A DNA stretch of 64,000 nt from a virus (Duplodnaviria > Caudoviricetes), in the IMG/VR virus record IMGVR_UViG_3300021400_000134; one strand, written 5' to 3'. Below, one piece after another: positions 1 through 64,000 of this stretch. A program made the translations under genes and the position numbers. Numbering within the stretch: the first letter of the stretch is position 1; each line of letters begins with the position of its first letter. Below the pieces are notes generated by a model, which was not told the DNA's origin, ran no database searches, and saw nothing but the letters and a program-made list of their open reading frames with translations.

Positions 1-8950: not shown

Positions 8951-9622
8951 TTAATCTACAAATTTCACAGTAAACCCGCAATATCTATGATTTGAATTTA
9001 ATGCTCTACTTAAACTTTTTCTAGCCATTTCCATAGAACTTGCTTTACTATAATTGTTATCAATAAGCCATTGAGAGCATTCTTTTAATGAATTAAACTG
9101 TTTATTTAATTCTACAATTTTAACTTTTTTTACCCCATCTCCTAATTTAAATTTAACACCCTTTTGAAGATTTTCAATATTATGAACGGGTCTTATAACT
9201 GGCACATTATTCGTATGCAATATATCACTAATAGTCTTAATACTACAATCAAAATATGCAGCAGTATCTTTAATGGTTTTTAATTCTTTATATTTTTTAA
9301 TTACTTCATCAATGTTTAAATTTAAACTTGTTGTAGAAAATTGACCGCCTATCGTTAGATTATATCCATTTTCAAATGTATTATATTTAGCAATATAATA
9401 GCGTTCTTGAATATCAAGGTCTTCATTTGGACACTCACAAATCATTTCTACTGAAAAATTTTCTTGTCCATATTTTTTAATTGCTGCATCAATACCAGTT
9501 AAATTATCTTGCGTTCTAGCTTTACTAAAATGCTTATTAATACGAGCATTTAATGTAGTTGTTGTTTGACCAATATAGGCTTTATTATTTGTTAAGTTAG
9601 TTATTTTATAAATATATCCCAT
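8951..9622 (-). CDS. GIY-YIG homing endonuclease
   Basis: GYIYKITN...YIGQT, ERYYI, GYNLTIGG; C-terminal NUMOD-like DNA-binding segments. Confidence 0.85.
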   Translation of the reverse strand: MGYIYKITNLTNNKAYIGQTTTTLNARINKHFSKARTQDNLTGIDAAIKKYGQENFSVEMICECPNEDLDIQERYYIAKYNTFENGYNLTIGGQFSTTSLNLNIDEVIKKYKELKTIKDTAAYFDCSIKTISDILHTNNVPVIRPVHNIENLQKGVKFKLGDGVKKVKIVELNKQFNSLKECSQWLIDNNYSKASSMEMARKSLSRALNSNHRYCGFTVKFVD

Positions 9623-9743
9623 AGTTTTCTCCTTCTATAGAATATAAGAATTGTGGAGGAAAAATTATTCCCTCTTGTCCACAAAATTTATGACATTAGC
9701 GTTACCCAGTCACCGCCACGTGGAGGCTGTCATAATGGTGACT

Positions 9744-10094
9744 TGGAGCTGGGGGGATTCGAACCCCCGTCTTGCTCAGATTACTATTGTAATTTTCTTT
9801 ATCCACAGCTTATTTAGATATAGTCTTTCGCAAACATATTATCTAACGGATTTTTGTTTGCGGCAGCTTGCTAATGAGACCGGTTAAGCGGCAAGCGCAC
9901 CTAACTGATTTGCCTTATTTTCTTACGCTACTTATTAGGCTAAAGCAACCTGATAAGAAGGGGCAAAGAAATTCTTAATCTTTGCAAATGTGTTTTTAAT
10001 AAAGTTTGCGTTTAAATTTAATGAATGGATTAGGGGCATTACCCCGCTGCAAATTACAACCTCATGCTGCCAATCGATTTCCAATTACAACCCC
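9744..10094 (-). ncRNA. ssrA: tmRNA
   Basis: 5' GGGGUUG pairs with CAGCUCC-A, T arm GGGGGUUCGAAUCCCCC; tag ORF ANFIKNTFAKIKNFFAPSYQVALA*. Confidence 0.88.
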
Positions 10095-10272
10095 ATAAGA
10101 TATAATTACTTTTCGTAATAGTCTATATCAATATAAGATAAAGCTTCGTTATATACAGCTTCCTTAATCTCTGCATCAGTTGCATCATCTGCAACCCAAA
10201 CAGTAACACTCTTTTGGCATTCTGGAAAGTATATTTCTGCATCAATTCTCTTCATAATTTTCCCCTATAAAA

Positions 10273-10391
10273 TGTCTTGGGCAAGGATTTGCACCTTGCA
10301 TGAAAGAGTTTATTGACATCGGGTGCGACAATCATGTATGCATCCATGCTCTTTCATCACCCCAAGCGTCTACCTATTCCGCCACCAAGAT
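10273..10391 (-). ncRNA. tRNA-like RNA, copy A (Leu-type D arm, GGUGCAAAUCC T loop, long central stem)
   Basis: Acceptor, D and T arms present; anticodon arm replaced by UGAAAGAG/CUCUUUCA domain. Confidence 0.6.
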
Positions 10392-10394
10392 AAA

Positions 10395-10513
10395 TACCAC
10401 ATGGCGAGGATTTGCACCTCACATGTATCACTTTCTGCCGAACAGTTATATCCCGTGTACTTTGGGCGTGATACTCCACTGGTAATAACGTTTACCTATT
10501 CCGTCACATGCGA
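10395..10513 (-). ncRNA. tRNA-like RNA, copy B (same family as 10273)
   Basis: Same D loop GGAAUAGGUARAC and T loop; central GUAUCAC/GUGAUAC stem. Confidence 0.6.
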
Positions 10514-10519
10514 TAATAG

Positions 10520-10591
10520 TCCGGATGGGAGGAATTGAACCTCCACTCTTGCCCTTATAAGGAGCCCGCTTTACCTTTAAGCTACACCCGG
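10520..10591 (-). tRNA. tRNA-Ile(TAT)
   Basis: Cloverleaf; loop CTTATAA. Confidence 0.8.
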
Positions 10592-10598
10592 ATAAGAA

Positions 10599-10838
10599 TT
10601 AATCTTCATCACCAGTCCAAATTTTTTCAATTTGAGCCTGCCATTTAATTTCAGGATAAAAATCAGAGAAAACATAGTGATATAAAGTATCTCCAACTTC
10701 ATTCCATTGAATTAACATCATTTCAGGTGGGGATATTTCAATACTCTCTTTATGATCTATCAACGCTTCACGCAATTTCATTTCTTCTTCTGGAATTACT
10801 TCAAGCATTTGATCTATAACTTCACATAAATTTCTCAT
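10599..10838 (-). CDS. Hypothetical protein
   Basis: 79-aa ORF with AAGGAG RBS. Confidence 0.6.
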   Translation of the reverse strand: MRNLCEVIDQMLEVIPEEEMKLREALIDHKESIEISPPEMMLIQWNEVGDTLYHYVFSDFYPEIKWQAQIEKIWTGDED

Positions 10839-10856
10839 GTATATACTCCTTAAAAG

Positions 10857-10928
10857 TGCGCCCGATGAGGATTGAACTCATGACCCACGGATTAAAAGTC
10901 CGCTGCTCTACCGCTGAGCTACGAGCGC
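10857..10928 (-). tRNA. tRNA-Lys(TTT)
   Basis: Cloverleaf. Confidence 0.9.
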
Positions 10929-11022
10929 ATATTAGCGGAGGGAATTACCGCTATTATCACGCTATTATATGGACTCATTATGGTTAATTACGCCATTTTT
11001 TACCATCTTTACGCTACCCCAG

Positions 11023-11096
11023 TACCCCCAGCTGGGCTCGAACCAGCGACCGTCCGCTTAGAAGGCGGAAGCTCTGTCCAACTGAGCTATAGGGGC
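11023..11096 (-). tRNA. tRNA-Arg(TCT)
   Basis: Cloverleaf. Confidence 0.9.
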
Positions 11097-11102
11097 AAAA
11101 AG

Positions 11103-11176
11103 TCGGGATAGCAGGATTCGAACCTGTGACCCCTTGATCCCAAATCAAGTGCTCTACCAAGCTGAGCTATATCCCG
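11103..11176 (-). tRNA. tRNA-Pro(TGG)
   Basis: Cloverleaf. Confidence 0.9.
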
Positions 11177-11236
11177 ATAAAAGCCTTTAGGTCGGCTAAC
11201 CGCACATCCGTTTATCCACTTATTTGCTATCGTGCA

Positions 11237-11313
11237 TGGTGGAGCTTAGCGGGGTCGAACCGCTGACCCCCTGCTTGCAAAGCAGGTGCTCTCCCAAACT
11301 GAGCTAAAACCCC
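11237..11313 (-). tRNA. tRNA-Ala(TGC)
   Basis: Cloverleaf, G3.U70, CCA. Confidence 0.92.
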
Positions 11314-11319
11314 ATAATA

Positions 11320-11396
11320 TGGCGGCCCCTATAGGACTTGAACCTATGACACATCGGTTAACAGCCGATTGCTCTGACCAACTGAGCTAAGGGGCC
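11320..11396 (-). tRNA. tRNA-Asn(GTT)
   Basis: Cloverleaf with CCA. Confidence 0.92.
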
Positions 11397-11399
11397 ATA

Positions 11400-11477
11400 T
11401 GGCTGGGGTAGTTGGATTCGAACCAACGAATGAACGAGTCAAAGTCGCTTGCGTTTGGCCATCTTCGCCATACCCCA
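11400..11477 (-). tRNA. tRNA-Gln(TTG)
   Basis: Cloverleaf with CCA. Confidence 0.88.
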
Positions 11478-11481
11478 ATAA

Positions 11482-11569
11482 TGGTGGGCTGGGTAGGAAT
11501 CGAACCTACGGTGTATCTAACGTAACAGATTTACAGTCTGCCCCAATCGCCATCTATGGATACCAGCCC
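11482..11569 (-). tRNA. tRNA-Tyr(GTA)
   Basis: Class II cloverleaf with CCA. Confidence 0.9.
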
Positions 11570-11753
11570 AAATTAATTGAGGTTTTCTCCTTTTTACAGG
11601 GGGGCGGGTAACCTCAAAACCTAAGAACACTTTACTTTGCTTTCTTATATAGCGTTTTCCACTAAGCCACATATCACTGACCCGCATATCTCATAGGACG
11701 CCGAGGTTGAGTGCCGGTGGTAGTTTAAGTGCGAAATCCATGTTAACGCTTAG

Positions 11754-11826
11754 TCACTCCACAGGGAATCGAACCCTGAACCCCTTGATTAAGAGTCAAG
11801 TGCTCTACCAGTTGAGCTATGGAATG
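11754..11826 (-). tRNA. tRNA-Lys(CTT)
   Basis: Cloverleaf. Confidence 0.88.
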
Positions 11827-11829
11827 TTA

Positions 11830-11906
11830 TGGTAGGCCGAGTGGGATTCGAACCCACAAACCATTGTTTCTAAGACAATGTGCTATGCCAATTCGCGTAC
11901 CGGCCC
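11830..11906 (-). tRNA. tRNA with TAG anticodon (nominally Leu), short variable loop
   Basis: Loop CTTAGAA; 5-nt variable region; CCA. Confidence 0.8.
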
Positions 11907-11912
11907 ATAATA

Positions 11913-11986
11913 TGGAGTCCTGACCGGGAATTGAACCCGGGCCTAGACCTTGGCAAGGTCCCGTACTACCATTATACTATCAAGAC
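11913..11986 (-). tRNA. tRNA-Gly(GCC)
   Basis: Cloverleaf, U73, CCA. Confidence 0.88.
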
Positions 11987-12216
11987 ATAAAGAATTGAAC
12001 TGCTTTTGGGTATTTTCCGCACGGCCGGGCAGCGTTTCAATCCGTGCTTTTGAGCTCTCCCGGGTTTACTATCCAGACTAGACTTTTCTGGTACTTGTAA
12101 TAGACTTATCCCATCTCTCAGCAATATCTGCATTTCTCACCGAGTTTCACATTGCAGTTCAGTATGGTCCCCGGAGCCGGACTCGAACCGGCACGGGCTC
12201 TCGCCCAGGGGATTTT

Positions 12217-12947
12217 CGTACCACACTATGTTACCATAGCCATTTGGACCAAAATGTTGTGGTCTGGACTATTTCTTTTCCATGTCTTACGATTTAGGAA
12301 GTTGGTGTATAGTCTCTACGCATTTATAATTTTCGGCTATTTTTACCTCTATAAGAATCTGTTAGAGCATGACAGTTAGGACATAACAACATATAATTTG
12401 ATAATTCGTTATGAGTTCTATCGCCATCTATGTGATGAAGTTCTAATGGTATTGGCTGTCCTAACCACTCCGTATTTCCGCAACACTCACACTTATGAGG
12501 TTTTAATTTTTCTTCAAGGATTTTTTTTCTAACTTTATTAGTCTGAATATCTTTGCTTGAAGCAAGATACTCTTCTAAAGTTGATTTATCTCTTTTTTTA
12601 GGCAAACCTTTTCCGCTTTGATTTCCACTATACTCAATATTCATTTTTTGTAAATAGCGGTTTAAAGTTTCTTGTTTGCATTTTAATTGTTCTGAAATAA
12701 ATGCTTTACTTTTATTTTCAGAAATCCATTGAAGAATTTGTTCTTTTTTTTCTAAAATATCTGTTCTCATATGTTTTCTCCTTACATATATTATAACAAA
12801 TATTTTTAGAAAATTGGTAAACTTTGTCCAAAATTTTTTGAACGTCTACCGAAAATTAACTTAGCTCGTCGTTATCCCAATAGGATTTTCGTCGAATTAG
12901 CCAACATTCACACAAGAAGTTTCCTATCTTGGTGCTCAAATTTGTTT
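12217..12947 (-). mobile_element. Group I intron in tRNA-Leu(UAA) anticodon
   Basis: 5' exon ends in U, intron ends in G; core-like GUAGAGACUA and AAAUAGUCC segments; insertion site matches the trnL(UAA) position. Confidence 0.82.
12324..12770 (-). CDS. Intron-encoded HNH homing endonuclease
   Basis: CECCG...LELHHIDGDRTHNELSNYMLLCPNCH. Confidence 0.88.
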   Translation of the reverse strand: MRTDILEKKEQILQWISENKSKAFISEQLKCKQETLNRYLQKMNIEYSGNQSGKGLPKKRDKSTLEEYLASSKDIQTNKVRKKILEEKLKPHKCECCGNTEWLGQPIPLELHHIDGDRTHNELSNYMLLCPNCHALTDSYRGKNSRKL

Positions 12948-13294
12948 AAGTCCCCTACGTCTACCTATTCCATCATCCGGGGTTAAGTAAGTTTTGGCGG
13001 CGGCTCCTTAACTATCCGCACATTAATGCACCACAATCACATCGGAGCTTAGTGCAACCAAATATGTAAGTTAATTCAAGGTTTTGGTACTTTGTACGAC
13101 TCCCTGCTGCTCCCTTTATGGTCGAAATTTTTATAGGCTCATGACTTCCTTTTCGCCAGGTACTGGTCTATGGCATTCTTCCTTCATGCCACCGGGTTCA
13201 TCCGGCGCACCTCTCAAGCGGCCAACCTTGTTAATGATTACCTTTCCTTACCTTACATATATATTATATAATAATTTTTTTAAATTTTCAACTA

Positions 13295-13819
13295 TTAGAT
13301 TCTTCTAAAGAGACTGTTATCGGCAGGCGTGAAATTTTTTTGCCATTCACGATTTATCATCTTGAAGTTTCCAAAAGTTTGTTTCGTATCTACTAAGTTA
13401 TTGAAAACATAGCAGAGATTGTCAGGTAATTTTGCGATTCGCGGGTCAGCTATTAATTCTCTAAAAGCACGAATGTCTGCCCACATTTTAATAGAACAAG
13501 AAATACCATCTATAGCATCTAACTTTGCTGTTGGATACTTCTGGAGATAATCTCTTAATTCTACCGCATTAGAATAAACCCACACTTTTTTGATATGCGG
13601 ATAATCCTTTTTAAACTTTTTTGCAAATTCATTCGGATTAGTAAACAGGAATGGTTCTCCTCCTGTTAAGCAAATATAATCACTTGCTAAAAAATCTGTT
13701 TCGGTTGCAGTTCGAATTTCATCAAAAGAATATTCTCTATTGCAACAATATTTACAATTCCTGTTGCAAAGAGTAGTAATCATAATATGCATGGTAATTG
13801 GAGGGCGTGGATAACGCAT
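13295..13819 (-). CDS. Radical SAM domain protein
   Basis: CNRNCKYC (CxxxCxxC) and LTGGEPFL. Confidence 0.8.
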   Translation of the reverse strand: MRYPRPPITMHIMITTLCNRNCKYCCNREYSFDEIRTATETDFLASDYICLTGGEPFLFTNPNEFAKKFKKDYPHIKKVWVYSNAVELRDYLQKYPTAKLDAIDGISCSIKMWADIRAFRELIADPRIAKLPDNLCYVFNNLVDTKQTFGNFKMINREWQKNFTPADNSLFRRI

Positions 13820-13880
13820 AATATCATTTCCTTTCTTTACCTTACATAATAATTATATAATAGTTTTTTAAGAAAATCAA

Positions 13881-14330
13881 TTATTCATTCTCAAACTGAC
13901 TTTCAACAAATTCTCTTACCTCTTCTTTAGATTTAAGATGGATGATATCATCATTACAAATATCTACCCAATAGATTTTTTTAATCTTACATCCAAGAGG
14001 TAAATCAAATATGTCTTCAGTGCATTTCAAATACGCACCAAAATACGGGTTGAAATGGCAGTATCCTTGTAATTTACTTTCATCTTCAGTTCTTACTGCA
14101 TAGATATAGTGTTTTGGACTGAAACCCAGCTCAGTAAATAAATCATAAATAACATGATTTTTCTGCTTAACTGGCTTGTCAACCTTTCTATATACTCTTG
14201 CGGCGTGGACTTTCCCGCTCTTTAAAACGACATTAATATATTCTTTACCATCTTTCTCAAAGATGCCACCAACAGTCTCAAGATTTTTATAAGACTCTGC
14301 TACAGACCATTCATTAGAACTTAATTCCAT
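13881..14330 (-). CDS. Hypothetical protein, paralogue of N-terminal part of 30310..31050
   Basis: Shared VAxSY, LGF...YI, C.yN.YFG, YW...CN motifs. Confidence 0.6.
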   Translation of the reverse strand: MELSSNEWSVAESYKNLETVGGIFEKDGKEYINVVLKSGKVHAARVYRKVDKPVKQKNHVIYDLFTELGFSPKHYIYAVRTEDESKLQGYCHFNPYFGAYLKCTEDIFDLPLGCKIKKIYWVDICNDDIIHLKSKEEVREFVESQFENE

Positions 14331-14712
14331 ATTTTAACCGTTCCCGTTCTTTCTCTTCGCAAAGAGCTAAGGCTTCTTTATAGTTCATTTCTTTAATACC
14401 CAGGGCCGCAAATTCCGACCGGGTAAAGACATTCCGCAGTCGCCGCATAAGAGCAGCATCAATCAAATTCTTTTCTCTCCTGGATTTTCTCTCAGGTTCA
14501 GGTGTGTTAAGAACAATCTGGTCTTGTCGAATTAACTCTTCAGCAAGAGGCCATCCTGTTTCTTTTAGCCACTGTAAAACCCGTTTGAACTCATTCCCAG
14601 TCAATAGACCTGCATCAAATTCAGTCTTAGCGAGATTTTCAAAACCTCTTTTTTCAATTAGTTTTTTCAATTTTTCAGCATATTTACTTTCCTTGTCTGT
14701 TAAGATAAGCAT
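14314..14712 (-). CDS. Hypothetical protein
   Basis: 132-aa ORF overlapping neighbours in an operon. Confidence 0.55.
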   Translation of the reverse strand: MLILTDKESKYAEKLKKLIEKRGFENLAKTEFDAGLLTGNEFKRVLQWLKETGWPLAEELIRQDQIVLNTPEPERKSRREKNLIDAALMRRLRNVFTRSEFAALGIKEMNYKEALALCEEKERERLKYGIKF

Positions 14713-15028
14713 TCAACTGACTTTCCTTTGACCACATTTTAGAAACTTTTAATCTATCTTCTATTGGCATTCGTTTTAATAAGAGGGATTTATAATACTC
14801 CTCAAAAAAAACATCGTTTTCATTGTATATGGCGTTTAAAAGCATATCTATTTTTTCATTGCCAGTAAATCCCATACCGCAAAAACCCATGTAACAAAAT
14901 GTGATGTATAGCCATTCTTTAAACTCGTCTTCATCAAGATAATCTTCGGCAACAAATATCCATTCTGCGGGGATACCTATTTCACCTTTTTGCGGATAAT
15001 CTTCATAAATAACAGAGTTCTTATTCAT
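14684..15028 (-). CDS. Hypothetical protein
   Basis: 114-aa ORF behind promoter. Confidence 0.55.
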   Translation of the reverse strand: MNKNSVIYEDYPQKGEIGIPAEWIFVAEDYLDEDEFKEWLYITFCYMGFCGMGFTGNEKIDMLLNAIYNENDVFFEEYYKSLLLKRMPIEDRLKVSKMWSKESQLNAYLNRQGK

Positions 15029-15123
15029 ACTTCACATCCTTTACATATATATTATATCATATTTTTTAATTTAATCAAAAAAAATAACTCCTCTTTTAGA
15101 AAGAGGAGTTATTAAACTAAAAA

Positions 15124-16431
15124 TTAAGCACGATGGTCTACAACGCTAATCTTGCTTGGGTCATCACTGACGAAGCAAATATCGTCAAGGCCAGGAGCAG
15201 ATTCAAGGATAACGCCATCAGCGATTTCAGCACCGAATGGGCCATTAGCCAATCCAGGATAAGCAGCCTTGTCATCCATAACGATTGCGGCACATGGTAC
15301 TACAACGCGGCTGTCGCCAACCTTACCAACGAATCCGCCTTCAACACCGGAGTTATCAGCACAATGGATTTCACCAGCAGTCATATTTAACTGACCAGCA
15401 CGCATTAAGATACCGCAGCCCTTTTCGACATTGATAACGCCGCCTGTGACATTTAATTCACCACTGTTAGGCATATAGATACCGCATGCTGAATAACCAG
15501 CAGAAGTAATTCCGCAGTTTAATTCACCGCCGTTAAAGTTAATTACAACATGACCTTGGTCATTATCAGGTTTGACTGTACCATTACCCATGATAGCAGC
15601 ATTATCAATAGATGTGATTGTGCCACCATTCATTGTAAATGCGCCCTTAGTTGTAACTAAAGCACCGCATTCCTGAGCTGTAATTTCACCAGAATTGATA
15701 ATTAATTCTGAACCTTCACCAGTTGCCTGGAAAGCAACATCGCCACTGTTAGCAGTAGCATTTTCAATAGTTAATTTACCACCGCCAATAGCAGCACCAA
15801 TTCTACCAGTAGAAGTAACAGTACCGTTAGCAATCTTTAATTCACCACCATTAGCCAATAAAGCGTTTGTTGGTACGGATAATGTCTTACCATTTAGGTC
15901 AAGTTCAACACTCTTACCTGCTGGAACAGAAACTGGTTCTGTTAGAGACATATCGCTAGATAGTTTAACAATTCCACCTGCGGCCGCAGCTGCTACGAGT
16001 TCATCAGCGCTAGCGACCTTAGTAGTCATATTCACTCTTTCACAAATTGCTTCAACTTCTAATTCAGTTAAAGCCTTCATTTTTTCTAATTCATTAATAC
16101 GAGCGAGCATATCTAAAGCTCGTCCATCATCATTTTGTACATATTCAGCCAATTCTTTTAAAGTATCAAATGCTTCTGGAGCATTATCAACTACTTCAGC
16201 AATCTTTGCTTCAATGGCTGCATCAGTTTGTTCTTTATTTGCATCAACTTTTGCTTCTAATTCATCTAATTTAGAACTAACTGTTGTATCTGTTTTTGAA
16301 TCCACTTCTTGAATTAAAGAACGAAGTTCTTCAATATCTAGTTCATGGGCTGTTGCATCTTCAAAAGTGTCATTAATAAGTTCCCACAATTTAGCAAGAC
16401 CTTCCTGGTCTAAAAACTTCTTATCTGCCAT
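15124..16431 (-). CDS. Tail-spike/fibre-like protein: coiled-coil N-terminus plus probable right-handed beta-helix
   Basis: KKFLDQ motif, NAPEAFDTLKELA fibre motif, repeated xLxINGGxI beta-helix turns. Confidence 0.6.
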   Translation of the reverse strand: MADKKFLDQEGLAKLWELINDTFEDATAHELDIEELRSLIQEVDSKTDTTVSSKLDELEAKVDANKEQTDAAIEAKIAEVVDNAPEAFDTLKELAEYVQNDDGRALDMLARINELEKMKALTELEVEAICERVNMTTKVASADELVAAAAAGGIVKLSSDMSLTEPVSVPAGKSVELDLNGKTLSVPTNALLANGGELKIANGTVTSTGRIGAAIGGGKLTIENATANSGDVAFQATGEGSELIINSGEITAQECGALVTTKGAFTMNGGTITSIDNAAIMGNGTVKPDNDQGHVVINFNGGELNCGITSAGYSACGIYMPNSGELNVTGGVINVEKGCGILMRAGQLNMTAGEIHCADNSGVEGGFVGKVGDSRVVVPCAAIVMDDKAAYPGLANGPFGAEIADGVILESAPGLDDICFVSDDPSKISVVDHRA

Positions 16432-16796
16432 TATGCGTTCTCCTTTCTAGTGCATATATTTAAAATTTCTTGTTCTGAAATTGGTTCTGCCTGGTCAATC
16501 CACTCAAGATTATTTTGCCCCTTTATTGGAAATTGTCCTACTTGCGCAGACTCATAACCATATAGTGCCAATTTATCATTTTCATAAATTATAGTTTTGC
16601 CATCTTTACCAATTCTGAAGTCTTGAGTTAAATATGGTAAATCTCTCCAAGATTTAACTCCATCACCAATTTTTAATTTATTGGTGTCTTTTTCAAAGCC
16701 TGGTTCGCCATATAGTAAGACAGGATTTACTCTGTTCCAGGCTTCAGATGTTCCTCTTCTTAAGCGAAACTTCGTTTTTAAAACAATCTCTGCCAT
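16431..16796 (-). CDS. Mtd_N/hyaluronidase-N-like tail fibre protein
   Basis: LRRGTSEAW...NPVL..GEPGFEKDTNKLKIGDG...W..LPY. Confidence 0.7.
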   Translation of the reverse strand: MAEIVLKTKFRLRRGTSEAWNRVNPVLLYGEPGFEKDTNKLKIGDGVKSWRDLPYLTQDFRIGKDGKTIIYENDKLALYGYESAQVGQFPIKGQNNLEWIDQAEPISEQEILNICTRKENA

Positions 16797-16810
16797 ATAC
16801 TAAACCTCGC

Positions 16811-17125
16811 CTAGTGTACTTCGCCGCCATCCCAAATATAGGTATTATCTTCATCTATTGGGGTATCTGAAGGAATTGTATCACTTGGTTCATCATCACC
16901 TGAAGAAGAGCCAGAACCGGAGCCTGAGCCAGAACCTCCGCCATAATTCTTGACAGCTTTCCATTCCCAATTGCCATCTAAAATATAGTTAGCGTCTTCC
17001 TCAATAATAAAACAAGTGCTACCCATAACAGTAGTGCGAAGGTCTATTTTAGAAAGTTCATCTGATTTATCACAAACGTATCTTTTGACACCTGTCTGTC
17101 GTTCATTTTTCACAATTGTAATCAT
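16811..17125 (-). CDS. Small virion-associated hypothetical protein
   Basis: GSTCFII...Y.L...EW motif plus Gly/Ser linker. Confidence 0.5.
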   Translation of the reverse strand: MITIVKNERQTGVKRYVCDKSDELSKIDLRTTVMGSTCFIIEEDANYILDGNWEWKAVKNYGGGSGSGSGSGSSSGDDEPSDTIPSDTPIDEDNTYIWDGGEVH

Positions 17126-17199
17126 TAACTTTCTCCTTTCTTCACTTCAAATATAATAAAAAAAAGGACAAGTCGATTATATCAACTTGCCCTTATGAA

Positions 17200-17274
17200 T
17201 GGAGTGGATAAAGGGAATCGAACCCTCATCTTTAGCTTGGAAGGCTAAGGCCCTAGCCGTTGGACGATATCCAC
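17200..17274 (-). tRNA. tRNA-Gly(TCC)
   Basis: Cloverleaf, CCA. Confidence 0.9.
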
Positions 17275-17304
17275 ATAAAGAAATAAATCCTTGCGGATTT
17301 ATAC

Positions 17305-18295
17305 TTTTAACTGGCTGAGAAATTGACCTGTTATACCTACATCCTATGCGGTTGGCCGCACGTTTTCACACTCAACTTTTCAGTGAGTAGTAGGCATGGA
17401 CTCTAGTCTTGCGAAGACCAGTAGACTCTTACATAGTTCATTATAACTTTCCGTTAATTGCCCAACCTCTTGGAAGAGTTCAATACATCCCTGCATTTAT
17501 TGACGACAACTACTTGTACTCATTCACCCTATCGCTTGCGGCTTAGTAGTGTCTCCATATCCCAGGAGAATAAGTCCATTTTTCTGAAACTATGTCCAGC
17601 ACACTTTTGCTTTTCAATATGACTAGTAGAATTAATCTGCCTCATTAGATTTTCTATTCAAAAGTGTTTTACCGATTTACTGCGCGATGTGGTGCTGGTT
17701 TGGAGTCCGTACCTTTTGAGTACAGCCCGTCCGACACCGTGCTGCTTTCATGCCACTTACTTGCTTTAATGATAATACGTGGAGTTTCATCCGACGCATC
17801 AGCGCATTAATTAACTCGGCACTCATCTTTTGGCGTTGTTCGCACCGAGAAACATATATGGCTATCGGTATTTTCATACCTTATTCTCCACATCATCAGG
17901 TGAAGACTGCTACATACATCTAATCGCCTGCACGTTGATTAGAGCGAGCACAACTGCATATATGGCTTTCTGTGGAGTTGAAGGATGAGCTTTTAACTAC
18001 AAAGCTCCAACCGCAGGCTACGTTACGTCCTGCTTTAGCCCATCACTGGGTTATCCTAAAGTGCCGAAGCCGCACTAGAACTTTTAGTTTTTAAACCTTT
18101 CGGTTTAAAGTTCCAGGGTCGCCGCGTGGAGGCAGTTCCTTTGACCCCATTGCCCTCAATGTAAGCTGAGGGCGCATATATGCTAACGTCTTAACCCTGA
18201 CGGAACGGGAGTGATTTTTACCGGGTTATCACCATAAATCCGAACCAACGCCTAGAAGTTGGATAAAAGTTAATATTTTCCATATGGATTAACTT
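17305..18295 (-). ncRNA. Large (~1 kb) structured ncRNA, GOLLD-like
   Basis: No credible ORF, many GNRA/UUCG hairpins, own TTGACA promoter, between tRNA genes. Confidence 0.55.
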
Positions 18296-28400: not shown

Positions 28401-28481
28401 CTTTTTTCACCTCTTATCCTTATTACATATATATTATATCATATATTTTTTAAAAAATAAATAACCGACCTTTTCCGCCGG

Positions 28482-30049
28482 TTATTCATCTTCCTCATCG
28501 CTATCATCTTCGTTGATTTTGAAGACGGTTGTTTTAAGTTTATCAGCCACCGCATTTACGAATAGTGTTTCCAGGTCTTCTATCTGCCCCCGCAGAAATA
28601 AAATCTGGACTTCCTGCAAAATGACACAGACAAAGGCCGCAATTAACAGCCAATTCATTAACCACCACACCTTTCATTGATATAGTTGTAGATATAATTC
28701 ACATCATTATCAGAGAGATTGTACTCTGGTTTGAGGTCATCCAGGTCAACGATATCGCCATTATATTTAACCATAATGTCTTCAGCGATTTCATTAAGCC
28801 GTTCGCAATCCATTGCATAAAGATTGAAGGCGACTCTTTCGATTGAGTCATTGTACCAAGGGGCATCAACGCCAAATTTCATATTATAATCCCTCCTTAA
28901 TTACCTTTTCAAAAATTTCAATAGTTAATTCATCTTCAAGATAAAATGGGTCTCTTCTACCAGGAAGTGGAATGCAACTAAGCAACTGCCAAAACCGCAT
29001 GTCTGGATACTTATGCCAAAGTTCATTTAACTTTGCAGTGACCTCATCAATTCTTTTTGGGTCTCTCATTAATCAATCACCTCAATTAAATTCTGCATTT
29101 TTGTAAGACACTGATTTATCTTATTTTGATAATCGGCTAAGTTGCTCTTTGCAGCTTGAATGAAAGCATCTTTTGTAGAAAAATCTACGATATCATTGAT
29201 TTCAATTTTACTTTGGAAAAAAGCAACATCGTCATTATCATATATTGTAAAGCTTGGAACTAAAACAATGATTTCCTCTTCATCAATTGAAATAATTTTC
29301 ACAGGGTCTATAAACCAATCCGTGATAATATAATCACCAATTTTATATTCCATACCTATTATCACCTTATCTTTCTTTATATAATAATTATAATATATAT
29401 TTTAATAAAAATCAAAAGAGGATTATTCATCCTCTTTTACACTGTTTACATCTTCTGGCTTAATCCAAATCTCTTGGTCGCCAATCTTTACTCTGTATTT
29501 TTCACCGCTATTTAGAGCGGCAATGACACCAGTAATAGTGCCCTCAATCAAAACTTTTTCTCCCTGTTTTACGTTCATTAATTCTCCTTAATAATCAGCA
29601 CTCATCCAAACTTCATATTCGGGGTTTTCCAAATAATCAATAACCCTATCTCTGACAGTCCAAAAGTTCATAATATATCCAACAGAAAAATCATAGCCAA
29701 GTTGAGGATATTCACCATCAAAAGTCTTTTTATGCCAATCCTCATACATCTTCATTAAAATCTCATCTCTTACTGTTGGATTGTCTTTTTGATAAGCTTG
29801 CGCTATATCTTCTAGATACGGCCCAATTTGTCCTAGTTTTTCCATTAAATTAATCCAATTATCTAGGGTTAACTCAGTAAAGCAATCACCTTGAGTGCTG
29901 CATCCAAGTGCATGGACTAGTTCCCAAGCTTTGCGGCCATATGCAAGCTCGTGTGCTTCAAAAAATCGCCAACTATCTGCTTGCTCACATTGTTCAATTG
30001 CGGGGCCATCTGCTTTTCTAAACTCATATAAACTGAAATCCAGGCCCAT
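28482..30049 (-). CDS. Run of small hypothetical genes (28482, 28658, 28884, 29069, 29588)
   Basis: Tightly packed co-oriented ORFs with RBSs; 28884 has MRDPKRI...W...PDMRFWQL phage motif. Confidence 0.55.
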
Positions 30050-30309
30050 ATTATGCCTCCTTTCTAATTTTTAGAGGCTGCGGCAATAGCGGTAATAACC
30101 ATTCCAGCCGTTGCCCCAACCATAAACCAAAATACATTCCACCACATTATTTCACCTCAATAAAATATTTTTTTAATTCATATGGGGTAATGTATTGGTA
30201 TTCGTCATACCCCATTTGTCGAAACATATAATGATATGGTCTTGAATACCAACAGGTGCCGGGCCGTATGTTTTTATACGGCCTGACACAGATATAAAAC
30301 TGATACATA

Positions 30310-31050
30310 TTATTTTTCCTTTTTAAGAGCGCATCTTGTCAGAATAGTCTGCTTAACGCCCTTGTATTCCTTATGGTCTTTGATGGTACCTTTCAGATTA
30401 TAGGTCTCACCAACATCAAGTGTCTTTGCGGCAGTTGTCCAAACAAAGGTGTTGCCATCCGCATCTTCCATGATATGCATTGTACTCATACCGTAGTAAC
30501 CGGCAATCGCAATTGCCTTTTTAATTCTGAGAGTGAAGTCTCTTCTTTCGCCAATTTCACCGACATATGAGCCAGCATCGACATCCTTGTATCGCAGTTC
30601 AGCCATAACCGCAGTTGCCTTGTTTTCATCAACTGCGCCAAACTCATTGCAAACTGCATCCCAGTAGACCTTACCAACTTCAACGCCTTCTGGAATTTCT
30701 TCATCTACTGTTTCATCAGACGGAGTGAACCAACCGAAATACTTATTATAACGGCAAGCTGGCTGTTCCTTGAACCAATCAAGATGCGGATATGTTTCAC
30801 CATAATAAACAGTGATATAGCCAGCGTCGCCGAAGCCCAGAATATTGCGGTAGCTGACATTACCCTTCAGTCTCTTGGCAAGGTCAGGATAAAGAGCAGC
30901 CCACTCCGCATCGGTATACCATCGAACAGTTCTGCGGTAACCATCTTCATATTCAACAACGACAAATTCTTTGCCGCCCTTTGTTTTTGTAAAGGGCTCG
31001 CTGACGATTTTACAATTCATATAAGATTTTGCTACTGGCATTTTCATCAC
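30310..31050 (-). CDS. Phage protein with C-terminal OB-fold
   Basis: YVGEIGER...MEDADGNTFVWTT...KGTIKDHKEYKGVKQT.LTR. Confidence 0.65.
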   Translation of the reverse strand: MMKMPVAKSYMNCKIVSEPFTKTKGGKEFVVVEYEDGYRRTVRWYTDAEWAALYPDLAKRLKGNVSYRNILGFGDAGYITVYYGETYPHLDWFKEQPACRYNKYFGWFTPSDETVDEEIPEGVEVGKVYWDAVCNEFGAVDENKATAVMAELRYKDVDAGSYVGEIGERRDFTLRIKKAIAIAGYYGMSTMHIMEDADGNTFVWTTAAKTLDVGETYNLKGTIKDHKEYKGVKQTILTRCALKKEK

Positions 31051-31322
31051 CTTCCTTTTCTTTACATATATATTATATTATATTTTATAAAAAAAATCAA
31101 ATAAAGAATTTTTACTTGATTTTTTGTCTATATCTATCTAATATATCTGCAAAAGTCATGGGGACGGTTGACATACGCATAATCATGGGAATATGGGAGC
31201 CAATTAGTTCCCTTTTCCGTAGAAATTCTCGTTTGCGTTGTATATGTTTTGCTTCTTCTTCTAAAGTTTGTTTGAACCTAAGACAACTATCAAGGGTTTC
31301 TTCTCTTCAAGGTTCCATATTT

Positions 31323-33893
31323 CTACCTCACCTTTGCACCACAATAAGGGCAATATTTATATTTTAATTGTGCTTTTAATTTACCTTCCCAGTCATGGGC
31401 AATGCATGTATTGCATCGAGGGCATATGATATGTTGATAATTGCGTTTAACTATTTCATCAAAATCATTTTTTATTATCCAAGTCTGTCCTCTTGATTCT
31501 AAATATGTCATTATTTCTTCCTTTTATCTATTGAAAATAAACAATAACTATATGAATAACAAATGCTATCACAGTACAAATTGCTACATAATAGTTTTTA
31601 TTTTCTATTGACTCATTTAATATGAATCCCATCATGATTCCGAATAAAGTGTTCATTCTTTATTCCTTTCCAACGCATCATAGAATGCTTTTTCAGATTC
31701 CTCGTCTTTAAAATTAATGTCATCATGATGCAATGTGACATATGTGTCTTTCTTTCCTGCCCACGCGCAGAATCCGAATTCCTGTCTTGTATCTCTGAAT
31801 ATCGAACACAATTCTTTTTTGGTGCAATCTTTGCACCATACCACTTGTACAAAATCATCACGACTTGTTATATCTATTATCTTCCCTGTTTTCTCGTCAA
31901 GGAAGAACTGGTATATCCGTAAGCCTTTTAGATTTTGAAACGCATCTTTATTTATCATCTTTCTTCCCTTTTCCCATCCATCTTTGCCCCGCAATTTGGG
32001 CAATAACTAAAACACGATGTTTGACCATCTTGTGATACACAACATTCAGAACATTTCATCCAAGAATGTCCTAATGTATTTCCAAATATCCATTTTCCAT
32101 GTCTGACTGGCTCTGCTTCAACTGTCGGGATTTCATCGATGTAACTAATTATTCCTTTATAATCGTCCCTTGGTATGTTAAGCAAATTCAAATAATCGAC
32201 AAAATCTTTTTTCCATTCAGATATAGTCATTTTTCTTCACCTTTTACCTCAACATATTCATTCAGATGGCACATAATCTTGTCTACTATACCGTGAGCAT
32301 GGTTTATTGTTTCCATTGACAAGTCCATATCATCTATGCACTTGTGCATCTCATCAAGAATATACTCCCTCATGAACTCTTTCCATGACGGTGATTCATA
32401 AAGGTCTTCGTCATCCCACGAAATAACTACTTTGTGTTTCATTATTCTTTCCTTTCTCCGCTTCCGCAATGCCATTCATCTTTGACTGGTATTTCAACAA
32501 GCCAATGGCTCATTTCCATTAATATCTCGCAACAATTATGAAGCGTTTCTCCTTCAAATCTGTGCTTGCAGTCTTTGCACCTTACCAGTTCTTCAATAGG
32601 TTCTCCATAAAACGATGTGTATTCCTCAACCGCTGTGATTTTTGTTTTTGGTGCGTGGACTATATACTCTTTCATTCTTCTTTCCTCACTATGTCATAGT
32701 TGCCGAAAACAAGTGCGGATATTATTATTTCTTCTGCTTCCTTAAATTGGTGCGCCATATTTTTATAATCATTGCTCCAATAGGATTCTTTTAGTTTTTG
32801 TAATGCTACCTTTATATTATGGTCAATGTCTACCGGAATATATTTATTTTCCTTCATTCTTCTTTCCTTTCTGCATCCATTTTGGCTCCACAATGTGGGC
32901 AATAACCTGTTAATACAATTAAGCACATATTATTCATTAAAGCCTCATTTCCACAATCAGAACATCGGTATACCCATTCAATAAATCCACTGGTATCATC
33001 GCCACGATAAATCCCTTGTCTAATCCAATAAGCATGTCTAACTGGTTCTGCATCTATCGTTGGTTGCTGTTTGATTATTTTTTCTGCTTGTAAGCATTCT
33101 CTTACTGTATAATTCTCATTCCGTATATAACTTGCATAATCAATATCATATGCGTTAATTAATCTTATCATTATTTTTCTATTATCTCCATATTTTTTGC
33201 ATCGCAACCAACGTTCTCATATTATTCTTTTTCATGAATTATTTTAACAAATGTCTCTGGAAGCGCAGTTGCCACGCCAACTTTCCCATTCTCAAAAAAA
33301 GGAATCCAAACTTTATTATATGACTCAAATGCTTCTTTTGCTGTAGGCGCAGTTGCGCCAATATGACAATCTAAACATCTTAAAGATATACCATTTTCAC
33401 TAGAAGTCTCAAGTAATGTATTTCCGCACCGAAAGCATTTGAATACTGTTTTTTCTTTTTCTGGAACAAAAGGGCAATGGTCTTTATCACATATACCCCA
33501 GGAATGTCCTTGGGGTATCATATCAGGTTTGCGGCAGGTTTCATAAAACTCATGACTTCCCATTTGGTCGCAACCATATTGCATATATTTGCAAGTCTTT
33601 TGAAACTCTTCAAATGTCATTAACATTTATTCTCTCCCGCTATAGTATTTATCCATTACTCTTAATGCGGTCATTGCATCAACCCCATGCTGTAAGAAAT
33701 CTTCGAATTGCTCTTTAGTAAAGCCATATGCACTACAAAACTCATTTATATCATAATACCTGGCCCCGCATTCACTATATATTGCATATGCGATTTGACC
33801 TTCAATTTGCGTTAAATCGAAACTTATCATATAGTTCTCCTTTTTAGTATTATACCATATTTTTTTATAAAAGAAAAAGGGAGAGGTATGCAC
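31323..33893 (-). CDS. Operon of small Zn-ribbon hypothetical genes of temperate-phage type
   Basis: AEPVRHxxW...YCPxCGAKMD and VRCKDC motifs; ATGA stop/start overlaps. Confidence 0.6.
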
Positions 33894-33915
33894 CTCTCTC
33901 CCTTCCTTGTATGGA

Positions 33916-34281
33916 CTAGGCTACAGTCCAAGTAGCCTTGACCTTGCCCTTAGTTTCGGTAGCCTTGACGAACTTACCAGAACGGTTCAGGATTGCAGCA
34001 GCCTTCTGAGACGACAGGTTGAACTGAGCCATCACATCAGCGCAGGTAACCGGACCGGCTTCAGCGATGTATTCAGCGACCTTTTCGGCCAGCTCAGCAT
34101 TCTCAATCTGAGTCTTAGTCGGCTTACGCGGACCCTTGGAAGCAGGACGGACAGACTTCAGAGCACGTTCAACCAGGAACTGGAAGTCTTCCTCAGTCAG
34201 AGTTTCGTAGGAAATAGCGTTAACGCGAGCAGCAATAGTCATCTTTTCAGTCATGGTTTTAATCACCTTTTTACCTTTCAC
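33916..34281 (-). CDS. Small basic winged-helix-like protein, family copy 2
   Basis: KPTKTQIENAEL...SSQKAAAIL. Confidence 0.7.
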   Translation of the reverse strand: MKGKKVIKTMTEKMTIAARVNAISYETLTEEDFQFLVERALKSVRPASKGPRKPTKTQIENAELAEKVAEYIAEAGPVTCADVMAQFNLSSQKAAAILNRSGKFVKATETKGKVKATWTVA

Positions 34282-34420
34282 ACTTATATTTTATAATAAT
34301 TTTTTAGGTTTTTCAACCTCTGCGGTTTATGTCAGGAAGGAAGGAAACCTCTCTTAGGACTTTTTACTCCTTTCCTTACCTTACATAATTATTATATTAC
34401 TTTTTTTGAAGTTTTTCAAC

Positions 34421-35801
34421 TTACCGATTTTTTTGCTTTCGGTAAGTTTCCCAGAAGTCAGACCTTATAACGAAGTCATTGAGGTCGGTATCTACATGTC
34501 GGCCACCAGCGAAGAAGCCAGAGTAGATAATGAAGTGAGGAGTAAACCAGTAGGCATAGTTTCTATCCGGTTGAGCCGCATCCCTAAATTCAATCAGGAA
34601 GTAGGCATCCCAGCCACTATGGTCGGAGTAAGGACGGATATCTTTGTCAAGAACCACGACAGAGAACCTATCCTTAAACACGTCTTCCCGCAAACCGCGG
34701 TTTATTTTCCGCACAACGCGATTAATCTTGCGGATTAACTTGCGCTTGCTCCTGACGGTATCCCGTCTAGGCCAATCATACATCATAATTCTTATCACCT
34801 TTCCTTTCCTTACATATATATAATAACATTTATTTTTGAACTTTTCAAATTACCGTTCGGCAACTTTGAATTTCATTGAATATTCATGGCGATGCTTTTG
34901 GTACCAAACCATGAAATCAGTTTTGCGGTCGGTGAGTTCCCAATCGGTGTAAGCCCGCAAAACCGCATCTCGGCCTGCGTTATACACGTCAGTCAGAACT
35001 CTTTCAACAACCTTGCTCTGAGGTTTTTCAAGCAACACTTTTTTCACCTTTCCTTTCTTTACATTATTATTATATAATAATTTTTATAAAAAATAAAAAG
35101 GCGATTTTTACATCGCCGTTAATTTAACCAAGAGGGGTCGGTTATTTTTTGTATTCTATATTTGGGCCAATGTCCATATAGTTTCTTAGCTTGTTTTGCA
35201 CTTTCTTCCGAAGAAAAGAAAATTGGAGTTTTTTTAGAATTTTCCATTATAGAATAGGGTTGATAAAAACGCCCATCCTCGCAAAGGATTTCTACAGTAT
35301 TTCCATCTAATATGTCAAATGAATATTCAACAATAATGTAGTATTCTTGTTCCATATTAGCTTAAATAACTTTTATCTCGAGTATTGAAATCATCTATAT
35401 CAATTTCTTCGGTAATATTTTCAAGCATCATTAAAAACAAATTAAGAGCATCTTCTCTATCACAGTCATAACTATCAGCAACATCGCATATATGACCGAA
35501 ACATTGAGCCGCATCCATCGCAAATTCACGAATTAGTTTTTTCTGTTTAATAAAGTTAAGCTCGGATAGCTTCGGCGTCTTCGAGCTCTTGGGTGAGTTT
35601 GGCATCAGCCTCCTCTTTTCTCTTCCTAAAGCCTTCTCGCTTTTGCTCTTCTGCGGCTAAGCAATCCGCGCACATAACCTTACCATAGATATTCCTGGTA
35701 ATATTGGTCATGGGTTGCTTGCACCGGGGGCAGGTGGGAATGCGCTCTTTATGCGGATGCTGGGCTTTAAATGTATCAAAATCTATATAACCTTTTGGCA
35801 T
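34421..35801 (-). CDS. Small hypothetical genes (34421, 34850, 35119, 35357, 35556)
   Basis: Short ORFs with promoters and RBSs. Confidence 0.5.
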
Positions 35802-35859
35802 TTGTTTTTCTCCTTATTACTACTTTTATATTATAACAAAAAAATTCCTAAAACCGCAA

Positions 35860-37336
35860 ATGAAAATCTATATTGTATTTTTTATAAAAAAATGTTATAA
35901 TATATATGTAGAAAGGAATAGTATGGAAAAGATAGAAGAAATTGGAATAGGCCTGATGGTATTCGGGATAATATTCCTATTAATAACGGTAGTATTTTGT
36001 ATCGGAAATTGTCTTCTAAAATGGATTATCTACAAACTACGAAAGTGGGAAGTAGATGAAGATATAATAGGATATTTATCTATATTTATTACTTTAACTC
36101 TTATATCTTCTGGTATGGGAGCGATATGTCTTTTAATTTCTCATTGAGGGTGATAGTGATGACGGCATTTGAAACAGCCAAAAGGAAATACAATCAGATT
36201 ATGGAAATAATCGGATATGAGCATTCTACTATTGGAACGGAATGGTCTGAAGGAACTGAAGACTGGAATCTCCGGGATATGGTTGCGGAAGCCGATTATT
36301 ATCTTTCTACTTATTACGAAAGCGGACATTGCAACGAAGAACTGAAAAGGGAAGACCGTAAAACCTGGGTTTCGCAGACGGGGCGTCTTAAAAGATTTAT
36401 TGCCCATTGGGAACCGTTTATTAAAGATATGAAGTGCGCTACTGGACATTGTAGTAAATATGATAACTAGGAGGTGTGTGTATGAACTATGTATTTTATG
36501 CTAAGGTAAAAGGGTGCTGCGGTGGTGATAATTATACGGATGAAATATTCACTGTTGCGAATAACTTTACAGAAGCCGCAAATCAGATTGAGGACAGATA
36601 CGGTACTGATCTGTTAGGATTCAGTCTGTATTGTTTTGATTCAGATGTGATTCATGTTCAGGATATTGAGGAATATTTAAAGGAAGCGAGAGAGACGGTA
36701 GGTTAATATGACGGTTAAAGATTTATTAAATAGTATCATTTTAGATACTCGGTTGGGAGACACGGTATTATTTTACGATATGGATGTTAAAGAGTTTAAA
36801 CAGCTTGAGGGTATTGAACGGATAGGCAATTCCTTATGTTTTAAACTGTCAGACCAGAAGAAAAATGATATGACTTTAAGGGAAGATTTTTTCAAAGACG
36901 CCTAAAAAGGCGTTTTTTATTTCTTTCATCCTAAAAATCGAAAAAATAAAAACCTAGAAAGACACGAAAAACACGTTGACACGAATTATTATTTATGATA
37001 TAATAATAATATATACGAGCTAGAAGCCCCGAAGGGGATTCTAAGCGAGTTAGCCCAGAAGCCGCAGGCGCACTGGGCGTCTTATTATAGGAGGGAATTA
37101 TGGCTTTAAGAGATGATATAAACTACGCTATGATGAGCGAAGTTCAAAGATTCAGAGAAGAATTGCTTACCGAGGAAGAACAACAAGAGATTATTGATGA
37201 TGTAATGGCGTTTTGTATTATAGAAATTAGAAAGTTTTGCGGGGAAGATATTTTTGAAGTAAAAGCGCAAGAACTTAAGGATAAAGGTATTGATAAAGCA
37301 AGACTAAAAGTTAATTTAAATAAGAAGATGAATTAA
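35860..37336 (+). CDS. Small hypothetical genes (35860 membrane protein, 36126, 36476, 36708, 37100)
   Basis: Co-oriented ORFs behind divergent promoters. Confidence 0.5.
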
Positions 37337-37337
37337 T

Positions 37338-37619
37338 ATGAAAAGAGTAGTACAATATAATCGCCAAGGTAAAGCAATTGCGGTATATGATAGCGCCCAG
37401 GAAGCTGCTAAGGCTACTGGTATTGATATAAATAATATAGTTAAAAGTATTATGGGTTGGGGTAATAAATATATTTTTAACACTTATTTTGAATGGGAAG
37501 TTACTAATAAAGAGTTGCGCGAAGCCCGCTTAACCGAACGGAAGCAACGCCAAGCGCAGAAACTAAAGGAATTAGAGAAAAAGTTTCACTTTAATGACAA
37601 AGAAGATAGAGAAATGTAA
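37338..37619 (+). CDS. NUMOD1-type DNA-binding protein
   Basis: VVQY...G..IA.YDS..EAA..TGI....I. Confidence 0.65.
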   Translation: MKRVVQYNRQGKAIAVYDSAQEAAKATGIDINNIVKSIMGWGNKYIFNTYFEWEVTNKELREARLTERKQRQAQKLKELEKKFHFNDKEDREM

Positions 37620-37782
37620 CTGCATTAGAAGTTGGCCAAGGCTGCAAATCCGCAAAGGCAGATATAGAGTAGTATGCGCTTATTGTGGAAGGCAAACCGC
37701 TTATGGTAAAACTTTAGAAGAAGCCATTCAAAATTGGGATAAAGAAACAGAAGAATTAGTAGCAATATGGGGGAGAAGGTAA
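37594..37782 (+). CDS. Lar-like Zn-finger protein
   Basis: V.C..CG..T.....EEAI..W. Confidence 0.5.
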   Translation: MTKKIEKCNCIRSWPRLQIRKGRYRVVCAYCGRQTAYGKTLEEAIQNWDKETEELVAIWGRR

Positions 37783-37921
37783 AAATAGGTCAAACATGGA
37801 AAATCTCTCTTATGGAAAAAGTATTTAATTTAGGAAGTTTTTCCATACTCGATACAATCTATATAGTACTATAAAGGGTTGTATCCAACATGGAAAAAGT
37901 ATTTAAAAGGAGATATTTATT

Positions 37922-38677
37922 ATGCTAGAAATAGGTAAATCATATACCAGTGCTGAGATAGCTAGAGAAGTTTTTAATGTTTCACCTAAAACCTTTTCTA
38001 ATCAACGTGTTAAGTATTTAGAAAAAATGTCAAAATATTATGAGTGAACTGAAGAGAGAAGAAAATTTACTATAACCGGTATTAAAGAAACATATGAAAG
38101 CAATTCAATAGGAAGGGTCTCTAAAGTTCAAATTCAACAGGAAATTAGAGAACCAGTACATGATGTTGTAAATCAAAATAGTTTGCAGACATATACAAGT
38201 ATTGCTAGAACAATGGTTAATACAAATAATCATTTTGTTCGTCGCCATCCTCAGCAAGAAAATACTATGATACGTTATATTCGGGCGGTAATGGAAACAG
38301 ATTATGCGGTTAAAGAATGGGTTTGGGGGGATATAAATCAATTACCAATTCAACCTTTAACCCAAGACCAGCAAGAATATTTAATGGTTTTAATGGGAAA
38401 GAAAGATGGTTTAAGTTTAGACCAGTTAAGTTTTATGATTAAAGCCATGGAAGAGTCTGGTTATATTACTAAAGAAGAAGCCAAGGACTTATTATATGAC
38501 ACTGCGACCAAAGATTATGAAGATGTAATGAATGGGTTTAAGCAGAAATATCATTTTAGACCAAGACTTGTGGCGGATTGGCAAGAAGGCATTGCGTTTG
38601 ATGCGGATATTGTTATTCCTTATGGATTAAAAAATAAAGAGAAATTACTGGAGTATAAGAAAGAAGAGGATAGATAA
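37922..38677 (+). CDS. Putative DNA-binding protein; one internal TGA (38045) read as Trp
   Basis: AGGAG RBS and ATG 37922 in frame with ORF 38183..38677; KYYE(W)TEE. Confidence 0.6.
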
Positions 38678-38764
38678 ATGAATAAAGACTTTAAAGATTT
38701 GAAGATGATAATGGGAATGATACGATGATTGAGATATGGGATAGGAAATTAGTTAGGAAAGGTT

Positions 38765-39254
38765 TTGAAAATTGGTCTGAAAAAGATGAGGAGAATTAAA
38801 ATGGAAGAATTTTATAAAGATATGAGTGATTATTTTGCGAAAAATGGAATTAAAAGTATGGATGATTGGGGCTTCGATGAATTGGCTACTTTTGGATGGG
38901 GGCTGGAAGATTGGTTAAGGAAAGAGTTTCCATATCTTACTTATGAGGATGTTTTTGCGATTAGCGATGCGGTAGAAAAAGTAATAGTAGATAGGTATTT
39001 TCGAGATGGAAATAGTTAATTTTGTAAACAAGGTTATATATAAGGGGACTAGAGAAGAGTTTTATGAGGTATATGAATTATGCCATCAGTTGGAACAAAG
39101 GATACCTGGATTTTATGCGCAGGTAGTGGAAATTGATGATCGCTGCTATTTGGAAATTTCGTTTGAAAAAATTGGGGAGTTTTATAGAGTAGAAAGAGAA
39201 TTATCGGAAAGAGTTAAAGATTATTTTGGATCTTATTGGGAGGTAGAAGAATAG
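38765..39254 (+). CDS. Two small hypothetical genes
   Basis: Overlapping ORFs of 84 and 82 aa. Confidence 0.5.
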
Positions 39255-39677
39255 TGGAGATATATATTAAGTTAAAGAGAAAAGAAGATGGAAGCTGGGA
39301 AGGGAAAACAATAATTGATTTGAAAAAATTGCGGTATTTGGAGATAAATAAAAGGTTGGGTTAAGTTTTTGGTGTAGGGGTGAACATGTTTTGGTGTAGG
39401 GGTGGTGCCCGATCGGCACGTGCTAAAACCAAATTTAATTCTAAAAACGAATTACTATCGTATTTCGAAAAATTCATTTGAAAATCCGGGGTACCCGCCC
39501 TTAAATCCCCGGCCGCATTAACCCGGGGTATTCTCATTTGAAAACCACCGAGGAACGAAATGAAAACTCATTTGAAAACCGCGAAATGGACCTATAGAAA
39601 ACCGATTTGAAATCCTCTATTGGTTTGAAATATATAAAAAATTTTGTTATAATATATATAGTAAGTAAGAAAGAAGG

Positions 39678-40121
39678 TTGGCGAAGATGATAAATAAGTG
39701 CAAAGGAATTGAAGACATGCGCTATTCAATATTGGATATGCTGGATAATGGCATGAGTATTGCCGAGGTTAAGGAAAAATTTAATAAGATTTTAGAAGAG
39801 GAACAATGCCGTAAGGAATTTATTGATACTGTTGCGGCAGCTGTTGAAAAACTTATCAAAACCATGTATTCAGATGTAGCTGACCTATATGATGAAGAGA
39901 CATTCCAGATGTTTGCGGATGCTGATGTTCTTGGGAAAGTGGAGTATGATGCCCAGGAGTTGCGGAAGCTGAAGTCTGCCGGATATGAGAAGGCAGCGCC
40001 TTGGGAAGTCAATGATGACTTTGGCCCTGGTCCCACTCTAAAGGTGACTAAGGCACCTATTAAGTCTACGGCCGCAAAGGATGATGATGATATTCTTAAG
40101 GTGTGGTCAGCGTCCTTGTAA
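39678..40121 (+). CDS. Hypothetical protein
   Basis: 147-aa ORF behind TTGAAA/TATAAT promoter. Confidence 0.55.
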   Translation: MAKMINKCKGIEDMRYSILDMLDNGMSIAEVKEKFNKILEEEQCRKEFIDTVAAAVEKLIKTMYSDVADLYDEETFQMFADADVLGKVEYDAQELRKLKSAGYEKAAPWEVNDDFGPGPTLKVTKAPIKSTAAKDDDDILKVWSASL

Positions 40122-41391
40122 AAAATTACGGAAAAGATTTTTTACAAACATCATAAAGAACTGGGAAGAATTAAGTTTATATGCTATCTTGTTTCTCCTG
40201 GTTTTATACAAAGATATTCGAAAGATTCGTGAGAGGCGTACAAACTCATAAATTTTTTTCATATAACCTCCCTTTACACATACACACTTTTTACCTTTAT
40301 AGAAAACTGGACTCTGGCTGTACGCCCTGGAGTCCAGTTTTTTTATTATATAAGGCCATATGCGGTTGCGCCAAGGGGGCAAACTTTGTGAAAATTTTCA
40401 CAAGCGGCCGGCCAGGAGGGAAGGTGCTATTAATAGCGATATGGGGTGGCATATGCGGGATTGTCGTGCCGAACGGTTTAATCGGGTTGCCGCAATTATA
40501 GTAATAACTTTCCACTATTGGAGCAGCATATGCAGAAAAAGTTTCAAATGCCGTTCGGTATAGATATATACCCCATTTTATTATATCATATTTTTTATAA
40601 AAAATCAATAATTATGGCAAAAATTGCGGTTTTTGTGTTATTTTGTGAGAAAAATTGATATTTTTTTTTAAAATTATAGCAAATTTTTGTGATTTTTGTC
40701 AAATTTTTTATAGAAAATTGATGCTTTTTGCGAGAAATTTATAAAAAAATTGGCGTTTTTTTAATATTATACCAAAATTTTTAATAATTTTGCCAGAAAA
40801 ATGCGATTTTTGCAAAAAATTTTTCATAATATGCGATTTTTGGTGCGATTAAAAAAGATTTTTACGGAAAATTTGTGAAAATTTTCACAAACCGTGCCGA
40901 CCGGCCGCCGAACTTTAGGGAAATCCCGCGCGCCATATGCGGCCCCGAGTTGCGAAAAAAAAGTTGCCATATGGCGTGCCGGCCGGAAAACCGACCGTAG
41001 TCGGAGTTAGTCTCAACTAACTGACCGATGGTCAGAGTTAGTTAGCCTAAACTAACTGTTGCGTTTCCAACTAATTTGTGAAAGTTCAAACTTTCACAAA
41101 CTTGACTCCCTGAAAATTTTTCATTTTTTTGAAAACAAATTTGTGAATTTTCTCACAATAACGGGAAAAGCAAAAAAATTTTAAAATTTTTGAATTTTTT
41201 TCTTGACTTTTGCGGTGGCGTGTGGTATAATGAAAACGGCCTGGTTCGCTAGTAAGCGGGCCGCCAATTATAGCACGACTGGGGGTGCTTGTCAAGCACT
41301 TTTTTTGACAATTTTTTGCCATTTTCTGTTTAGTATTACTAAACTACCGGCAGTTAGTCAAGCCTAACTCTGGCTCAAAAAAAGAAGGCTT

Positions 41392-41784
41392 CTAGCCCTC
41401 CTTTTTAGCCCTGTGAGCGGTTAATGTCAGCGTGTAGTGCACGCCATTATCACCCACAAAGTCCACCGCACGCTCGGCGTTTACAACGCTCACAGAAGCA
41501 ATTCCAGCAGTGGCGCCAAGCGCATCAGCGACCGCCTTAATGACTGCCTGTTTGAACAAGTCCGCTTTGCGCTCCCTCGGCTTGGCGTTTCCGCTCACCT
41601 TGCGAGTACCTGTATTAGCGAGTTTGCGAGCGTTGCGCATCTGTTCCTTGGTTAAGTCCCAAGGCTTGGCAATTCCGCGGTCGGTATCGCGGTCATCCGC
41701 AATTAACTGTATTGCTTCCTCGCGTGTGCATTTCAGCGTGCGCATGTGATGCTGAATTAACTTTTCATCCAATAGTATCACCAC
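41392..41784 (-). CDS. Basic hypothetical protein (paralogue of 44694..45149)
   Basis: IQ.HM..LKC.REEAI.LI..D...RERK.D..K...LT.HRAKK. Confidence 0.7.
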   Translation of the reverse strand: MVILLDEKLIQHHMRTLKCTREEAIQLIADDRDTDRGIAKPWDLTKEQMRNARKLANTGTRKVSGNAKPRERKADLFKQAVIKAVADALGATAGIASVSVVNAERAVDFVGDNGVHYTLTLTAHRAKKEG

Positions 41785-41826
41785 CTTTCACAACGGATGA
41801 GGGAGAAAGGGCTTGCGCCCTTTCCC

Positions 41827-42171
41827 TTAAATCTTGGTGAAATACGCTTTGCCTTTCACCACCTCGCGGGAGACAAGAACATTGTCGCGCATCTTTTTAA
41901 TCAGCGCAGACACTTTCTGCCCACTCGCTTCTGCGAGTTCAGGAACGAGCGCCTGAATCTCACTGACAGTGTAGGACTTTCCGCCCTCCATTGCCTCGTA
42001 AATACGCTCAATCAGTTCAGCGTTTGCCACCTGCTTGGCAGTGGGCTTGGTGGACTTGCGCTCGTTCTTTTTAGCGAGCAGTTCAAGTTCGTGCAGGAGG
42101 AATTCCTTGTCTTCCTCATGAGCGTAGCCGAGAATGCGGTTGAAATAGTCACGTTTCGTCATTTTTTCCAT
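41827..42171 (-). CDS. Small basic winged-helix-like protein, family copy 3
   Basis: HELELLAKKNER...KQVANAEL...SGQKVSAL. Confidence 0.75.
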   Translation of the reverse strand: MEKMTKRDYFNRILGYAHEEDKEFLLHELELLAKKNERKSTKPTAKQVANAELIERIYEAMEGGKSYTVSEIQALVPELAEASGQKVSALIKKMRDNVLVSREVVKGKAYFTKI

Positions 42172-42558
42172 AGTTTAATCACCTTTACCTTTCTGTATAA
42201 ATATTACCATGGTTTTGAAGATAAGTCAAGCACTTTTTTTCATCTGCGGAAGATTTTTTTTGTGCCCTTCCCTTACCTTACAAATACATTATACAGAGTT
42301 GCCTGTACAAAAAACATGCCAACCCCGTGTGAAAAAATTCACAAGCGGCGGTTTAGTACCACTAAACTTTTGGGAGAAAAAAATTGGCAAAAAATTGTCA
42401 CACTTTTCTCTTGACAAATGCTGGCGGGTGTGCTATACTAAAATTTCGGCCCGCTGCACACGTTTGCGGGCCGGCCTGGTTAGTCAAGTATAACTTTCAA
42501 AAAATCGCAATAAAAAACTGCCACCCCAAGGAGGAGGAGGGTGGACAGTTCGAGCGTC

Positions 42559-43294
42559 TTAAACTACAAATTCGGCATTAGTGAGAATACTGAGGACTGT
42601 TAAGGCGTTAAGGAGTTCGTCTCTCTGTGCGATGCGATAATCAGTTGCCTGCACAGCATTTAATTCCATTTCCCACATTTCATTATACAGAGAATTAACA
42701 ATTTCAATTGCTTTATCTAAAACTTCGCAATCTTCATCAGTAACATCAACGGGATAGCGGACAATCTTTTTAACAATTTCCATTTTATTCACCTCTCTTT
42801 ACATTATTAGTATAGCAGATTGGAAAGGGGTTGTCAACCCCTTTATTTATTTTTTTTCTATCGAATTGATTACATCTGCTTTGTCTTTCATGATTTCCCA
42901 GAATTTTTCTTCTGCATCTTTTTTATTTTTTGCTTTAATTTTTATTACGCCCTCGTAAGTTACATAGAATTCTTTTTCCATTTTGTTTACCTCTCTCTTA
43001 CAGTATTAGTGTATCAGATTAGAGGGGATTTGTCAACCCCCTCATCTGATTTTTTTAGAAATCTTCGTTAGCGTAATTCTTGACGATTTTTGCAAACAGT
43101 TTCACTGTGTCAATGTAGGTTTCATGGTCGCTTGCCATGTCCTCGTAGTCTTCAAGTTCTGCGCCGTCGGGAACTCCGCACATGAGCCAAGGTTCCATTG
43201 CATCTTCATCATTCATGTAGCGAATTGCGTAGTCCATAGCCTGCAGGACTTCAACTCTGCGACCGATTACTTCTCTTTTAAACTGTTCTGTCAT
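42559..43294 (-). CDS. Small hypothetical genes (42559..42792, 43055..43294)
   Basis: Each with own TTGACA/TATACT promoter and AGAGAGG RBS. Confidence 0.55.
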
Positions 43295-43752
43295 TTTTCT
43301 TACCTCTCTTTACACTATTATAGTATCACTACTGGCACTCGTTGTCAAGTGCTTTTTTCATTTTTCTTCTAAAATCTTTGCGGGTCTTGCGCTTCCAAAA
43401 GTGCCAAGCCTTGCGATTATTTTCAACCCAACAGGCATACTTTCTATCAAACTTATCCTCAAAGGTCATCTTCTTGTGAATGTTGTTTTTCATGATAACC
43501 CTCCTTCATTATTATAATACATCTTATTTTTAAAAAAGTCAATAAAAATTTTTGCAAAAATTTTTGCGTCAAAAAAAATTTTTTGGTATAATAAAAATGT
43601 AAGGTGAAGAACCTTACATTCCATTCCATTTTAAACTTTTCTAGAAAGCCGGTGATGAGCCGGCTTTCGCCTTTCCCGGGGCGGCACTTGTGAATGTTTT
43701 ATTTTTCACAAAGTCGTATTCAAAAAAAATAGGGGATTTTATCCCCTATTTT

Positions 43753-44079
43753 TTACAGTGCCTTGAAGATGGTAGACTTGCCGTCCTTCACCTTTTCGAC
43801 AGCGCCTGCTTCAACCAACTGCTTAAGCAGAGCGGAAGCCTTCTGAACGCTGATGCCGACAGCCTTTCCTGCATCAGTAGCAGTCAGACCTTCACCGAGG
43901 GCTTCAAGCAGAGCGCCCTTGATGGTTTCATTTTCCTTCTGAGTCTTTGTCAGACCCTTTCTCGGAGAACCTTTGCGGACAGACTTGAGGGCTCTTTCAA
44001 CGAGGAAGTTGAACTGTTCTTCTGTCAGAGAATCGTAAGCAATAGCGTTAATCTGTTCTGTAATAGTTGTCTTTGTCAT
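43753..44079 (-). CDS. Small basic winged-helix-like protein, family copy 4
   Basis: FLVERALKSVR...TKTQKEN...SVQKASALL. Confidence 0.7.
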   Translation of the reverse strand: MTKTTITEQINAIAYDSLTEEQFNFLVERALKSVRKGSPRKGLTKTQKENETIKGALLEALGEGLTATDAGKAVGISVQKASALLKQLVEAGAVEKVKDGKSTIFKAL

Positions 44080-44693
44080 GTGTAATCACCTTTTACCTTT
44101 CTTTTTACACTTTTATTTTAGCATCTCTTGGATGCTTTGTCAAGAGTTTTTTTAACTTTTTTTAAGTTTTTTCTCTTGAGGAATCAGCCGAAGGTTTGTG
44201 GATGTGTTGTAAGTTTTTGGCACCCTCGCCCCTTACATTTTAAGTATAGCACCTTCGTTGTAGTTTGTCAAGGGATTTCTTTTAAATTGTTAAGAAATTT
44301 TTTCGGGGGTCTCTCTTGGTCTCTCTCCGTCCCTTGCAAGTATAGTATAGCAGATGGTAGAAGCCTTGTCAAGACTTTTTTTAACTTTTTTTCAAGTTTT
44401 TTAAGTGCTGACTTGGCGGGGCTTCCTTACCCTTGCTACACCCATAGTATAGCAGATGGAGCGGATGCTGTCAAGGGTTTTTGGGAAAATTTTTTAAGAA
44501 ATTTTTTTAAATTTTTCTCTTGACAAAAATTGCGCGGGGTGGTATAATGGAAAATTCCGGCCGTGCGGACAGTGCACGGCCGGCCCAGTTAGTCAAGCCT
44601 AATTTTAAAAATTTTTCGGCACGCCTGGCCCCGTGTGCAGTAGAGACAACGGGTTCAGGTGGGTCATTCCGCAAGCACAAAAAAGGCTTACTG

Positions 44694-45149
44694 TCAAGCC
44701 TTTTTTGCACGATGTTTTGTGAGTTTTACGGTGTAGTCATTTGCGTGATAGGTGAAACTGATTTCCGCTTCGTTTTTAAGAGTCAGATTTTCAATTTCGC
44801 CATTCAGATTGAAGCCTTCAAGGACAACCCGAAGCCAATCAAACACAACCTTTTTGTCTTCGTCGACCTTACGCTCACGATTTACAGAACGCTTTTCAGG
44901 AGGCTTGCGGTCGGCTTTTGTCAGACCTCTTACCATCTTTTTCTGCTCAGCAGTCAGAGCAAACAATTCAGTATTTCCATGGTCGATTTCATCATCACAA
45001 TTGATAAGGTCGATTGCTTCCTCTCTTGAGCATTTCAGAGATTTCATGTGCTTCTGAATGAGTTCTTCAAGTTCTTTTTCTGTACGTCTTGCCATTGAGT
45101 ACACCTCTCTTTCTGTAATAATAATAGCATGGGGAAGGGGTTTTGTCAA
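44694..45149 (-). CDS. Basic hypothetical protein (paralogue of 41392..41784)
   Basis: Shared motifs; true start probably MARRTE. Confidence 0.7.
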   Translation of the reverse strand: MTKPLPHAIIITEREVYSMARRTEKELEELIQKHMKSLKCSREEAIDLINCDDEIDHGNTELFALTAEQKKMVRGLTKADRKPPEKRSVNRERKVDEDKKVVFDWLRVVLEGFNLNGEIENLTLKNEAEISFTYHANDYTVKLTKHRAKKA

Positions 45150-45168
45150 CCCCTTCCGCTATCTTTTT

Positions 45169-45516
45169 TTAAATCTTTGTGAAGTAAGCAGCTCCCTTCA
45201 CAACTTCTCTCGATACGAGAACATTATCACGCATCTTTTTAACGAGAGCGGAAACCTTCTGACCGCTTACATCGGCAAGTGCAGGAATCAGAGCCTGAAT
45301 TTCAGCGATACGATAGGACTTGCCTGTTTCCATCGCTTCATAGATTTCTTCAATCAGTTCAGCATTGGCAACCTGCTTTGCAGACGGCTTGTCAGAGCGT
45401 CTTTCATTCTTTTTTGCGAGCAACTCGAGTTCATGGTCGATGAATGCGATTTCCGCTTCATCAGTCAGATGGGTACGAATCTGTTCGAACATTTCACGCT
45501 TTGTAATCTTTGTCAT
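45169..45516 (-). CDS. Small basic winged-helix-like protein, family copy 5
   Basis: Close to copy 3 over the full length. Confidence 0.75.
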   Translation of the reverse strand: MTKITKREMFEQIRTHLTDEAEIAFIDHELELLAKKNERRSDKPSAKQVANAELIEEIYEAMETGKSYRIAEIQALIPALADVSGQKVSALVKKMRDNVLVSREVVKGAAYFTKI

Positions 45517-46090
45517 AATTAATCACCTTTTACCTTTCTTACAATTTAAGTATACACCTTTTTGGTTATGTTGTCAAGAGGTTTTTTCAGATTTTTTTAA
45601 GGATTTCTTTTTTCTCATCCCCTCTTTACATTCTAATTATAGCAGACTTGCTATACTTTGTCAAGAGGTTTTTCTACATTTTTTTCTGAGGCTACGTATC
45701 TATCGCTTCTAGTTGCTCAATACGGTTCATCCTCTTGACATTATTAGTATAGCAGATGTTGGAAGATTTGTCAACACCTTTTTTAGAAATTTTTAAGAAA
45801 TTTTTTTCTATTTCTTTTTTATTTCTATAATAATTATAAACCTTTTTTATAAAAAAGTCAACAAAAATCTTTGCTAATTTTTTCACAAACGCCGCCCGGG
45901 ATTTCCGCAAAAATCACACAATTTCACATAATTTTCTTCTTGACTTTTGGTCGTGGGTGTGGTATAATTTTCGGTCGTTAGCGGCAACTAACTATGGCTT
46001 AAAAATTTTTTATTTTTGCACAAAAAGTGTTGACAATCTTTTTCTTTTGGTGTATTATAATCTTGTAAGTTAAAGGAAGGTAAAAACACT

Positions 46091-46804
46091 ATGAATTTCT
46101 ACATGACTATTGACACAGAAACAACCAACTCACTTGATGATGCTCTTGTTTACGATTTGGGGCTTGCCATCCATGATGCGGAAGGTAATGTGTATCATAC
46201 TGAAAGTTTTGTTATCGCTGACATTTTCTTCAATGAAGAACTCATGAAAGTTGCGATTTTTGCAAATAAGATTCCGCAGTATCGTGCAGACATTGAGAAT
46301 GGAATACGCACGCTGACTACATTCAGAAAGGCACGCACTGAAGTGCTGAAACTAATGAAGCGCTACAATGTTAAGGCGGTCATTGCGCACAATGCATTCT
46401 TTGACTTCAAGTCATTAAATACAACGCTCCGCTTTCTGACTAATTCAAAATATCGCTTCTTCTTTCCATGGGGTACTGTAATTTGGGACAGTCTGCGCAT
46501 GGCTAAAACTACTTTTGGAAAGGATGCCAATTACACAAAGTGGTGTGAAGAGCATGAATACCTTACCAACAAGTACCGCAAGCCGAAAATGACTGCCGAG
46601 GTTCTGTATCGCTACATCACCAAGAATGAAACCTTCATTGAAGAGCACGCAGGACTTGCAGATGTGCTGATTGAAAAGGATTTGACAGCCTACTTTCTCA
46701 AGCATGACCATGCAGGAATGAAGAAATGTCTCTTTAATCCGAAGAAGGAAGAAGATGTTAAAACCATGCTTGAATGGTGGACAGAAAGTTTGCTCTGTGA
46801 GTAA
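46091..46804 (+). CDS. DEDDh 3'-5' exonuclease
   Basis: IDTET, AHNAFFD, EEHAGLAD. Confidence 0.82.
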   Translation: MNFYMTIDTETTNSLDDALVYDLGLAIHDAEGNVYHTESFVIADIFFNEELMKVAIFANKIPQYRADIENGIRTLTTFRKARTEVLKLMKRYNVKAVIAHNAFFDFKSLNTTLRFLTNSKYRFFFPWGTVIWDSLRMAKTTFGKDANYTKWCEEHEYLTNKYRKPKMTAEVLYRYITKNETFIEEHAGLADVLIEKDLTAYFLKHDHAGMKKCLFNPKKEEDVKTMLEWWTESLLCE

Positions 46805-47003
46805 ACTTTTTATTTAGTCTGACTAAACTTTCGGGATAAAAAAATTTCTTAAAAAAATTGCAAAAAATGCTTGACAAAATGCCGGGAGTGTGTTCTAATG
46901 AAAAAACTGGTCGTTGCGCCCGGCGACGGCCAGCCCGAAAAGTCAACAAAAAAAGCCAATAGGCAAGGAGGAGGAACCCATTGGCTTGGAGCGGTTTTTA
47001 AAT

Positions 47004-47091
47004 TGAGGGCGACGGGACTCGAACCCGCATTATAGCGCGCATATCACATTCGGCACACTGACCGACGGCACTACCATTGTGCTACGCCCTC
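47004..47091 (-). ncRNA. Isolated atypical tRNA-like RNA
   Basis: Acceptor GAGGGCG/CGCCCTC, D and T arms; irregular anticodon and variable region. Confidence 0.5.
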
Positions 47092-47123
47092 ACAAGGGGG
47101 GAGCCTTTCGGCTCCTCCTGCGC

Positions 47124-47465
47124 TTACTCGGCGATTCCGAAGGTTGCCTTTACCTTACCCTTGGCTTCAGTCACCTTGGTGAACTTGCCACTGCGGTTGA
47201 GGATTGCGCTTGCCTTCTGATTGGAGATGCCGAAGGCTTCTTCAACCTGTCCGCAAGTTACAGCGCCATTTTCAGCGATGTAAGCGACAATCTTATCAGC
47301 GAGTTCAGCGTTGGCAACCTGTGCCTTAGTCGGCTTATTGGACTTGTAGCCCTTGCGCTTGTCGAGCAGTTCGAGTTCATGTCCGCAGAAACCTACGATT
47401 TCAGCGTCATTGGAGCAGACTTCCATAATCTTGTTCAGCATTTCTCTCTTTGTCATAATCATCAC
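47124..47465 (-). CDS. Small basic winged-helix-like protein, family copy 6
   Basis: MTKREML...HELELL...KPTKAQVANAEL...SNQKASAIL. Confidence 0.75.
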   Translation of the reverse strand: MMIMTKREMLNKIMEVCSNDAEIVGFCGHELELLDKRKGYKSNKPTKAQVANAELADKIVAYIAENGAVTCGQVEEAFGISNQKASAILNRSGKFTKVTEAKGKVKATFGIAE

Positions 47466-48443
47466 CTTTTACCTTTCTTATCTCTTTGTGATTTTAGTAT
47501 ACAACATTTCAGCCATGTTGTCAAGCCCTTTTTCAAGGTTTTTTTATTTTTTTACTCCAATTCTTTTCACTCTTGGAAACCAAGCAGATTGACAGTCGCT
47601 ACACAGTAACAGTCGTCTTTCTTTCCTTTGGTAATTTTATTATAGCACTTTTCAGAAGATTGTCAAGTACTTTTTTTAAGAAATTTTTGAAACTTCCTCT
47701 TCAAGTTTCAGAGCGGGGTTGCGCACCCACCGCACAAGTCAACAGGGTTCATTTGATATTTTAGCAACTCCGAGCCTGCCCTGTAAGGCTTAACGCCACT
47801 GAGTGATGCGGGTTTGAAGGGTTTTCCTTCCCTTTACACTTACATTATAGCATCTTTTAGCTATCTGTCAAGTGTTTTTTTAACTTTTTTTATTTTTTTT
47901 GTAAGGAGCAAACAGCGGTACTCACATGACCATTGATGCAGTAGGGACTACACTCACCACCTCACACCATGCGAGTTAACTAGTATTTACCATGGTTCTG
48001 TTGGTGTCTCTTGCTAGAGCGCTGACATGATACCATTGAGTACCCTTGTTTGCCTCTTACATCTTTAGTATAGCAGACTTTTGAGAGCCTGTCAATACTT
48101 TTTTTTAAATTTTTTCGGTCGCGCGACCTATCTTCTCGGTTCGATTATACTGCTGAACCTGCGGCGATTAACCGTTACTTTGAAGACAGCCTTTGCCAAG
48201 GAGCGGTTTTTTAACGAGGCCTGATGCCTTCCTCACACTCTTATTATAGCAGATACCGCTGTAATGTCAAGTGTTTTTTTATTTTTTTTAGCAGTTTTTT
48301 TAGTAAGTTTTCGGTTAACCCGCTTACCAAGAGTGCTTCATCTCTTACAAGTATAGTATAACAGATTTTAGAATAATGTCAACACTTTTTTTAAAAGTTT
48401 TTAAGTTATTTTTTTCACAAAGTTCGGCGCCCGGGCGGGAAAC

Positions 48444-49115
48444 TCACCGAGCAAAGGCGAGTTTCCGCATTTTCTTGTGCTGTGCCATACATTTCACAGT
48501 AATTGCAATTTCAATCAGCACATCGTCAAGACCCTGATGTTCTTCTGTAAAATCGTTATCTCCTGTAATGTAGCGGTAGAGAATTTCTGCTGTCTTGCGG
48601 ACTTTGCCGTTTTTGCAGAGATAGCCATTTTCTTCACAGAATTTAATGTATGTTTTCTGCTTGCAGATGGTATCTTCTGCCATAACCATTGAGTCATACA
48701 GCGGGATGCCATACGGCAGAAAATAACGGTATTTTGATTTTGTAGTGTAGCGCATTGTAGTAGTTAATGACCGATAGTCAAAGCGGGCATTATGTGCAAT
48801 GATTGCCTTTACATTGTATTTATCACAAAGTGCTTTCACGATTTTTTTAGCGGTGAATACGCTAATCATTTTACGCTCTCCGCTTTTCAGTGCCTGCTCA
48901 TACTTTGGTAACTTGCTTGCATAGTAGGCGGATTTCATCAGTGCTTTTTCTTTAGCGTAAATATCATAGATAACATAACTTGCTTTTTCGTAAACCTTCC
49001 CCCGCTTGTCATGGATTGCAAGACCGAGGTCATACGCAAGCGGGCAATCCAAGCCATTTGCAGTTTCAGTGTCAATTGTCATGTAATAAGTAATACGCTT
49101 GTCAATCTTTGTCAT
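48444..49115 (-). CDS. DEDDh 3'-5' exonuclease (paralogue of 46091)
   Basis: IDTET, AHNARFD, EEHQGLDD. Confidence 0.82.
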   Translation of the reverse strand: MTKIDKRITYYMTIDTETANGLDCPLAYDLGLAIHDKRGKVYEKASYVIYDIYAKEKALMKSAYYASKLPKYEQALKSGERKMISVFTAKKIVKALCDKYNVKAIIAHNARFDYRSLTTTMRYTTKSKYRYFLPYGIPLYDSMVMAEDTICKQKTYIKFCEENGYLCKNGKVRKTAEILYRYITGDNDFTEEHQGLDDVLIEIAITVKCMAQHKKMRKLAFAR

Positions 49116-49325
49116 AGGGTTTCCTCTCTTTACAACTATTATTATACACCTATTGGAGATAATGTCAAGCGTCAGTTTCGGGATTTTTTAATTTTTTTCA
49201 AAAAATTTTTTTATTTTTCCTCTTGACATCGGCGGGCAAACGTGGTATAATTTTGGACCGTTAGCGGTGGCTAACTTTGCGGTTGCCGGTAAAACCGTCC
49301 GGCAGACCGCCGAGCGCAAAAAAAA

Positions 49326-49733
49326 TCAACCCCACAGTTCAGCAGGATTGAGTGCTACACCTTTCCAAGAGTTGCGGATTGGTTCAGAATCATCGACAAG
49401 AACCGCATTCACAGAGTTTTTGAGGTTCTTATTGTGACCGTAGGCTCTGTAAATTCTCTTTGTGAGAGAAGGGAAGAACCTGTCGAGCCAAGCGTTTTTC
49501 TGTTCTTCAACATTCTTGCAGTATTCAGCAGTTGCGCCGAGCGGTGTCATGCTGAGGATGCGGATTTCATACTTGTCAGTGGGGAAGAAATTCAGAAGTT
49601 CTTTTTCTGTAATCATTGGCTTGCATTCAAGGAAGATTGTTTCATCGGAGGCTCTCAGTCTCGGAAGCCAATTTTCAATGCCGTACAGGTCAGCGATTGT
49701 TCCATCCATGTCAAGGTAAACTGTCTTTTTCAT
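49326..49733 (-). CDS. HAD-family 5'(3')-nucleotidase-like protein
   Basis: YLDMDGTIAD, LVDD motifs. Confidence 0.75.
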   Translation of the reverse strand: MKKTVYLDMDGTIADLYGIENWLPRLRASDETIFLECKPMITEKELLNFFPTDKYEIRILSMTPLGATAEYCKNVEEQKNAWLDRFFPSLTKRIYRAYGHNKNLKNSVNAVLVDDSEPIRNSWKGVALNPAELWG

Positions 49734-50004
49734 AATTCTTTATTCCTCTCTTTACACTATTATAATACACTGCTTGTTTCTGTTTGTCAATACCTTTTTG
49801 TAAAAAAAAGAAAAGATTTTTTAATCTTTTCTTTTAACTGTTATAATGTTTTCTTTGTTTTCAAAGATGATTTCTTCCAGTTCTTTAATCTTGTATTTAA
49901 GATTGCGGATTTCGTCGAGCGCATCTTCGTAATTCTGTCTGTAAAGTTCCGTGTAATTAATTTCTGCCATACTCTTCACCTCTCAATTTTATTTTACCAT
50001 TTTT

Positions 50005-50502
50005 TTAATAACTTGTCAATGATGTTTTTACATGATGCAGGTTTTCGTAATGTCTAACCGCACAGTTCAAGCGGTGGCACCATGCCCGCATGCTTTCCGC
50101 GTTTTCATTGTAAACATTTACCGCAAACTCTGTCGCTACTTTCTCTATTGGTTGATTGTAGTATGCTTGATACCTTGCGGAGCCTGTCAGACCTCTTAGC
50201 AGTTTTTCACTTGCTTGCTCTTCCCACTCATCTTCATTGAAGTAGTCAACCGTGTAGTGATGACCGAGTTCATGCAGTACAGACAAGGCAAACAGATTTT
50301 CTTTTGTCAGCGTAAAGTTGAAGGTATCTTTCAGATACTTTGCCCATTCTCTGTTGGCGTCATTATTTTCAAACAGAGTGATGCAGATTTCTTTTGTATC
50401 AGGTTCATAGCAGAAATAGTCATACATGCGCACAGTGCAATCATAACCGATGAACTTTTCAACTATCTTGGTCAAACTGTTCTTTTTCATAGGACACCTC
50501 AC
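50005..50502 (-). CDS. Zincin-like metalloprotease domain protein
   Basis: LHELGH (HExxH) plus downstream E..A. Confidence 0.55.
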   Translation of the reverse strand: MRCPMKKNSLTKIVEKFIGYDCTVRMYDYFCYEPDTKEICITLFENNDANREWAKYLKDTFNFTLTKENLFALSVLHELGHHYTVDYFNEDEWEEQASEKLLRGLTGSARYQAYYNQPIEKVATEFAVNVYNENAESMRAWCHRLNCAVRHYENLHHVKTSLTSY

Positions 50503-50905
50503 TTTTACATTATTATTATAACATAGATTTTTAAAAAGTCAACACTTACGGGAGAAAAATTGCGGTTAAATTTTTTTAATTTTTTGCTTGACAAATTGCT
50601 GGTTGTGTGTTATAGTGGAAAAACGTCGCGCCTGGGCCGTGGGCGCGACGCCGAAAAGTCAAGAAAAAAACCGCCTTAACCCAGCGGCGGCCAGGGGTGC
50701 GGATTGGTGGTGATGAACGTGTCATCCCAACCGAGGCTCTCCATCTCCTCGTAAGCGTCAGCGAATGTGGCGAATGTGCCCCAGTGGAAACCATCTTCAG
50801 TGAACAGGTAGTACTTCATTTTTTTATCTCCTTTTCTTTACACTCTTATTATAGCAGATTTAGTTTTTTTGTCAATACTTTTGAAAAAATTTTTTTAGCA
50901 GATTG

Positions 50906-51346
50906 TCAAGCCCTTTTTAACTTGGCAATCTGCTTTGTGTTCATCAGCGTGGCGTTCTCAAGTTTAATCTGAACTTCCCGACCGTCAATCTGAATGTCAC
51001 CCTGTACCCAGAAGGGAACGTTATCCTTTTCCCATGTCTGACCGTAGTATTCAGTAACCAGCTTTTCGAAGATTTCACCCTTGTTGTACTTGTCAGCAAT
51101 CAGCATGTCAGCGGAGCCAAGACAGACAGGATGTTTCTTCATCAACTGCTTTTTCAGTTTGAGTTTTGGACGGAAGCGAAGATTTTCACCCTGATTTCTG
51201 CTTGCCTGTTCTACTGACAAGAAGCGTGGCATGATTTCCGCAACCTCTACCATGTAGAGTTTCTTTTCAAGTGTGAAGCCGAGGATGTAAGAATCAGCGG
51301 CTGAATTGTTTCTGTAGTGCTTAATCATTGTTCTCTTGGTTGTCAT
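50906..51346 (-). CDS. Hypothetical protein, possible PD-(D/E)XK fold
   Basis: GEIFE...GD......QIK. Confidence 0.5.
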   Translation of the reverse strand: MTTKRTMIKHYRNNSAADSYILGFTLEKKLYMVEVAEIMPRFLSVEQASRNQGENLRFRPKLKLKKQLMKKHPVCLGSADMLIADKYNKGEIFEKLVTEYYGQTWEKDNVPFWVQGDIQIDGREVQIKLENATLMNTKQIAKLKRA

Positions 51347-51831
51347 TTTGTTTCCCTCTTTTCTTTACACTCTTATTATAGCAGATTGCCGGATGAAGTC
51401 AACACCTTTTTTTAAACTTTTTTATTTTTTTGCTCTTGGTCGATGCATTACTGAAAAAATTTACATTTTGGGAGAAAAATTTTCATGCAATTTTCATCAT
51501 TTTTTGCTTGACAAAATCCGGGCCGGTGTAGTACAATAAATTTCGCGCCGGCTCGGTAGTGGGCGGCGCGCCAAAAGTCAATAAAAAAATGCCCTACTTA
51601 CCGCAGAGCATTTCCCACATCTCGCGGGTATCGCAGGAGTAGGAGACCCACCCTTCACCATCCTCGAGCACGTCGGCGTACTTGTAGCCACCGTCGACAT
51701 ACCAGATAGCGCGATTTTCGCAAGTAGCGAGAACATCGCAGTAAGTAGCAATCAGTTCCATGTGTTTCATTTGAACACCTCCTCTTTACAATTATAGTAT
51801 AACATGATTCTTTAGAATGTCAACACTTTTT

Positions 51832-54800
51832 TTAAAATTCTTCAAGCAAATAATACAGATTTTCTTCATTTATTTTTTTGGCAAATTGTGCGGTAAACCA
51901 AACATCGGTTTCTTCATCGTAATAAAAGTGAGGAATGTAGCAAATAGTATCTTTATCACCATACCATTCACAATTATTGAAAAAATCTTCAGAAATTGTG
52001 TAGAAGTCTTCGTTAATTTTTGTAATCATTTTTTACACCTCTCTTTACATTATTATTATATCCTACTGGTTATTATTTGTCAAGGGTTTCGGGATACTTT
52101 TTTACTTTTTCAAAGAATAATTCTCTCAGCAGATCGCAAATTTCTTCTTCGGTGACTCCTTTGGCGTGATACTTAGAAAAATAATAGCAAGTGAGTCCGC
52201 TCATGAGGATCTCATACTGTTTTGCTGTAAACTCCATTTTATCTGTTTCCTTTCACAATTTTATTTAATTCTAACAGGGTATTTTTATAGTATGCCATGC
52301 ACTTTTCATTAATACCCTTTTTAATTTCTTTTACAAGCAGTTTATCAATTAATTCATCGGCATTTTCTTTGTCTCTATTTTTCAGCAGATAATCAAGTTC
52401 TGTCATCTTTACCACCCCTTTCTGCAAGCATTTTTCTGTGCCTGCTTCTTTTTGTTTGGTACTACTTTATGTCCGAGTTTCCGCAGATTGCGGTTGAGTT
52501 CTTCATTGCGGAAATTGTAGAGTGTTTCTGTTCCATTAGCGTTTTTGTATTTCTTCATCTCTTGGTTCTCCTTACAATTATAGTATAACAGAAAAAAGGT
52601 ATTTGTCAATATCTTTTTTCTAATTTTTCTGTGTAAATGTCAGAATCAGGGAACCAATCAAGTCGTCTTGTAATGCTATCAATTTCATCTGCGGTGATGT
52701 GTCTAAAATCACGATCGCAATTTAACAGAAGGGCTTTATTTCCATCCGTACGCCGAAGTTCTTCTGAAATATTCTCAAGTACAGTGTTTACTGTAACGAA
52801 TGCTTCTTTTTCTTCTTCTGTTAATGAAAAGGTTATTTTCTTTGTTATTTCCATTTTATCACCTTTCTTACTCGTTGTCAAACATTAATTTAATACTGAA
52901 GAATGCAAGGCATCCGCTCAGCGCAAGAATGAAACTCATCATACTTTACCATACCTTTCTAACACATGGAGATTGAAACCTACAACCGCAACCGCAAGCA
53001 GAATAATTGGCAATGCTTCAATTGAGAAGTCATTAATTGAGACTAACATAATTGTTAATACCATTGTGATAATTTCAAGTGCCGTCTGAATGGCAGGTCT
53101 TAATGTTCTGTTCATTTTTTATACCTCTCTTTACATTATTATTATAACATAATTATTTTTATTGTCAACATTTAATTCTTAAGAATTGTGAGAAGTTCAT
53201 TCTTATTCACCTTAACCAAGCGGAACAGACCCCGCAAAGTCAAATTGTTAATAACCTGAGTTTCTCCAGTAGAGACATTAGTAATCTTTACTGTGTATAA
53301 CTGAATCTTTTTCTTTGCCATGTTCTGAACCTCCTTACATTATTATTATAACACAACGCCGGAAATTGTCAATAGTTTCGGGCAAAAAGTTTCAGGAAAT
53401 TTTAAAAAATTTTTAAAAAATTTCAATTTTCCTCTTGACTTCTGCGGCCCGGCATGCTATAATTTTTCGACCCGTTAGCGGTGACTAACCAAAGTCCGCA
53501 CTTGTGAAAGTTTAAACATTCACAAGTTTCTCCAAAAGAAAAGAGGTTCTCACCTCTCTCCGTACAGTGTCAGCACTGTTTCATCTCCGATGAAGTAGCA
53601 AGTTACTGCGTCGCCTTCTTCAAGGTCGTCTGCTTCAACCTCATACAATTCACCGTCAAGATTCACAATGTAATAATCATTGTATTCAGCGCCACCTTCA
53701 ATAGTTTTTTCAACTACATAACCGCTCTGTTTCTGCGCACCGAGAAGAGCAAGAACCGCAAGTATTACTTTAATCATTGTATCACCTCTCTTTACAATTC
53801 TATTATAACATCTCTACTGGATTTGTCAACACTTTTTTAAACTTTTTTATTTTTTTAGAGTTTGTGAATGTTTTATTTTTCACAAGTTCCCCAAGAAAAA
53901 AACAGGTTTTTAAGCCTGCCATTCAGCGAGAGCCTGACGGTAGAGTTCAGCGGACTCTTCCATCTCTTCTTCTTCGTACCATTCGATTTCACGGGTAAGC
54001 CATTCTTCGAAGCCGAAGTCTTCATCTTCTTCATCAAACGCTCCCTCGTATCCTTCCATCCAGTATTCCATCCAGATGCTGAGCATTTTTTCTTCATGTT
54101 CGTTGAGTTTTGCGAAGTCTTTCATTTTTCTTTCCTCTTTCTTTTTACACTTTTATTATAGCATACTATTCCGGTCTGTCAATACTTTTTAATTAATTTT
54201 TTAATTAAATTTATTCCCGCAAAAACTTTGTGAAAGTTCAAACTTTCACAAGTTGCCCCTAAAAAAAACTTAGCCAAGTTTGGCAAGTTCTTCGTTCAGA
54301 GCCTTGAGTTCTTTCTGAAGTTTTGCAACCTTAGCGAAGTTGTAGTGAAGGTCAGCCATTTCTTCATACCAGATTTCAGCCTTAACTTCATTGATTTTCT
54401 TTTCGAGTTCTGTTCTTGTCATTTTATTTACCTCTTTTCCTTATCTTCACCCTTATTATAGCCGGCGTTTGCGGTTTTGTCAAGGGGTTTTCTTAACTTT
54501 TTTTATTTTTTTCTCGGGGTTTTCTTTGTCCCTTCCCCTTCCTTCAATTATAGTATAACACACTTTCTGTCAATGTCAAGCCCTTTTAATAAAAAATTTT
54601 TTTTATTTTTTTATAAATTTTTCTTGACAAGTCGCAAGCTCTGTGGCATGCTGTGGCTGTGCTGGCAAGGCTCTGCATCGATGCAGTGCTAAGGTTTCAG
54701 GAAAAGGTGCTGGCTCTGACTTTGGTGCTGAAGCGCTTGCGAAAATGTGGTGAGTTCAGACAGTGCGAAAATTGCGTCGCCACACCCGCTGGCGGCGCAA

Positions 54801-55613
54801 GGCACGCTTACTAGTAGCACATTAGCCAAGACCGCAAACTCTTGCGCTGCATCGATGTGTTGTATTCTTTTAACTATTCTATCTACTCTTGGTTAGTCTA
54901 TACTAACTAACACTGTTAGTGTACACTTACTATACATGTGTAGTGTAGTGTAGTACACTGTTACTACTGTTGTTGTATAACATGCTGTGTGTGTACTACT
55001 TACTACTACTGTTACTGCTACTATTGTACTGTATGTAGTACACACATTGTCTGTCTACTGTTGTTGTGTGTATCTTATTATCTTACTACTAATGTATTAG
55101 TACTGTTGTGTTACCTCTTCATCATACTGTGTGAAGTCTCTGTATCCTGTCAGTACATACAACACATCACACATTGTCTGCGTGTTGTATCCATTGAGTG
55201 CTGTTGCTACCTGCATGGTCTGCTCCTGCACACCTACTACATCTACCAAGTAGTTATACATGTCTTCTGTTGTGTTATACATCATTGTCTCTCCTTGTTT
55301 ACACTATTATTATAACATGTTGTTGTGTTGTTGTCAACAGTTGTTGTTGTGTTGTTGTGTTACTCTCTTGGTTGGCTCTGGCTGGCTGGCCAAGCCTCTA
55401 GGCCTAGGCCCTGTAGCCGTAGAGCACTCTGTAGTCGTGTGTAGGCACCCAATAGCCATCAAATACATAAGCGATGTTCTCATTCTGTCTGAGTTCTCTA
55501 GCCTTAGCTACAGCCTCTTCTCTCAGAGTGTAGTGCTCTTCTACCTCTTTTACCACTGTGCCGAATGCTACAGTGTTTACTGTTGTGTTGTCTACTGTTC
55601 TATGTCTTAACAT
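51832..55613 (-). CDS. Series of tiny early-type genes (51832, 52239, 52409, 52606, 53550, 53910, 55097, 55404 and others <60 aa)
   Basis: Most preceded by consensus TTGACA-N17-TATAAT and strong RBS. Confidence 0.5.
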
Positions 55614-56217
55614 CTTGTGTACCTCTCTTATCCTCTTTACACTTGTATTATAGCAGTACATGCCGGTTTTGTCAAGAGGTTTTGCGAAAGTTTTTTATTA
55701 TTTTTTTGCAGTGCATCGATGTATCGGGATTTTTTTGTAGGTAGAACTCACGCGAGTTTTTGCTTTGCATCGATGTGAAGCGTTTTTTTCAACAAAACAA
55801 GGCTCGCAGCGTGCGTCAGCGAGCCTGCGATTTTGGGGGAGGGCGGGGGCCCTCCTATAGTGTCTCTATCGCTCAGATTAGCAAGGACCCACGTCTACCT
55901 TGTGTAATTTTTATCATTTGAAAACCCCGGGGGTGGGTTTTGGGAAAAAATTTTTTTTAGAAGAGCAAAACGTTTCGCTCTCCACCACCCTCCCACTCAA
56001 AGTTACCCCCATCACCATTACGGGATTTTATAAAAAAAAGTGTCTTTCGACACTTTTCGACTATATTAGTAAACAAACTCCTAAAGCGAACATAGCTCCA
56101 TATATTACCATTAAGGTAGCCTTGACCCACTTACGATACCGCAACCCAAATCCGTACCGATAGACATGAGCTACTCTAAACAAGCTCACTACCACCATGA
56201 TGATACCAAGCATCTCA

Positions 56218-56715
56218 TTAATTTTCATCTTTCCACTCCTTAACCGCATTTTCTAACAGTGCAATTTTACTCAACTTATCAATAACTTCTTTCTCTAGCG
56301 TAATCCCTGCGCACATTACATTATAACCTTCTGCGGCAACTGCTATGGTCAAATTCCGCATTTGCGGGTCTACACCATTCGCGTCTAAATACACCTTGAT
56401 ACCGGTCGCCGCAAACTCTCCCATATCCAACGGATTACTATATCCTTCTGGAAGTGGCTCCTGGACATAAACCCCATCGGTATCAATATCTAGTACCTTC
56501 CAAAACAAATCTTTCTGCGAAATTTCTTCTGTTGGAACTTCATAGACTTCGCCAATAAAACCAACGTCCTTACAAGTCTTAATAAACTCTTCATCAGCTT
56601 TGCTATCTAAACAAATAATAGCAATAGTTGGTTTGCGCTTGCCCGCTTTTACGCCCGTATTTACCGAGCTCCGCAATTCATCTATCCAATTTTTAATAAA
56701 AACATTTACATCCAT
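56218..56715 (-). CDS. Truncated FolD-like (THF dehydrogenase/cyclohydrolase N-domain) protein
   Basis: P.IAII...C..VG....Y..P...SQ..L....D.DG..VQ.PLP. Confidence 0.45.
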   Translation of the reverse strand: MDVNVFIKNWIDELRSSVNTGVKAGKRKPTIAIICLDSKADEEFIKTCKDVGFIGEVYEVPTEEISQKDLFWKVLDIDTDGVYVQEPLPEGYSNPLDMGEFAATGIKVYLDANGVDPQMRNLTIAVAAEGYNVMCAGITLEKEVIDKLSKIALLENAVKEWKDEN

Positions 56716-56972
56716 GGTTTAAAACTATCCTCTGTTATTATCTCATAAAAATCATTATCGACCCAAGCCCAAGCCAACATAAGTCCGATATACCAATGCA
56801 ATAAAGGACAAAGTCCAACTAACCCTAATCCAATGCTACTCTTAAGTATACCCATACATGTTTTTGGAGTTTTTCTATATTCCTCCAATCGCTTATCTCG
56901 CATCATCTTCGTTGAAATCAAGATAATCCCAATAATATAAACTGCAATACCTAAATAATATATCTTCAACAT
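56706..56972 (-). CDS. Small membrane protein
   Basis: Two hydrophobic segments. Confidence 0.5.
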   Translation of the reverse strand: MLKIYYLGIAVYIIGIILISTKMMRDKRLEEYRKTPKTCMGILKSSIGLGLVGLCPLLHWYIGLMLAWAWVDNDFYEIITEDSFKPWM

Positions 56973-57076
56973 CTTTAATCACTTCCTTATAATTATTATA
57001 TCATAAATTTTAAATATTTGACAAGTGTAGAAAAATTCTGGTATAATTGTTGTATAAGCTTTGGAGGAAAGAATTA

Positions 57077-58129
57077 ATGACTAAACTCGATTACAGTTTA
57101 AATTCTCCAGAAGAACGTTTAGAAGTCGTCAAAAAGATATTAGAGGAAAATCCCAATCCTGATTCCTACTATCTTGAAATCCTAGCCGACTATCTAGTAT
57201 TCTGCATGGAGAAAGAGGAGAAAAAGGAGAAAAAAATTCTTACCGAAAATCGCTTGGCTACAGTAAATAAAAGAGAAACCTCTTATGAGGGCCTGGTATC
57301 TCAGTTTGAAAATGGAGAAGATGGCGTATACAATATAACAAATAATGATAAACATGTAATTTTTCAACCAAAGATAGCAATAACAGCAAAAGATAGAAAA
57401 GATATTCCTGAATTAAGTCAAACTGACGAGGCAATCGCAGCCTGGGATTACCGGGTGCGCCATTCCGAAGGTAGAGATGCGTTTATAGCAAAGAAGGCTC
57501 TTATCGAAACTCGTAAAGACCAATATGTTATAAAGCAAGCATTCAAGCCTCCAGTACAAGCCATGCATTTAGTGCATTCAGAACATCATATTGAATTGCC
57601 GGAAAGCGCGGAATTTGATGATGAAGGTTATCCAATTCCACATGGAGTATCTTTAATGAATCCTGTTATTTGCTCTACTATATTATGTAATTATGTAAAA
57701 TTAAAAGAGAACAGTTGAGGTGATTTTTTTGGAGATACTTGATATTTAATGGAAGAATTTGATAAAGTTTCTATGCGCGCGTTGGCCCCTTATCCACTCT
57801 ATTATCGCATTGTAGAATGCAAAATAGATGGGCTACAAAATGCGGAAATACGAGATATTATCCAAGAGGAGTTTGGTATTAAACATAGTCTTGAATATAT
57901 CTCATCATTATGGCGTAAAAAAATTCCTAATCTCATCGCATCTGCGGCCGAGGATGAATATTTAGATTATTATTATCTAAATGAGGAAAAAGGTAAGTAT
58001 AAAAGATGTTCTCGTTGCGGACAAATTAAATTGGCTCATAATAAATATTTTAGCAAGAATAAAACCAGTAAAGATGGTTGGTATTCTATTTGCAAGTGCT
58101 GCCGCAATAAAAAGGTCAAAAAACAATAA
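57077..58129 (+). CDS. Putative DNA-binding protein with HTH-like region and C-terminal Zn finger; TGA at 57716 and 57740 read through
   Basis: ORFs 57047 and 57749 fuse in frame: ENS(W)GDFFGDT(W)YLMEEF. Confidence 0.7.
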
Positions 58130-58171
58130 TTTGCGGCGACAGCAAACTAAAATATATAAGGAGGTAATTTA

Positions 58172-59422
58172 ATGGATAGAGAAATTAGTAAAAAAGATTT
58201 AATCTATTGCGAAAAATGCCATAAAACATTAAAGCGTGGGGAATTTTATCAATCTAATAATTTAGAAAAATATCCAGACGGTGGCACTATTCCGATATGT
58301 AAGAAATGTTTAACGATGCATGTAGATAATTGAAATCCGGAAACATTTACCCCCATATTGAAAGAAGTAGATGTACCATACATTCCAGAAGAATGGAATA
58401 AACTTCTAGAAAGTTATGGGCAAGACCGAAGAAAAGTAACTGGTATGACTATTTTAGGTAGATACCTATCTAAAATGAAGTTAAAGCAGTTTAAAGATTA
58501 TCGTTGAAAAGACACTGATTTTTTACAAGATTTAGCTGAGAAACGTTTGCGCGAAACCATGGAACGTCAAGGTAAAGATATCCAAGAAATTACTTTGGCG
58601 ATTGAGGAGCAAAAAGCAGTTATTCCTGAAAAGAGTTTTGAGGATATAGTGTTTGCGCCGGCTGATGAACCGGTCGGTTTTACCTCGATGGAGCTTAACG
58701 AACCAGCGAAAACCGCAGATGACCTAGGCTTAACTGATGAAGATATAACTTACCTTAAACTTAAATGGGGTAAGAGTTATAAGCCAGAAGAATGGGTTCA
58801 ACTAGAACAATATTATAATGACTTTATGGAGTCTTATGATATTCAGACTGCAGGTCATAAAGATACTTTAAAAAAACTTGCGAAAACATCTCTAAAATTA
58901 GACCAACTAATTGACTTAGGAGATGTTGATGGCGCACAAAAAATGCAGAAAATGTATGACAGTTTAATGAAGAGTGGTAAGTTTACTGCTGCTCAGAATA
59001 AAGCCGAGAATGGCGAAATTGTTGACTCAATTTCTGAATTAGTTATGATGTGCGAAAAAGATGGATTTATTCCAAGATATTATGTAGATTCACCAAAAGA
59101 TAAGGTTGATAGAGTATTGCAGGATTTACAGGGATATACAAAATCACTTATCACAGAAGAAACAAACATTGGAAATCTTATTGAAAATGCGGTCAAGCAG
59201 ATTGAAGAAGACAAGCGTCGTGAAGCAGAAATGGATGCGGATGCGGCAAGTGATGAAGATATCCTTGAAGATGCACTTTTCAATGATGATATAAATTATA
59301 TTGCGGATGGTGAATTTCAGGAATTTGGCGAATTTGAAGACGAACTAGAGAAAGCCGATGAAGATTTCATGCAAAATCTTACTGATGAACAACTTTTAAA
59401 AGAGTTGAAACGAGGTAAGTAG
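58172..59422 (+). CDS. Zn-finger protein upstream of terminase (small-subunit candidate); TGA at 58331 and 58505 read through
   Basis: AAGGAGG RBS, CEKC/CKKC, HVDN(W)NPE, DYR(W)KDT in frame with ORF 58547. Confidence 0.7.
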
Positions 59423-59423
59423 T

Positions 59424-61196
59424 ATGGCACTTCAAGATTTATTAGAGCTTTCGCAAGACCGAAAGAAGATTGGCTTATCTGAAGAACGTATTCAAGTGAT
59501 TAAGCCATACTTAACACAGTATATTGCCTTTTGGAGAGAATACCCTGATATGTTTGTGGACTTTCTCCAAACTGGTAGAGATGGAGAGATACCTGAAAAT
59601 GGTTTAAAGTTTTTCTTCTATCAAAGAGTATTCTTGCGTGCGGCAATGCGTTATAAATATGTTTACATGGTATTTCCTCGTGCGTATTCAAAATCATTCT
59701 TATCAGTGCTCGTGTTAATGTGCCGATGTGTTTTATATCCAAGAGCGAAATTATTCGTTACTTCTGGTGGTAAAGAACAGGCAGCAGGTATTGTTAAAGA
59801 AAAGGTTAATGAAATATGTACTCTTGTTCCAGCATTTGACAGAGAATTAGACCGACGTCCTGGTAAAACAAGAGAAGGAAAAGACTATGTATGTTATATG
59901 TTCAAGAATGGTTCATTCTTTGATAACATTGCGGCAAGTGAGAAATCAAGAGGTAAACGTCGTCATGGTGGATTAGTAGAAGAGTGTGTCGGTGTTGATG
60001 GTACTATTCTATCAGAAGTTATTATCCCAACCATGAACGTTTCAAGATTATGTATGGATGGTACAATGCATCCAGAAGAAACCTTAAATAAATCTCAAAT
60101 TTTTGTAACCACTGCTGGTTATAAAAATACATTCGCCTATGATAAATTGATACAGTTCCTTGTTTGGATGGTTACCGAACCTGAGAAGGCTATTATCATG
60201 GGTGGCACCTTTCGCATTCCAGTATTAACTGGATTATTAGATAAAAACTTTATTCAAGACCTTAAACGAGATGGCACATTCAATGAAGCCTCATTTGAAC
60301 GTGAATATGAGTCAAGATGAAGTGGTACTGTTGCGGATGCTTTCTTTAATGGAGAAGCATTTGATAGAAATAGGTCTTTACAAAAACCAGAGTATGAACA
60401 TTCTGGTCGTTCGACTTTACAGAGTTATTATATATTATCAATGGACGTTGCGAGAAAAAATACTGGTAAAGATGGCTGCGATAGCGTCATTACCATTTTT
60501 AAAGTAACGCCGCAAAACTATGGAGAAGTATCAGTAAAATCTCTTGTTAATCTATACACTTTAACTAATATGCATTTTGAAGACCAGGCAATTTGAGCAA
60601 AACGTCTATTCTATAAATATAAAGCAAGACGTATTGTAATTGATGCCAACGGTCTTGGTATTGGTTTAGTAGATTATATGGTTAAACGTCAAACAGACCC
60701 AGTAACTGGGGACGAATATCCAGATTTTGGAGTTGAGAATGATGAAGATGGATATTATAAGAGATTTAAGACTGGGGAAACTGAACAAGAGGCCATGTAT
60801 TTAATTAAAGCAAATGCGCCAATTAATACGGAAGCGCACTCCAATGTTCAGACACAACTTACTTCTGGAAAGTTAAAATTCTTAATAGATGAACGTATTG
60901 CAAAAAATAAGTTATTAGGAACTCAAAAAGGTAAACAAATGACACCAGAAGAAAGGGCAGAATACTTAAAACCATACACCTTAACTTCTATATTAAAAGA
61001 GGAGATGTTAAATCTTCGTGAAGAAAATGAAGGTATTAACATTATCTTAAAGCAAGCTAATCGTGGAATAAGAAAAGATAAATTTTCAGCATTTGAATAT
61101 GGATTATATTATATCAAACAGGTAGAAGACAGTAAGAAGAGAAAACATAAGAAATTTAATGCTGCGGAATGACGATTTAGTTCACACATTGGATAA
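59424..61196 (+). CDS. terL: Terminase large subunit (590 aa with TGA at 60318, 60594, 61170 read through)
   Basis: FYQ, PRAYSKS Walker A, RGKRRHG, VEE Walker B, VTTAG; nuclease SMDVAR, VIDANGLG, KDKFSA. Confidence 0.88.
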
Positions 61197-61207
61197 GGAG
61201 AATAATT

Positions 61208-61567
61208 ATGAGAGCAAGTAGAGGAGAAATTAAAATAGAAGAGATATTGACAGAAGCAGGACTAAATTTCAAAATGGAGTTATCTTTTGAAGGATTAAAT
61301 AGTTCAAATGGTAAGCCATTGCGTTTTGACTTTGCGGTTTTTGACGATGATGGCAACCTTGATTTTTTAATTGAGTATCAAGGTAGACAGCATTATGAAC
61401 CTAGTAGTAAGTTTGGTGGAAAGAAAGGTTTTTATCAACAGCAATTTAATGATGCGAAAAAACGTAGATTTTGCCAACTACATGATATAAAGTTAATAGA
61501 AATCCCATATACCGATGAAAATCTTATTGATTACGATTATATAATAAATAAAGCATACGGAAAATAA
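61208..61567 (+). CDS. PD-(D/E)XK endonuclease-like protein
   Basis: LRFDFAV...LIEYQGRQHY...D..K...C. Confidence 0.7.
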   Translation: MRASRGEIKIEEILTEAGLNFKMELSFEGLNSSNGKPLRFDFAVFDDDGNLDFLIEYQGRQHYEPSSKFGGKKGFYQQQFNDAKKRRFCQLHDIKLIEIPYTDENLIDYDYIINKAYGK

Positions 61568-61579
61568 GGAGGTGGAGCT

Positions 61580-63172
61580 TTGGATAAACAAGAAAGACAA
61601 GAAGCCATTAGAGAAAAAGGCTTCGATATGAATGGCGCCGCTGACTATGGGAAAATAAAAGTAGGTATTAAAACTCTTGAAGATGCGATTATTGACCTAG
61701 GCTTTTATAAAAAAGTCGAAGGAAGACATTGCTTCGATAAAAGAATGATAATGCGTGCGATTATTGATAAAGATTATCGTGCTATTAAGATTATCTCTGA
61801 TTATTTTTATAGAACAAATGGTATATATCAAAGAATTGTAAACTATTATGCAACTATGTATCGTTGAGACTGGTACATTACTCCAAATATTTATGATGAA
61901 AAAATTTTAGAAAGTGATAAAGAGTGTTTAAAAATAACAAATGAGTTTTTTAAAGCACTGGATTATTTAGATAACACCCATATTAAAAAGTTATGCGGAG
62001 ATATCGCTTTAAAGGTTATTAAGTACGGTGTTTGTTATGGCTATATTATAGAAGGCGATAAAGGTATTTTATTCCAAGAGTTGCCATCAGAATATTGCCG
62101 CTGCCGCTACTATATTAATAATCTACCTGCCATAGAATTTAATATGGCATATTTTGATGAAAAGTTTAGGGATATTAATTACCGTATGCGTGTATTAAAG
62201 ATGTTCCCTAAAGATTTCCAAAAAGGCTATCTTTTATATAAAGAAAGAAAGCTTCAGCCTGATTTCCAAGGAGATATTGGATGTTGGTATTTATTAGACC
62301 CAGGATATGCGGTTAAATTTAGTTTAGCTGGTGCTGGTGATATGCCATTGTTTATTAATGTTATTCCATATCTACTTGACCTTGACGCAGCTCAAGACCT
62401 CGACCGCCGCAAGCAGATGCAGGATTTATTAAAGATTATCGTACAGAAGCTTCCAATAGATAAGAATGGTGATTTAATCTTTGATGTTGATGAAGCTAGA
62501 GATATTCATAATAATGCGGTTGCGATGTTACAACATTCTGTTGGAACAGATATTATTACAACATTTGCGGATATTGATTCTATTGATTTGTCTGACGCAA
62601 GAAATGTTGATAATGATGATTTGGAAAGAGTTGAACGTACAGTTTATAATGCAGCTGGTGTGCCGAAGAATTTATTTAATTCAGATGGTAATATTGCTTT
62701 AACTAGTTCAATTTTGCAGGATGAAGGCGTTATGAGAGACCTTAAGTTGCAATTCGAAATTTTATTTGATACAATAATTCAGAGAAGAGTCAAGAGTAAA
62801 AAGAAATTTAATTTTAGATATTATATTTTAGATACTACACAATATAATTATAAAGAATTATCAAAGATGTATAAAGAACAAATGCAGATTGGTTATGGTA
62901 AGATGTTTGCGCAGATTGCTCTTGGACATTCACAAAATTCTATTATGAGTACAGCGTACTTTGAAAATTCTGTATTAGGATTAAGTGAAATCATGGTACC
63001 ACCTATGATGTCATCTACTATTGGTAGTGAAGATATTCAAAACTTGGGCAAAAAGAATAAATCTGGTAATGGCAATCAGCAAACTAATACAGAAGGAGAA
63101 ACTGGAAGACCTCAAAAGGAAACTACAGAATTATCCGACAAGACAATTGCAAATAGAGAAAGTATGAAGTAG
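61580..63172 (+). CDS. Portal protein (530 aa with TGA at 61865 read through)
   Basis: ORFs 61580 and 62081 fuse in frame; size, position after terminase, C-terminal GRP motif. Confidence 0.72.
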
Positions 63173-63183
63173 GAGGAGTTAAA

Positions 63184-64000
63184 ATGCATGAAAGTATAGC
63201 AATAGATTCTCCTATTGAGATTGTTGATGTTTCGCCCACTTTAAATCCTCTTATTTCAAAATGTCAGATTAAGGTTTGCTATGTTGGCGATGAACCAAAC
63301 CGCAATGGTAGTGTTATTACAAAAGCTGTTGCGACAGAAATGGCAAAGAGCTTACCTGGATGCCCTATTGTTGGGTATTACAATGAAAATACAGAAGATT
63401 TTGAGGCTCATAATCAAAGCATCGATATCCGCAATGGAGAATGGAATTTTAAAGATACGACTCAGCCTTATGGATTCGTTGATTTAAATGCAAAAGTATG
63501 GTTTCAAAAATTCTCAGACGAGGGAGTTGAGCATGAATATCTAATGACTGAAGGATATTTATGAACAGAACAATTCCCTGAAGCAAAAAGAGTTATTTCC
63601 AAAGGCAATAACCAATCTATGGAATTATATGAACCTGCTTTAAAGGGATTTTGGTCAGAAAGTGATAATGAAGGATATAGTTTCTTTATTATAAATGAAG
63701 CAATAATCTCTAAACTTTGTATTCTTGGAGAGGATGTAGAGCCTTGCTTCGAGGGTTCTCAAATTACAAGAGTACAGTTCTCGTTTGAACCAAGTTTCCA
63801 GCAGAAGATTTTAAATATGATGGAGCAGGTTAAAGAGATGAAAGAAGAAGGAGGGACAGATTCTGTGGAAGAAGTAAAAGCACCTGAAATGGAAGAAGAA
63901 GTTTTAGATAACGAAGAAGAAAAACCAGAAGAAGAAGCTCCTGCAGAACCTGAAGTTGAAGAAACTCCAGAAGAAGAAGCAGAAGAAGCTCCAGCTGAAG
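63184..64000 (+). CDS. Prohead protease/scaffold (partial; TGA at 63562 read through)
   Basis: NRNGS.I, PIVG, GYL(W)TEQ, NQSMEL, LCILGEDVEPCF, acidic scaffold tail. Confidence 0.72.

What the first reader, a model, noticed from the sequence alone, without database searches (positions are those of the whole stretch)
57077..64000. TGA is a sense codon (Trp) in the head-morphogenesis genes
Seen: nine in-frame TGAs (57716, 57740, 58331, 58505, 60318, 60594, 61170, 61865, 63562) interrupt otherwise continuous frames. No TAA or TAG ever interrupts them, and the genes end in TAA/TAG. Read-through restores a full ATPase+nuclease terminase, a 530-aa portal and a protease. The contexts fit Trp (EYESR-W-SG, GYL-W-T, HVDN-W), and TGG is also used. 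Established: stop-codon-recoded phages exist, with recoded codons concentrated in late genes.
Basis: partly seen in the sequence, partly recalled or inferred. Interest (0 to 1): 0.8.

Follow-up and report, generated by a model that had tools for sequence, protein, structure and literature searches.

The report
Phage reads TGA as tryptophan

Summary
No TAA or TAG interrupts the six frames, and the five complete genes end in TAA or TAG. Reading TGA as a residue gives a sigma-like protein, a YonG-like protein, a 590-aa large terminase (T4 gp17 fold), a 530-aa portal and a protein with a prohead-protease-like fold.

At the nine sites, 87 related loci have TGG in 57% of cells and TGA in 14%; most of the rest are Tyr or Phe. 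The terminase W299 and protease W127 columns are invariant Trp. Two independent assemblies about 98% identical keep the TGAs, and one has TGG at a single site. This excludes assembly error, Gly, Cys and Sec.

Outside the block, ORFs of 100 aa or more hold 130 TGG and only two homologue-supported TGAs. At least four early genes end in TGA where homologues mostly stop. This argues against a host that itself reads TGA as Trp.

The window has no tRNA(UCA). Three near-complete relatives have one, split by a group I intron in two. Earlier notes of this scan report the same tRNA in this genome. No RF1 or TrpRS was found.

The lineage mixes TGA-type, TAG-type and standard-code phages, as Borges et al. 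describe for their clades. The scan had already noted this recoding in overlapping windows. Verdict: correct, and a new member of a known kind.

The parts
57018..57047 (+). Consensus host-type (sigma-A/sigma-70) promoter, TTGACA-18-TGnTATAAT, in front of the block
   Evidence: It matches 12 of 12 positions with an extended -10. A match of at least 11 of 12 sits at about the same place in most of about 65 relatives. Function is inferred.
57077..58129 (+). Sigma-like regulator gene (350 aa from the ATG) with in-frame TGA at 57716 and 57740
   Evidence: It matches phrog_5767 'sigma factor' at E 1.9e-47 and has no Pfam match. A GGAGG lies before the ATG. Relatives have mostly TGG, TGA or Tyr at both sites.
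58172..59422 (+). 416-aa protein of unknown function in the SPbeta YonG position, with TGA at 58331 and 58505
   Evidence: It matches phrog_3314 at E 8.8e-60. The column at aa 112 is TGG in 67 and TGA in 8 of 77 relatives.
59424..61196 (+). Large terminase (590 aa) with TGA at 60318, 60594 and 61170
   Evidence: It aligns end to end with annotated TerL of Enterococcus and Geobacillus phages. The model matches T4 gp17 (3cpe, E 6e-12) and also ATPase-only and nuclease-only entries. W299 is invariant.
61208..61567 (+). Small homing-endonuclease-like gene between terminase and portal, with no TGA
   Evidence: It matches phrog_9084 'homing endonuclease' at E 1.3e-27.
61580..63172 (+). Portal protein (530 aa) with TGA at 61865
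   Evidence: It matches phrog_2739 'portal protein' at E 7e-79. The column is mostly Tyr, Phe, TGA or TGG in relatives.
63184..64000 (+). Prohead-protease-like N-domain with an acidic scaffold-like tail; TGA at 63562; the gene runs off the window
   Evidence: The model (mean pLDDT 63) best matches T4 gp21 (5jbl, Z 8.6, rmsd 3.6, 127 aligned), then VZV protease at Z 6.5. W127, H76 and S145 are invariant.
20222..20860 (-). Peptidase_C39_2-like gene outside the block with a sense TGA at 20285-20287
   Evidence: The G003 homologue has TGG at that column, and similarity continues for 20 aa beyond it.
37922..38677 (+). Gene of unknown function outside the block with a conserved in-frame TGA at 38045-38047
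   Evidence: Protein-level similarity to G001 runs across the TGA, and G001 has TGA at the same column.
48444..49115 (-). Early-region gene that ends in TGA (48444-48446), used as a stop
   Evidence: Four homologues end within two codons of that position in TAA or TAG, L040 a few codons later, and one G001 paralogue about 20 residues later.
44694..45149 (-). Early-region gene that ends in TGA (44694-44696), followed one codon later by TAA
   Evidence: The G001 homologue has TAA at the same column.
7357..7428 (-). Phage tRNA-Trp(CCA), the only Trp tRNA in the window; no UCA anticodon is present
   Evidence: ARAGORN finds it with and without the intron option. Rfam scores it at 30.5 bits, just over threshold.

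Best explanation
This is part of a roughly 176-kb virulent-type siphophage of gut or rumen Bacillota. It decodes UGA as tryptophan in its packaging, head and other late genes, while the host and many early genes use UGA as a stop.

Shown:
- TGA stands at Trp positions in the block.
- TGA is nearly absent as a sense codon elsewhere in the window, and there it also serves as a terminator.

Shown in close relatives, and reported for this genome by earlier notes of this scan:
- The decoder is a phage-encoded tRNA with anticodon UCA and Trp-type features (A1-U72 in two of the three copies, G73 in all). In some genomes a group I intron after U34 interrupts the gene.

Inferred:
- Host TrpRS charges this tRNA, since no phage TrpRS or RF1 was found in four relatives.
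- The tRNA competes with host RF2.
- Full-length late proteins, beginning with the sigma-like lead gene behind a host-type consensus promoter, can be made only once the tRNA has accumulated. The recoding would then act as a translational lock on late functions.
For: Nine TGAs and no TAA or TAG lie in 2,287 in-frame codons. At the nine sites 57% of 688 cells are TGG and 14% are TGA. Columns that are TGG in the window carry TGA in some relatives. Terminase W299 and protease W127 are invariant. Trp is enriched about 40-fold in TGA columns, and Gly and Cys are not enriched. Assemblies L008 and L009 (98.2% and 97.6% nt identity, from other samples) keep 8 of 9 and 9 of 9 TGAs. TGA makes up 9 of 23 Trp-type codons in the TGA-bearing genes of the block, against 2 of 132 outside it (Fisher p 3e-7). 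TGA stands at or within about two codons of where most homologues stop in TAA or TAG in early genes. tRNA(UCA) is present in G001 and G003, overlapping Rfam group I matches, and uninterrupted in G002. G001 is collinear with the window, and its TGAs are dense in the plus-strand 10-100 kb and sparse in the minus-strand part. A conserved consensus promoter stands before the lead gene, which carries a recoded stop in 20 of 20 TGA-type and 42 of 42 TAG-type relatives. The sister lineages read TAG at Gln columns, and no bacterial host is known to do that (established knowledge). MAG bins that hold relatives are mostly Lachnospiraceae, Oscillospiraceae and other Bacillota.
Against: There is no tRNA(UCA) in the 64-kb window. 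The rest of this genome was not available to me, so its own decoder rests on relatives and on earlier unchecked notes. Timing is not shown: there are no expression data. Two genes outside the block also use TGA as Trp, so 'late genes only' is approximate. The host is unknown, and assignment of phage contigs to MAG bins is weak evidence. There is no peptide evidence. The relatives counted are not independent samples.
Confidence: 0.85

Rival explanations
1. TGA is read as Trp from the start of infection. Either the suppressor tRNA is expressed early, or the recoding has no timing role and simply drifted into genes that tolerate it. There is then no temporal lock.
For: Two TGA-bearing genes lie outside the late block. 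The block's lead gene has a host-type consensus promoter, which suggests early transcription. There are no expression data.
Against: TGA is strongly partitioned, 9 of 23 against 2 of 132 Trp-type codons. Early genes use TGA at or near homologues' stop positions. G001 shows the same partition.
Confidence: 0.2
2. The host itself uses genetic code 4, as Mycoplasmatales do, and the phage merely follows the host's code.
For: TGA=Trp is the host code in some Bacillota-derived lineages (established knowledge). The host of this phage is unknown.
Against: Outside the block there are 130 TGG and almost no sense TGA. At least four early genes end in TGA where most homologues stop in TAA or TAG at or within about two codons, and the sequence after the TGA is not conserved. 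Sister phages at 60-70% protein identity recode TAG instead, or nothing. Relatives carry their own tRNA(UCA). The MAG bins belong mostly to standard-code families.
Confidence: 0.05
3. TGA encodes another residue: Gly as in code 25, Cys, or selenocysteine.
For: Code 25 phages exist (bioRxiv 10.1101/2021.08.26.457843). The anticodon UCA is also that of tRNA-Sec.
Against: TGA columns hold W 41%, Y 21% and F 12%; Gly and Cys are not among the top residues. Two columns are invariant Trp. The relatives' tRNA(UCA) has a 7-bp acceptor stem and a 4-bp D stem, not the Sec type.
Confidence: 0.02
4. The genes are broken (pseudogenes, a decaying prophage), or the TGAs are sequencing or assembly errors.
For: Under table 11 every gene is fragmented.
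Against: All nine interruptions are TGA. They are kept in independent assemblies and in relatives down to 75% identity, with TGA and TGG exchanged at the same columns. The proteins align full length to functional phage homologues.
Confidence: 0.01

Closest known systems
Stop-codon-recoded gut phages of Borges et al. (bioRxiv 10.1101/2021.08.26.457843): the large TGA-recoded Agate, Jade and Sapphire clades
   Same: They have TGA aligned with Trp in the terminase, with recoded codons concentrated in structural and lysis genes. Early and replication genes are largely in standard code, the predicted hosts are standard-code Firmicutes, and suppressor tRNAs are present. One clade can hold code 4, code 15 and code 11 members. 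They come from cattle and other animal guts, with genomes of roughly 127-210 kb.
   Different: Whether this lineage is one of those named clades could not be tested, because their sequences are not on hand. Jade phages carry RF1 and TrpRS, and none was found in four relatives here. TGA is still a common terminator of early-region ORFs here (about 7 of 52 after two corrections), against 2.7% of genes in their standard-code Agate relative. In some genomes here an intron hides the decoder tRNA.
phAss-1 / proposed Phassvirus (OQ749652; PMC10607447)
   Same: It is a distant relative (terminase 45% identical, same gene order) from human gut, with a predicted Clostridia host. Its late genes, including TerL, portal and tape measure, are interrupted by a recoded stop, and it carries suppressor tRNAs but no dedicated synthetase.
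   Different: phAss-1 recodes TAG (code 15), not TGA.
Standard-code relatives: Enterococcus phages H1, EF1 and VRE9, Geobacillus virus E3, and the SPbeta-type YonG/YonF module
   Same: They share the sigma-like gene, YonG-like gene, TerL, small ORF, portal and protease-scaffold order. The same consensus promoter stands before the sigma-like gene in Enterococcus phage H1.
   Different: They have no in-frame stops, and they have TGG where this phage has TGA at the conserved columns.

Membership tests
Code-4 (TGA to Trp) recoded phage on a standard-code host | Conserved genes are interrupted only by TGA and end in TAA or TAG | tested here: met
   There are 9 TGA, 0 TAA and 0 TAG in 2,287 codons, and the stops are TAA or TAG.
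Code-4 (TGA to Trp) recoded phage on a standard-code host | TGA columns align with Trp in homologues | tested here: met
   57% of cells are TGG and 14% TGA at the nine sites. Two columns are invariant Trp. Trp is enriched about 40-fold.
Code-4 (TGA to Trp) recoded phage on a standard-code host | Recoded codons are concentrated in structural and late genes, and the other genes are largely free of them | tested here: met
   TGA makes up 9 of 23 against 2 of 132 Trp-type codons. G001 has the same partition. There are two exceptions.
Code-4 (TGA to Trp) recoded phage on a standard-code host | A phage-encoded tRNA with anticodon UCA | tested here: inconclusive
   None is in the window. It is present in 3 of 3 near-complete relatives examined. 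Earlier notes report it for this genome 67.7 kb beyond the window, and I could not read that DNA.
Code-4 (TGA to Trp) recoded phage on a standard-code host | The host uses the standard code | not testable with these tools
   The evidence is indirect only: TGA as a terminator in early genes and Bacillota MAG bins.
Code-4 (TGA to Trp) recoded phage on a standard-code host | Peptides with Trp at TGA sites | not testable with these tools
   This needs proteomics.
Code-25 (TGA to Gly) phages of Absconditabacteria or Gracilibacteria | TGA columns align with Gly, and most genes carry TGA | tested here: not met
   Gly is not enriched. Most early genes lack a sense TGA.
Phage of a code-4 host | TGA is never a terminator and is used as Trp throughout the genome | tested here: not met
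   TGA stands at or near homologues' TAA or TAG stop positions in at least four early genes. Outside the block there are 130 TGG and 2 TGA.
Large terminase (T4 gp17-type) | An N-terminal ATPase fold plus a C-terminal RNase-H-like nuclease fold | tested here: met
   Foldseek gives 3cpe at E 6e-12, the ATPase-only 2o0h at 1e-5 and the nuclease-only 5m1f at 4e-5. The model has mean pLDDT 65, with residues 171-319 poorly modelled.
Prohead protease (T4 gp21 / herpesvirus assemblin fold) | The protease fold with conserved His and Ser | tested here: inconclusive
   The best VIA match is 5jbl at Z 8.6, then 1vzv at 6.5 and 8j3s at 4.9, on a model with pLDDT 63. Foldseek found nothing. H76 and S145 are invariant.
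Agate, Jade or Sapphire clade (Borges et al.) | The terminase falls inside the named clade | not testable with these tools

The most novel reading that the evidence does not exclude
The genetic-code switch is the timer of a regulatory cascade. A strong host-type promoter, conserved across the lineage, would transcribe the sigma-like lead gene of the packaging and head block from the start of infection. In every recoded relative, whether TGA-type or TAG-type, that gene carries recoded stops. Full-length regulator, and with it late expression, would therefore appear only when the phage's suppressor tRNA has been made (and spliced, where its gene carries the intron). Early genes that end in the recoded codon would at the same moment gain C-terminal extensions.
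Probability: 0.2. Interest if true: 0.6.

Novelty: new member of a known kind. Interest (0 to 1): 0.33.

Why it matters
Annotation of this phage under table 11 shreds its terminase, portal and other late genes. Two PHROG families of 'unknown function' (phrog_15503 and phrog_24618) match the N- and C-terminal halves of this terminase separately. This is a practical warning for phage annotation.

The lineage is large: more than 6,400 relatives of one of its proteins are in public metagenomes. It switches among TGA-type, TAG-type and standard coding at least eight times on a terminase-portal tree. That makes it a good natural system for asking how and why phages change their code. The phenomenon itself, its bias to late genes and the suppressor-tRNA mechanism are already published.

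Tried and rejected
- **No genome.** No whole genome is held for the window, so its own tRNA(UCA) could not be read.
- **RF1 and TrpRS.** Searches for the RF-1 domain (PF00472) and TrpRS (PF00579) found nothing in four relatives, three of them at least 93% complete and one 79%.
- **Family and sequence searches.** Pfam and NCBIfam give nothing for the five late proteins. PDB sequence search gives nothing for the terminase or the protease-like protein.
- **Foldseek.** It found nothing for the protease-like model; only the wide VIA search did.
- **Sigma identity.** It rests on a PHROG label alone. None of the 120 best-listed homologues carries a Pfam domain.
- **Supported sense TGAs across the window.** A scan against G001-G003 was too noisy, because off-frame ORFs over conserved genes also align. 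I kept only cases inspected by eye.
- **Anticodon switch.** I compared the TAG-type tRNA(CUA) of G009 with the TGA-type tRNA(UCA) of G002 to see whether one locus had switched anticodon. Both have long variable arms but different acceptor stems, so this is not settled.
- **Introns in TAG-type and standard-code relatives.** ARAGORN called no intron-split tRNA at the group I introns of the further TAG-type, standard-code and one distant TGA-type relatives searched.
- **Literature.** Two full-text searches found no paper on intron-split suppressor tRNAs in recoded phages. This is not proof that none exists.
Full report
**Observation**

The nine TGAs are at the stated coordinates. Under table 11 the plus strand of 57-64 kb is a row of fragments in single frames. 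Under table 4 it becomes six tightly packed genes:
- 57077-58129, 350 aa from the ATG with a GGAGG before it
- 58172-59422, 416 aa
- 59424-61196, 590 aa
- 61208-61567, 119 aa, no TGA
- 61580-63172, 530 aa
- 63184 to the window end

The five complete genes end in TAA or TAG, and each start is preceded by a Shine-Dalgarno-like GGAGG or AGGAG. The frames hold 2,287 codons with 9 TGA and no TAA or TAG. The off-frames of the same genes hold 196 TAA, 158 TGA and 81 TAG. Chance gives about 1e-62 for the open frames and about 1e-4 for all nine interruptions being TGA.

**What the genes are**

- PHROGs name the first gene 'sigma factor' (phrog_5767, E 1.9e-47). I could not confirm that label: there is no Pfam or NCBIfam match, and none of the 120 best-listed homologues has a Pfam domain.
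- The second gene is an unknown family in the SPbeta YonG position.
- The third gene aligns over 98% of its length with annotated large terminases of Enterococcus and Geobacillus phages. Its model matches full-length T4 gp17 and also ATPase-only and nuclease-only terminase entries.
- The fifth gene is a portal (phrog_2739, E 7e-79).
- The N-domain of the last gene gives a moderate model. Its best structural matches are the T4 gp21 prohead protease (Z 8.6) and herpesvirus proteases, and it has an invariant His and Ser. 'Protease' is therefore plausible but not firm.

**Is TGA tryptophan?**

Seven GenBank phages already show Trp at terminase position 299 (7 of 7) and protease position 127 (5 of 5), and aromatic residues at several other sites. 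With 80 IMG/VR relatives added, the nine columns hold TGG in 395 and TGA in 96 of 688 cells; most of the rest are Tyr or Phe. Columns that are TGG in the window are TGA in some relatives.

Across all 45 columns with a TGA anywhere, Trp is 41% of the other residues against a background of 1%. Gly and Cys are not enriched. W299 and W127 are invariant in alignments of 23 and 24 sequences.

Contigs L008 and L009 come from other samples and are 98.2% and 97.6% identical to the window. They keep TGA at 8 of 9 and 9 of 9 sites. The one difference is TGG at terminase position 299. This rules out assembly error and pseudogenes, and it argues against Gly, Cys and Sec.

**Where TGA is and is not a sense codon**

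Outside the block, 52 ORFs of 100 aa or more hold 130 TGG. I found two homologue-supported sense TGAs there:
- in a Peptidase_C39_2-like gene at 20222-20860 (TGG in G003, with similarity continuing beyond it)
- in an unknown gene at 37922-38677 (TGA also in G001, with protein similarity across it)

The contrast is 9 of 23 against 2 of 132 Trp-type codons, p 3e-7.

TGA also works as a terminator:
- 48444-49115 ends in TGA; four homologues end within two codons of that position in TAA or TAG, L040 a few codons later, and one G001 paralogue runs about 20 residues further.
- 44694-45149 ends in TGA where the G001 homologue has TAA.
- 49326-49733 has a TGA end that is kept in relatives, and the sequence after it is not conserved.
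- 50906-51346 likewise. Its TAG-type relatives L072 and L073 end in TAG at the same column.

The close relative G001 (176 kb, collinear with the window as a circular permutation) shows the same split. TGA is as common as TGG, or more so, across most of the plus-strand 10-100 kb and rare in the minus-strand remainder.

**Mechanism**

The window has 30 tRNAs and a tmRNA, including one tRNA-Trp(CCA), but no UCA anticodon, with or without the intron option. No whole genome is held for the window.

- In G001 and G003, ARAGORN with the intron option finds a tRNA(UCA) whose insert coincides with an Rfam group I intron match. The scores are 22.7 and 34.9 bits, below the gathering score of 50.
- In G003 the spliced product is a 74-nt cloverleaf with A1-U72, G73 and CCA, and the insert follows U34.
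- G002 has an uninterrupted 95-nt tRNA(UCA).
- Earlier notes of this scan report the same split tRNA 67.7 kb beyond this window. Their follow-ups judged the intron a passenger, because sister phages lack it. My three relatives agree with that.
- No RF1 or TrpRS was found in four relatives. Charging by host TrpRS and competition with RF2 are inferences.

**A promoter detail**

A 12-of-12 consensus TTGACA-18-TGnTATAAT lies at 57018-57047, just before the sigma-like gene. A match of at least 11 of 12 sits at about the same place in most of about 65 relatives, including the standard-code Enterococcus phage H1. The lead gene carries at least one recoded stop in all 20 TGA-type and all 42 TAG-type relatives; these are not independent samples. 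This fits, but does not show, a model in which transcription can start early while full-length product waits for the suppressor.

**The lineage**

In the five late genes I count:
- about 23 relatives that are TGA-type
- about 44 that are TAG-type, with 10-48 in-frame TAGs aligned mostly with Gln
- about 10 in standard code

On a quick terminase-plus-portal tree the window sits in a clade of 20 rows, 19 TGA-type and one with only two in-frame TGAs (SH-aLRT 94). This clade is nested among TAG-type groups, and at least 8 changes of state are needed. MAG bins that hold such contigs are mostly ruminant-gut Bacillota.

**Comparison with what is known**

Borges et al. (bioRxiv 10.1101/2021.08.26.457843) describe all of the following:
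- TGA aligned with Trp in terminases
- a bias to structural and lysis genes
- standard-code early genes
- suppressor tRNAs, detectable in only 35% of code-4 genomes
- clades that mix codes 4, 15 and 11
- cattle-gut phages of 127-210 kb

phAss-1 is a distant TAG-type relative (PMC10607447). This finding is therefore a correct reading of a further member of a described kind. The scan had already noted the same recoding in overlapping windows of this genome.

Noticed in passing
window 56995-57047: Two back-to-back near-perfect host-type promoters sit in the 105-bp gap between the minus-strand genes and the late block: plus strand 12 of 12, minus strand 11 of 12. The plus-strand one is conserved across the lineage.
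   Followed up: partly
window 50906-51346 (-); L072, L073: This early gene ends in TGA in TGA-type phages and in TAG at the same column in TAG-type relatives. Each phage type thus terminates it with its own recoded codon, so its product might be extended after the code switch.
   Followed up: partly
window 59424-61196: phrog_15503 (245 positions) and phrog_24618 (230 positions), both 'unknown function', match the N- and C-terminal halves of this terminase separately. They may have been built from terminase fragments of recoded phages annotated under table 11.
   Followed up: no
window 7357-7428 (-): The tRNA-Trp(CCA) has only a 3-bp D stem and barely passes Rfam (30.5 against 29 bits). G001 has a tRNA-Met(CAT) at the matching place and no tRNA-Trp(CCA) at all.
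   Followed up: partly
G002 58412-58506 (-); L128 1328-1421 (G009): The uninterrupted suppressor tRNAs, UCA in a TGA-type phage and CUA in a TAG-type phage, are 95 and 94 nt long with long variable arms. That is unusual for Trp or Gln tRNAs. In G009 a group I intron match lies about 80 nt downstream.
   Followed up: partly
G013 (record of L085), G011, G010: Group I introns are very common in some relatives: 13 Rfam matches in one 156-kb genome, several clustered at 66-77 kb.
   Followed up: no
window 51400-56200: This stretch has few long ORFs under either code and strongly negative AT skew. Its content was not examined.
   Followed up: no
window 12165-12475 (-): ARAGORN with the intron option calls a tRNA-Ser(AGA) with a 216-nt insert here. 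It may be a false call, or it may relate to the tRNA-like RNAs noted earlier in this region.
   Followed up: no
window 15263-16447: G002 is about 96-97% identical at protein level here, though only about 84-90% in the late block. This suggests mosaic exchange between relatives.
   Followed up: no
L026 (IMGVR_UViG_3300032167_000002): A 402-kb contig carries the same late module as contigs of about 170 kb. It may be a concatemer or a misassembly.
   Followed up: no
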